DNA from: Escherichia coli
Lineage (GTDB): Bacteria; Pseudomonadota; Gammaproteobacteria; Enterobacterales; Enterobacteriaceae
Reading direction: 5' to 3' (one strand)
Assembly (NCBI RefSeq): GCF_003334355.1
Contig: NZ_QOWP01000056.1
Length of the DNA: 10,236 nt
The notes beneath the pieces were generated by a model. The model did not search any database, was not told the origin of the DNA, and saw only the letters and a program-made list of their open reading frames with translations. Below are positions 1 through 10,236 of this stretch, piece by piece (the stretch's first letter is position 1; every line of letters starts with the position of its first letter). The translations under genes and the position numbers were made by a program.

Positions 1-158
1 TCGAAACGTACTCTCAACAGTTCGCTTAGGCATGGAAGTTTTGCGGCATTCTGGCTACACAATAACAAGGGAAGACTTACTCGTGGCTGCAACCCTACTA
101 GCTCAAAATTTATTCACACATGGTTACGCTTTGGGGAAATTATGAGGGGATCTCTCAG
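1..158 (+). mobile_element. IS10 (Tn10-type, IS4 family), terminal segment ending in its inside-end inverted repeat. The element continues past the left window edge.
   Basis: The reverse complement of 1..158 begins CTGAGAGATCCCCTCATAATTTCCCCAAAGCGTAACC, which I recognise as the IS10 inside end. The + strand carries the transposase 3' end. Confidence 0.85.
2..145 (+). CDS. IS10 transposase, C-terminal 47 codons (5' part outside the window)
   Basis: Frame 2 is open from the window edge and reads [47 protein letters not shown], with TGA at 143..145, 13 nt before the IS terminus. It is absent from the ORF track because the window truncates it. Confidence 0.8.
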
Positions 159-267
159 CACCCTGCGTGAGTTTCACGAGAAGCTGCGTGAACTGCTGAC
201 GACGCTGAATCTGAAGCTGGAACCGGCGGATGATTTTCGTGATGAACCGGTGAAGTTAACGGCGTGA
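159..267 (+). pseudogene. crl: crl 3' fragment (sigma-S-binding factor Crl) disrupted by IS10
   Basis: From 160 the frame reads [35 protein letters not shown] (TGA 265..267), the recalled C-terminus of Crl. The rest of the gene is displaced by the IS10 junction at 158/159. Confidence 0.85.
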
Positions 268-275
268 GTGAAATG

Positions 276-298
276 TGCCGGATGTATCACATCCGGCA
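276..298. terminator. Hairpin between the convergent crl and phoE genes (candidate bidirectional terminator)
   Basis: Perfect 10-bp inverted repeat TGCCGGATGT (276-285) / ACATCCGGCA (289-298) with a 3-nt loop, between the two stop codons. The flanking T-runs are weak. Confidence 0.5.
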
Positions 299-305
299 AT
301 ATCCA

Positions 306-1361
306 TTAAAACTGATAGGTCATGCCAACCGCGACAATATCATCATTATTAATATTCAATTTGTTATCGCTATCCAGTTGGTTGATTTTATAATCAACAA
401 ACGCTGACATATTTTTGTTGAAATAATACGTAGCCCCGACATCGATATAATTGACCAGATCTTCATCACCGATACCTTCAATATCTTTCCCTTTCGATAA
501 GACATAACCCAGCGATGGACGCAGACCAAAGTCAAACTGGTATTGAGCGACCGCTTCAAAGTTCTGTGTCTTATTGGCAAAGCCGCCAGTTATTGGCGTC
601 ATTTTGCGTGTTTCAGAATAAAAAGTTGCCAGATAAATATTATTGGCATCGTATTTCAGACCTGTAGCCCATGCTTCTGCACGCTTGCCTGTGCCACGGC
701 TTTGCAGGTTCTGCTCGTTGGTGCGATCTGAGTTGGTATAGGCCCCACTAATGGCGAAATCGCTGCCGCCAAAGTCATATGTCAATGACGTGCCGAAGCC
801 ATCGCCGTTTTGCTTTTTAACGTCGCGGTTTTCGTTTTTCCCTTGATATTGCAGGGTTAAGTTCAGGCCATCGATAACGCCGAAGAAGTCGGTGTTCCGA
901 TACGTCGCCAGACCGCTGGCGCGTTTGGTCATAAAGTTGTCGGTCTGCGCCGAGGAGTCGCCACCAAATTCCGGGAACATATCGGTCCAGGCTTCCACGT
1001 CATACAACGCGCCCAGGTTACGACCATAATCGAAAGAACCCAAATCTTTATATTTCAACCCGGCAAAAGCGAGACGCGTTTTTTGCTGTGCAGTATCACT
1101 CTCTGCTTTATTACCGGCAAACTCTGCTTCCCAACGACCATAACCAGTCAGTTGATCGTTAATTTGTGTTTCGCCTTTAAAACCAAAACGGATATAACTC
1201 TGGTCGCCATCTTTACTGTCGTTATCACTCATATAATGCATGGCTTTAACTTTGCCATAGACATCCAGTTTATTACCGTCTTTGTTATATATTTCTGCGG
1301 CCTGTACGGATGCAGATGCCACAATGCCCATCACCACTAATGCCAGAGTGCTCTTTTTCAT
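306..1361 (-). CDS. phoE: Outer-membrane phosphoporin PhoE
   Basis: ORF track 306..1367. It has the signal peptide [21 protein letters not shown], a porin body and the C-terminal ...VGMTYQF. I place the start at the second ATG (MKKST...), as in the known 351-aa protein. Confidence 0.97.
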
Positions 1362-1441
1362 TTTCATTCCTGATTTTAATTAACGCGCGAATATTCAGCG
1401 GGAGAGTCCCGTTGAAAACAGGAAAGTTTTTAACCTAAGAT

Positions 1442-1460
1442 TGTTAAAGATATATTACAG
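1442..1460 (-). promoter_or_regulatory. Pho box (PhoB-binding site) of the phoE promoter
   Basis: The minus strand reads CTGTAATATATCTTTAACA, close to the Pho-box consensus CTGTCATA(A/T)A(T/A)CTGTCA(C/T). It lies about 80 nt upstream of the phoE start. Confidence 0.7.
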
Positions 1461-1497
1461 ATTAATAATATTCTTAAAATGTGGTAATTTAGTAAAT

Positions 1498-1516
1498 CTG
1501 TAATAAAAGCGTAAAC
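1498..1516 (+). promoter_or_regulatory. Second Pho-box-like sequence, inverted relative to phoE
   Basis: The + strand reads CTGTAATAAAAGCGTAAAC. It resembles a Pho box but points the opposite way. An upstream inverted element is reported for phoE (recalled). Confidence 0.4.
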
Positions 1517-1648
1517 AACTGCCGCTAGGCTTGCTGATCCCGCGCAACAAAACGCCATGCTTTGCTCGCAGATAGTTGGCAACCGACGACAGTCCTGCTA
1601 AAACGTTCGTTTGATATCATTTTTCCTAAAATTGAATGGCAGAGAATC

Positions 1649-2752
1649 ATGAGTGACAGCCAGACGCTGGTGGTAAAACTCGGCACCAGTGTGCTAACAG
1701 GCGGATCGCGCCGTCTGAACCGTGCCCATATCGTTGAACTTGTTCGCCAGTGCGCGCAGTTACATGCCGCCGGGCATCGGATTGTTATTGTGACGTCGGG
1801 CGCGATCGCCGCCGGACGTGAGCACCTGGGTTACCCGGAACTGCCAGCGACTATCGCCTCGAAACAACTGCTGGCGGCGGTAGGGCAGAGTCGACTGATT
1901 CAACTGTGGGAACAGCTGTTTTCGATTTATGGCATTCACGTCGGGCAAATGCTGCTGACCCGTGCTGATATGGAAGACCGAGAACGCTTCCTGAACGCCC
2001 GCGACACCCTGCGTGCGTTGCTCGATAACAATATCGTTCCGGTAATCAATGAGAACGATGCTGTCGCTACGGCAGAGATTAAGGTCGGCGATAACGATAA
2101 CCTTTCTGCGCTGGCGGCGATTCTGGCGGGTGCCGATAAACTGTTGCTGCTGACCGATCAAAAAGGTTTGTATACCGCTGATCCGCGCAGCAATCCGCAG
2201 GCAGAACTGATTAAAGATGTTTACGGCATTGATGACGCACTGCGCGCGATTGCCGGTGACAGCGTTTCAGGCCTCGGAACTGGCGGCATGAGTACCAAAT
2301 TGCAGGCCGCTGACGTGGCTTGCCGTGCGGGTATCGACACCATTATTGCCGCGGGCAGCAAGCCGGGCGTTATTGGTGATGTGATGGAAGGCATTTCCGT
2401 CGGTACGCTGTTCCATGCCCAGGCGACTCCGCTTGAAAACCGTAAACGCTGGATTTTCGGTGCGCCGCCTGCGGGGGAAATCACGGTAGATGAAGGGGCA
2501 ACTGCCGCCATTCTGGAACGCGGCAGCTCCCTGTTGCCGAAAGGCATTAAAAGCGTGACTGGCAACTTCTCGCGTGGTGAAGTCATCCGCATTTGCAACC
2601 TCGAAGGCCGCGATATCGCCCACGGTGTCAGTCGTTACAACAGCGATGCATTACGCCGTATTGCCGGACACCACTCGCAAGAAATTGATGCAATACTGGG
2701 ATATGAATACGGCCCGGTTGCCGTTCACCGTGATGACATGATTACCCGTTAA
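1649..2752 (+). CDS. proB: Glutamate 5-kinase ProB
   Basis: ORF track 1562..2752. The known protein starts [16 protein letters not shown] at the ATG at 1649. It has an amino-acid kinase fold plus a C-terminal PUA region. The N-terminal extension in the track is unlikely. Confidence 0.97.
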
Positions 2753-2763
2753 GGAGCAGGCTG

Positions 2764-4017
2764 ATGCTGGAACAAATGGGCATTGCCGCGAAGCAAGCCT
2801 CGTATAAATTAGCGCAACTCTCCAGCCGCGAAAAAAATCGCGTACTGGAAAAAATAGCCGATGAACTGGAAGCACAAAGCGAAATCATCCTCAACGCTAA
2901 CGCGCAGGATGTTGCTGACGCGCGTGCCAACGGCCTTAGCGAAGCGATGCTTGACCGTCTGGCACTGACGCCCGCACGGCTGAAAGGCATTGCCGACGAT
3001 GTGCGCCAGGTGTGTAACCTCGCCGATCCGGTGGGGCAGGTAATCGATGGCGGCGTACTGGACAGCGGCCTGCGTCTTGAGCGTCGTCGCGTACCGCTGG
3101 GGGTTATTGGCGTGATTTATGAAGCGCGCCCGAACGTGACGGTTGATGTCGCTTCGCTGTGCCTGAAAACCGGTAATGCGGTGATCCTGCGCGGTGGCAA
3201 AGAAACGTGTCGCACTAACGCTGCAACGGTGGCGGTGATTCAGGACGCCCTGAAATCCTGCGGCTTACCGGCGGGTGCCGTGCAGGCGATTGATAATCCT
3301 GACCGTGCGCTGGTCAGTGAAATGCTGCGTATGGATAAATACATCGACATGCTGATCCCGCGTGGTGGCGCTGGTTTGCATAAACTGTGCCGTGAACAGT
3401 CGACAATCCCGGTGATCACAGGTGGTATAGGCGTATGCCATATTTACGTTGATGAAAGTGTAGAGATCGCTGAAGCATTAAAAGTGATCGTCAACGCGAA
3501 AACTCAGCGTCCGAGCACATGTAATACGGTTGAAACGTTGCTGGTGAATAAAAACATCGCCGATAGCTTCCTGCCCGCATTAAGCAAACAAATGGCGGAA
3601 AGCGGCGTGACATTACACGCAGATGCAGCTGCACTGGCGCAGTTGCAGGCAGGCCCTGCGAAGGTGGTTGCTGTTAAAGCCGAAGAGTATGACGATGAGT
3701 TTCTGTCATTAGATTTGAACGTCAAAATCGTCAGCGATCTTGACGATGCCATCGCCCATATTCGTGAACACGGCACACAACACTCCGATGCGATCCTGAC
3801 CCGCGATATGCGCAACGCCCAGCGTTTTGTTAACGAAGTGGATTCGTCCGCTGTTTACGTTAACGCCTCTACGCGTTTTACCGACGGCGGCCAGTTTGGT
3901 CTGGGTGCGGAAGTGGCGGTAAGCACACAAAAACTCCACGCGCGTGGCCCAATGGGGCTGGAAGCACTGACCACTTACAAGTGGATCGGCATTGGTGATT
4001 ACACCATTCGTGCGTAA
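2764..4017 (+). CDS. proA: Gamma-glutamyl phosphate reductase ProA
   Basis: 417-aa ORF with GGAG 8 nt upstream, 11 nt after the proB stop (proBA operon). The sequence [21 protein letters not shown]... is recognised as ProA. Confidence 0.98.
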
Positions 4018-4021
4018 ATAA

Positions 4022-4086
4022 AACCGGGTGATGCAAAAGTAGCCATTTGATTCACAAGGCCATTGACGCATCGCCCGGTTAGTTTT
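4022..4086 (+). terminator. Candidate proBA terminator (long-range stem plus T-run)
   Basis: AACCGGGTGATGC (4022-4034) pairs with GCATCGCCCGGTT (4068-4080): 13 bp including one G.U pair, with a 33-nt loop, followed by AGTTTT. Confidence 0.4.
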
Positions 4087-4131
4087 AACCTTGTCCACCG
4101 TGATTCACGTTCGTGAACATGTCCTTTCAGG

Positions 4132-4207
4132 GCCGATATAGCTCAGTTGGTAGAGCAGCGCATTCGTAATGCGAAGGTCGTAGGTTCGACTCCTATTATC
4201 GGCACCA
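4132..4207 (+). tRNA. thrW: tRNA-Thr (anticodon CGU)
   Basis: 76 nt, GCCGATATAGCTCAGTTGGTAGAGCAGCGCATTCGTAATGCGAAGGTCGTAGGTTCGACTCCTATTATCGGCACCA. It has a cloverleaf, a CGT anticodon, a GGTTCGA T-loop and an encoded CCA. Confidence 0.97.
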
Positions 4208-4224
4208 TTCAAACATCTCCCCAA

Positions 4225-4308
4225 GTCTACTAAAGTCTTTCAAAACCCCTTATAATCCGCGTATTAAAGCCCCGTTCGTCTTTTGACGTCTACTAAAGTC
4301 CCTCAAAA
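4225..4308 (+). repeat. Two 21-bp direct repeats GTCTACTAAAGTCYYTCAAAA (4225-4245 and 4288-4308), candidate integrase arm-type sites
   Basis: 19/21 identical and 63 bp apart, between the tRNA (att side) and int. A third related copy GTTTACTAAAGTA lies at 5611-5623, just after int. Confidence 0.55.
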
Positions 4309-4319
4309 TCTACGGTCAG

Positions 4320-4370
4320 ATGGGGGTACTTATGGGGGTATTTGCTGTTCGGTTTAGTGGAGGTACCCCC
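4320..4370. repeat. GGGGGTA motif cluster: a tandem pair plus one inverted copy over the int 5' region
   Basis: ATGGGGGTACTT (4320-4331) and ATGGGGGTATTT (4332-4343) are in tandem. TACCCCC (4364-4370) is the inverted copy, between the int SD and the GTG start. Confidence 0.5.
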
Positions 4371-4372
4371 AA

Positions 4373-5587
4373 GTGAAACTCAATGCCCGTCAAATAGACA
4401 CAGCCAAGCCAAAAGAGAAGGCTTACAAGCTGGCCGATGGTGGCGGTTTGTATCTCTTGGTAAAACCTAATGGAGGTAAATACTGGCGACTTAAATATCG
4501 TGTAGCTGGTAAAGAGAAGCTATTGGCACTAGGTGTGTATCCTGAGGTTACTCTAGCCGATGCTCGGGCAAAACGTGAAGATGCGAAAAGAGGTATCGCT
4601 GGTGGTATCGATCCGATGGAAGCGAAACGAGAGGAAAAGATTGCCCGGGAAACGCAGTTAAACAACACCTTCAAAGATATTGCCCTTGAGTGGCACAGCA
4701 GCAAATTAAAAAAATGGTCTGCTGGTTATGCTTCAGACATCCTCGAAGCCTTCAACAAAGATGTGTTCCCTTACATTGGCAAAAAACCAATCGCCGAAAT
4801 CAAACCACTTGAACTTCTGAATGTGCTGCGGCGCATTGAGGGGCGCGGTGCTACAGAAAAAGCCAAAAAAGTGAGGCAGCGGTGCGGGGAAGTTTTCCGC
4901 TATGCAATAGTCACTGGTCGCGCAGAGTATAACCCTGCACCAGACCTTACTAGCGCGATGCAAGGCCATGAATCTAATCATTACCCTTTCCTTACAGCCA
5001 AAGAATTACCTGATTTTTTCAAGGCATTGTCCAGTTACTCAGGAAGCGCATTGGTTGTTATGGCGGCTCGTCTACTGATTATCACAGGCTTGCGGACTGG
5101 CGAACTACGTGGCGCATTATGGGATGAAATTGATTTCAACAAGGCTCTCTGGGAGATACCCGCTTCACGTATGAAAATGCGGCGGCCTCATATTGTGCCA
5201 TTGTCTGAGCAGGCTCTTTCGCTTATTGGGAAGATTAGAGAAATAACAGGCAATTACCCTCTTATGTTTCCCGGGCGCAATGATCCAAGGAAAACAATGA
5301 GTGAGGCCAGCATAAACCAAGTGTTTAAGCGCATTGGCTACGCTGGACGTGTAACTGGTCATGGGTTCCGGCACACTATGAGTACGATTTTGCATGAGCA
5401 GGGCTATAACACCGCGTGGATAGAAACGCAGCTCGCTCACGTTGATAAGAACTCAATTCGTGGCACATACAACCATGCGCAATATCTGGATGGAAGGCGG
5501 GAGATGCTTCAATGGTATGCCGACTATATGGATTCTCTCGAGCATGGCGGAAATGTGGTGCATATGGTGTTTGAAAAACACGCATGA
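4373..5587 (+). CDS. P4-family tyrosine integrase (tRNA-associated)
   Basis: 404 aa, GTG start with GGAGG at 4359-4363. The N-terminus MKLNARQIDTAKPKEKAYKLADGGGLYLLVKPNGGKYWRLKYR is typical of P4-type integrases. Catalytic contexts are GLRTGELR, HGFRHT and RGTYNHAQY. It lies directly beside thrW. Confidence 0.93.
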   Translation: MKLNARQIDTAKPKEKAYKLADGGGLYLLVKPNGGKYWRLKYRVAGKEKLLALGVYPEVTLADARAKREDAKRGIAGGIDPMEAKREEKIARETQLNNTFKDIALEWHSSKLKKWSAGYASDILEAFNKDVFPYIGKKPIAEIKPLELLNVLRRIEGRGATEKAKKVRQRCGEVFRYAIVTGRAEYNPAPDLTSAMQGHESNHYPFLTAKELPDFFKALSSYSGSALVVMAARLLIITGLRTGELRGALWDEIDFNKALWEIPASRMKMRRPHIVPLSEQALSLIGKIREITGNYPLMFPGRNDPRKTMSEASINQVFKRIGYAGRVTGHGFRHTMSTILHEQGYNTAWIETQLAHVDKNSIRGTYNHAQYLDGRREMLQWYADYMDSLEHGGNVVHMVFEKHA

Positions 5588-5635
5588 AACAACTGGACAA
5601 GTATACAGAGGTTTACTAAAGTATAGGGGAGTAGA

Positions 5636-5663
5636 TTGATAAAAACTCACAGAGGATTACTAT
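5636..5663 (+). promoter_or_regulatory. Candidate sigma-70 promoter for the spacer transcript
   Basis: TTGATA (5636-5641), a 16-nt spacer, then TACTAT (5658-5663). Transcription would start about 5670, just before the first boxB-like hairpin. Motif match only. Confidence 0.25.
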
Positions 5664-5673
5664 TTAACAGTTA

Positions 5674-5705
5674 GCCCTGGAGAAGGGCAATCGCTCTTTT
5701 AACAA
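5674..5705 (+). promoter_or_regulatory. nut-like module 1: boxB-like hairpin plus boxA-like sequence
   Basis: GCCCT-GGAGA-AGGGC (5674-5688) differs at one loop base from the recalled lambda nutL boxB GCCCTGAAGAAGGGC. After 3 nt comes CGCTCTTTTAACAA (5692-5705), which is rrn boxA TGCTCTTTAACAA with one extra T. Confidence 0.6.
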
Positions 5706-5725
5706 CGAAGATGGAATCTTCTACG

Positions 5726-5754
5726 CAGCTGAAAAGCTGGATGCTCTTTAACAG
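5726..5754 (+). promoter_or_regulatory. nut-like module 2: GNRA hairpin plus boxA
   Basis: CAGCT-GAAA-AGCTG (5726-5739). After 2 nt comes TGCTCTTTAACAG (5742-5754), a 12/13 match to rrn boxA. Confidence 0.6.
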
Positions 5755-5840
5755 CCTTTGGTGCTTTCCTGATGCAGGAAAGAATAGGGATACATGCACC
5801 TTTACAATGCATGTAATGATTCATCCATGAGGCTGCGGAT

Positions 5841-5870
5841 CGCTGACAAAGCGCAATTGCTCTTTAACAT
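5841..5870 (+). promoter_or_regulatory. nut-like module 3: P22-type boxB core plus boxA
   Basis: CGCT-GACAA-AGCG (5841-5853) is the core of the recalled P22 nutL boxB. After 4 nt comes TGCTCTTTAACAT (5858-5870), a 12/13 match to rrn boxA. Confidence 0.6.
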
Positions 5871-5952
5871 TGATGTGGGCGGGATGGTTCGTCCCGCAGT
5901 GACCGATAGATTTCTATCGGGAAACATACAATGATTCAAATATGAATCTACG

Positions 5953-5982
5953 GCGCTGACAAAGCGCAATTGCTCTCTTGCC
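5953..5982 (+). promoter_or_regulatory. nut-like module 4: hairpin identical to P22 nutL boxB plus a degenerate boxA
   Basis: GCGCT-GACAA-AGCGC (5953-5967) equals the recalled P22 boxB-left 15-mer. After 3 nt comes TGCTCTCTTGCC (5971-5982), with a GCTCT core as in lambda boxA CGCTCTTA. Confidence 0.6.
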
Positions 5983-5992
5983 TGCCCACCAT

Positions 5993-6019
5993 GCCCTGAA
6001 AAAGGGCGTTCTTTAAAAC
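5993..6019 (+). promoter_or_regulatory. nut-like module 5: hairpin identical to lambda nutR boxB plus a degenerate boxA
   Basis: GCCCT-GAAAA-AGGGC (5993-6007) equals the recalled lambda nutR boxB 15-mer. It sits 13 nt after the boxA-like TGCTCTCTT and is followed directly by GTTCTTTAAAAC (6008-6019). Confidence 0.65.
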
Positions 6020-6028
6020 TACTGGATG

Positions 6029-6046
6029 TCACGCCTAATAGCGTGA
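6029..6046 (+). promoter_or_regulatory. Hexaloop hairpin, possibly a phage-21-type boxB
   Basis: TCACGC-CTAATA-GCGTGA, 9 nt after the boxA-like 6008-6019. From memory the phage 21 boxB is a UCACC.../...GGUGA stem with a CUAACC loop. The resemblance is tentative. Confidence 0.3.
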
Positions 6047-6116
6047 TCCTGCCGAAATGCAGGGTAGCTCTACCCTTGTGGAGCAAACAAACCAAAACAA
6101 TCTGACTATCTTTTAT

Positions 6117-6152
6117 AAAAGACCGCAATATGTTTTTCATATTGTGGTCTTT
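6117..6152 (+). terminator. Strong hairpin / candidate terminator immediately upstream of alpA
   Basis: GACCGCAATATG (6121-6132), loop TTTTT, CATATTGTGGTC (6138-6149): 12 bp with one G.U pair on the + strand RNA. It is flanked by AAAA (6117-6120) and TTT (6150-6152). A G-free C/A-rich tract (6084-6103) precedes it. Confidence 0.5.
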
Positions 6153-6238
6153 GGCGTATTCGACATTTGATGCAAATAAAACTCTCGCCATTCGTTGCAG
6201 GAGGGAGTTATTGCGTCATTAGTACAGGATATTAATAA

Positions 6239-6442
6239 ATGGCTAATTACAATTCATTAATTCGTCTCTCTGAAGTTCAAAGGCGAACTGGTTATAGCAA
6301 AGCATGGATTTATCGTCTTATTAGTCAGGGGAGGTTCCCTAAACAGGTAAAAATTGGAAGTCGGGCAATTGCTTTTGTTGAGTCTGAAATAGATGAATGG
6401 ATTGAGAAGTGTATATTAGAATCTAGAGACGAGGTGGCCTGA
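6239..6442 (+). CDS. alpA: AlpA/Vis-family phage transcriptional regulator / excision factor (MerR-like HTH)
   Basis: 67 aa. LIRLSEVQRRTGYSKAWIYRLISQGRFPKQVKIGSRAIAFVESEIDEWI is the AlpA-family pattern. AGGA lies 10 nt upstream of the ATG. It is the first gene of a co-directional operon. Confidence 0.9.
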   Translation: MANYNSLIRLSEVQRRTGYSKAWIYRLISQGRFPKQVKIGSRAIAFVESEIDEWIEKCILESRDEVA

Positions 6443-6873
6443 TGGAAAAGAAAAACCGCCCATTACAGGCGGCTAATTCAGATATTCGCGTATCTGATGT
6501 TACGCCCCTGACAAAATCCCTTCAAGCACCAAAGCGCACACCGAAAAAGCATCGTGCCAGAGTCTATATGCTGCGTACTGGTATAGAGGGATGGACAGAA
6601 AATGACATTCTTCGCTACTGCCGTCTGTCTTCTGGTCGTAACTATGCAACAGAGTTAGAACGCCAGCTTGGAATCACTCTGGAGCGTATCGACGAAAAGA
6701 ATCCTGATGGTATCGGAACACACCTTCGCTACCGTTTCTCCTGCCGTGGTGATGTTCTGAAAGTGATCACTCATGTTAACCATCTTGCGAGCATAAATGA
6801 TCACAACGGACTTTCTCAGCAGGAAATTGCCGACATTCTGAAACTCTACCCGGACGCGTTTAACGCCGCCTAA
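6442..6873 (+). CDS. Hypothetical island protein (143 aa) with a basic N-terminus
   Basis: Its start overlaps the alpA stop (TGATG). No family recognised. Confidence 0.7.
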   Translation: MEKKNRPLQAANSDIRVSDVTPLTKSLQAPKRTPKKHRARVYMLRTGIEGWTENDILRYCRLSSGRNYATELERQLGITLERIDEKNPDGIGTHLRYRFSCRGDVLKVITHVNHLASINDHNGLSQQEIADILKLYPDAFNAA

Positions 6874-6885
6874 CGGAGACTGAAA

Positions 6886-7719
6886 ATGAACATCGAAAAA
6901 AGCAGATTAATTTCTGAGGCCGCCCCTCATCTGAACGCCTCTCTGGGCACAATTAACGGTAATGAATTTGCCGCAATTGTCCCGGTTATTCCTGGTCATA
7001 TCGGTGGGCGTGAAACCAATATTGTTAGCGCAAAAGCGTTACACAAAGCGTTGGGCGTGGGAAAAGACTTCTCTACATGGATCACTGATCGCATCTCTGA
7101 ATATGACTTCACCATTGGGCACGATTACTCAGTCCATAAAACAATTTCCCCAAATTTGGGGAAAAGCCCGAATGGCGCGGCTTACAGCAAGATTAAGCAG
7201 TCTGGCAGACCCGGCAAAGACTATCTGTTAAGTGTCGGAATGGCGAAAGAACTGGCAATGATCGAACGCAATGATCAGGGTCGCGCTATCCGCCGTTATT
7301 TCATCCAGTGCGAGGAAGAATTACAGCGTAGCGTGCCTGAAATCGCCGCCCGCTATCGTCGCCAGCTAAAAGCCCGTATCAGTGCCGCAAACAACTTTAA
7401 GCCAATGTGCGATGCGCTGAATATGGCCCGTGCCGAGATGGGTAAAACGACGCAGCAACACCACTACACAAACGAGAGCAATATGATTTCTCGTATCGTT
7501 CTTGGTGGGCTAACTGCTAAGCAGTGGGCGCGGATAAATGGCTATTCTGGCGAACCTCGCGACCATATGAACGCAGAACAGCTTGAGCACCTCTCATATC
7601 TCGAAAGCACCAATATCACGTTAATTGATATGGGCATGGAATATGAGCAGCGCAAAGGAGAACTCACCCGCCTGTCGCAACGCTGGCTCGCCAAGCGTCT
7701 GGAGGTGGTCAATGTCTAA
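6886..7719 (+). CDS. Phage antirepressor-like protein (AntA/AntB-type N-terminal domain)
   Basis: 277 aa. SAKALHKALGVGKDFSTWITDRISEYDF...GRPGKDYLLSVGMAKELAMIERNDQGRAIRRYFIQCEEE matches the AntA-domain pattern. GGAG lies upstream. Confidence 0.85.
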   Translation: MNIEKSRLISEAAPHLNASLGTINGNEFAAIVPVIPGHIGGRETNIVSAKALHKALGVGKDFSTWITDRISEYDFTIGHDYSVHKTISPNLGKSPNGAAYSKIKQSGRPGKDYLLSVGMAKELAMIERNDQGRAIRRYFIQCEEELQRSVPEIAARYRRQLKARISAANNFKPMCDALNMARAEMGKTTQQHHYTNESNMISRIVLGGLTAKQWARINGYSGEPRDHMNAEQLEHLSYLESTNITLIDMGMEYEQRKGELTRLSQRWLAKRLEVVNV

Positions 7720-7894
7720 GCCAACAGGAACACCACAACCACAAAAACGCTACAAAGATGCCCACGGAGCACTCGTTACTGTCGAAAGCGTGTCTCACAA
7801 CCGAGTGACGTTTTATCGCGACGGGTATCAATCGCCATGCGTACAACCGCTGGCGCGTTTCATGAAGGAGTTCGCGGAGGTTAACAAATGCTAA
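7712..7894 (+). CDS. Small DUF4222-like protein (60 aa)
   Basis: Internal ATG at 7712 of track ORF 7625..7894, preceded by GGAGGTGG (7701-7708) and overlapping the upstream stop (ATGTCTAA). YKDAHGALVTVESVSHNRVTFYRDGYQSPC resembles DUF4222 proteins (recalled). Confidence 0.7.
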   Translation: MSKPTGTPQPQKRYKDAHGALVTVESVSHNRVTFYRDGYQSPCVQPLARFMKEFAEVNKC

Positions 7895-8955
7895 CCGTCC
7901 AGAAGAAGACATTTTCACTGGCTGGTATGTCGCCAAAATCCAGCAATATGACGGCAAAGTCAGGCATTAATACAGCAGATACAAGCAAAGTTTATCATTT
8001 GCTGGTGGTCGGAACGGATGCCTTAACCATATCAGAAATCTCGGGCGATGATATTAGCATTGAGAAGGTCAGCGGCTGCGCCAGAAAATTTCTGGTCGTA
8101 GATGATGTCTTCCGCTCGTGTAGTGACTCCACAAAAACATTCGTCCACGCGCGTGACGTTAACGAAATGAGCGCGATGTACTGTGCATCTGGTGCTTCCA
8201 ATAGCGAGTTTTCGGAGTCCATAAAAAAGAGCTTGCCGTTATGCGGCAACACGGTTTATGGTTATAAGGCACCTCATAAAACGGGTGCCGGGATTGGCGT
8301 CCTGGTAAATCGAATGGCGACATATGACGCGCCGAGCGTCTTTTTTTATGTCGTAGGTCTGACTCACCCATTTTTTGGGCGTTGGTGTATAATCCAGCGC
8401 CTTTGTCAATCAATGGTGGCTCAGGCAGGGGCTTCTTCGGAAGCGCCGGTATCCATTCGAGCCGGTTACGCCAACCCTGTCTGGGCTACCACCAGCGAAA
8501 TTGGCGTTTCCGGTGGTAGCGTTACATGCTATCGAATGGAGGCTGCCACATGCTGGCTACTACCCCTACCCAAAAACCGCAATTTATCTGGATTATCGCC
8601 GCAGTTCGCCGCGATTGCCCGACAATTACCGCCAAAATTCATCATATTGCTGCCGAGTCTGAACGCGATGCTCGCCGTTCTCTGGTGCGCGATCACGTCT
8701 GCTTTTTTGCTGGTCGTATCCGCATGGAGGTGGCACATGATTAAAACCTACGATGTGCATATGGATCCCCTCGAACGCACAAGCCAGATCATCACACTGA
8801 CAGAAGTGATTAACGACATTCTGGTGAGCAACTCTCCCTCACGAGACGAAAGACTGAAGGCGTTACTCGCGATATTGGATCTCGCCGTTCGTGACGTTCA
8901 TTTCCTGCTGGAAGGTGGCGAAATGCCAGGAAAAACGGGGGCAACCAATGAATAA
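7888..8955 (+). CDS. Long open frame (355 codons). The 5' start is well supported, but the frame is probably a composite rather than one protein.
   Basis: The ATG at 7888 has GGAGG (7876-7880) at 7-nt spacing and overlaps the DUF4222 stop (ATGCTAA). The N-terminal ~120 aa look protein-like ([36 protein letters not shown], wHTH-like). The frame then crosses a terminator, a TATAAT box, a structured RNA region and the icd-like gene without meeting a stop. The true 3' end is undetermined. Confidence 0.3.
8326..8347 (+). terminator. Intrinsic-terminator-like hairpin with a T7 run
   Basis: GACGC (8326-8330), GCCGA loop, GCGTC (8336-8340), then TTTTTTT (8341-8347). Confidence 0.5.
8388..8393 (+). 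promoter_or_regulatory. Perfect -10 hexamer TATAAT upstream of the structured RNA region
   Basis: TATAAT at 8388-8393 with TG just upstream. I found no good -35, so the promoter call is weak. Confidence 0.3.
8400..8525 (+). ncRNA. Candidate c4 (P1/P7) / CI (P4)-like antisense immunity RNA; boundaries approximate
   Basis: Three hairpins. The first is GCTTC-TTCG-GAAGC (8431-8444, UUCG tetraloop). The second has a CCGG stem (8446-8449 / 8462-8465) presenting the loop ATCCATTCGA (8451-8460). The third is GCTACCACC (8485-8493) / GGTGGTAGC (8512-8520). The second loop is complementary to sites at 8309-8317 and 8531-8540. An icd-like gene follows, as in P1 immI. Confidence 0.55.
8550..8744 (+). CDS. 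Icd-like protein (host cell division inhibitor family of P1/P4-like elements)
   Basis: Internal ATG at 8550 of track ORF 8526..8744, with GGAGG (8538-8542) 7 nt upstream. [21 protein letters not shown]...[23 protein letters not shown] matches my recollection of Icd-like proteins. Confidence 0.8.
   Translation: MLATTPTQKPQFIWIIAAVRRDCPTITAKIHHIAAESERDARRSLVRDHVCFFAGRIRMEVAHD
8737..8955 (+). CDS. Small hypothetical protein (72 aa), probably an independent start within the long open frame
   Basis: The ATG at 8737 has GGAGG (8726-8730) 6 nt upstream and overlaps the icd-like 3' end by 8 nt. The sequence is helical. Confidence 0.55.
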   Translation: MIKTYDVHMDPLERTSQIITLTEVINDILVSNSPSRDERLKALLAILDLAVRDVHFLLEGGEMPGKTGATNE

Positions 8956-9142
8956 CTCAATTAATACCCCTCGCCTTACGTCCGCACTTCAATTAATCGA
9001 GCAAGCAGCGGCTGTCCTGGTTGCTGTCAGTCTTTCGGCTGAAGAAATGGACGCTGCTGATGTCGTGGATGCGATTAAAGCGTGCTCATCTTTGGTTAAC
9101 GATGCCCGTGCCGAGCTGGTAATTCTTGGGGGTGAAAAATGA
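8948..9142 (+). CDS. Small hypothetical protein (64 aa)
   Basis: Internal ATG at 8948 of track ORF 8891..9142, overlapping the upstream stop (ATGAATAA). Alanine-rich and helical. Confidence 0.65.
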   Translation: MNNSINTPRLTSALQLIEQAAAVLVAVSLSAEEMDAADVVDAIKACSSLVNDARAELVILGGEK

Positions 9143-9402
9143 ATATCAACTTAATTTATCGTCATCCGTGTGAGCTGGAAATTGAATCATTGCTGGGGCG
9201 TGAAGAGCCATATCCAGACACATTCACTCCCGCAGATTGCGCGACTGAACGGCTTACCAGAGCGCGCACAGGTCTGGTTCATGTGATGAATGAGATTGTT
9301 CCCTCGGTGGGAGGGGAACAGGCGACAGTAATCAATAGCTGGCTACAAAAAGTTACCTCCCTGATAGATATCGGTTTAATCGATGTGGAGAGTGCGAAAT
9401 GA
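9139..9402 (+). CDS. Small hypothetical protein (87 aa)
   Basis: ATGA start/stop overlap with the upstream gene. Same operon. Confidence 0.7.
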   Translation: MNINLIYRHPCELEIESLLGREEPYPDTFTPADCATERLTRARTGLVHVMNEIVPSVGGEQATVINSWLQKVTSLIDIGLIDVESAK

Positions 9403-9620
9403 CCAACATCCAGCTCATTGAAGCGCAATGTCGCATCGAACAGGTTCAGACTGTTTTAGGGTTCTGGCTTGAAGGGGCCAGCCCCAGCAACAGAGACAAG
9501 TTAATGATTGGCGCGGTTATGTCACTGCTCAATGGCGTACCAGAAGCTATTCAGGAAGCGGACGAATTGTTGGGCAAATATGAGTTACAGAATCATTCAG
9601 GCGAGGCGAAACATGAATAA
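9399..9620 (+). CDS. Small hypothetical protein (73 aa)
   Basis: ATGA start/stop overlap with the upstream gene. Same operon. Confidence 0.7.
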   Translation: MTNIQLIEAQCRIEQVQTVLGFWLEGASPSNRDKLMIGAVMSLLNGVPEAIQEADELLGKYELQNHSGEAKHE

Positions 9621-10161
9621 TTTCTTAACCTTCCATGCAGAAGCAACGCCTGACGGCGTAAACATCATGCACCGCAGCAACGATGGCATGACAGAACGCG
9701 TTGAGACCGTCTCATATATTGATGCCGTAAATCGTCTGGATGCCGGGGATTATGACGATAAACCAGATGAAGGCATGTTTATACATCTCGCTATTGCCAG
9801 TGGCGGCAACCAGGGATATTTCGATTACACATCACAGCATCACGTGATTATGTGGCGCTGGCTGATAGCAACAGCATTCATCAATGAAATGAGAAAGGAA
9901 AACGGCACCGTCAGCATTATTGATGACAGTGGCAATCATTCCGTGGTTTCTGTTTATTCCAATGGCATCGTCGCCATGCCGCTGTATCCAGTAGCAGAGC
10001 GCCTCGCTATGGCAAACAACATTGAGGGCGCAATGATCGAGAAATATGGTGTTGATGTCGGAACAAAGAATGCCATCATTTTTTACAGCAACATGTTCGA
10101 TGTCGAACAGGGAACACTCACTTCGTTTGGGCGAGAAGTGCTTGCCGATCTTCACAACTGA
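9613..10161 (+). CDS. Hypothetical protein (182 aa) whose stop codon is supplied by the adjacent IS end
   Basis: Internal ATG at 9613 of track ORF 9508..10161, overlapping the upstream stop (ATGAATAA). The TGA at 10159-10161 is the first three bases of the IS terminal repeat. No family recognised. Confidence 0.7.
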   Translation: MNNFLTFHAEATPDGVNIMHRSNDGMTERVETVSYIDAVNRLDAGDYDDKPDEGMFIHLAIASGGNQGYFDYTSQHHVIMWRWLIATAFINEMRKENGTVSIIDDSGNHSVVSVYSNGIVAMPLYPVAERLAMANNIEGAMIEKYGVDVGTKNAIIFYSNMFDVEQGTLTSFGREVLADLHN

Positions 10162-10236
10162 ACCGCCCCGGAAATCCTGGAGACTAAACTCCCTGAGAAA
10201 GAGGTAAACAGGATGACTAAAAATACTCGTTTTTCC
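10159..10236 (+). mobile_element. IS3-family element of the IS629/IS1203 type, left end (continues past the window)
   Basis: TGAACCGCCCCGGAAATCCTGGAGACTAAACTCCCTGAGAAAGAGGTAAACAGGATGACTAAAAATACTCG closely matches my recollection of the IS629 left inverted repeat and orfA leader. Confidence 0.75.
10213..10236 (+). CDS. IS629-type transposase OrfA, first 8 codons (MTKNTRFS...)
   Basis: ATG at 10213 with GAGG upstream. The recalled IS629 OrfA begins MTKNTRFSPEVRQRAVRMV. Confidence 0.7.

What the first reader, a model, noticed from the sequence alone, without database searches (positions are those of the whole stretch)
5636..6238. Promoter, nut array, G-free tract, hairpin, alpA operon: a possible helper-phage N sensor or N/Nus decoy
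The layout resembles lambda pR-nutR-tR1. A candidate promoter lies at 5636-5663 (TTGATA, 16 nt, TACTAT), and int readthrough is also possible. The boxA/boxB array follows at 5674-6046. Next comes a G-free C/A-rich stretch (6084-6103) that could act as a Rho utilisation site, then a 12-15 bp hairpin (6117-6152). The alpA operon starts at 6239. AlpA-family proteins are the known activators of excision and the lytic programme in Gram-negative PICIs and P4-like elements. Hypothesis 1: an infecting lambdoid phage supplies N, which loads on the island transcript at a matching boxB. RNA polymerase then reads through the terminators into alpA and induces the island, so the multi-specificity array would broaden the helper range. 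Hypothesis 2: the RNA titrates N and Nus factors and interferes with phage delayed-early expression. The spacer is also unusually rich in other perfect hairpins: 5707-5721, 5764-5782, 5791-5815, 5879-5897, 5903-5920, 5933-5948 and 6061-6076.
Basis: inference. Interest (0 to 1): 0.9.

Follow-up and report, generated by a model that had tools for sequence, protein, structure and literature searches.

The report
Phage nut-site array upstream of satellite alpA
The 650-base untranslated leader in front of the master activator gene (alpA) of an E. coli phage satellite carries binding sites for the antitermination proteins of at least four phage families, which probably lets the satellite sense an active helper phage through that phage's own N protein.

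Summary
The window is an EcCIMP1-type phage-inducible chromosomal island (PICI) at tRNA-Thr.

Its int-alpA spacer (5588-6238) contains, all on the alpA strand:
- an exact lambda nutR boxB;
- a lambda nutL boxB with one loop change;
- two P22/933W-type boxBs, one inside a 48-nt copy of the annotated 933W nutL;
- a phi21-like nut in canonical order (boxA, 10 nt, hexaloop hairpin);
- six or seven rrn-consensus boxA elements interleaved with these.

None of these motif classes reached the observed count in more than 3 of 300 shuffles. Among natural variants the flanks are nearly invariant, while the array gains, loses and swaps units. Syntenic islands in Pantoea and Providencia have analogous arrays followed by terminator-like hairpins.

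Published work on EcCIMP1 shows that a reporter spanning this leader is switched on by the helper phage Kapi1 without AlpA. That paper does not mention antitermination. I find that Kapi1 encodes a phi21-type N.

Best explanation (about 0.6): an N-dependent antitermination sensor that drives alpA. An N/Nus decoy, rrn-like anti-Rho protection, and a different inducer remain possible. The promoter and terminator assignments are weak. No paper linking PICIs to antitermination was found.

The parts
4132..4207 (+). tRNA-Thr, the integration site of the island (att core TCCTATTATC at its 3' end)
   Evidence: ARAGORN and Rfam. Same site and core as EcCIMP1 (PMC11773190).
4373..5587 (+). Island integrase (tyrosine recombinase), transcribed toward the leader
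   Evidence: Pfam Phage_integrase, Arm-DNA-bind_3, Phage_int_M.
5594..5622 (+). Promoter candidate P1: TGGACA-17-TAAAGT
   Evidence: Scan. Invariant in 11 distinct natural leaders. Positionally conserved in Pantoea as TGGAAA-17-TATATT. Function is inferred.
5636..5663 (+). It is a tandem duplicate of the P1 segment.
   Evidence: repeat D8. The -10 is TGCTAT in most variants. Not above chance.
5658..5669 (+). boxA-like element A0: TACTATTTAACA (TGCTATTTAACA in most variants), 4 nt before boxB1
   Evidence: repeat D4.
5674..5688 (+). boxB1: GCCCUGGAGAAGGGC, the lambda nutL boxB with one loop substitution
5692..5705 (+). boxA1: CGCTCTTTTAACAA
5707..5721 (+). Hairpin h1. Counterpart of the 933W/H-19B spacer hairpin. 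It shows a compensatory A-U to G-C change between variants.
   Evidence: repeat D6.
5726..5739 (+). boxB2: CAGCUGAAAAGCUG (GAAA loop). The same position holds a P22-type CGCUGACAAAGCG in other variants.
5742..5753 (+). boxA2: TGCTCTTTAACA (rrn consensus)
5764..5782 (+). Hairpin h2, 10 nt after boxA2. Specificity unknown. Present only in the 651-nt form.
5791..5815 (+). Hairpin h3. Specificity unknown. Present only in the 651-nt form.
5840..5854 (+). boxB3: uCGCUGACAAAGCGC (P22/933W type). Lies in an older paralogue (5810-5863) of the 933W-type nut unit.
   Evidence: repeats D1, D3.
5858..5875 (+). boxA3 plus spacer: TGCTCTTTAACATTGATG. The stretch GCTCTTTAACATTGATG is identical to the boxA and spacer of nutL in phi21-type and HK620-type phages.
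5879..5897 (+). Hairpin h4, 9 nt after boxA3. Candidate boxB of an unsampled N family.
5903..5920 (+). Hairpin h5. Function unknown.
5923..5970 (+). Captured nutL of 933W/H-19B-type phages. Comprises spacer hairpin 5933-5948 and boxB4 at 5953-5967 (GCGCUGACAAAGCGC).
   Evidence: 94-98% identity to prophage pL-N leaders and to the annotated nutL, in the same orientation as N.
5971..5982 (+). Degenerate boxA4': TGCTCTCTTGCC, 10 nt before boxB5
5993..6007 (+). boxB5: GCCCUGAAAAAGGGC, identical to the lambda nutR boxB
6008..6046 (+). Canonical nut unit U6, invariant in all variants. It consists of boxA GTTCTTTAAAA, a 10-nt spacer, and hairpin h6 (6029-6046) UCACGC-CUAAUA-GCGUGA, which is phi21-like.
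   Evidence: Aligns to Kapi1 nutR at 28/41 positions with a compensatory stem swap. The phi21 loop is CUAACC (PMC12550061). 0/300 shuffles.
6048..6063 (+). Hairpin X: CCUGC-CGAAAU-GCAGG. This is an HK620-type boxB, with the same hexaloop as nutL of phages 611R6, IME10, HF4s and ECP1 and one compensatory pair change. It overlaps h7.
6061..6076 (+). Hairpin h7, mutually exclusive with X
6084..6103 (+). G-free C/A-rich tract and possible rut site. Resembles the tracts that follow phage nutR boxBs.
   Evidence: Inferred only.
6118..6152 (+). 15-bp hairpin (-20.8 kcal/mol). Conserved with covariation in Pantoea. Possible weak terminator or protein operator; contains ACCGCAATA.
6239..6442 (+). alpA, master activator of the island. 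The product matches the AlpA of EcCIMP1 (protein WP_000035054.1).
   Evidence: PMC11773190.
5802..6191 (-). 129-aa ORF annotated as hypothetical in RefSeq. Probably spurious.
   Evidence: No Pfam or PHROG hit. Most of it is deleted in the common 427-nt leader.

Best explanation
The int-alpA leader of this EcCIMP1-type PICI is a modular array of phage N-utilisation (nut) sites that works as a helper-phage sensor.

Proposed mechanism:
1. A weak constitutive promoter just after int (P1 and/or P2), possibly with int read-through, transcribes about 600 nt of untranslated, highly structured RNA.
2. Without a phage, transcription stops before alpA. The candidates are Rho acting at the G-poor tract after the array, the 6118-6152 hairpin, or both.
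3. A lambdoid or P22-like phage enters lytic growth and makes N. N binds the matching boxB on the nascent island RNA. With NusA, NusB/S10 on the adjacent consensus boxA, and NusG, it makes RNA polymerase resistant to termination.
4. alpA is transcribed. AlpA then amplifies its own expression and starts excision and replication.
5. Carrying boxBs of several N families (lambda, P22/933W, phi21-like, HK620-type) lets one island respond to helpers whose virion modules are alike but whose early regions are mosaic.

Shown: the sequence elements, their strand, their excess over chance, their phage origin, their modular evolution, and (from the literature) helper-dependent, AlpA-independent activation through this leader.

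Inferred: that N is the inducer, where transcription starts and stops, and that the diverged phi21-like loop binds Kapi1 N.
For: 1. Exact or near-exact boxBs of known specificity, all on the alpA strand, far above chance.
2. A 48-nt segment is 94-98% identical to the annotated 933W/H-19B nutL, oriented as in the phage toward the downstream gene.
3. A canonical unit of boxA, 10 nt and a hexaloop hairpin aligns to the nutR of Kapi1, the proven helper of EcCIMP1, with a compensatory stem change. Next to it is a hairpin with the exact loop of the HK620-type boxB. Both are invariant in all 24 leaders examined.
4. Kapi1_020 is a phi21-type N, 80% identical to the imm21 N.
5. In EcCIMP1, which has the same att site and the same AlpA protein, an alpA-lux fusion spanning -449..+50 is strongly induced when Kapi1 is induced. 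It is not induced by mitomycin alone, and is still induced in a delta-alpA strain (PMC11773190).
6. Variation among natural leaders is confined to the array. It consists of unit gain and loss, boxB swaps at one position, and compensatory stem changes, while the flanks are nearly invariant.
7. Syntenic islands in Pantoea septica and Providencia alcalifaciens have long leaders. In these a promoter is followed by several + strand boxA elements interleaved with hairpins, then terminator-like hairpins just before alpA. These include a stem followed by seven U (-20.4 kcal/mol) in Pantoea.
8. The leader is far more structured than shuffles, and more so on the + strand.
9. The island carries P22-like ejection-protein genes, and P22-like phages carry at least three different N types.
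Against: - No experiment links N to this leader.
- The phi21-like hairpin has loop CUAAUA rather than the cognate CUAACC, so binding of Kapi1 N is uncertain.
- The promoters are no better than chance matches.
- In E. coli no canonical intrinsic terminator lies between the array and alpA, and the rut-like tract is short and only moderately C over G.
- Most boxBs are followed, not preceded, at close range by boxA. This was never seen in 156 phage lambda-type nut sites, so some units may not assemble a normal N complex.
- boxB2 has a four-base loop, and boxB1 carries a stem mutation in two variants.
- 78 of 80 AlpA relatives and EcCICFT073, which lambda and phi80 induce, have no recognisable boxB. 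N sensing therefore cannot be the general way Gram-negative PICIs are induced.
- A very close relative (L026) has a different segment carrying a gene in place of the array.
Confidence: 0.6

Rival explanations
1. N/Nus decoy. The leader RNA, with five to eight boxBs and several high-affinity consensus boxAs per transcript, titrates phage N and host NusB/S10. This delays phage delayed-early expression and protects the cell or lysogen. Its position next to alpA would be incidental, or the decoy role would be secondary to sensing.
For: - Many binding sites lie on one RNA, and the boxAs match the rrn consensus rather than the weaker lambda form.
- From my own knowledge, not checked here: transcribed consensus boxA competes for a host factor and inhibits lambda N action (Friedman et al. 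1990, Genes Dev).
- EcCIMP1 adds to superinfection immunity of Kapi1 lysogens (PMC11773190).
Against: - EcCIMP1 does not change Kapi1 titres after induction.
- The promoter candidates are weak, so a single-copy island is unlikely to make enough RNA to titrate N.
- The array is always co-oriented with alpA and directly upstream of it in three genera, and it is followed by terminator-like hairpins.
- The helper-dependent reporter response maps to this fragment.
Confidence: 0.13
2. N-independent, rrn-like antitermination. The repeated consensus boxA elements recruit NusB/S10/NusG (and SuhB) constitutively, protecting a long untranslated int-alpA transcript from Rho as in rRNA operons and some CRISPR arrays. 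The boxB hairpins would be passengers.
For: - boxA matches the rrn consensus TGCTCTTTAACA exactly, twice.
- The close order of boxB then boxA is the rrn order, not the phage order.
- The leader is long and untranslated.
Against: - It does not explain exact lambda and P22 loops, a captured 933W nutL, phi21-like and HK620-type hairpins, or boxB swapping between variants.
- Constitutive read-through would make alpA constitutive, yet alpA in EcCIMP1 is silent without the helper.
Confidence: 0.1
3. A different helper factor induces alpA, such as a phage activator, an antirepressor or Q-modified read-through acting at the promoter or the 6118-6152 palindrome. The nut array would be a by-product of repeated recombination between the island and phage early regions, with little function of its own.
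For: - EcCICFT073 is induced by lambda and phi80 without any recognisable boxB.
- A near-identical island has a different segment in place of the array.
- The same island sits inside a prophage downstream of Q in strain 510016.
- The 6118-6152 inverted repeat and its ACCGCAATA motif look like a protein operator and recur near alpA in relatives without arrays.
Against: - Relics would not stay co-oriented, keep intact stems through compensatory changes, keep exact loops, interleave with consensus boxA, and recur in three genera.
- The two boxB-like hairpins nearest alpA are invariant.
Confidence: 0.15

Closest known systems
Lambda pR-nutR-tR1-cII and pL-nutL-N early operons (N-dependent processive antitermination)
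   Same: A promoter is followed by boxA and boxB on the nascent RNA, then a C/A-rich G-poor tract, then the regulated gene. The boxB sequences are identical or near-identical to lambda nutR and nutL.
   Different: It lies in a satellite, not a phage, and no N gene was found in the island. It has many nut units of different specificity in tandem. boxA elements are rrn-consensus and interleaved, so that each boxB is closely followed by a boxA (0 of 156 phage sites). The terminator is not identified.
nutL of 933W/H-19B Stx phages, and nut sites of phi21-type (Kapi1, 06-3462) and HK620-type (611R6, IME10, HF4s, ECP1) phages
   Same: A 48-nt near-identical copy of the 933W nutL. The same boxA and spacer (GCTCTTTAACATTGATG). 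Hairpins with the same architecture and, for the HK620 type, the same loop.
   Different: The island copies are combined in one leader. The phi21-like loop differs at its last two bases. The HK620-type stem has one compensatory change.
EcCIMP1 (Pick, Stadel and Raivio 2025, PMC11773190) and Gram-negative PICIs in general (Fillol-Salom 2018, PMC6092414)
   Same: Same att site, same AlpA protein, and the same order int, leader, alpA, orf143, antA, with an ash-family gene further on in the close relatives whose annotation reaches that far. EcCIMP1's leader is the 427-nt form of this array. alpA expression depends on the helper.
   Different: The papers name no inducer or mechanism, do not mention nut, boxB or antitermination, and annotate a small ORF in the leader. 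Most other PICIs, including EcCICFT073, lack the array.
HK022 Nun exclusion, and helper sensing by other satellites (P4 activation by P2 Cox/Ogr; SaPI Stl derepression by phage proteins)
   Same: A competing or parasitic element exploits a specific early product or signal of another phage. Nun also uses lambda boxB. (From my own knowledge.)
   Different: Nun is a protein that terminates transcription on the phage genome. P4 and SaPIs sense helper proteins through DNA-binding activators or repressors. Here the proposed receptor is RNA on the satellite's own transcript.
rrn operon antiterminator (boxB-boxA-boxC), and boxA leaders of CRISPR arrays and suhB
   Same: Consensus boxA TGCTCTTTAACA, and a hairpin immediately 5' of boxA. 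(From my own knowledge of the rrn order.)
   Different: The hairpins have phage-specific N-binding loops. There are multiple copies. The context is a mobile element whose downstream gene is silent until phage induction.

Membership tests
Phage nut site (N-utilisation site) | boxB hairpin whose stem and loop match the site bound by a known N protein | tested here: met
   Exact lambda nutR boxB. Lambda nutL boxB with 1 mismatch. Exact P22/933W boxB, plus a 14/15 copy. HK620-type loop exact with one compensatory stem change. The phi21-like hairpin is only similar: loop CUAAUA against CUAACC.
Phage nut site (N-utilisation site) | boxA 5' of boxB at about 8-11 nt | tested here: inconclusive
   Met for U6 (10 nt), for boxA4'-boxB5 (10 nt, with a degenerate boxA), and for boxA2'-boxB3 in the 427-nt variants (8 nt). 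Spacing is 4 nt for A0-boxB1. Other boxBs have their nearest boxA downstream.
Phage nut site (N-utilisation site) | Transcribed from an upstream promoter on the same strand, ahead of terminators | tested here: inconclusive
   Same strand as alpA. The promoter candidates are not above chance in E. coli, but one is positionally conserved in Pantoea (TGGAAA-17-TATATT), and a TTGACT-16-TAATAT match (9 of 12) precedes the Providencia array. The terminator is clear in Pantoea and weak in E. coli.
Phage nut site (N-utilisation site) | N- and Nus-dependent read-through of downstream terminators | not testable with these tools
   The only indirect evidence is helper-dependent, AlpA-independent induction of a reporter spanning the leader in EcCIMP1.
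Gram-negative PICI, EcCIMP1 lineage | int and alpA co-oriented at one end, then a Bro/antirepressor zone with immunity RNAs, a primase, and no full set of virion genes | tested here: met
   Pfam for int, AlpA, AntA and Ash. isrK and C4 RNAs. TOPRIM/DUF927 primase and PerC further on in the 99.7% identical copy.
Gram-negative PICI, EcCIMP1 lineage | Same attachment site and master regulator as EcCIMP1 | tested here: met
   tRNA-Thr next to proA. AlpA protein WP_000035054.1 in MP1 and in close relatives. 98% DNA identity to MP1 on both sides of the array.
rrn-type antiterminator | Consensus boxA preceded by a hairpin and followed by boxC, acting without a phage protein | tested here: inconclusive
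   The boxA consensus and the order of hairpin then boxA are met. boxC was not searched for systematically. Independence from N is not testable here.
Rho-dependent terminator of the tR1 type | C-rich, G-poor unstructured rut region of about 70-80 nt followed by release sites | tested here: inconclusive
   There is a 20-nt G-free tract within about 40 nt of G-poor sequence, in the top ~5% for C minus G at 40 nt but only ~8-15% at 78 nt. It resembles the tracts after phage nutR boxBs.
Intrinsic terminator | G+C-rich stem followed directly by a U tract | tested here: not met
   On the + strand, 6118-6152 is A+U-rich and followed by UUUGGCG. The scan did not call it. The Pantoea homologue does have a stem followed by seven U just before alpA.

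The most novel reading that the evidence does not exclude
EcCIMP1-type satellites detect their helpers through the helper's own N antiterminator. The alpA leader would be an evolvable barcode of captured nut sites from at least four N families, gained, lost and swapped by recombination with phages. One island could then be induced by any P22-like or lambdoid phage whatever its mosaic early region. This would identify the long-sought phage-encoded inducer for one family of Gram-negative PICIs. It would also be the first case of a satellite using an RNA receptor on its own transcript, rather than a protein repressor or activator, to sense a helper.
Probability: 0.5. Interest if true: 0.85.

Novelty: new variant of a known kind. 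Interest (0 to 1): 0.8.

Why it matters
How Gram-negative PICIs sense their helper phage has been open since 2018. The founding paper says the inducer is "under study", and the 2025 EcCIMP1 paper maps helper-dependent induction to this fragment without giving a mechanism.

This finding offers a specific candidate that can be tested in days: phage N acting on identifiable RNA sites.

If confirmed, it would:
- add a new mode of satellite-helper communication, in which the satellite co-opts a processive antitermination signal;
- explain a broad helper range despite phage mosaicism;
- give a natural example of multiplexed RNA sensors of orthogonal RNA-binding peptides, which is useful for synthetic biology;
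- allow helper range to be predicted from sequence, and show how islands that carry defence and virulence regulators are mobilised. About 12% of complete E. coli genomes match this leader.

Tried and rejected
- Rfam (E up to 10) found no described RNA family in the leader. It found only tRNA-Thr, isrK and C4 elsewhere in the window.
- The 129-aa minus-strand ORF (5802-6191) has no Pfam or PHROG match and is deleted in most variants, so I rejected it as a gene.
- No N-like protein was found among the island ORFs in the window.
- BLAST of 5664-5922 against 50,697 phage records gave nothing.
- Exact searches of IMG/VR for hairpins h3, h4 and h6 found only this island family and one chance hit, L111.
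- boxB1's exact 16-mer in IMG/VR hit only unrelated coding sequences. Its loop variant GGAGA is therefore not tied to a known phage.
- I tested whether nut arrays are general upstream of alpA. They are not: 78 of 80 relatives and EcCICFT073 lack them.
- My last IMG/VR scan used a wrong fixed gap and was wasted. A catalogue of boxB types across pL leaders could not be built, and h2-h5 and h7 remain unassigned.
- The paper with the phi21 boxB structure (PMC1370434) is not held. I took the phi21 loop sequence from PMC12550061 and from the nut sites of Kapi1 and phage 06-3462.
- HK022 put-like RNA was considered only to the extent that the Rfam scan returned no match in the leader; whether Rfam holds a put family was not checked.
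Full report
**Context**

The window runs phoE, proB, proA, tRNA-Thr (4132-4207), then a tyrosine integrase (4373-5587). A 651-nt non-coding spacer follows, then alpA (6239-6442), an unknown 143-aa ORF, an AntA antirepressor and an Ash-family gene. isrK and C4 antisense RNAs lie inside the Ash-family ORF.

A 99.7% identical copy in E. coli 510016 continues with a TOPRIM/DUF927 primase, P22-like DNA-ejection proteins and PerC. This is the four-zone layout of Gram-negative PICIs described in PMC10111431.

The element belongs to the EcCIMP1 lineage (Pick, Stadel and Raivio 2025, PMC11773190):
- it uses the same tRNA-Thr site next to proA;
- close relatives carry the same AlpA protein (WP_000035054.1);
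- it is 98% identical in DNA to strain MP1 on both sides of the spacer.

- 5993-6007 is identical to the boxB annotated as nutR in lambda. 5674-5688 is the lambda nutL boxB with one loop change.
- 5953-5967 is GCGCTGACAAAGCGC, and 5840-5854 is a 14/15 copy. This is the boxB inside the nutL annotated in 933W-type phages. Its GACAA loop is that of the P22 N-boxB complex.
- The rrn-consensus boxA GCTCTTTAACA occurs exactly twice, and four or five variants are also present. All are on the + strand.
- In 300 dinucleotide-preserving shuffles of the window, no shuffle reached the observed count for any lambda or P22 boxB class. One shuffle did so for boxA.
- The leader RNA folds far better than shuffles (z = -11.5), and better on the + strand than on the - strand (z = -7.2). 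All the local hairpins appear in the fold.

1. 6048-6063 (CCUGC-CGAAAU-GCAGG) has the same hexaloop as the nutL hairpin of phages 611R6, IME10, HF4s and ECP1. It differs in the stem by one compensatory pair.
   - In those phages the site reads GGCTCTTTAACA, 11 nt, UCCCGC-CGAAAU-GCGGGA.
   - It lies upstream of an HK620-type N beginning MTVVITYLADDNARNRRRARRQ.
   - A match this good to the 16-mer arose in 3 of 300 shuffles.
2. The hairpin at 6029-6046, together with the boxA at 6008-6018 and a 10-nt spacer, forms a nut unit in the canonical phage order.
   - It aligns to the nutR of phage Kapi1 at 28 of 41 positions, with a C-G to G-C swap in the stem.
   - The loop is CUAAUA. The phi21-type loop is CUAACC.
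3. 5658-5669 is a further boxA-like element.
4. A second candidate at 5594-5622 is invariant and positionally conserved in Pantoea. The two candidate segments are tandem duplicates.
5. The 6118-6152 hairpin is real (15 bp, -20.8 kcal/mol), but it is A+U-rich and lacks a U tract on the + strand, so it is not a canonical intrinsic terminator.
6. The G-free tract is short and only moderately C over G.

**Origin of the units**

- 5923-5970 is 94-98% identical to the leader between pL and N of 933W/H-19B-type prophages, where it is annotated nutL. It lies in the same orientation relative to the downstream gene.
- Repeat analysis shows that 5810-5863 and 5707-5739 are older, diverged copies of the same unit: spacer hairpin, TACG, boxB, AAT, boxA.
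- boxA3 and its spacer, GCTCTTTAACATTGATG, are identical to the boxA and spacer of nutL in phi21-type and HK620-type phages.

The array is therefore built from phage nut modules.

The close juxtaposition of boxB followed by boxA is peculiar to the island. In 156 lambda-type boxB instances from IMG/VR, boxA lay within 30 nt upstream in 72 and within 25 nt downstream in none. The composite pattern of boxB then boxA occurs in IMG/VR only in this island family. It arises because units are interleaved, so that every boxA also has a hairpin 1-10 nt downstream.

**Variation**

About 12% of complete E. coli genomes (663 of 5426) match the leader. Only 29 have the full 651-nt form.

Twenty-four leaders from genomes, IMG/VR and metagenomes collapse to 11 sequences in four length classes: 651, 427, 428 and 391 nt. 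The flanks 5588-5700 and 6008-6238 are almost invariant. The differences are whole-unit deletions between repeated boxB and boxA sequences, plus changes at single units:
- The second boxB reads CAGCUGAAAAGCUG, CUGCUGAAAAGCGG, or the P22-type CGCUGACAAAGCG in different variants.
- Hairpin h1 changes A-U to G-C on both arms.

The compact 427-nt form, which is the EcCIMP1 form, reads as four canonical units: lambda-like, h1/boxB2, P22-type at 8 nt from its boxA, and phi21-like followed by HK620-type.

**Relatives**

Of 80 loci encoding AlpA relatives in other species, 78 have spacers without boxA, most of them about 110-330 nt long.

Two have long leaders with four + strand boxA-like elements each and none on the other strand:
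- Pantoea septica, 740 nt;
- Providencia alcalifaciens, 1167 nt.

Both are syntenic EcCIMP1-like islands (int 62-63%, AlpA 73-75%, orf143 52-63% identical). Their arrays have different hairpins, some with GNRNA or GAAA loops.

In Providencia, an int terminator and a TTGACT-16-TAATAT promoter match (9 of 12) precede the array. In both species, terminator-like hairpins lie just before the alpA ribosome-binding site. In Pantoea one is a stem followed by seven U (-20.4 kcal/mol).

The 6118-6152 hairpin is conserved in Pantoea with covarying changes.

A very close relative in Escherichia sp. MOD1-EC7003 has a different 1.25-kb segment, containing a 293-aa ORF, in place of the array. The leader is therefore an exchangeable module.

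EcCICFT073, the model PICI induced by lambda and phi80, has no recognisable boxB.

**Link to experiment**

In EcCIMP1, an alpA-lux fusion covering -449 to +50 is strongly induced when the helper prophage Kapi1 is induced with mitomycin C. That fragment is the whole 427-nt leader plus 22 nt of int. The fusion is not induced in a non-lysogen, and it is still induced in a delta-alpA strain, although to a lower level.

That paper does not contain the words antitermination, nut or boxB. It treats a small ORF in the leader (EcCIMP1_002) as a possible accessory gene without function.

I find that Kapi1_020 is a phi21-type N. It is 80% identical to the N of lambda imm21 and 99% identical to the annotated N of mEp235. 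Kapi1 nutL and nutR have CUAACC hexaloop boxBs behind GCTCTTTAACA. The only phi21-like element in the EcCIMP1 leader is the invariant unit at 6008-6046.

**Mechanism**

The leader has the architecture of an N reporter: promoter, nut, terminator, gene. Phage N loaded at a cognate boxB, with Nus factors on the adjacent boxA, would carry RNA polymerase into alpA. AlpA autoactivation would then lock the island into its lytic programme.

Several specificities in one leader make sense because the island's likely helpers are P22-like phages (it carries P22-like ejection genes). These phages carry phi21-type, HK620-type or P22-type N genes in otherwise similar genomes.

I put this at about 0.6.

- Shown: the elements, their strand, their excess over chance, their phage origin, their modular evolution, and helper-dependent activation through this fragment.
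- Inferred: that N is the inducer, the transcription start, the identity of the terminator, and binding of Kapi1 N to a loop that differs at two of six bases.

**Rivals**

- A decoy that titrates N and NusB/S10 is plausible in principle, given the many sites, the consensus boxAs and the extra superinfection immunity. Unchanged Kapi1 titres, weak promoters and the fixed position before alpA argue against it as the main role.
- Constitutive rrn-like protection from Rho explains the boxAs but not the phage-specific loops or the silence of alpA without helper.
- Induction by another helper factor, with the array as a recombination by-product, is suggested by EcCICFT073 and by the exchangeable leader. 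It does not explain the co-orientation, the preserved stems and loops, or the recurrence in three genera.

**Novelty**

Full-text searches combining PICI or satellite terms with antitermination, nut or boxB found nothing relevant. The 2018 paper states that the phage-encoded inducer is under study.

N/nut antitermination itself is classic. Its apparent co-option by a satellite, as a multi-specificity array in front of the master activator, appears undescribed within the limits of the searchable library. Subscription journals are largely absent from that library.

Noticed in passing
window 8269-8346 and 8409-8496: Rfam isrK (67 bits) and C4 antisense RNA (79.5 bits), both above their gathering scores, lie inside the Ash-family ORF (7888-8955). 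A weak a1/b1 target match is at 8256-8308. This looks like a P1/P7-type immunity RNA system in the island's Bro zone, as noted for PICIs in PMC10111431.
   Followed up: partly
L095 (E. coli 510016, NZ_CP025851.1) about 15600-32000: The same island (99.7% identical from the att core onward) sits not at tRNA-Thr but inside a truncated DNA-methyltransferase gene of a prophage, about 2.6 kb downstream of its Q antiterminator gene. This is a helper-embedded configuration in which Q-modified late transcription could read into int, the leader and alpA.
   Followed up: partly
L094 9161-9525 (EcCICFT073 int-alpA spacer, E. coli CFT073): It has no lambda or P22 boxB. It does have six tandem 10-nt repeats ending in ACAAC, a CACTCTTAAAAA element resembling the lambda nutL boxA, a 12-bp hairpin, and a long C-rich G-poor tract directly before alpA that looks like a rut site.
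   Followed up: no
L007, L014, L005, L019, L012, L035: last ~40 nt before alpA: Many AlpA relatives with short spacers share CTCGTAAACCGCAATAGACGTTACGAGGTAAATATG. This is a hairpin whose 3' arm covers the Shine-Dalgarno sequence and whose loop holds ACCGCAATA. The same ACCGCAATA motif forms the arms of the 6118-6152 inverted repeat in the window. It may be an AlpA operator or a translational control element.
   Followed up: partly
window 5802-6191 (- strand); EcCIMP1_002 in MP1: RefSeq annotates a 129-aa hypothetical protein over the nut array. The EcCIMP1 paper tested a small 'UvrB-like' ORF in the leader and found no function. These look like annotation artefacts of a structured non-coding leader.
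   Followed up: yes
L026 1749-3003 (Escherichia sp. MOD1-EC7003): An island with int 97.8%, orf143 98.6% and antA 99.6% identical to the window replaces the nut array with a 1.25-kb segment encoding an acidic 293-aa protein of unknown function. Its AlpA is only 76% identical. The breakpoints correspond to window 5563/5564 and 6253/6254.
   Followed up: partly
window 6048-6076: The HK620-type boxB hairpin (6048-6063) and hairpin h7 (6061-6076) overlap and cannot form together. The minimum-energy fold prefers h7. N binding could switch the structure.
   Followed up: no
L157 15571-15726 (phage Kapi1): The helper phage carries tRNA-Asn and tRNA-Thr genes just downstream of Q. The island integrates at a tRNA-Thr 3' end, so phage-borne tRNA-Thr genes might serve as secondary attachment sites. 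I did not compare the att core with this tRNA.
   Followed up: no

What the first reader, a model, noticed from the sequence alone, without database searches (positions are those of the whole stretch)
5692..6019. Repeated rrn-type boxA antitermination motifs in an untranslated spacer
The + strand carries three strong matches: CGCTCTTTTAACAA (5692-5705), TGCTCTTTAACAG (5742-5754) and TGCTCTTTAACAT (5858-5870). The recalled Nus-factor (NusB/NusE) boxA of E. coli rrn leaders is TGCTCTTTAACAA, and lambda boxA is CGCTCTTA. Two degenerate copies follow: TGCTCTCTTGCC (5971-5982) and GTTCTTTAAAAC (6008-6019). A related CTATTTAACAG lies at 5660-5670. The exact 12-mer TGCTCTTTAACA occurs twice within about 120 nt, which is very unlikely by chance. 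All copies have the same orientation as int and the alpA operon, and I see no convincing ORF here. I do not know of multiple boxA elements described between int and alpA of a satellite island.
Basis: partly seen in the sequence, partly recalled or inferred. Interest (0 to 1): 0.8.

Follow-up and report, generated by a model that had tools for sequence, protein, structure and literature searches.

The report
Phage nut-site array in satellite leader
The untranslated stretch between the integrase and the master regulator alpA of this phage satellite carries five or six copies of the RNA signals (boxA plus boxB) that lambda-like phages use with their N protein to override terminators, so the satellite may detect its helper phage by borrowing the helper's own antiterminator.

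Summary
The boxA motifs are real, at the stated coordinates, all on the + strand, and not chance. Together they form complete phage-type nut sites.

- 5658-5688 resembles lambda nutL.
- 5692-5739 resembles 933W/H-19B nutR.
- 5923-5970 is 48/54 identical to the annotated 933W nutL and contains the exact P22 nutL boxB.
- 5971-6007 contains the exact lambda nutR boxB.
- 6007-6046 is weakly phi21-like.

A promoter-like site conserved in position (5594-5622) precedes the array. A C-rich tract and a hairpin (6083-6152) follow it, then alpA.

Module number varies between E. coli strains (leaders of 391-655 nt). The same grammar recurs in Pantoea, Enterobacter, Yokenella and Providencia islands. Stem substitutions keep pairing, mostly through G.U, which fits a + strand RNA only.

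The island belongs to the same family as EcCIMP1. The published EcCIMP1 alpA reporter (-449..+50) spans this whole leader and is switched on by helper phage Kapi1 even without AlpA. No inducer was named, and Kapi1 encodes a phi21-class N.

Best reading (about 0.5): helper N antiterminates the leader transcript into alpA. I found no report of nut sites in a satellite.

The parts
4373..5587 (+). Tyrosine integrase of the thrW-integrated satellite. Its stop codon immediately precedes the leader.
   Evidence: ORF; Pfam Arm-DNA-bind_3, Phage_int_M and Phage_integrase.
5594..5622 (+). Promoter-like site TGGACA-17-TAAAGT, the candidate start of the leader transcript (start inferred near 5629).
   Evidence: Consensus scan. 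A similar hit (TGGA[CA]A-17-TAT..T) lies just upstream of the boxA array in the Pantoea, Enterobacter and Yokenella relatives, immediately after the int stop in Pantoea. Not shown experimentally.
5658..5688 (+). Module M0, lambda-nutL-like nut: boxA TACTATTTAACAG (TGCTATTT in other strains), the same 8+8 nt register as lambda, and boxB GCCCTGGAGAAGGGC (5674-5688).
   Evidence: Ungapped 24-25/34 identity to lambda nutL, with 0/500 shuffles reaching the score. It is the best local hit of lambda nutL in the window, above all 30 control chunks. Lambda sequence.
5692..5739 (+). Module M1, 933W/H-19B-nutR-like nut: boxA CGCTCTTTTAACAA, spacer hairpin 5707-5721, TACG, then the GAAA-loop hairpin CAGCTGAAAAGCTG (5726-5739).
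   Evidence: 36/44 identity to 933W nutR. In other strains the last hairpin is a true P22-type boxB, TCGCTGACAAAGCGG. Compensatory and G.U changes occur in both stems.
5742..5857 (+). Module M2: boxA TGCTCTTTAACAG (5742-5754), unassigned hairpins at 5764-5782 and 5792-5814, a degenerate copy of 933W nutL, and an imperfect P22-type boxB TCGCTGACAAAGCGC (5840-5854).
   Evidence: The boxA 13-mer is identical to that of phi21-type nutR. 39/52 identity to 933W nutL. boxB scan.
5858..5970 (+). Module M3: boxA TGCTCTTTAACAT (5858-5870), hairpins at 5879-5897 and 5903-5920, then a near-copy of 933W/H-19B nutL (5923-5970) with spacer hairpin 5933-5948, TACG, and boxB GCGCTGACAAAGCGC (5953-5967).
   Evidence: 94% identity over 48 nt to features annotated nutL in AF125520 and GQ499361. 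48/54 in a global alignment. Local score 81 against a control maximum of 26. The boxB is identical to that of P22 nutL.
5971..6007 (+). Module M4, lambda-nutR-like nut: boxA-like TGCTCTCTTGCC and boxB GCCCTGAAAAAGGGC (5993-6007).
   Evidence: The boxB is identical to that of lambda nutR. 27/35 identity to lambda nutR.
6007..6046 (+). Module M5: boxA-like CGTTCTTTAAAAC (TGTTCTTTAAAAC in other strains), spacer TACTGGATG, and a 6-bp hairpin with hexaloop, TCACGC-CTAATA-GCGTGA (6029-6046). It is phi21-like in architecture and present in every E. coli variant.
   Evidence: 30/46 identity to phi21-type nutR. An unbiased local scan does not pick it as the best hit, so the assignment is tentative. phi21-type sites.
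6048..6075 (+). Two further conserved hairpins (CCTGC-CGAAAT-GCAGG and GGGTA-GCTC-TACCC), role unknown.
   Evidence: Fold. Two G-C to G.U changes in strain A20 keep the pairing on the + strand only.
6083..6152 (+). C-rich, G-poor unstructured tract (6083-6117, a candidate Rho loading site), then a 15-bp hairpin (6118-6152) followed by UUU. This is the candidate termination point that antitermination would override.
   Evidence: C/G ratio 2.1-2.2 in the 60-nt windows starting at 6070 and 6085. Inverted repeat I3. The hairpin sequence CCGCAnATG..CATnTTGTGG, with a G.U pair, is conserved in Pantoea and Enterobacter. It fails the intrinsic-terminator scan.
6239..6442 (+). alpA, the gene downstream of the leader. 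Its protein is identical to the AlpA of EcCIMP1, where alpA is the master regulator.
   Evidence: Pfam Phage_AlpA, 7e-20. Same protein accession, WP_000035054.1, in E. coli MP1.

Best explanation
The int-alpA spacer is the template for a long untranslated leader RNA. The RNA carries a tandem array of phage-type N-utilisation (nut) sites of at least two, perhaps three, N specificity classes: lambda, P22/933W/H-19B, and possibly phi21.

Without a helper phage, transcription from the conserved promoter-like site just after int would end before alpA. The likely causes are Rho acting on the untranslated, C-rich end of the leader and/or the hairpin at 6118-6152.

When a lambda-like helper infects or is induced, N is its first gene product. 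N would bind the matching boxB on the satellite's nascent RNA, assemble with NusA/B/E/G on the adjacent boxA, and make RNA polymerase resistant to termination. Polymerase would then read into alpA and the operon behind it. AlpA then amplifies its own expression and starts the satellite cycle.

Shown here: the motifs, their homology to phage nut sites, their strand specificity, conservation of the RNA structures, the gain and loss of modules, and the identity of the island family.

Taken from the literature: helper-dependent, partly AlpA-independent induction of a reporter that spans this leader, and N supplied in trans overriding terminators downstream of a nut site.

Inferred: the promoter, the termination point, N binding, and the causal link to alpA.
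For: 1. Complete nut anatomy. The boxB at 5993-6007 is identical to lambda nutR and the one at 5953-5967 to P22 nutL. Window 5923-5970 is 94% identical to the annotated nutL of 933W/H-19B.
2. Each module aligns best to a different phage nut, with 0/500 shuffles reaching the score.
3. Seven of 8 phage nut queries have their best match in the window inside the leader (six of them strand-specific to +; Kapi1 nutR ties with a - strand site outside it), and 4 of them beat all 30 control chunks.
4. Selection acts on a + strand RNA. Among 9 distinct E. coli leaders, roughly a dozen distinct stem changes keep pairing (three by changes on both sides, the rest to G.U, which is valid only on the + strand), one restores a pair that is mismatched in the window, and 2 break it.
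5. The grammar recurs with different hairpin sequences in Pantoea, Enterobacter, Yokenella and Providencia. A promoter-like site sits in the same position in three of them.
6. The shortest E. coli leader (391 nt) keeps one lambda-like, one 933W-like and the phi21-like module.
7. EcCIMP1 is the same family: identical AlpA, and a leader 424/427 identical to the common variant. Its alpA-lux reporter (-449..+50) covers the whole leader. It is induced by helper Kapi1 plus mitomycin C, not by mitomycin C alone, and still in a delta-alpA strain (PMC11773190). That paper names no inducer.
8. Kapi1 encodes a phi21-class N and has phi21-type nutL and nutR.
9. Plasmid-borne H-19B N antiterminates a chromosomal nutR-terminator reporter in trans (PMC3526286).
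10. The window encodes no N-like protein of its own.
Against: 1. No transcript, start site or terminator has been mapped. The E. coli leader has no canonical intrinsic terminator on the + strand, so termination rests on an inferred Rho site and a weak hairpin.
2. Several boxB-like loops deviate from the phage versions: GGAGA in M0, a GAAA tetraloop in M1, and CUAAUA against CUAACC in M5. Whether N binds them is unknown.
3. The phi21-like assignment of M5 is the one that matters for the EcCIMP1/Kapi1 data, and it is weak.
4. EcCICFT073 is induced by lambda and phi80 but has no such array. Most AlpA-related islands lack it too. So this cannot be the general induction route for Gram-negative PICIs.
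5. Kapi1 could act on the leader through some other product.
Confidence: 0.5

Rival explanations
1. Antitermination by Nus factors alone, as in rrn leaders and CRISPR arrays. The boxA elements recruit NusB/NusE (with SuhB and NusA/G), which protects the long untranslated leader from Rho at all times. The boxB hairpins would be incidental, and the helper would act on alpA by another route.
For: Two copies match the rrn boxA 12-mer exactly. Read another way, the local order is hairpin, then AAT, then boxA, which is the rrn order boxB-boxA. The leader is 391-655 nt and untranslated, so it is exposed to Rho. boxA-only antitermination of non-coding CRISPR transcripts is documented (PMC7665894, listed).
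Against: rrn-type function needs no particular boxB. Here the hairpins are identical or nearly identical to the N-specific boxB of lambda and P22/933W, and whole modules including spacers align with phage nut sites. Constitutive read-through does not explain the helper-dependent reporter induction.
Confidence: 0.13
2. Decoy or sponge. The leader RNA titrates the helper's N protein and/or NusB/NusE. This would slow helper early gene expression as a form of interference or superinfection immunity, rather than switch on the satellite.
For: The array holds many N and Nus binding sites of several specificities. EcCIMP1 adds to superinfection immunity against Kapi1 (PMC11773190). From my own recollection of the older lambda literature, not checked here: transcribed boxA on plasmids can titrate NusB and inhibit lambda.
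Against: Kapi1 titres from induced lysogens and CI-lux expression were unchanged by EcCIMP1. The array sits in cis directly upstream of the master regulator, ahead of a termination-prone tract, which is the layout of a control region. A single-copy chromosomal leader is a weak sponge.
Confidence: 0.12
3. Recombination scars. The modules are leftovers of exchanges between the satellite and lambda-like prophages and have no function in the island.
For: M3 is nearly identical to 933W nutL even at spacer positions, which suggests recent capture. Modules come and go between strains. One variant carries a stem-breaking change in M0.
Against: All copies share one orientation. They come without any flanking phage genes. 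They combine different specificity classes in tandem. They keep RNA pairing through G.U and compensatory changes. The same architecture, with unrelated hairpin sequences, is kept in at least four other genera.
Confidence: 0.08
4. Protein-binding repeats in the DNA. The TG(C/T)TCTTTAA motifs would be binding sites for AlpA, the integrase arm domain, IHF or another protein that regulates the alpA promoter.
For: AlpA activates its own promoter in related islands (PMC6092414). The motif is repeated in direct orientation.
Against: Spacing is irregular (about 50, 116, 113 and 37 nt, and different in each strain). The motifs always accompany hairpins whose substitutions are G.U-compatible on one strand only. 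The motif equals the boxA of phage nut sites in sequence and in register with boxB. The leader is about 1.4 kb from the att core, so the motifs are not arm sites.
Confidence: 0.04

Closest known systems
Lambda nutL and nutR (N-dependent processive antitermination)
   Same: boxA followed by a 5-bp stem with a GNRA-like pentaloop. M4 carries the exact nutR boxB. M0 keeps the nutL register (8-nt boxA, 8-nt spacer, boxB) with 24-25/34 identity.
   Different: The sites are not in a phage early operon and no N gene lies downstream. They occur in tandem with sites of other specificity. M0 has G instead of A at loop position 2. The M4 boxA is degenerate and its spacer is longer.
H-19B / 933W nutL and nutR (P22-class N, two-hairpin nut)
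   Same: boxA, spacer hairpin, UACG, then boxB with a GACAA loop. M3 is 48/54 identical to 933W nutL and M1 is 36/44 identical to 933W nutR. The two-hairpin nutR architecture and N acting in trans are described in PMC3526286.
   Different: There are several copies per leader. In some alleles the GACAA pentaloop is replaced by a GAAA tetraloop. The sites lie in a satellite, upstream of alpA.
rrn leader antitermination (boxB-boxA-boxC) and boxA in front of CRISPR arrays
   Same: The boxA 12-mer TGCTCTTTAACA is identical. A long untranslated transcript needs protection from Rho.
   Different: Those systems need no N protein and no specific boxB. Here the boxB sequences are phage-specific and the output appears to depend on the helper.
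EcCIMP1 and EcCICFT073 (Gram-negative PICIs whose alpA is induced by the helper)
   Same: The island is of EcCIMP1 type: thrW site, identical AlpA, nearly identical leader. The helper turns on alpA by an unknown factor.
   Different: Neither paper describes nut sites. The EcCICFT073 leader lacks the array and carries GAACAAC-type repeats instead, so its induction route is probably different.
HK022 Nun exclusion of lambda
   Same: It is another case where one element exploits the boxB/N recognition code of a different phage (PMC4124055, abstract).
   Different: Nun is a protein that binds lambda's own nut RNA and stops transcription. Here a satellite would carry copies of the RNA sites and use the helper's N to promote its own transcription.

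Membership tests
Lambdoid N-utilisation (nut) site | boxA element (CGCUCUU(U)A-like) on the transcribed strand | tested here: met
   Six boxA-like motifs, all on the + strand. The 13-mer at 5742-5754 is identical to the boxA of phi21-type nutR.
Lambdoid N-utilisation (nut) site | boxB: a short stem with a GNRA-like pentaloop a few to about 25 nt 3' of boxA, with a class-specific sequence | tested here: met
   Exact lambda nutR boxB at 5993-6007 and exact P22 nutL boxB at 5953-5967. Near-exact copies at 5674-5688 and 5840-5854.
Lambdoid N-utilisation (nut) site | Colinear similarity of the whole site (boxA, spacer, boxB) to a defined phage nut | tested here: met
   M3 against the annotated 933W nutL, 48/54. 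M1 against 933W nutR, 36/44. M0 against lambda nutL, 24/34 ungapped. M4 against lambda nutR, 27/35.
Lambdoid N-utilisation (nut) site | Transcribed from an upstream promoter and placed before terminators that are read through | tested here: inconclusive
   A promoter-like site conserved in position. A C-rich tract and a conserved hairpin lie before alpA, but there is no canonical + strand intrinsic terminator and no transcript data.
Lambdoid N-utilisation (nut) site | Binds cognate N and Nus factors and confers antitermination | not testable with these tools
   Needs reporter or binding assays. The only indirect support is the EcCIMP1 alpA-lux result.
Lambdoid N-utilisation (nut) site | Lies in a lambdoid phage early operon together with its own N gene | tested here: not met
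   The element is a thrW-integrated satellite (int, alpA, antA/B, C4/isrK, primase). No N-like protein was found among the ORFs tested; the 143-aa ORF has no Pfam hit or N-type arginine-rich motif. So these sites work like nut sites but are not phage nut sites in context.
phi21-class nut site | boxA followed by a 6-7 bp hairpin with hexaloop CUAACC | tested here: inconclusive
   M5 has a 6-bp stem with the same UCAC/GUGA base pairs. Its hexaloop is CUAAUA (CUAACA in strain A20), a 4-5/6 match. Global identity is 30/46. The local scan does not rank it first.
rrn-type (Nus-only) antitermination leader | boxA TGCTCTTTAACAA in the leader of an rRNA operon, in the order boxB-boxA-boxC | tested here: not met
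   The boxA sequence matches, but the window has no rRNA (Rfam finds only tRNA-Thr, isrK and C4). The hairpins are phage-specific boxB.
Gram-negative PICI of EcCIMP1 type | int followed by co-oriented alpA at thrW, then a Bro/antirepressor zone with C4/isrK RNAs and a primase | tested here: met
   The AlpA protein is identical and the leader nearly identical to EcCIMP1 in E. coli MP1. The zone scheme is from PMC10111431.
Gram-negative PICI of EcCIMP1 type | Helper-dependent induction of alpA and mobilisation | not testable with these tools
   Shown for EcCIMP1 with Kapi1 in PMC11773190, not for this particular copy.

The most novel reading that the evidence does not exclude
A phage satellite carries a cassette-like array of nut sites copied from several classes of lambda-like phages and uses it as a broad-range helper sensor. 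The helper's earliest protein, N, would be the long-sought inducer. N would load onto the satellite's leader RNA and drive termination-resistant transcription into alpA. It could also carry transcription through the island's own termination-based immunity region (isrK/C4 at 8269-8496). Strain-to-strain gain and loss of modules would then track the local repertoire of helper phages.
Probability: 0.45. Interest if true: 0.9.

Novelty: new variant of a known kind. Interest (0 to 1): 0.8.

Why it matters
How helper phages switch on alpA in Gram-negative phage-inducible islands has been open since 2018. Fillol-Salom et al. wrote that identification of the inducer was 'now under study', and the 2025 EcCIMP1 paper names none. 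This finding gives a concrete mechanism that can be tested directly for the EcCIMP1 family, which is present in 279 of 5426 complete E. coli genomes.

If right, it would be a new way for a parasite of a virus to detect its host virus. The satellite would not use a repressor/antirepressor protein pair. It would carry the virus's own cis-acting RNA signals, for several virus classes at once. It would also extend the known range of N/nut antitermination beyond phage genomes, and it would explain why the leader changes by whole modules.

Tried and rejected
- **Rfam.** At gathering and at permissive thresholds it found no known RNA family in the spacer.
- **BLAST against phage genomes.** The two halves of the spacer gave only chance hits apart from the nutL segment, because 15-nt hairpins are too short for BLAST.
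- **Unassigned hairpins.** Exact-pattern scans of IMG/VR for the hairpins at 5879-5897 and 5764-5782 found only copies of this island, so no phage counterpart is known for them. The M5 hairpin likewise occurs only in these islands, or as unrelated terminators.
- **Generality.** The array is absent from EcCICFT073 and from most of the 80 AlpA-related loci in other genera. I therefore rejected it as a general PICI feature.
- **A protein-coding reading.** The - strand 129-aa ORF has no Pfam hit and is deleted in most variants. The 'UvrB-like' EcCIMP1_002, which by its numbering lies between int and alpA, was found non-functional by its authors.
- **An island-encoded N.** Rejected: the 143-aa ORF after alpA has no family hit and no N-type arginine-rich motif.
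- **Structure-aware modelling.** The MAFFT/RNAalifold alignment of ten 933W-type modules misaligned the variable spacer hairpin. A three-sequence phi21 alignment misaligned the loops. I built no covariance model and counted stem changes directly instead.
- **Helper match in strain 510016.** The prophage that hosts a copy of the island there has no annotated N, so it gave no information.

Full report
**Setting**

The window runs proB, proA, tRNA-Thr thrW (4132-4207), a tyrosine integrase (4373-5587), a 651-nt spacer, and an AlpA-family gene (6239-6442). After that come a 143-aa ORF, an AntA/AntB antirepressor, isrK and C4 RNAs (8269-8346 and 8409-8496), and the start of a primase region. This matches the published four-zone layout of a Gram-negative phage-inducible chromosomal island (PMC10111431).

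**The observation**

The exact 12-mer TGCTCTTTAACA occurs twice, 116 nt apart. With up to two mismatches the window holds 9 matches against 0.89 expected, and 0 of 200 shuffles reach that.

The spacer has no credible gene. Its longest ORF (5802-6191, - strand) has no Pfam match and falls in a segment missing from most variants. RefSeq leaves the spacer unannotated in most genomes. The spacer folds far better than shuffled sequence on the + strand, with z = -7.7.

Almost every boxA is partnered with a boxB hairpin.

- GCCCTGAAAAAGGGC at 5993-6007 is the exact boxB of lambda nutR.
- GCCCTGGAGAAGGGC at 5674-5688 differs from lambda nutL at one loop base.
- GCGCTGACAAAGCGC at 5953-5967 is the exact boxB of P22 nutL.
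- 5840-5854 is a one-mismatch copy of it.

Window 5923-5970 is 94% identical over 48 nt to the feature annotated nutL in phages 933W, H-19B and many Stx phages. In an O157:H7 prophage the same sequence lies between the stk kinase gene and N.

Aligned as whole modules, each part of the spacer matches a different phage site best:

| Module | Window | Best phage match | Identity |
|---|---|---|---|
| M0 | 5658-5688 | lambda nutL | 24/34, ungapped, same register |
| M1 | 5692-5739 | 933W nutR | 36/44 |
| M2 | 5800-5857 | 933W nutL | 39/52 |
| M3 | 5915-5970 | 933W nutL | 48/54 |
| M4 | 5971-6010 | lambda nutR | 27/35 |
| M5 | 6006-6052 | phi21-type nutR | 30/46 |

No shuffle out of 500 reached any of these best-match scores.

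In an unbiased local scan, 7 of 8 phage nut queries found their best match in the window inside the leader (six strand-specific to +; the Kapi1 nutR score is tied by a - strand site outside it). Four of them scored above every one of 30 control chunks. The phi21 queries matched only through boxA, so the phi21 assignment of M5 is tentative. Exact lambda or P22 boxB sequences were absent from about 1.3 Mb of other loci, except in a relative of this leader.

**Evidence for function as + strand RNA**

The leader exists in at least nine versions in E. coli, from 391 to 655 nt. They differ by whole modules. The shortest keeps M0, an M1 with a true P22-type boxB, and M5.

Roughly a dozen distinct substitutions in stems keep the pairing and one restores it. 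Three of them are changes on both sides. The rest are changes to G.U, which would be C.A mismatches on the other strand. Only two break a pair.

The same grammar appears downstream of related integrases, or upstream of alpA copies, in Pantoea, Enterobacter, Yokenella and Providencia, and in three viral-contig relatives. It consists of a promoter-like TGGA[CA]A-17-TAT..T site, then repeated TG(C/T)TCTTT motifs alternating with GAAA(A)- or GACAA-loop hairpins, often with the 933W-type spacer hairpin and UACG. One relative carries the exact lambda boxB. The spacer hairpins differ completely in sequence between loci yet remain complementary.

The array is not universal. Most AlpA-related loci lack it, and so does EcCICFT073.

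**Downstream of the array**

After the modules come a C-rich, G-poor tract (C/G about 2.1-2.2 in the 60-nt windows starting at 6070 and 6085) and a 15-bp hairpin at 6118-6152 followed by UUU. The core of that hairpin, including a G.U pair, is conserved in Pantoea and Enterobacter. It does not meet the criteria of an intrinsic terminator. The stop signal is therefore inferred, and Rho is the more likely agent.

**Link to experiments**

EcCIMP1 of E. coli MP1 sits at the same thrW site. It encodes the identical AlpA protein, and its 427-nt leader is 424/427 identical to the common variant.

Its authors fused -449..+50 of alpA to lux, which covers the entire leader. The reporter was induced only when the helper prophage Kapi1 was present and induced. 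Induction persisted, at a lower level, in a delta-alpA strain (PMC11773190). They name no inducer and do not mention antitermination.

Kapi1 carries a phi21-class N gene (arginine-rich motif GTAKSRYKARRAELIAERR) and phi21-type nutL and nutR. EcCIMP1 did not change Kapi1 titres, which weakens a pure decoy role.

For EcCICFT073 the helper-encoded inducer was likewise left open (PMC6092414). That N supplied in trans overrides Rho-dependent and intrinsic terminators downstream of a nut site is standard (PMC3526286).

**Interpretation**

The most economical reading is that the satellite carries copies of its helpers' nut sites, and that helper N is the signal that lets leader transcription reach alpA. 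I put this at about 0.5.

The rivals are:

- Nus-only protection of the leader (0.13)
- an N/Nus decoy (0.12)
- functionless recombination scars (0.08)
- DNA-level binding sites (0.04)

Full-text searches combining boxB, nut, antitermination, satellite, PICI and alpA found no report of nut sites in a satellite. The library is incomplete, so this is absence of evidence only.

**Verdict**

The feature is a new variant of a known kind. It makes an open question in satellite biology directly testable.

Noticed in passing
window 8269-8346 and 8409-8496: isrK and C4 antisense RNA families (67 and 79.5 bits) lie inside a mechanical 355-aa ORF (7888-8955) that RefSeq calls 'ash family protein' in some genomes. 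This is the P4/P1-type immunity region that works by premature termination. A termination-resistant polymerase coming from the leader would be expected to read through it.
   Followed up: partly
L001 4513-4813 (E. coli 510016) against window 4100-4400: The same island, with a 100% identical leader, is inserted in strain 510016 at a secondary site. The site is inside a truncated DNA-methyltransferase gene of a prophage, downstream of its Q gene. The only shared sequence is a core beginning ATTATCGGCACCA, the 3' end of thrW, and no tRNA is present there. The strain has a second copy of the leader elsewhere.
   Followed up: partly
window 4225-4245 / 4288-4308 and 4320-4343: Direct repeats lie between thrW and int: GTCTACTAAAGTC(T/C)(T/C)(T/C)TCAAAA twice, 63 nt apart, and a tandem ATGGGGGTA(C/T)TT. 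They are candidate integrase arm-type or promoter-control sites.
   Followed up: no
window 6118-6152 and 6454-6474, - strand: On the - strand the hairpin at 6118-6152 is followed by TTTTATAAAAG, so it looks more like a terminator there than on the + strand. A second - strand terminator-like site (AGCCGCCTGTAATGGGCGGTT + TTTCTTTT) sits at the junction of alpA and the 143-aa ORF. Antisense transcripts across alpA are possible.
   Followed up: no
L089 5180-5245 (EcCICFT073); L017 100-160; L022 500-560: The EcCICFT073 int-alpA spacer has no nut array. It carries a run of GGACAAC/GAAACAAC/GGAACAA repeats instead. Similar TGGAACAAC repeats lie just upstream of the promoter-like site in the Enterobacter and Yokenella leaders. 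They may be a shared protein-binding element.
   Followed up: no
window 5764-5782, 5792-5814, 5879-5897, 5903-5920, 6048-6075: Five or six further stable hairpins in the leader have no counterpart in the phage sequences searched. They could be boxB sites for N classes not yet characterised, or parts of spacers.
   Followed up: partly
leader of EcCIMP1 (L212 2858-3284) and window 5802-6191: Databases place spurious genes in this leader. One is the 'UvrB-like' EcCIMP1_002, which by its numbering lies between int and alpA and which its authors showed to be non-functional. Another is a 129-aa hypothetical protein that RefSeq annotates in only a few genomes.
   Followed up: yes
window 811, 1349, 2019, 2747, 4507, 5322: Six two-mismatch matches to TGCTCTTTAACA lie outside the leader, inside proB, proA and int. 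That is more than the roughly 0.9 expected for the whole window. They have no hairpin partners, and I treated them as noise.
   Followed up: no

Follow-up and report, generated by a model that had tools for sequence, protein, structure and literature searches.

The window, i.e. the whole 10,236-nucleotide stretch of Escherichia coli DNA analysed here (GCF_003334355.1 NZ_QOWP01000056.1), carries a phage satellite at tRNA-Thr, which is a PICI belonging to the EcCIMP1 family (Table 1). The integrase gene and alpA are found at the left end, the genes are unidirectional, an antirepressor/Ash ('Bro') zone with immunity RNAs is present, and the tRNA-Thr site adjoins proA; int, alpA, AntA, Ash/Icd and the C4/isrK RNAs make up the recognised content, while the primase of EcCIMP1-family islands lies outside the window and is present in the islands L001 and L103. 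The integrase is identical to that of EcCIMP1 at 404/405 translated positions (stop counted), and AlpA at 100%. AlpA is the published master regulator of EcCIMP1 and EcCICFT073, with helper-dependent expression (PMC11773190, PMC6092414). Between the integrase gene and alpA, and reading toward alpA, lies an array of hairpins and boxA-like motifs co-oriented with both genes, and alpA is the gene that the array would control. The first-pass annotation had called the locus non-phage, which holds only in the narrow sense, since the island is a satellite of phages. By Pfam and PHROG searches no recognisable N gene was found in the island, the 143-aa ORF after alpA having a short basic patch only. 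Rfam at gathering thresholds returned only tRNA, isrK and C4 for the whole window, and at E<=1 nothing credible for 5560-6260. An antisense 129-aa ORF annotated by PGAP (5802-6191) was rejected as a gene because its annotation is missing wherever array modules are deleted. One copy of this island is itself located within a prophage whose Q antiterminator gene lies upstream of it.

Table 1. Features from the attachment site to alpA, in window coordinates.
Feature	Position	Strand	Remarks
tRNA-Thr (CGT), island attachment site	4132..4207	+	ARAGORN, Rfam
att core TCCTATTATC	starts 4191		reported att core of EcCIMP1 (PMC11773190) located here
Tyrosine integrase of the island	4373..5587	+	Pfam Arm-DNA-bind_3, Phage_int_M, Phage_integrase
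Candidate sigma-70 promoter TGGACA-17-TAAAGT	5594..5622	+	consensus scan, 9-of-12 match
boxA-like motif 0, TACTATTTAACA	5658..5669	+	TGCTATTTAACA in most alleles
Lambda-class boxB variant GCCCTGGAGAAGGGC, GCCCU-GGAGA-AGGGC	5674..5688	+	one loop base off lambda nutL boxB; -7.9 kcal/mol
boxA-like motif 1, CGCTCTTTTAACA	5692..5704	+	
Hairpin h2, GAAGAU-GGA-AUCUUC	5707..5721	+	
GNRA-tetraloop hairpin CAGCTGAAAAGCTG, CAGCU-GAAA-AGCUG	5726..5739	+	
boxA motif 2, TGCTCTTTAACA	5742..5753	+	exact match
Hairpin h4, CUUUCCUG-AUG-CAGGAAAG	5764..5782	+	starts 22 nt after boxA 2 start; -8.4 kcal/mol
Hairpin h5, 8-bp stem, 9-nt loop	5791..5815	+	
P22/933W-class boxB copy 1, UCGCU-GACAA-AGCGC	5840..5854	+	core CGCTGACAAAGCG at 5841-5853
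boxA motif 3, TGCTCTTTAACA	5858..5869	+	exact match
Hairpin h7, GCGGGAU-GGUUC-GUCCCGC	5879..5897	+	starts 21 nt after boxA 3 start; -12.2 kcal/mol
Hairpin h8, CCGAUAG-AUUU-CUAUCGG	5903..5920	+	
Copy of 933W/H-19B-type nutL site, 48 bp	5923..5970	+	dyad hairpin + boxB + AAT
Dyad hairpin GAUUCA-AAUA-UGAAUC	5933-5948	+	within the nutL-like copy
boxB GCGCTGACAAAGCGC, GCGCU-GACAA-AGCGC	5953..5967	+	identical to P22 nutL boxB
boxA-like motif 4, TGCTCTCTT	5971..5979	+	start 22 nt before lambda boxB start
boxB GCCCTGAAAAAGGGC, GCCCU-GAAAA-AGGGC	5993..6007	+	identical to lambda nutR boxB
boxA-like motif 5, CGTTCTTTAAAAC	6007..6019	+	CGCTCTTTAAAAC in second island family
Phage-21-like hexaloop hairpin TCACGCCTAATAGCGTGA, UCACGC-CUAAUA-GCGUGA	6029..6046	+	in 18/18 distinct arrays
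Hairpins h13 (CCUGC-CGAAAU-GCAGG) and h14	6048..6076	+	
A/C-rich, G-poor, unstructured tract	6077..6117	+	41 nt: A17 C8 G5 T11
15-bp terminator hairpin between array and alpA	6118..6152	+	-19.7 kcal/mol
alpA, island master activator	6239..6442	+	Pfam Phage_AlpA, 7e-20

Within 5674-6046, four boxB hairpins of the lambda or P22 class were identified, all on the + strand; a scan with the degenerate pattern GCBCTGRMRAAGVGC (<=1 mismatch) returned these 4 sites, + strand only and inside 334 bp, against 0.04 expected from shuffled sequences, and 0/200 shuffles reached 4. The first-pass annotation had listed the hairpins beside lambda and P22 boxB sequences. Upon recomputation all the motifs lay where it had put them, including the GNRA tetraloop and the repeated P22 core, and the phage sequences that it gave agreed with the genomes, from which lambda nutL was read as CGCTCTTAAAAATTAA-GCCCTGAAGAAGGGC, lambda nutR as ending in GCCCTGAAAAAGGGC, and P22 nutL as CGCTCTTTAACTTCGATGAT-GCGCTGACAAAGCGC. 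The matches to lambda nutR and P22 nutL boxB are thus exact, and the single-base difference from lambda nutL boxB was confirmed as well. The lambda class is represented by the exact nutR boxB and a nutL variant with a GGAGA loop, and the P22/933W class by two copies, the exact one inside the 48-bp copy of a phage nutL; the other has 4 bp in the window allele, a full 5-bp GCGCU/AGCGC stem in other alleles, and in KEN03 the form GCGCU-GGCAA-AGUGC, in which pairing is retained via G.U. Two or three N specificity classes had been claimed for the locus: lambda and P22/933W were borne out, phage 21 only in part. The hexaloop hairpin shares the outer stem UCAC/GUGA, the loop start CUAA and the boxA-to-hairpin spacing with the phage-21-type nutR of HK629 and Kapi1 (TGCTCTTTAACA-GTTCTGGCCT-TTCACCT-CTAAC(A/C)-GGGTGAG; boxA-to-hairpin offset 23), and at the last loop position it carries A or C, again like such sites; but it has UAAU in place of the phage UAAC turn, described as a structural core of phage-21 boxB (PMC12550061), and the match is approximate (CUAAUA versus CUAAC(A/C)).

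The 48-bp module is 94-98% identical to lambdoid prophages and Stx phages and matches H-19B and 933W. In the phages the matching site is flanked by the repressor gene and N, is on the leftward early operon strand, and is annotated 'nutL' in GQ499361 and related 933W-like records; the copy is oriented to its downstream genes as nutL is to N. BLAST of 5640-5925 and 5968-6240 against 50,697 phage records, a database size at which 15-mers are too short for BLAST, gave no significant match, so the extended phage homology is confined to this nutL module. Distant BLAST of 5754-5925 against E. coli genomes recovered the island alone, in 43 genomes, without any counterpart in prophages. The spacer as a whole has a match in roughly 660 E. 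coli genomes, in many of them at a prophage nutL only. Among the matches listed for the GCCCTGGAGAAGGGC 15-mer, from 119 newly fetched loci, none lay in a nut-like context, boxA-like strings occurring near it in 2 of the 119, both unrelated sequences. Exact h4, h7 and hexaloop hairpins were found in IMG/VR in island copies only, plus one unrelated hexaloop match, with no phage source.

Six boxA-like motifs accompany the hairpins, all on the + strand, two of them exact TGCTCTTTAACA copies and four near matches. A scan of the window with GCTCTTTAACA (<=2 mismatches) returned 11 sites versus 2.85 expected, a number reached by 0/200 shuffles, and its only two exact copies both fall within the array. 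The start-to-start offsets from motifs 0-5 to the following hairpin are 16, 15, 22, 21, 22 and 22 nt, the range among lambda, P22 and phage-21-type sites being 16-23 nt and the offset of motif 0 equal to that in lambda nutL; neither P22-type boxB is closely preceded by a boxA, which is also true of the 933W-type nutL they copy. The close association of hairpins and boxA that had been noted earlier also held, hairpins either preceding a boxA-like motif by 0-3 nt or following the end of one by 9-13 nt. As in lambdoid nut sites, boxA and boxB hairpins would sit on one nascent RNA upstream of a terminator, boxA at a short fixed distance upstream of boxB, and the hairpins at 5993-6007 and 5953-5967 are boxB of known N classes, that at 5674-5688 being one loop base off. 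In a phage, however, each early operon contains a single nut site, whose one specificity suits the phage's own N, whereas the island concatenates 5-6 sites of two or three specificities in about 400 nt, upstream of a satellite activator gene and with no recognisable N encoded. Given the satellite locus and the lack of a recognisable N gene or of a phage early operon encoding a cognate N, the array would work like a nut site, yet it is not a phage's own nut site.

The array lies between a candidate promoter, a consensus match only, and a conserved hairpin terminator preceded by a G-poor tract. The promoter, with a predicted transcription start near 5629-5631, would drive the leader RNA; a divergent island family retains its -35 hexamer, the 17-nt spacing and a TAA(A/C)GT -10. 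The G-poor tract (GC skew -0.22 to -0.26) is a candidate Rho-loading (rut) site by composition, which is kept in the second family, where sequence and length differ. In that family the terminator is a canonical + strand intrinsic terminator, ACCACAACAUG-UUUU-CAUGUUGUGGU followed by UUUUUGUCGUGUU, with one stem pair changed from U-A to C-G between the families. The window hairpin has a weaker U-tract, UCUUUGG, and escaped the consensus scan; read on the minus strand it precedes UUUUAU, which leaves the terminator polarity ambiguous in the window.

A row of N-class hairpins followed by a terminator upstream of alpA suggests that the island is most likely switched on by the N protein of its helper. 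We propose that an untranslated leader RNA, roughly 520-600 nt long and specified by the int-alpA spacer, carries tandem nut sites, in the order promoter, nut array, G-poor tract, terminator and alpA. Without a helper, transcription from the leader promoter or reading through from int would halt at the terminator (6118-6152) or, slightly earlier, at a Rho-dependent site, so that alpA would stay off. A lambdoid helper in lytic growth would make N, which would bind on the nascent leader the boxB matching its arginine-rich motif, the candidate targets being 5674 and 5993 for the lambda class, 5840 and 5953 for the P22/933W class, and possibly 6029 for the phage-21 class. Together with NusB/NusE on the adjacent boxA, NusA and NusG, N would make the RNA polymerase termination-resistant and let it read into alpA, whereupon AlpA would excise and activate the island and reinforce its own expression. 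Several specificity classes in one array would allow one island to answer several helper families, and module gain, loss and loop-swapping may retune the helper set. The promoter, the termination without N, the binding of N and the N-dependence of the array are the parts that we infer.

The sibling island EcCIMP1, which is mobilised by the helper Kapi1 (PMC11773190), offers a comparison by analogy, as its 427-bp int-alpA spacer carries the same array core. Its alpA reporter (-449..+50) was strongly induced by Kapi1 plus mitomycin C, in trans, and not by mitomycin C alone, and the induction persisted without AlpA (PMC11773190); the candidate promoter falls inside this sufficient fragment. Kapi1 carries boxA-boxB nut sites as well. 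The Kapi1 N, 100% identical over 44 residues to the phage-21 N sequence, is of the phage-21 type. The reporter response also bears on the rival that survives best, namely that the array is a decoy: a constitutive leader RNA ending at the terminator would mainly soak up helper N with 4-6 boxB and NusB/NusE with its boxA copies, its effect being to delay or weaken helper early transcription (interference, superinfection immunity) and not to switch on alpA. Several boxB hairpins of a high-affinity type and several consensus boxA copies on one RNA would suit such a sponge. Friedman and colleagues reportedly found in 1990 that lambda N function is inhibited when a consensus boxA, transcribed at a high level, competes for NusB. 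EcCIMP1 is also described as contributing to superinfection immunity against Kapi1 (PMC11773190). A pure decoy, however, does not predict the activation of a downstream reporter on helper induction, and it has no need for a site in cis, co-oriented with the master activator and with a terminator between, yet 18/18 distinct arrays keep just this arrangement; a single-copy chromosomal locus with a modest promoter would also make a weak sponge. We therefore regard the decoy as an unlikely sole explanation, one that could coexist with a sensor.

Identity of TGCTCTTTAACA to both the phage-21-type nutR boxA and the 12-nt boxA of the rrn leader raises a second rival: host-only antitermination of the rrn type, in which the boxA copies would recruit NusB/NusE/NusG/SuhB and shield a long untranslated leader from Rho, the hairpins being structural and N playing no part. 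The hairpin-then-boxA order likewise matches the rrn leader (the rrn leader sequence was found at 100% identity in 5426/5426 genomes, median 7 copies per genome). But the exact lambda and P22 boxB identity and the 48-bp copy of a phage nutL are left unexplained. The rrn boxB is not a lambda- or P22-type hairpin, and its sequence is not known to be required for rrn antitermination; the rrn boxC has no clear counterpart in the array, a 7-mer TGTGGGC after boxA 3 being all that is in common. In addition, rrn antitermination needs no phage protein, and a constitutive mechanism conflicts with the low uninduced, helper-dependent expression of EcCIMP1 (PMC11773190). This rival is even less probable than the decoy, and more plausibly an rrn-type mechanism is a supporting layer in which the boxA copies keep the polymerase going up to the intrinsic terminator.

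Comparison among islands showed how the array varies. The 18/18 distinct arrays retrieved, all of E. coli islands whose alpA is one of two closely related alleles, have it; it was absent from 80 AlpA-homologue loci of other genera, with essentially no boxA or boxB upstream, and from the EcCICFT073 int-alpA spacer, which has no lambda boxB. The suggested look for boxB upstream of alpA in other satellites had a mixed outcome; the array as a general alpA feature was rejected, and the array-free loci of other genera argue for a specific acquisition and not background. A metagenome scan with a 17-mer gave 96 stretches, of which 80 were screened with a context filter that recognised island arrays in 15; a few more turned up among the other 16, the remaining stretches being most likely chance matches. 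In 9 aligned arrays, 96.6% of pair cells were standard pairs versus 33-47% with the partners slid, and six pairs were altered on both sides (reached by 2/500 shuffles; slid controls 0-2), although such statistics are weak evidence taken alone, the compared sequences being closely related. The predicted conservation of the hairpins with compensatory changes in related islands was thereby upheld. Double-sided changes include A-U to G-C in h2 (4/9 aligned sequences), A-U to U.G in the tetraloop hairpin (allele CUGCU-GAAA-AGCGG) and U-A to C-G in h13 (CCCGC-CGAAA-GCGGG in the second family); h4 shows one C-G to U.G change, the hexaloop stem G-C to G.U and C-G to U.G with pairing kept, and h8 a kept stem with a loop variable among alleles. 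The P22-type and lambda boxB loops are invariant where present while those of other hairpins drift: in the 5953-5967 boxB the loop and all stem pairs were invariant in the 9 arrays except the outermost pair (U.G in 1/9, mismatched in 1/9), and the exact lambda nutR boxB occurs in 5/18 distinct arrays, being degenerate, among long arrays, in KEN03, L118 and L165. Alleles gain or lose whole modules with indels at module boundaries, and loops are swapped, as exemplified by position 5726-5739, a GAAA hairpin in some alleles and a P22-type pentaloop (UCGCU-GACAA-AGCGG) in others; the boxB variant at 5674 gives way in the second family to a different hairpin, of 4 bp (CC[GA]U-CAUGU-AUGG).

These patterns weigh on a third rival, as improbable to us as the rrn one, in which the nut-like segments are roleless scars of lambdoid prophage exchange, another helper product induces alpA at a promoter, and the terminator serves only a Q-like self-antitermination by AlpA. 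Extended phage homology in a single module, the decay of the lambda boxB in one lineage, the response of EcCICFT073 to lambda without a lambda boxB, and the Pseudomonas AlpA, proven to act in antitermination past an intrinsic terminator that follows its promoter (PMC7969949, PMC9371919), would all agree with it, yet one orientation for all boxB and boxA copies, phage-like boxA-to-hairpin spacing at six successive units, stems whose pairing is preserved through compensatory and wobble changes in two island families that differ in their int and alpA alleles, and indels on module boundaries with loops swapping between known boxB classes are hard to reconcile with neutral debris.

Taken together, we assign a probability of roughly 0.6 to the reading that the array is a multi-specificity nut array making alpA transcription depend on helper N. 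On the side of this analysis it is carried by the boxB identity to lambda nutR and P22 nutL, far above chance; by the 48-bp nutL copy, which includes a non-boxB hairpin in phage-like orientation; by six phage-like offsets (15-22 nt); by elements all on the alpA strand with a conserved terminator between them and alpA; and by the pairing covariation, the invariant boxB loops and the whole-module differences among alleles. The Kapi1-inducible EcCIMP1 fragment, with an identical AlpA, the same array core and a helper N of phage-21 type, adds to it by analogy, as do laboratory promoter-nut-terminator fusions that respond to N in trans (PMC3526286). Several points count against it: the hexaloop differs from Kapi1's own boxB loops at 2/6 positions, one of them the C of the UAAC turn; the terminator U-tract is weak and its polarity ambiguous, and the promoter is a 9-of-12 match; decay of the lambda nutR boxB is seen in one lineage; of the hairpins, half (h2, h4, h5, h7, h8, h13 and h14) are without a known partner; and the inducer of EcCIMP1 alpA could be another phage product acting on a promoter. 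As EcCICFT073 is induced by lambda and phi80 (PMC6092414) and lacks a lambda boxB in its int-alpA spacer, N sensing in this form is not a general PICI mechanism.

Laboratory N-reporter cassettes (promoter-nutR/tR1-lacZ) share this design, a gene being on only when N supplied in trans loads at nut and the polymerase passes the terminator (PMC3526286); the island version would be natural, multi-specific and in control of the life cycle of a mobile element. EcCICFT073 and EcCIMP1 are islands of the same type with helper-dependent alpA transcription, and neither report names the alpA inducer or mentions nut, boxA, boxB or antitermination (PMC6092414, PMC11773190): the 2018 authors on Gram-negative PICIs described the phage-encoded inducer as 'now under study' (PMC6092414), and the 2025 EcCIMP1 paper goes no further than a helper response shown for a 499-bp alpA fragment (PMC11773190). 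A full-text literature search found no paper linking PICI or satellite alpA to boxB, nut or antitermination. Helper-embedded PICIs also exploit helper-driven antiterminated transcription, through cis read-through from late operons (PMC10111431), but need insertion in the helper, whereas a nut array located on the chromosome would operate in trans. The Pseudomonas aeruginosa AlpA, a Q-like antiterminator, likewise has a target operon with an intrinsic terminator downstream of the promoter (PMC7969949, PMC9371919), and unlike N it binds DNA and acts independently of nut sites; the analogy suggests that the island AlpA could lock in read-through of the same terminator. More broadly, satellites such as SaPI/Stl and P4/P2 start their own cycle on detecting a specific early helper product. 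They use protein-protein derepression (phage proteins on Stl) or transcription factors (Cox, Ogr, delta), whereas the receptor proposed here is an RNA hairpin array and the effector a helper antiterminator on the host RNA polymerase.

More tentatively, and with odds that we put somewhat below even, this satellite family may have captured and concatenated nut sites of the three classical N classes into an RNA 'reader' of exchangeable modules that senses helpers, the N-loaded polymerase transcribing the whole island and the boxA-following hairpins h4, h7 and h13 being boxB for uncharacterised N-like proteins. Such a resistant polymerase would pass the terminators that the C4/isrK-type immunity RNAs presumably require and, in crossing the whole unidirectional island, would let a single helper protein override every layer of island repression. 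If the dependence of alpA on helper N is true, it would explain how helpers are sensed by these islands, provide the first satellite receptor made of RNA, and represent a natural transcript with several N specificities, a case relevant to the evolution of helper range through gained, lost or loop-swapped modules. The hairpins outside the known boxB classes would then be candidate ligands for uncharacterised N-like proteins, and from the array one would predict the lambdoid phages able to mobilise these islands, 933W-type Shiga-toxin phages among them.

The window carries, in order, a tRNA-Thr(CGT), an integrase gene, a 651-bp spacer, alpA, a 143-aa ORF, an AntA antirepressor gene and an Ash/Icd-like ORF with the isrK and C4 RNAs, which corresponds to the 'integration zone plus Bro zone' layout of Gram-negative PICIs (PMC10111431). 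The decisive link for placing this island is EcCIMP1, a published sibling whose helper phage is Kapi1. It is integrated at the same tRNA-Thr, adjoining proA, its AlpA is 100% identical and its integrase matches at 404/405 translated positions; its 427-bp spacer holds the same core, namely a lambda-like boxB, boxA copies, a GAAA hairpin, a P22-type hairpin, a phage-21-like hairpin, a G-poor tract and a terminator hairpin.

boxA, boxB and N antitermination are textbook parts, and the first-pass annotation had proposed, with reference to lambda and P22 boxB sequences, that hairpins for several N specificities stand together in this spacer. Its motif positions were all recovered, also on recomputation, and its phage boxB sequences proved right against the phage genomes, from which lambda nutL (CGCTCTTAAAAATTAA-GCCCTGAAGAAGGGC), lambda nutR (CGCTCTTACACATTCCA-GCCCTGAAAAAGGGC), P22 nutL (CGCTCTTTAACTTCGATGAT-GCGCTGACAAAGCGC) and the CCGCCGACAACGCGG contained in P22 nutR were taken. 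A degenerate boxB pattern yielded only four sites in the 10-kb window (0.04 in shuffles), all on the + strand and inside 334 bp; the rrn/phage-21-type boxA TGCTCTTTAACA has two exact copies, both only within the array, and looser matches to it are enriched too.

Features of the int-alpA spacer and of the genes downstream, in window coordinates
Feature	Position	Strand	Basis
Candidate promoter TGGACA-17-TAAAGT	5594-5622	+	Consensus match; conserved in both families
lambda nutL boxB variant, one loop base different	5674-5688	+	Comparison with lambda genome
P22-type hairpin, 4-bp stem	5840-5854	+	Sequence
boxB identical to P22 nutL boxB	5953-5967	+	Comparison with P22 genome
boxB identical to lambda nutR boxB	5993-6007	+	Comparison with lambda genome
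Hexaloop hairpin UCACGC-CUAAUA-GCGUGA	6029-6046	+	Comparison with phage-21-type nutR
A/C-rich, G-poor, unstructured tract, 41 nt	6077-6117	+	Composition and folding
15-bp hairpin after the G-poor tract	6118-6152	+	-19.7 kcal/mol
Antisense ORF, 129 aa (WP_225389441.1)	5802-6191	-	RefSeq PGAP 'hypothetical protein'
143-aa ORF	6442-6873	+	
Ash-family ORF, 355 aa	7888-8955		
isrK	8269-8346	+	Rfam, 67 bits
C4 antisense RNA	8409-8496	+	Rfam, 79.5 bits

When the spacer was compared by megablast with 5,426 complete E. coli genomes, hundreds of them matched solely at 5923-5970; these matches lie in lambdoid prophages, between the repressor and N genes and in the same orientation as the leftward early operon. 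In the phage collection this 48-bp segment is 94–96% identical to 933W, H-19B and many Stx phages, and its counterpart is labelled nutL in GenBank records of 933W-like immunity regions. The common segment also takes in a small dyad hairpin upstream of boxB, which fits the two-hairpin architecture of the H-19B nutR site (PMC3526286). The likeness is no coincidence: the module reproduces a phage nut site.

For the third class, a phage-21 N sequence served as query and was, over 44 residues, 100% identical to the N of HK629, VT1-Sakai and others; the nut sites of such phages read GGCTCTTTAACA-TCGACGGAC-TCTCAAC-CTAACC-GTTGAGA (nutL) and TGCTCTTTAACA-GTTCTGGCCT-TTCACCT-CTAAC(A/C)-GGGTGAG (nutR). 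The hexaloop hairpin has the outer four stem pairs and the first four loop bases in common with this nutR, at an offset from its boxA-like motif of 22 versus 23 nt, whereas its inner stem differs through paired changes and its loop carries U where both nutL and nutR have the C of the UAAC turn, the GNRA-like core of phage-21 boxB (PMC12550061). Owing to this U, the hairpin is termed phage-21-like rather than assigned to the class; the lambda and P22 specificities stand, with identical sites, and the third has partial support. Kapi1_020 (L101 2501-2806; vB_EcoP_Kapi1, MT813197), labelled 'hypothetical protein', is a phage-21-type N (100% over the 44 queried residues), with canonical boxA-boxB nut sites upstream of it and downstream of cro; the hexaloop hairpin, its expected partner, is not an exact phage-21 boxB.

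In phage order, boxA then boxB, the array makes six successive units, in which the next hairpin starts 16, 15, 22, 21, 22 and 22 nt after the start of boxA, as against 16/17 in lambda, 20/19 in P22 and 21/23 in phage-21-type sites. Three of the hairpins following boxA belong to recognised boxB classes, and h2, h4 and h7 (5707-5721, 5764-5782 and 5879-5897) are without known counterpart. Both P22-type boxBs stand directly upstream of a boxA rather than after one, the order also seen in the rrn leader; the leader sequence was present at 100% identity in a median of seven copies per genome. The 7-mer TGTGGGC of the rrn boxC region (TGTGTGGGCACTCG) recurs after boxA 3 (5858-5879), where it could be coincidental or a remnant boxC. 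Predicted folding of the region is much more stable than that of shuffled sequence (z = -7.9), and the hairpins are each stable when folded singly.

Among 36 arrays gathered from complete genomes, IMG/VR and metagenomes, 18 were distinct, and every one of the 18 retains the terminator and the phage-21-like hairpin together with one or more P22-type boxBs and two or more copies of boxA. Array lengths range from 386 to 646 nt, the differences being whole modules gained or lost, with breakpoints within the repeated boxB/boxA sequences. One position reads, by allele, CAGCU-GAAA-AGCUG, CUGCU-GAAA-AGCGG or UCGCU-GACAA-AGCGG, namely that the loop switches to the P22 type and the hairpin is retained. 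In a 9-sequence alignment, standard pairs filled 96.6% of pair cells versus 33–47% with slid partners, and six pairs had changed on both sides, equalled in 2/500 shuffles (slid controls 0–2); since the aligned sequences are close relatives, these statistics are support short of proof. The P22-type and lambda boxB loops are invariant where present, the loops of h5, h8 and h13 (5791-5815, 5903-5920 and 6048 onward) drift, and one lineage has a decayed lambda boxB.

The search for boxBs upstream of alpA in other satellites found them in all 18 distinct E. coli arrays and not in EcCICFT073, a PICI of E. coli CFT073. In 80 AlpA loci of other genera (AlpA 69–81% identical), taken as a negative control, boxA and GNNNA pentaloop hairpins are essentially absent upstream; these E. 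coli islands have acquired the array specifically. The int-alpA spacer of EcCICFT073 (L011 11161-11525) lacks lambda and P22 boxBs, and because this island responds to lambda and phi80 all the same, N sensing is not simply generalisable. Its spacer contains CACTCTTAAAAAT, which agrees with lambda nutL boxA and its flank at 12/13 positions, a hairpin of 12 bp (AAAGGCGUAAAA-GUAAAA-UUUUAUGCCUUU), repeats of the GAACAAC type, and, immediately upstream of alpA, a long tract that is C-rich and G-poor; it may be a different gate, possibly Rho-based. In the sister family (L104, L105, L149, L165), which is more divergent and differs in its int and alpA alleles, a small hairpin CC(G/A)U-CAUGU-AUGG takes the position of the first lambda-like boxB and is followed by GCGCTC(T/C)TTGTAACAA; this hairpin may serve as boxB for a different N-like protein. 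In strain SW07164 (L106 1-1623), the array's left third and the integrase gene have given way to an IS3 element, and the remainder of the array starts at the first P22-type boxB and precedes an intact alpA.

The hairpin after the G-poor tract was not flagged by a consensus terminator scan of the window, and its U-tract is weaker there. The homologous hairpin of the sister family, with one stem pair changed from U-A to C-G, is followed by UUUUUGUCGUGUU and is therefore a canonical + strand intrinsic terminator. The proposed order of candidate promoter, nut sites, rut-like tract plus terminator, and gene corresponds, in a natural setting, to the promoter-nutR/tR1-lacZ cassettes that serve as an assay for N given in trans (PMC3526286). 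In Gram-negative PICIs, alpA acts as master activator and is transcribed at higher level only on helper induction; its inducer was 'under study' as of 2018 (PMC6092414). An EcCIMP1 alpA-lux fusion (-449..+50) was strongly induced in mitomycin C-treated Kapi1 lysogens and not in non-lysogens, and responds even without AlpA (PMC11773190); the fragment spans the entire EcCIMP1 spacer.

The most economical reading is that helper N would load onto the leader RNA, and that the N-bearing polymerase would pass the terminator and transcribe alpA. The boxA copies would probably also keep Rho off the long untranslated leader, allowing polymerase to get to the terminator, and AlpA may afterwards lock in the read-through, as suggested by Pseudomonas AlpA, for which antitermination is proven and which bypasses an intrinsic terminator lying downstream of its promoter (PMC7969949, PMC9371919). 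The array could also act as a decoy for N/Nus, a role compatible with sensing and hinted at by the superinfection immunity reported for EcCIMP1 (PMC11773190). A host-only, rrn-type leader is argued against by the exact phage boxB identity and the helper-dependent expression. A reading as recombination debris without function, in which some other helper product is the inducer, fits poorly with how the array is oriented and spaced, with its evolution by modules and with the maintained pairing. The literature searched yielded no account of a phage satellite with a tandem nut array of several specificities so placed as to gate its master regulator, and terminators, nut sites or antitermination are not mentioned in the PICI papers PMC6092414 and PMC11773190.

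Around the array, WP_225389441.1 is annotated antisense to it in long-array genomes; it lacks annotation where modules are deleted, has no Pfam match and is probably spurious. The start of the 143-aa ORF overlaps the alpA stop (ATGA); this ORF has a basic patch PKRTPKKHRARVY, matched no Pfam or PHROG family, and in every thrW island examined a conserved homologue follows alpA. Strain 510016 (L001, NZ_CP025851.1, 10608-16581) has a copy with 99.7% identity to window 4195-10158 that, instead of occupying tRNA-Thr, is integrated within the DNA-methyltransferase gene of a prophage, downstream of the same prophage's Q antiterminator gene, with ATTATCGGCACC in common at the secondary att; the same island is here helper-embedded.

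The isrK and C4 RNAs, inside or beside the Ash-family ORF, look like a P1/P4-type immunity RNA module, and if N-modified polymerase reads through the island, termination-based immunity there would be overridden.

Follow-up and report, generated by a model that had tools for sequence, protein, structure and literature searches.

A C4/CI-family antisense RNA gene with flanking targets in a probable immunity region of an Escherichia coli island

Organization of the locus

C4/CI antisense RNAs silence prophage-like islands: they base-pair with the ribosome-binding site from which the replication operon's first gene is translated. Such a system is already known as C4 of P1/P7 and CI of P4, and its workings have been established in P1, P7, P4, and Gifsy-1. 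Here, we analyzed a stretch of Escherichia coli DNA of 10,236 nucleotides (the window; contig NZ_QOWP01000056.1, assembly GCF_003334355.1), in which an island at tRNA-Thr (thrW) carries a region of this type (Table 1). An eta-like ORF spans the putative promoter, a seqA-like RNA, the C4/CI RNA, seqC-like targets, an icd-like gene, and the next small ORF.

Table 1. Coordinates of the features in the window
Feature	Position	Strand	Basis or remark
Eta-like long ORF, 355 codons	7888-8955	+	PGAP CDS WP_032348625.1; RefSeq "ash family protein"
PLE-like promoter, putative	8233-8262	+	-35 TTGCCG 8233-8238, 18-nt spacer, -10 TATGGT 8257-8262
isrK/P4 seqA-like leader RNA	8269-8347	+	Rfam RF01394 and terminator scan; absent from the original prediction
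Leader hairpin	8269-8288	+	
Leader hairpin with a1 in its loop	8289-8304	+	b1 single-stranded 3′ of it
a1, upstream target UUGGCGU	8294-8300	+	Exact complement of a′; inside isrK-like leader
b1, upstream target UCGAAUGGC	8310-8318	+	First 8 of 9 nt complement loop b′; inside isrK-like leader
Intrinsic terminator	Stem 8326-8340, U-run 8341-8347 (seven T)	+	Terminator scan
Spacer hairpin GGCGUUGG/CCAGCGCC, between terminator and C4	8378-8401	+	87.7% paired, 5/8 pairs compensatory
C4/CI RNA gene	8409-8496	+	Rfam match
Predicted mature C4/CI RNA, 79 nt	8415-8493	+	Ends predicted from the annotated 77-nt P1 c4
Closing stem, 17 bp	8414-8430/8475-8491	+	Defines the fold; absent from the original prediction
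UUCG hairpin (hairpin 1)	8431-8444	+	
Hairpin 2, 12-nt loop	8445-8466	+	
b′, loop recognition element UCCAUUCGA (= TCCATTCGA)	8452-8460	+	
Single-stranded junction	8467-8474	+	
a′, junction recognition element ACGCCAA	8468-8474	+	Absent from the original prediction
Conserved alternative helix	8485-8493:8512-8520	+	a2 in 18-nt loop
a2, downstream target UUGGCGU, seqC-like site	8501-8507	+	Exact complement of a′
Candidate rut (Rho loading) region, C-rich, G-poor	8520-8700	+	Counterpart of P4 timm; base composition
b2, downstream target UCGAAUGGA (= TCGAATGGA)	8532-8540	+	Overlaps Shine-Dalgarno GGAGG 8538-8542
icd-like/P4 kil-like gene, 64 aa	8550-8744	+	PGAP CDS WP_001304881.1
Next small ORF, 72 aa	8737-8955	+	8-nt overlaps with the icd stop and with the following ORF (8948)

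Two Rfam families were found on one strand, with 63 nt between the matches. RF01695 (C4 antisense RNA) matched 8409-8496 (+) over its full length (model positions 1-87) with 79.5 bits (gathering score, 45; E = 1e-14), and RF01394 (isrK) matched 8269-8346 (+) with 67.1 bits (gathering score, 50). The original prediction, read from the sequence alone, had proposed a P1 c4/P4 CI-like antisense RNA here and called for a search with the Rfam C4 family. This search was positive at nearly twice the gathering score, and the cI region of P4 aligned to window positions 8316-8571 with 75% DNA identity (query positions 57-312 of 8260-8760).

Upstream, TTGCCG-N18-TATGGT aligned position-for-position with TTGCCT-N18-TATAGT of P4, the -10 of which is annotated in X02534. 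A sigma-70 consensus scan of 8100-8800 reported no promoter, and the assignment as a putative promoter was made only by alignment to P4. The predicted transcript start lies near 8269, and the isrK model begins 7 nt past the -10 both here and in P4. The helices of the leader were 87-99.7% paired among 60 relatives, with compensatory changes present. In the spacer, a TATAAT (8388-8393) lies in the loop of the conserved hairpin and is confined to the sub-lineage of the window; weighed as an internal promoter, it had no -35.

Downstream, the icd-like gene was matched by NCBIfam phage_ICD_like (3.7e-20), and its product was 44% identical to Kil of P4 and 28% identical to Icd of P1. Strong third-position variability was observed in its frame among 78 relatives. 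The following ORF is the first link in a chain of coupled ORFs toward a primase gene; in identical loci of E. coli, this chain is followed by a TOPRIM/DUF927 primase. No Ant, KilA, or Bro matches were obtained for the ORFs after icd (8737-8955, 8948-9142, and following ones), and an AntA-family gene is located upstream at 6886-7719, outside the controlled unit. GC skew fell to -0.40 at 8560-8639, and this base composition alone suggested a possible Rho dependence.

Fold and recognition elements of the C4/CI RNA

Co-variation was computed with relatives taken from a viral-contig sample, of which sets of 97, 78 distinct, and 60 relatives and of 67 distinct loci were used. The C4 element has stems of 17, 5, and 5 bp, in which the closing stem encloses two hairpins, and the 88-nt segment has a minimum free energy of -47.2 kcal/mol (z = -5.8 against shuffles). 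Both hairpins that the original prediction had described are present, namely, the UUCG-tetraloop hairpin GCUUC-UUCG-GAAGC and the CCGG-stem hairpin GCCGG/CCGGU (8445-8449/8462-8466), which exposes AUCCAUUCGA (8451-8460). The closing stem was 95.9-99.9% paired among relatives with 7-12 compensatory pairs (95.9% and 12 of 17 pairs at n = 97), and hairpin 1 was 100% paired with four of its five pairs compensatory. Hairpin 2 was invariant because it had been included in the search pattern. Taken with both intermolecular helices, the fold was 94.6% paired in the 97 relatives as against at most 48% in slid controls, and double-sided changes numbered 618 compared to 165 in shuffles.

The stem from G8415-C8490, followed by A-C-C-A at 8491-8494, gives a shape that resembles an RNase P substrate and is consistent with such processing. 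According to PMC5499578, P4 CI and P1/P7 C4 are RNase P substrates, and it is for these RNAs that experiments exist. The 3′ end A8491-C-C-A8494 also resembles the acceptor end of a tRNA.

The loop sequence TCCATTCGA (8452-8460) and its target TCGAATGGA (8532-8540) are perfect reverse complements, and the target overlaps the GGAGG Shine-Dalgarno that precedes the ATG at 8550, all as originally proposed. The single loop-target pair noted at that time was real, but the junction element a′ and the upstream copies a1 and b1 had been overlooked. The full design is two sites in three copies: b′/a′ in the RNA, a1/b1 upstream, and a2/b2 downstream. When TCGAATGGA was searched on both strands of the 10.2-kb window with at most one mismatch, only three matches were obtained, which were 8452-8460, 8532-8540, and 8310-8318. 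The arrangement is the same as that of a1, b1, c4, a2, b2, and icd of P1 as annotated in NC_005856.

All four intermolecular helices showed compensatory changes. Among 60 relatives, a1:a′ was 100% paired (6/7 pairs compensatory) and b1:b′ was 99.4% paired (6/8); among 97 relatives, a′:a2 was 87.8% paired (6/7) and b′:b2 was 91.5% paired (6/9). The original prediction had listed a lack of co-variation between loop and targets among the findings that would refute it, and such co-variation was clearly present: the 9-nt complement of a locus's own loop occurred at the fixed position before the Shine-Dalgarno (b2) in 56 of 67 distinct loci. Exact own-locus complements were likewise found in 58 of 67 loci for b1 (8 nt), 61 of 67 for a2 (7 nt), and 65 of 67 for a1 (7 nt), whereas cross-locus controls had medians of 4-5 nt (4 nt for b2). 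In the 78 distinct relatives, 13 types of b′ and 8 types of a′ occurred in 32 combinations, and all four targets were exact in 69. Some elements have three isrK-C4 modules stacked in tandem.

When the mature RNA was cofolded with either the seqC-like region or the isrK-like RNA, no intermolecular pairing was predicted (ddG ~0). This value is uninformative rather than negative because the nested-structure model omits loop-loop contacts; therefore, a duplex scan was performed with the exposed 25 nt of loop plus junction. The best + strand targets in the window were 8501-8540 and 8281-8330. The duplex at b2, with -31.3 kcal/mol, was the best of the + strand, where tiles had a mean of -12.3 and a standard deviation of 3.9.

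A further helix was conserved, formed by GCUACCACC (8485-8493) with its perfect reverse complement GGUGGUAGC (8512-8520). The original prediction had listed this 9-bp stem as part of the RNA structure. This stem exists and covaries; however, because it takes up the 3′ arm of the closing stem, competing with the outer 7 bp there, it cannot form together with the C4 fold and is an alternative to that structure rather than a part of it. It was 94.5% paired in 97 relatives with 8/9 pairs compensatory (slid controls, at most 66%), and 98.7% paired in a second alignment. Its predicted probability was 0.02 in 8409-8525 alone as against 0.999 in the whole leader (8269-8525). The helix is present from P1 to P4-like elements, and it has no place in the simple immunity model. 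The lowest-energy predicted fold of the whole leader pairs a1/b1 in cis with a′/b′. We do not claim a whole alternative conformer, as only a1:a′, b1:b′, and the 8485-8493:8512-8520 stem are well supported; an "anti-arm" helix (8357-8368:8415-8426) and a helix 8318-8324:8347-8353 were only 74-76% paired, and a small hairpin (8516-8520:8528-8532), 81% paired, barely exceeded shuffles.

The eta-like frame and the Ash label

RefSeq annotates no RNA gene at this locus, and the label given is "ash family protein". This agrees with the Ash-family annotation that the original prediction mentioned, which PGAP places at 8314-8523 or over all of 7888-8955, with a Pfam Phage_ASH match of 6e-22. The ATG of the long ORF has a GGAGG upstream of it and overlaps the stop codon of a DUF4222 gene. 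The icd-like gene lies in another frame than this ORF, and the small ORF 8737-8955 is in frame with it. A PHROG "transcriptional repressor" family also matched (5e-28), and "ash family protein" entries number in the hundreds. However, the Pfam and PHROG matches are restricted to aa 106-233, which is the RNA region, and the N-terminal 105 aa are non-homologous between family members.

We analyzed codon-position variability in 78 relatives. No codon periodicity was found in the eta-like frame over 8269-8549 (isrK region, spacer, C4, and seqC), where the variability was flat, and ordinary protein constraint on the Ash frame is therefore rejected. The third-position excess was clear in the overlapping icd frame, with 1.17 bits compared to 0.66-0.67 bits. 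A tally of stop triplets per frame at the variable sites was confounded by indels. The proposal that the Ash label reflects conservation of the RNA was thus upheld as to the absence of codon periodicity, but it leaves out that the frame is kept open and matches P4 eta. The frame was open in 77 of 78 relatives. The probability of an open frame was ~0.02 with a shuffled leader and ~0.04 with synonymous resampling of icd. The in-frame arrangement of P4, with kil nested in eta, was observed in 64 of the 78; in 10, as in the window, the eta-like frame is out of frame with icd, and it is still open past icd in those 10 lineages. Because the frame is off that of kil/icd here, the nested-gene logic of P4 is not transferable unchanged. 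In P4, eta is translated from upstream transcripts and overrides termination, as described in PMC10111431.

These labels have consequences for annotation. In many genomes, a 355-aa "ash" CDS engulfs the putative promoter together with two RNA genes and the icd-like gene. The conserved core of Pfam Phage_ASH and of several PHROG "transcriptional repressor" families is a translated RNA region, and repressor proteins inferred from such labels would be misleading. The value of the present results is chiefly one of annotation and resource, and the understanding of the system is unchanged.

Immunity mechanism and alternative readings

We consider it probable, at roughly 85%, that window positions 8233-8744 serve a P4-like satellite or phage-inducible chromosomal island (PICI) integrated at tRNA-Thr as its immunity region and operate as set out below. 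The region is homologous to PLE-seqA-cI-seqC-kil/eta of P4. IsrK has been equated with seqA, and C4 with CI (PMC3632133, PMC4825925). Gram-negative PICIs with Rfam C4 and isrK matches, as well as the eta/kil/CI logic, are described in PMC10111431.

By analogy with P1 and P4, from which the promoter, RNase P processing, trans action, Rho termination, and bypass are all borrowed, the locus may operate as follows. A constitutive promoter (~8233-8262) would start an untranslated leader near 8269. A fraction of transcripts would end at the terminator (8326-8347) and yield an isrK/seqA-like RNA of ~78 nt, and the remainder would cross the C4 element. This element would fold into its long acceptor-like stem and two hairpins, and could be excised as a stable RNA of ~79 nt (8415-8493), with the 5′ end made by RNase P; the RNA itself, its ends, and its processing at this locus are likewise predicted by analogy. 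Acting in trans, loop b′ and junction a′ would pair with a2/b2 of new transcripts. The pairing at b2 would cover the Shine-Dalgarno of the icd/kil-like gene, which would remain untranslated, and the untranslated C-rich RNA would be exposed to termination by Rho. Both the primase and the small ORFs coupled to one another would hence remain off, which would amount to prophage immunity. The a1/b1 sites on the seqA-like RNA may serve as a second target or as a competitor (sponge). Transcripts from the upstream operon would be translated throughout in the eta-like frame (7888-8955), and this translation should displace the antisense RNA and keep Rho from acting, so that immunity would be bypassed at induction.

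The Rho step is where another reading departs, which has the RNA block the icd-like ribosome-binding site and the downstream genes turned off purely by translational coupling, as in P1. The overlap of b2 with the Shine-Dalgarno is just as annotated for P1 b2/icd, and since the starts and stops of successive downstream ORFs overlap by 4-8 nt, coupling alone could transmit the block. We nevertheless regard a mechanism without Rho as rather unlikely: DNA-level homology over the RNA is to P4 (75%), P1 DNA matches the isrK-like part only (query positions 3-93), the operon, like that of P4, ends in a primase, a C-rich, G-poor stretch lies 3′ of the start codon, and PMC4825925 and PMC10111431 describe the same elements in P4 as acting via termination. 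The role of the leader RNA could also differ from that of a passive target. As in Gifsy-1, the isrK-like RNA (8269-8347) may be an anti-immunity regulator, whose a1/b1 pairing titrates free C4 or remodels the read-through transcript so that downstream translation is turned on. The isrK model above threshold with a terminator of its own, the 99-100% pairing with compensatory changes of a1:a′ and b1:b′, and the cis-paired lowest-energy fold of the whole leader all fit such a role, and IsrK of Gifsy-1 activates downstream translation in trans through pairing with orf45/STnc1160, a C4 homologue (PMC4825925). However, P4 seqA is, in PMC3632133, a target needed to establish immunity and not an activator, and helices special to the cis-paired conformer, beyond a:a′ and b:b′, are weakly conserved (65-76% paired). 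This regulatory layer, which is compatible with the P4-type mechanism rather than exclusive of it, is a possibility that we consider doubtful.

Two other readings would deny the RNA a present role. The module may be an inactive relic of a decaying island, as many such islands are degenerate and the module in strain 97-3250 has an IS600 element and a truncated gene for a regulator just upstream. Decay is improbable, given that the four targets are all exact complements, that neither the fold nor the icd ORF is disrupted, and that 135 records from complete genomes of E. coli share the 601-bp region with an identity of 99% or more; strain M10, moreover, has an intact integrase, alpA-like regulator gene, and primase. 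Finally, the conserved element could be an Ash-family transcriptional repressor protein with incidental RNA-like features, as its database matches and its nearly always open frame might suggest. The absence of any third-position excess over the isrK region, spacer, C4, and seqC argues strongly against a protein, as do the location of the variation in compensatory pairs of RNA helices and the unrelated N-termini; PMC4825925, PMC3632133, and PMC5499578 give the P4 immunity factor as an RNA. We thus regard a repressor protein as extremely improbable.

Among the closest known systems, the cI region of P4 matches the same two Rfam models in the same order (C4, 74.9 bits; isrK, 60.8 bits). The position of the putative promoter, a predicted 79-nt RNA, a/b targets flanking the RNA gene on both sides, the covarying alternative helix (GCUAUCGCC/GGCGAUAGC in P4), a kil-like first gene, a region-spanning long ORF, and a downstream primase operon are also shared. 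In contrast, b′ and a′ are UCCAUUCGA and ACGCCAA here but CCUGUGAA and UUCUCAC in P4; since this specificity differs, the two elements should be heteroimmune. The spacer from terminator to RNA is 63 nt here compared to 108 nt, and the eta-like ORF of 355 codons is off the kil/icd frame and enters the next gene, whereas that of P4 has 199 in-frame codons. The ORF is coupled here to the DUF4222 gene and in P4 directly to a vis/alpA homologue, and kil and the primase are separated by genes unrelated to those of P4.

The immI region of P1/P7 shares the C4 family, the a1-b1/c4/a2-b2 layout with b2 on the icd Shine-Dalgarno, an Icd-family first gene, and an acceptor-like stem consistent with RNase P processing. 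Unlike in P1, no antirepressor gene (ant1/ant2) follows icd, the AntA-family gene being upstream, and there is no C1 operator; control in P1 is described as translational. The IsrK-orf45/STnc1160-anrP system of Gifsy-1 is similar in its isrK-family RNA with a terminator, and in the partial read-through into a processed C4-like RNA of ~80 nt that is mutually complementary to IsrK (PMC4825925). It differs in that this Salmonella system belongs to a lambdoid prophage with an antirepressor downstream and IsrK as a trans activator, whereas the icd-like gene and replication genes of a satellite-type island lie downstream here. The Rfam family c4-a1b1 (RF03163) likewise has two hairpins 5′ of a C4 RNA, the second with a1 in its loop. 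On the leader, it scored 17.9 bits, below its threshold of 46.7, and the isrK model, which covers b1 and the terminator, suits this lineage better.

As a′ and b′ can be read straight from the DNA, they could be used for immunity typing of P4-like satellites and Gram-negative PICIs. We tentatively propose, as a joint reading that we consider doubtful as a whole, that the alternative helix is a conformational switch in the unprocessed leader and that specificity is a modular two-part a/b code. The switch could set the fate of the transcript, as either an immunity RNA (the cloverleaf form) or a cis-paired seqA:seqB form. In the code, the a and b parts may reassort freely, with 32 combinations in 78 elements. 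Both the helix and the code may be undescribed, and the code, if true, would allow combinatorial mutual exclusion among satellites.

Family membership and fold of the C4 element

The window corresponds to the E. coli chromosome, in which phoE, proB, proA and a tRNA-Thr gene are followed by an integrated island. In identical loci of other strains, small overlapping ORFs are chained 3′ of the immunity region and lead to a TOPRIM/DUF927 primase. Of 5426 complete E. coli genomes, 1168 contained the 601 bases around the C4 region, and 135 records showed at least 99% identity.

Features of the island and of its immunity region
Feature	Position	Strand	Remark
tRNA-Thr (thrW), anticodon CGT	4132-4207		left end of the island, host genes before it
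Tyrosine integrase	4373-5587		after thrW
AlpA-family regulator	6239-6442
AntA-family protein	6886-7719
DUF4222 protein	7712-7894
Ash/eta-like long frame	7888-8955
isrK match (RF01394)	8269-8346
a1	8294-8300		exact complement of a′
b1	8310-8317		complement of the b′ loop
Intrinsic terminator of the isrK-like leader	stem 8326-8340	+	stem plus seven U
C4 match (RF01695)	8409-8496	+	full-length
C4 closing stem	8414-8430 / 8475-8491		17 bp
UUCG hairpin	8431-8444
b′ loop	8452-8460
a′ (ACGCCAA)	8468-8474		junction
Alternative helix	8485-8493 / 8512-8520		9 bp
a2	8501-8507		exact complement of a′
b2	8532-8540		complement of the b′ loop
Shine-Dalgarno GGAGG of icd-like ORF	8538-8542
icd-like ORF	8550-8744		ATG at 8550

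The original prediction had proposed an antisense RNA like P1 c4 and P4 CI at this locus, and the Rfam search for C4 antisense RNA bore this out at 79.5 bits (gathering score, 45). The isrK model was likewise matched, at 67.1 bits against a gathering score of 50. The minimum free energy of the 88-nt C4 segment was −47.2 kcal/mol, 5.8 standard deviations below shuffled sequences. As predicted, the UUCG hairpin, the GCCGG/CCGGU hairpin exposing AUCCAUUCGA, the complementary 9-mers, the 9-nt match between loop and ribosome-binding-site target, the GGAGG and the ATG were all found in place. The C4 model added the closing stem, which had been missed and surrounds both hairpins together with a single-stranded junction. 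Throughout the window, on both strands and with at most one mismatch, TCGAATGGA was matched only by the loop, the ribosome-binding-site target and a third copy at 8310-8318. This scarcity, together with the stability relative to shuffles, indicated that neither the loop/target matches nor the fold is due to chance.

The P4 cI region gave the same two Rfam matches in the same order and aligned to 8316-8571 at 75% DNA identity, establishing homology to P4. It has already been reported that isrK equals P4 seqA and C4 equals the P4 CI RNA (PMC3632133; PMC4825925), and that both models match Gram-negative phage-inducible chromosomal islands (PMC10111431). The annotated P1 layout of a1, b1, c4, a2, b2 and icd was the same as that of the window, and P4 shares the a/b layout with different letters. 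In contrast to P1 immI, no ant gene was found after icd in the window. Judged by all sequence-level criteria, the element belongs to the C4/CI family and is nearest to P4. This type of system is already known and detectable by a curated model, and the present copy merely carried no RNA annotation.

Between the isrK terminator and C4, a conserved hairpin (8378-8401) was 88% paired, with five of eight pairs compensatory. Its loop contained a perfect TATAAT (8388-8393), a candidate internal promoter found only in the window's sub-lineage.

Two-element recognition and co-variation among relatives

The original prediction had described a single loop-target pair, whereas the recognition design consists of two elements, a′ and b′, and two target sets. 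Here, the second isrK hairpin presents a1 in its loop; single-stranded b1 follows, and then the intrinsic terminator. The exposed 25 nt of C4 were scanned for duplex formation with each 40-nt tile across the window (mean −12.3 kcal/mol, standard deviation 3.9). The best partners on the + strand were 8501-8540 (−31.3 kcal/mol) and 8281-8330 (−27.2 kcal/mol). Next came 2541-2585 at the end of the proB-corresponding ORF (−25.8 kcal/mol), a prediction that is most likely due to chance. The window's specificity was b′ UCCAUUCGA plus a′ ACGCCAA and that of P4 was b′ CCUGUGAA plus a′ UUCUCAC; because these letters differ, the two elements should be heteroimmune.

Relatives were collected by scanning viral contigs with an invariant-core pattern, which returned 120 loci. 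All 13 loci tested with Rfam scored 70-87 bits for C4, and most of them carried isrK or c4-a1b1 upstream. An exact 9-nt complement of the locus's own loop preceded the Shine-Dalgarno in 56 of 67 distinct loci, and own-locus matches were exact for b1 in 58, a2 in 61 and a1 in 65, whereas loops paired with another locus's flanks gave median matches of 4-5 nt. In an alignment of 97 sequences, the fold and both intermolecular helices were 94.6% paired, and double-sided changes numbered 618, compared with 165 in shuffles; pairing with slid partners did not exceed 48%. Among 78 distinct P4-like regions (from relatives' loci L002-L123), 13 b′ types were combined with 8 a′ types in 32 different ways, and in 69 regions every one of the four targets was an exact match. 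All three copies of each element changed together, and a′ and b′ reassorted. The fold, the two-site, three-copy complementarity and its co-variation are established here.

The 9-bp stem of the original prediction was present and covarying, but as an alternative to the C4 closing stem. Its 5′ strand is the outer 3′ arm of that stem plus two C residues beyond, and its 3′ strand nearly repeats the C4 5′ arm, lying exactly 100 nt 3′ of it, so that the stem competes with the C4 fold and excludes the outer closing stem. a2 lies within its loop. Over the 97 relatives, the helix was 94.5% paired, with eight of nine pairs compensatory (slid controls, at most 66%); P4 shared it, as did P1 apart from one mismatch. 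Energy models predicted it with probability 0.02 for the isolated C4 element; for the whole leader (8269-8525), in which a1/b1 and a′/b′ form cis pairs, the value was 0.999. The other helices specific to the cis-paired conformer were just 65-76% paired. The alternative helix itself is therefore regarded as real and selected, whatever role it may have.

Several relatives had unusual arrangements. The locus L054 (IMGVR_UViG_2825488710_000003, 1195-2052) contained three tandem C4 copies (1195-1282, 1578-1668 and 1965-2052) with isrK copies between them (1480-1559 and 1867-1946), forming a stacked immunity array. Another locus (L038) had two C4 copies ~8 kb apart. In L062 (8890-9053), the C4 3′ arm was swapped for unrelated sequence past GGGC and downstream targets were absent; this copy is truncated or recombined. 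More work might be worthwhile only on the alternative helix, on the two-part specificity with its reassortment and on the tandem triple modules.

The Ash/eta-like frame and the icd-like gene

In a single strain, PGAP labels 8314-8523 an ‘ash family’ pseudogene; in many other E. coli genomes in RefSeq, it labels the whole long frame a 355-aa ‘ash family protein’, confirming the annotation mentioned in the original prediction. Four features are obscured by this label: the isrK-like and C4 RNAs, the icd-like gene and ORF 8737-8955. Pfam and PHROG matches were limited to the promoter/seqA/CI/seqC part of the frame, and what is conserved at the core of Pfam Phage_ASH and of the PHROG ‘transcriptional repressor’ families corresponds to a translation of the RNA region. 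Across relatives, codon periodicity was absent from this frame over the RNA region, and ‘ash family’ members had N-terminal parts unrelated to one another, indicating that sequence conservation here stems from the RNA. The proposal that the Ash label reflects RNA conservation thus holds for the sequence, but not for the frame itself, which was kept open in 77 of 78 relatives. An open frame arose by chance in ~2% of shuffles of the leader and ~4% of synonymous resamplings across icd. The long frame was in frame with icd/kil in 64 of the 78, as in P4. However, the window departs from this eta-kil relation and belongs to the minority (10 of the 78) whose long frame is offset from icd yet still continues; in the window it stops where the next gene begins. 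A good ribosome-binding site, GGAGG plus 7 nt, precedes its ATG, and the frame overlaps the stop codon of the gene before it. In P4, eta has 199 codons and starts at a TGATG overlap with vis. It has been reported that eta contains the constitutive promoter, seqA and CI, that Kil is a truncated form of eta, and that eta is translated solely from an upstream late promoter, its translation blocking termination (PMC10111431).

The icd-like ORF matched the Icd-like family (NCBIfam, 3.7e-20), with 44% identity to P4 Kil and 28% to P1 Icd. Its third codon positions were about twice as variable among relatives as the first and second, and its coding status is established. ORFs after icd overlap start-to-stop by 4-8 nt. 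A 72-codon ORF (8737-8955) had no family hit and is not annotated in M10, an E. coli strain with the identical locus; it shares 8 nt with the end of icd and another 8 nt with the beginning of the next ORF, and its ribosome-binding region (GGAGGTGGCACATG) differs little from the one before icd (GGAGGCTGCCACATG).

Proposed regulation

By analogy with P1/P7 and P4, transcription would start from a constitutive promoter whose candidate sequence (8233-8262) aligns with the P4 TTGCCT-N18-TATAGT; a consensus promoter scan found none in 8100-8800. RNase P would then cut out a ~79-nt RNA (8415-8493), and the stem with its A-C-C-A end is a plausible RNase P substrate, as P4 CI and P1/P7 C4 are reported to be (PMC5499578). 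Pairing of this RNA in trans with a2/b2 would block icd translation, and Rho-dependent termination would hold the replication operon off. The initial portion of the icd-like gene (8520-8700) was rich in C and poor in G (GC skew as low as −0.40) and looks like a rut site, the composition expected of Rho loading if the gene were untranslated. On transcripts from the upstream operon, translation of the eta-like frame would bypass immunity. The isrK-like RNA may act as a target, a decoy or, as proposed for Gifsy-1, an activator.

A dyad (TTGCCGTTATGCGGCAA, 8233-8249) overlaps the −35 of the putative promoter resembling the P4 early promoter PLE and was scored by the scan as a minus-strand terminator. 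It may be an operator; the equivalent place in P4 also contains a dyad, though a weaker one.

Follow-up and report, generated by a model that had tools for sequence, protein, structure and literature searches.

An upstream antisense target with a built-in terminator in a P4-like satellite prophage at tRNA-Thr of Escherichia coli: part of a predicted RNA immunity switch

Introduction

In the window analyzed here (the whole 10,236-nt stretch of Escherichia coli DNA), ATCGAATGG is found at two places and no others, 8309 to 8317 and 8531 to 8539. An initial annotation that recorded both copies regarded the upstream one as a seqA-like second target of an antisense RNA, and proposed, as a speculation, that the 10-codon mini-ORF behind it (8324 to 8356), which encloses a terminator hairpin, couples this RNA to premature termination. 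The question raised by the locus is what the segment from 8309 to 8356 belongs to, and whether the mini-ORF has a part in its function.

We conclude that the segment very probably forms the 3' half of a leader RNA, that of an RNA-based immunity module of the P4 type within a P4-like satellite prophage. As judged from sequence, it comprises the upstream target (seqA, or a1b1) and the built-in terminator of the RNA immunity switch of this prophage, which lies at tRNA-Thr. The system is already known, having been described for phage P4 and for Salmonella IsrK, and little that is new is added to it here. The promoter, target boxes, RNAs, terminator, and reading frames discussed below are all on the plus strand, and coordinates are those of the window.

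A leader of the P4 type

The leader of the P4 left operon contains, in this order, PLE, seqA, the t1 terminator, cI (CI RNA, seqB), seqC, and kil/eta. Termination at t1 that depends on CI and seqA was reportedly described by Briani et al. in 2000, and eta and kil are said to have been treated by Forti et al. in 1999. The gene neighborhood in the window is P4-like, with tRNA-Thr, an integrase, and AlpA, and then an Icd-like gene and a TOPRIM/DUF927 primase. The locus aligns colinearly with that of P4, at 76% mean column identity, and the stretch made up of box b1, linker, and terminator is almost identical; the sequence GGCGACATATGACGCGCC..GCGTCTTTTTTT is nearly identical in P4. Homology, architecture, box complementarity and covariation, terminator conservation, and the open frame discussed below were each observed directly in this analysis.

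The Rfam isrK model (RF01394; gathering score, 50) matches positions 8269 to 8346 over its full length (1 to 77 of 77) with 67.1 bits and an E value of 5.7e-13, and it scores 60.8 bits at the equivalent place in P4, the seqA region. The C4 model (RF01695; gathering score, 45) matches positions 8409 to 8496 with 79.5 bits and P4 CI with 74.9 bits. Because both families match P4 as well, at its seqA region and at CI, the locus is assigned as a P4-like immunity module, and the earlier reading of the upstream copy as a second, seqA-like antisense target is borne out. The assignment is consistent with published comparisons, in which the P4 region was called seqA by Barquist et al. and the Rfam isrK family was equated with the P4 seqA RNA (PMC3632133), and in which IsrK, a structural homolog of the P4 seqA RNA, ends in a Rho-independent terminator that some transcripts pass and is followed downstream by a complementary RNA that is processed (PMC4825925).

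Transcription of this leader is predicted to start at about 8269, from a promoter at 8233 to 8262 that comprises a -35 element (TTGCCG, 8233 to 8238), an 18-nt spacer, and a -10 element (TATGGT, 8257 to 8262). This promoter matches only 8 of 12 consensus positions and was not reported by the promoter scan. It aligns position for position with TTGCCT-18-TATAGT in P4, and CTTGC and TAT.GT are kept across about 70 related loci; we take it to be the equivalent of P4 PLE. The leader RNA itself, of the isrK family or P4 seqA type (8269 to 8347), is composed of hairpin 1 (8269 to 8288), hairpin 2 (8289 to 8304), a single-stranded linker, and the terminator. The two 5' hairpins, the linker, and the Rho-independent terminator are seen in both the minimum free energy and the centroid structures, and hairpins 1 and 2 both covary among relatives. 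The folding stability of the leader RNA is no better than that of shuffled sequence (z = -0.63) and is unusable as evidence.

The intrinsic terminator, also returned by a terminator scan, was located as previously described, with a GACGC/GCGTC stem (8326 to 8330 and 8336 to 8340), a GCCGA loop, and a T7 run (8341 to 8347). It sits between the promoter and the C4 RNA gene, just past the upstream target, and is near-identical to the P4 sequence at the equivalent position, where the hairpin is presumably t1. A hairpin followed by a run of six to eight U residues is present in all 34 sequence variants, and the first pair of the stem is G-C in some of them and C-G in others. Because the P4 stretch is near-identical and the hairpin and U run are present in every variant, premature termination in the style of P4, as had been suggested, is the natural reading of this region. 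An alternative hairpin between GGCG (8316 to 8319) and CGCC (8330 to 8333), with a predicted -5.1 kcal/mol versus -8.2 kcal/mol for the terminator, would compete with it in the nascent RNA. As a route by which antisense pairing enhances termination, this hairpin is energetically plausible but a speculation on our part, and all the bases involved are invariant among relatives.

Two target boxes on either side of a C4-type RNA

The antisense RNA in this module is the C4 or P4-CI-type RNA at 8409 to 8496, which presents two recognition elements, b' (CCATTCGA, 8453 to 8460) in a 12-nt hairpin loop and a' (ACGCCAA, 8468 to 8474) in an internal single-stranded stretch. Both copies of the repeated sequence had been described as complementary to this loop over 8452 to 8460. 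Complementarity holds for both, but for the upstream copy it does not extend over the full 9 nt: box b1 (TCGAATGG, 8310 to 8317), which is carried by the linker of the leader RNA and corresponds to the core of seqA, pairs over 8 bp (T8310 to G8317) with b', and A8309 lies opposite G8461 and is unpaired. The downstream box b2 (8532 to 8539) pairs over 9 bp, as A8540 adds a pair with U8452.

A second box, TTGGCGT, was overlooked in the initial annotation, which had noted only that similarity between the two sites extends upstream. This similarity (ATTGGCGT) is found at 8293 to 8300 as given, and its second copy is at 8500 to 8507, one position on from the 8499 to 8506 given earlier. Within it, box a1 (8294 to 8300) occupies the loop and 3' side of hairpin 2 and is complementary to a'. 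Targets complementary to the C4-type RNA are therefore present on both sides of it, as in P4, with a1 and b1 upstream and a2 and b2 downstream. The downstream, seqC-like target (8501 to 8542) consists of a2 (TTGGCGT, 8501 to 8507) and b2, a second TCGAATGG, and b2 overlaps a Shine-Dalgarno (SD) sequence, GGAGG (8538 to 8542; pairing energy, -9.3 kcal/mol). The gene behind this SD sequence, at 8550 to 8744, is the first to be translated downstream of the leader and encodes a 64-amino-acid Icd/Kil-like protein (NCBIfam NF033153, phage_ICD_like, 71.7 bits), the counterpart of which is annotated as Icd-like in strain M10.

Support for pairing as the conserved property of these boxes is provided by 87 distinct related loci with 14 different loop sequences. 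Box b1 is perfectly complementary to the loop of its own locus in 81 of the 87 loci; when loops were matched with upstream regions of loci having a different loop, the figure was 0.4%. For a1 and the a' of its own locus, complementarity is perfect in 71 loci and has one mismatch in 14, compared with 6% perfect in the mismatched-locus control. Position-by-position counts, made on 83 loci, reveal several Watson-Crick pair types at six of the eight b positions and at all seven a positions; the loci were collected by the pattern GCCGGTATCCN6GCCGGT, a search that fixes in advance the two C residues at the start of the loop and, with them, the two G residues that end the boxes. As own-locus matches far exceed the mismatched control and the pair types are compensatory, box complementarity goes beyond chance. 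The relatives carry 14 types of b' and 11 types of a' in 24 combinations, and it appears that a and b boxes have been reassorted among satellites. The box types are probably immunity types of co-resident P4-like elements.

The mini-ORF is probably incidental

The mini-ORF is present as described, with an ATG at 8324, an in-frame TAG at 8354 to 8356, and the hairpin enclosed between them. It could be imagined that it acts by leader-peptide attenuation, in which a ribosome on the mini-ORF melts the terminator, and antisense RNA at b1, by keeping ribosomes from the start, allows it to form. Box b1 lies 7 to 14 nt 5' of the ATG, close enough for pairing there to keep a 30S subunit out, and the same ATG is carried by P4 and throughout the closest subclade of the window, in which it stays constant while the preceding base may be T, C, or G. 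Across the wider set of relatives, a start just 5' of the stem is found in only 14 of 45 unique variants; the remaining 31 have CAG, CTG, ACA, or other triplets there and all retain b1 and the terminator. Where the frame exists, its length is 10, 12, or at least 16 codons. Its SD sequence had rightly been called weak, with a pairing energy of -2.8 kcal/mol compared with -9.3 to -10.6 kcal/mol at three real starts nearby, and the conserved GGCGAC 3' of b1 is found even in variants that lack the ATG. Timing would be a further obstacle: as the start abuts the stem at a distance of 2 nt, a 30S subunit is not expected to be fully docked before polymerase reaches the U run, at which point roughly only +10 of the mRNA would have emerged, and a subunit at the mini-ORF would come too late. 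In vitro, moreover, P4 t1 reportedly terminates more often when CI RNA is supplied, in the absence of bacterial factors, ribosomes included, even though P4 has this same ATG.

Comparison with the leader-peptide attenuators of trp, his, and pheA leads in the same direction. They share with this locus a short ORF that overlaps an intrinsic terminator in a leader, but here the ORF is unconserved, has no SD sequence of usable strength, and begins only 2 nt from the stem, not far upstream of it, regulatory codons are absent, and no conserved antiterminator is demonstrable. Attenuation through the mini-ORF is accordingly considered very improbable; with an unconserved start, a variable length, and a weak SD sequence, the role of coupling device proposed for it is not supported, and the mini-ORF is probably incidental. 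There is likewise only a slight chance that, in the subclade of the window and P4, the AUG abutting the terminator is used and a 30S subunit competes there with the hairpin and with C4/CI pairing at b1. Such use would add a translational layer to the control of a t1-type terminator, and we know of no description of such a layer in the P4 literature.

A long frame kept open across both RNAs

If ribosomes melt the terminator, they likely come from upstream, on a 355-codon eta-like ORF (7888 to 8955), rather than on the mini-ORF. The start of this ORF overlaps the stop of a DUF4222 gene and is preceded by a strong SD sequence (GGAGGT, -10.2 kcal/mol), and an N-terminal motif, SLAG, is conserved. 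The ORF takes in the isrK-like and C4 RNAs as well as the promoter and terminator, and it crosses the icd-like gene out of frame before ending at 8955 in the frame of a 72-amino-acid gene (8737 to 8955). In the close relatives L091 and L106, the eta-like ORF is in frame with icd, as in P4; it is out of frame and runs to 8955 in the window because the spacer between SD sequence and ATG is 1 nt shorter.

The eta-like frame is stop-free in all 59 unique P4-like regions, compared with stops in 59 and 58 of the 59 for the other two frames. Within the variable spacer, stops occur in none of 49 regions for the eta-like frame, versus 18 and 28 of 49 for the others. In P4-like loci, b1 and C4 are separated by 120, 123, 135, 141, 153, 171, or 180 nt, each a multiple of 3; in lambdoid relatives that lack the ORF, the separation is 94, 95, 96, 98, 99, or 109 nt. 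An explanation by chance for the open frame was rejected on the basis of these stop counts and indel lengths. The codon-position test reveals no third-position excess in the eta-like frame (entropy, 0.90/0.98/0.92 for the three positions), and conservation of Ash at the protein level was dropped as an idea for this lack of third-position bias; the frame is kept open, but its amino acid sequence is not conserved. What speaks for translation of the eta-like frame is its lack of stops, the lengths of its indels, and its SD sequence.

These results bear on the possibility that the functional product of the region is an Ash protein, and that RNA motifs, repeated boxes, and hairpin are by-products of its coding sequence. 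RefSeq labels 7888 to 8955 an ash family protein, the Pfam Phage_ASH model matches with 105 bits, and the frame is always open in P4-like relatives. That match, to amino acids 124 to 232, covers exactly the region from isrK to C4 (nucleotides 8257 to 8583), the substitutions there have no third-position bias in the Ash frame, and the changes observed are compensatory for RNA pairing. Lambdoid relatives have both RNAs but not the Ash frame. The function of P4 cI, or "ash," was itself reportedly shown to be that of an RNA. CI is an RNA processed from an untranslated transcript (PMC4825925). We regard a functional Ash protein as extremely improbable. It may instead be that the Ash family is a mere frame for ribosome transit across two RNA genes, serving antitermination, with a peptide that is not selected.

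Proposed mechanism and the IsrK alternative

It can be hypothesized that polymerase starting at the PLE-matching promoter (8233 to 8262) would produce a leader RNA that folds into two hairpins, exposes a1 and b1, and then meets a terminator of modest strength. Transcripts that stop there would form an isrK/seqA-type RNA of about 78 nt, its ends being predicted, and those that read through would carry the C4/CI-type RNA with b' and a', followed by a2 and b2 (8501 to 8539), which would repeat the boxes over the SD sequence of the icd/kil-like gene. By analogy with P4, pairing of C4/CI RNA with the upstream copy would increase termination, so that less of this RNA is made and fewer polymerases enter the operon, and pairing with the downstream copy would block translation of icd/kil, such that transcription stops before the replication genes. 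The mini-ORF would have no necessary part in this scheme. On transcripts initiated upstream, ribosomes on the eta-like ORF would mask the boxes and keep the hairpin from forming, making such transcripts insensitive to immunity. Which way, and how strongly, pairing affects termination is inferred here, as is the role of eta-like translation.

A different logic is offered by Salmonella IsrK. If it were dominant here, the short RNA (8269 to 8347) would act in trans as a decoy or remodeler, binding either free C4 RNA or the C4-like portion of the long transcript, freeing the downstream SD sequence and turning the operon on. Rfam places the leader RNA in the family of IsrK, and a1 and b1 are near-equal competitors of a2 and b2 for a' and b' (8 + 7 bp versus 9 + 7 bp). 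In Gifsy-1, binding of the short IsrK to the read-through transcript turns on translation of orf45-anrP, and STnc1160, a processed RNA complementary to IsrK, is made downstream (PMC4825925). The setting here is P4-like rather than lambdoid, with an icd/kil-like gene downstream in place of orf45 and an antirepressor, and the eta-like ORF is absent from lambdoid relatives. A seqA-type element is also needed to establish P4 lysogeny and to maintain P4-like prophages in Salmonella Typhi (PMC3632133), which points to a repressive role. Dominance of IsrK-type activation is thus considered unlikely, if by no means negligible, and such activation and P4-type repression are not mutually exclusive.

Relation to known systems

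Among known systems, the locus is close to the leader of the P4 left operon. The two agree in the order of parts, in both RNAs belonging to the same two Rfam families, in promoter position, in the nearly identical sequence of linker and terminator, in the placement of the downstream box over the SD sequence of an Icd/Kil-like gene of about 64 amino acids, and in a long ORF that begins upstream of the promoter and traverses both RNAs. They differ in the boxes themselves, with b being TCGAATGG here and TTCACAGG in P4 and a being TTGGCGT here and GTGAGAA in P4. The spacer from terminator to C4 is 45 nt shorter in the window, the eta-like ORF has an N-terminal extension of 123 amino acids in addition to its different frame and end, and the genes upstream are AntA and DUF4222, where P4 has vis alone.

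Gifsy-1 IsrK (RF01394) shares the two 5' hairpins, the linker, the Rho-independent terminator, and a complementary, structured RNA immediately downstream. It differs in its lambdoid setting, with an antirepressor gene downstream, in having been shown to be a trans-acting activator of translation, and in having no eta-like ORF across it; lambdoid-type relatives are stopped in every frame from isrK to b2. The immI region of P1 and P7 (a1 b1, c4, a2 b2, icd, ant) uses the same two-box antisense recognition with targets on both sides and the downstream copy over the icd SD sequence, and P1-like phages match the window at 8252 to 8352 by blastn. The corresponding Rfam model, c4-a1b1 (RF03163; gathering score, 46.7), nevertheless scores only 17.9 bits here (E = 0.046, at 8256 to 8308), with P4 just below the gathering score at 44.1 bits, and the downstream cargo in the window consists of replication genes, not an antirepressor.

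This locus adds one more example to the antisense immunity modules of the P4/P1/IsrK kind and is already recognized by Rfam models. Behind the RefSeq label of a 355-amino-acid "ash family protein" lie two RNA genes together with a promoter and a terminator. In the eta-like frame, selection acts on frame and stop codons only, making it a clear case in which translation, and not its product, appears to matter.

A perfect TATAAT is present at 8388 to 8393, between the terminator and the C4 RNA, as a possible extra -10 element that distinguishes the window from P4. If it is active, the C4 RNA would be made independently of read-through, and the autoregulatory part of the model would be weaker.

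A P4-like island with a C4-type antisense RNA

The window is E. coli chromosome (phoE, proB, proA, then tRNA-Thr at 4132-4204) followed by an island whose gene layout is that of a P4-like satellite prophage: a tyrosine recombinase gene comes first (4373-5587), then an AlpA-type regulator (6239-6442), an AntA-family gene (6886-7719), a DUF4222 gene (7712-7894), and a 355-codon ORF annotated by RefSeq as "ash family protein" (7888-8955), with small ORFs and a TOPRIM/DUF927 primase lying 3' of it. An Icd-like gene is found at 8550-8744 (NCBIfam phage_ICD_like, 71.7 bits). RefSeq carries two differing annotations of this DNA, the second being that of strain M10, with a pseudo "ash" fragment and a "host cell division inhibitor Icd-like protein" (window 8550-8744). 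In 227 genomes, at least 80% of the window is present, and the RNA locus studied here belongs to a known, Rfam-curated system within a common E. coli prophage. The P4-type integrase gene, about 170 nt past tRNA-Thr, marks the left end of the island; in strain BKQ37E, genes for "phage DNA ejection / injection protein" adjoin beyond the primase, which suggests a composite element.

Two RNA families are matched within the "ash" ORF. The isrK RNA (Rfam RF01394, 67.1 bits versus a gathering score of 50) spans 8269-8346 and consists of two hairpins, a linker bearing the upstream target box b1, and its own terminator of hairpin and U-run. The C4 antisense RNA (RF01695, 79.5 bits) spans 8409-8496, presenting segment b' in a 12-nt hairpin loop and segment a' in an internal single strand. 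A third family, "c4-a1b1: a1, b1 targets of C4 antisense RNA," covers the two hairpins and scores only 17.9 bits in the window. Both the isrK and C4 models also match phage P4, at the CI RNA and, upstream, at the region termed seqA in the literature; the two loci align colinearly with 76% column identity, and the GGCGACATATGACGCGCC..GCGTCTTTTTTT stretch is almost identical. The seqA-like second target and the P4-style terminator proposed in the initial annotation both stand, the former through the isrK match, the P4 match at seqA and the colinear alignment, the latter through the near-identical stretch in P4 and the conserved hairpin and U-run. Barquist et al. (PMC3632133) equate isrK with P4 seqA RNA, and Hershko-Shalev et al. 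(PMC4825925) likewise describe IsrK as a structural homolog of it; the latter show that a fraction of the transcripts passes its Rho-independent terminator and that a processed complementary RNA is located downstream.

Complementarity and covariation of the target boxes

By exact count, ATCGAATGG occurs at 8309-8317 (containing b1, 8310-8317) and 8531-8539 (containing b2, 8532-8539) and nowhere else in the window, as first described; there is a single match to its complement CCATTCGA, at 8453-8460. Both copies pair with the RNA loop, the downstream one over 9 bp and the upstream one over just 8 bp because A8309 faces G8461. The similarity noted further upstream is also real, with ATTGGCGT at 8293-8300 (containing a1, 8294-8300) and 8500-8507 (containing a2, 8501-8507), one base from the second coordinate originally assigned. 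This second box is likewise complementary to the RNA (partner ACGCCAA, 8468-8474), so that the RNA recognizes its targets through two segments, b' and a', each with one upstream and one downstream target. An ATG lies inside both b boxes (TCGAATGG; 8314-8316 and 8536-8538), and both ATGs are in the frame of the 355-codon ORF because the boxes are 222 nt, or 74 codons, apart; it is specific to the TCGAATGG type and CTCAATGG, is absent from the P4 box, and is probably incidental.

Relatives were collected as 120 viral contigs fetched by the C4 loop-stem pattern GCCGGTATCCN6GCCGGT. A perfect b1 lies upstream in 81 of the 87 distinct loci having a downstream b2; when loops were compared with upstream regions of loci with a different loop, this fell to 0.4%. 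The boxes are diverse (14 b' and 11 a' types in 24 combinations), and across 83 loci two to four Watson-Crick pair types are seen at six of the eight positions in b and at each of the seven in a, with almost no unpaired cells, the first two b' bases being uninformative because the search pattern fixed them. Compensatory changes also occur in both leader hairpins and in the terminator, which is present with a run of 6 to 8 U in 34/34 variants. The a and b boxes appear to be reassorted across loci L004-L123, where CCATTGAG, for example, co-occurs with ACGCCAA, CTGCAAA, TTCCTAC, GTTCCAA, and AGACCAA. Such reassortment suggests that P4-like satellites swap immunity specificities as modules.

Which reading frame crosses the terminator

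The initial annotation had placed the terminator within a 10-codon mini-ORF, whose ribosome would melt it unless antisense pairing at the start codon let it form. The layout holds (mini-ORF 8324-8356, hairpin 8326-8340, T7 run 8341-8347). P4 carries the same ATG, and within the sub-clade of the window this ATG is retained while the base before it varies, which speaks for the mini-ORF. Among 45 unique b1-terminator variants, just 14 have an ATG abutting the stem on its 5' side (11/38 P4-like, 3/7 lambdoid-like), the others carrying CAG, CTG, ACA, etc., at that place; where it is present, the ORF has 10, 12, or at least 16 codons, and the common peptide MTR.ASFF is the translated terminator, nothing more. 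GGCGAC, taken for a purine-rich box in the initial annotation, is conserved with or without a following ATG, and Shine-Dalgarno (SD) pairing is -2.8 kcal/mol, versus -9.3 for the Icd-like gene (icd), -10.6 for the 72-aa gene that follows, and -10.2 for the 355-codon ORF. We also infer that an initiating 30S subunit could not be placed in time, because just 2 nt separate the start codon and the stem and only about 10 nt past the AUG have left the polymerase at the U-run. Work by Briani et al. in 2000 reportedly found that CI RNA needs no bacterial factor to enhance termination at the P4 terminator t1 in vitro, although P4 has this ATG. With its unconserved ATG, variable length, and weak SD, the mini-ORF is not supported as a coupling device and fails the conservation check proposed for it in the initial annotation.

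The terminator also lies inside the 355-codon, eta-like frame. From the isrK 5' end to b2, this frame contains stops in 0 of 59 unique P4-like regions, versus 59/59 and 58/59 in the other frames; in the poorly conserved spacer from terminator to C4, the counts are 0/49 versus 18/49 and 28/49. The b1-to-C4 distance takes seven values from 120 to 180 nt, every one a multiple of three, whereas the lambdoid relatives, where this frame is not open, have distances of 94, 95, 96, 98, 99, or 109 nt. DNA variability is equal at the three codon positions, with no codon-position bias over 8257-8583: the frame is kept open and the peptide is not conserved. The Pfam Phage_ASH match (aa 124-232) corresponds to exactly this isrK-to-C4 region, nt 8257-8583, whose translation also matches several PHROG "transcriptional repressor/regulator" families; Phage_ASH and these families appear to describe a frame held open over RNA genes rather than a conserved protein.

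In the window and close relatives, the ORF has a strong SD (GGAGGT) and a conserved N-terminal motif, and its start overlaps the stop codon of the gene before it. P4 eta is said (Forti et al., 1999) to begin upstream of the leader promoter PLE and to end as kil, and its translation on upstream-promoter transcripts reportedly prevents immunity-specific termination; we take the 7888-8955 ORF to match it. In an ORF scan of P4, the corresponding frame runs from -290 to +301, counted from the loop stem, and shares its phase with the 65-aa kil. Given the conserved open frame over the terminator and its likeness to eta, ribosomes on the long ORF therefore probably melt the terminator on upstream-initiated transcripts, so that the melting idea survives for this ORF and not for the mini-ORF. 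Overall, the original observation is confirmed and its interpretation partly supported.

In the window (8543-8955) and 10 related loci, the icd SD-ATG spacer is 1 nt shorter than that of P4, so the eta-like frame is out of frame with icd; it crosses all 64 icd codons stop-free and ends fused to the 72-aa gene that follows (8737-8955). The fused form may be selected or may be a tolerated frameshift. In two close relatives, L091 and L106, the eta-like frame and icd are in phase, as in P4. None of the frames stays open across isrK in seven lambdoid-type loci; one, however, begins about 42 nt 5' of the C4 loop stem (81 nt in L065) and continues in frame into a downstream ORF of about 229 aa, ending at +783 to +798. 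They recall the Gifsy-1 orf45-anrP coupling, but with one continuous frame.

Proposed mechanism and promoters

The architecture, the homology, the two-box complementarity with covariation, and the conservation of both terminator and open frame are shown by the present analysis. By homology, the C4-like RNA would pair with a1 and b1, raising termination at 8347, and with a2 and b2, blocking icd translation, with termination downstream. More speculatively, GGCG (8316-8319, including the last two b1 bases) could pair in the nascent RNA with CGCC (8330-8333); this hairpin (-5.1 kcal/mol) is mutually exclusive with the terminator hairpin (-8.2), and antisense pairing at b1 might remove it as a competitor. 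Its bases never vary, so covariation offers no test of it. Alternatively, as in Salmonella, a short RNA may act in trans on a long transcript, a mode that may coexist with P4-type control.

A conserved promoter, six bases 5' of the first hairpin (TTGCCG-18-TATGGT, 8233-8262; TTGCCT-18-TATAGT in P4), is on our reading of the alignment the counterpart of PLE; b1 therefore lies downstream of the leader promoter, as seqA does in P4. On the minus strand, a terminator-like dyad at 8233-8249 (TTGCCGCATAACGGCAA then GCTCTTTTTT) extends over the -35 and into the spacer of this promoter, with a weaker TGCC/GGCA dyad at the matching place in P4; it may be an operator or have arisen by chance. About 15 nt 5' of the Rfam C4 match, in the spacer that follows the terminator, there is a perfect TATAAT (8388-8393). 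It has no good -35 and is absent from P4 and the other sub-clades compared; within the sub-clade of the window, it is kept despite variable flanks (TGTATAAT, GATATAAT, TATATAAT, TGGTATAAT). Were this element active, C4 synthesis would not depend on read-through at the upstream terminator.
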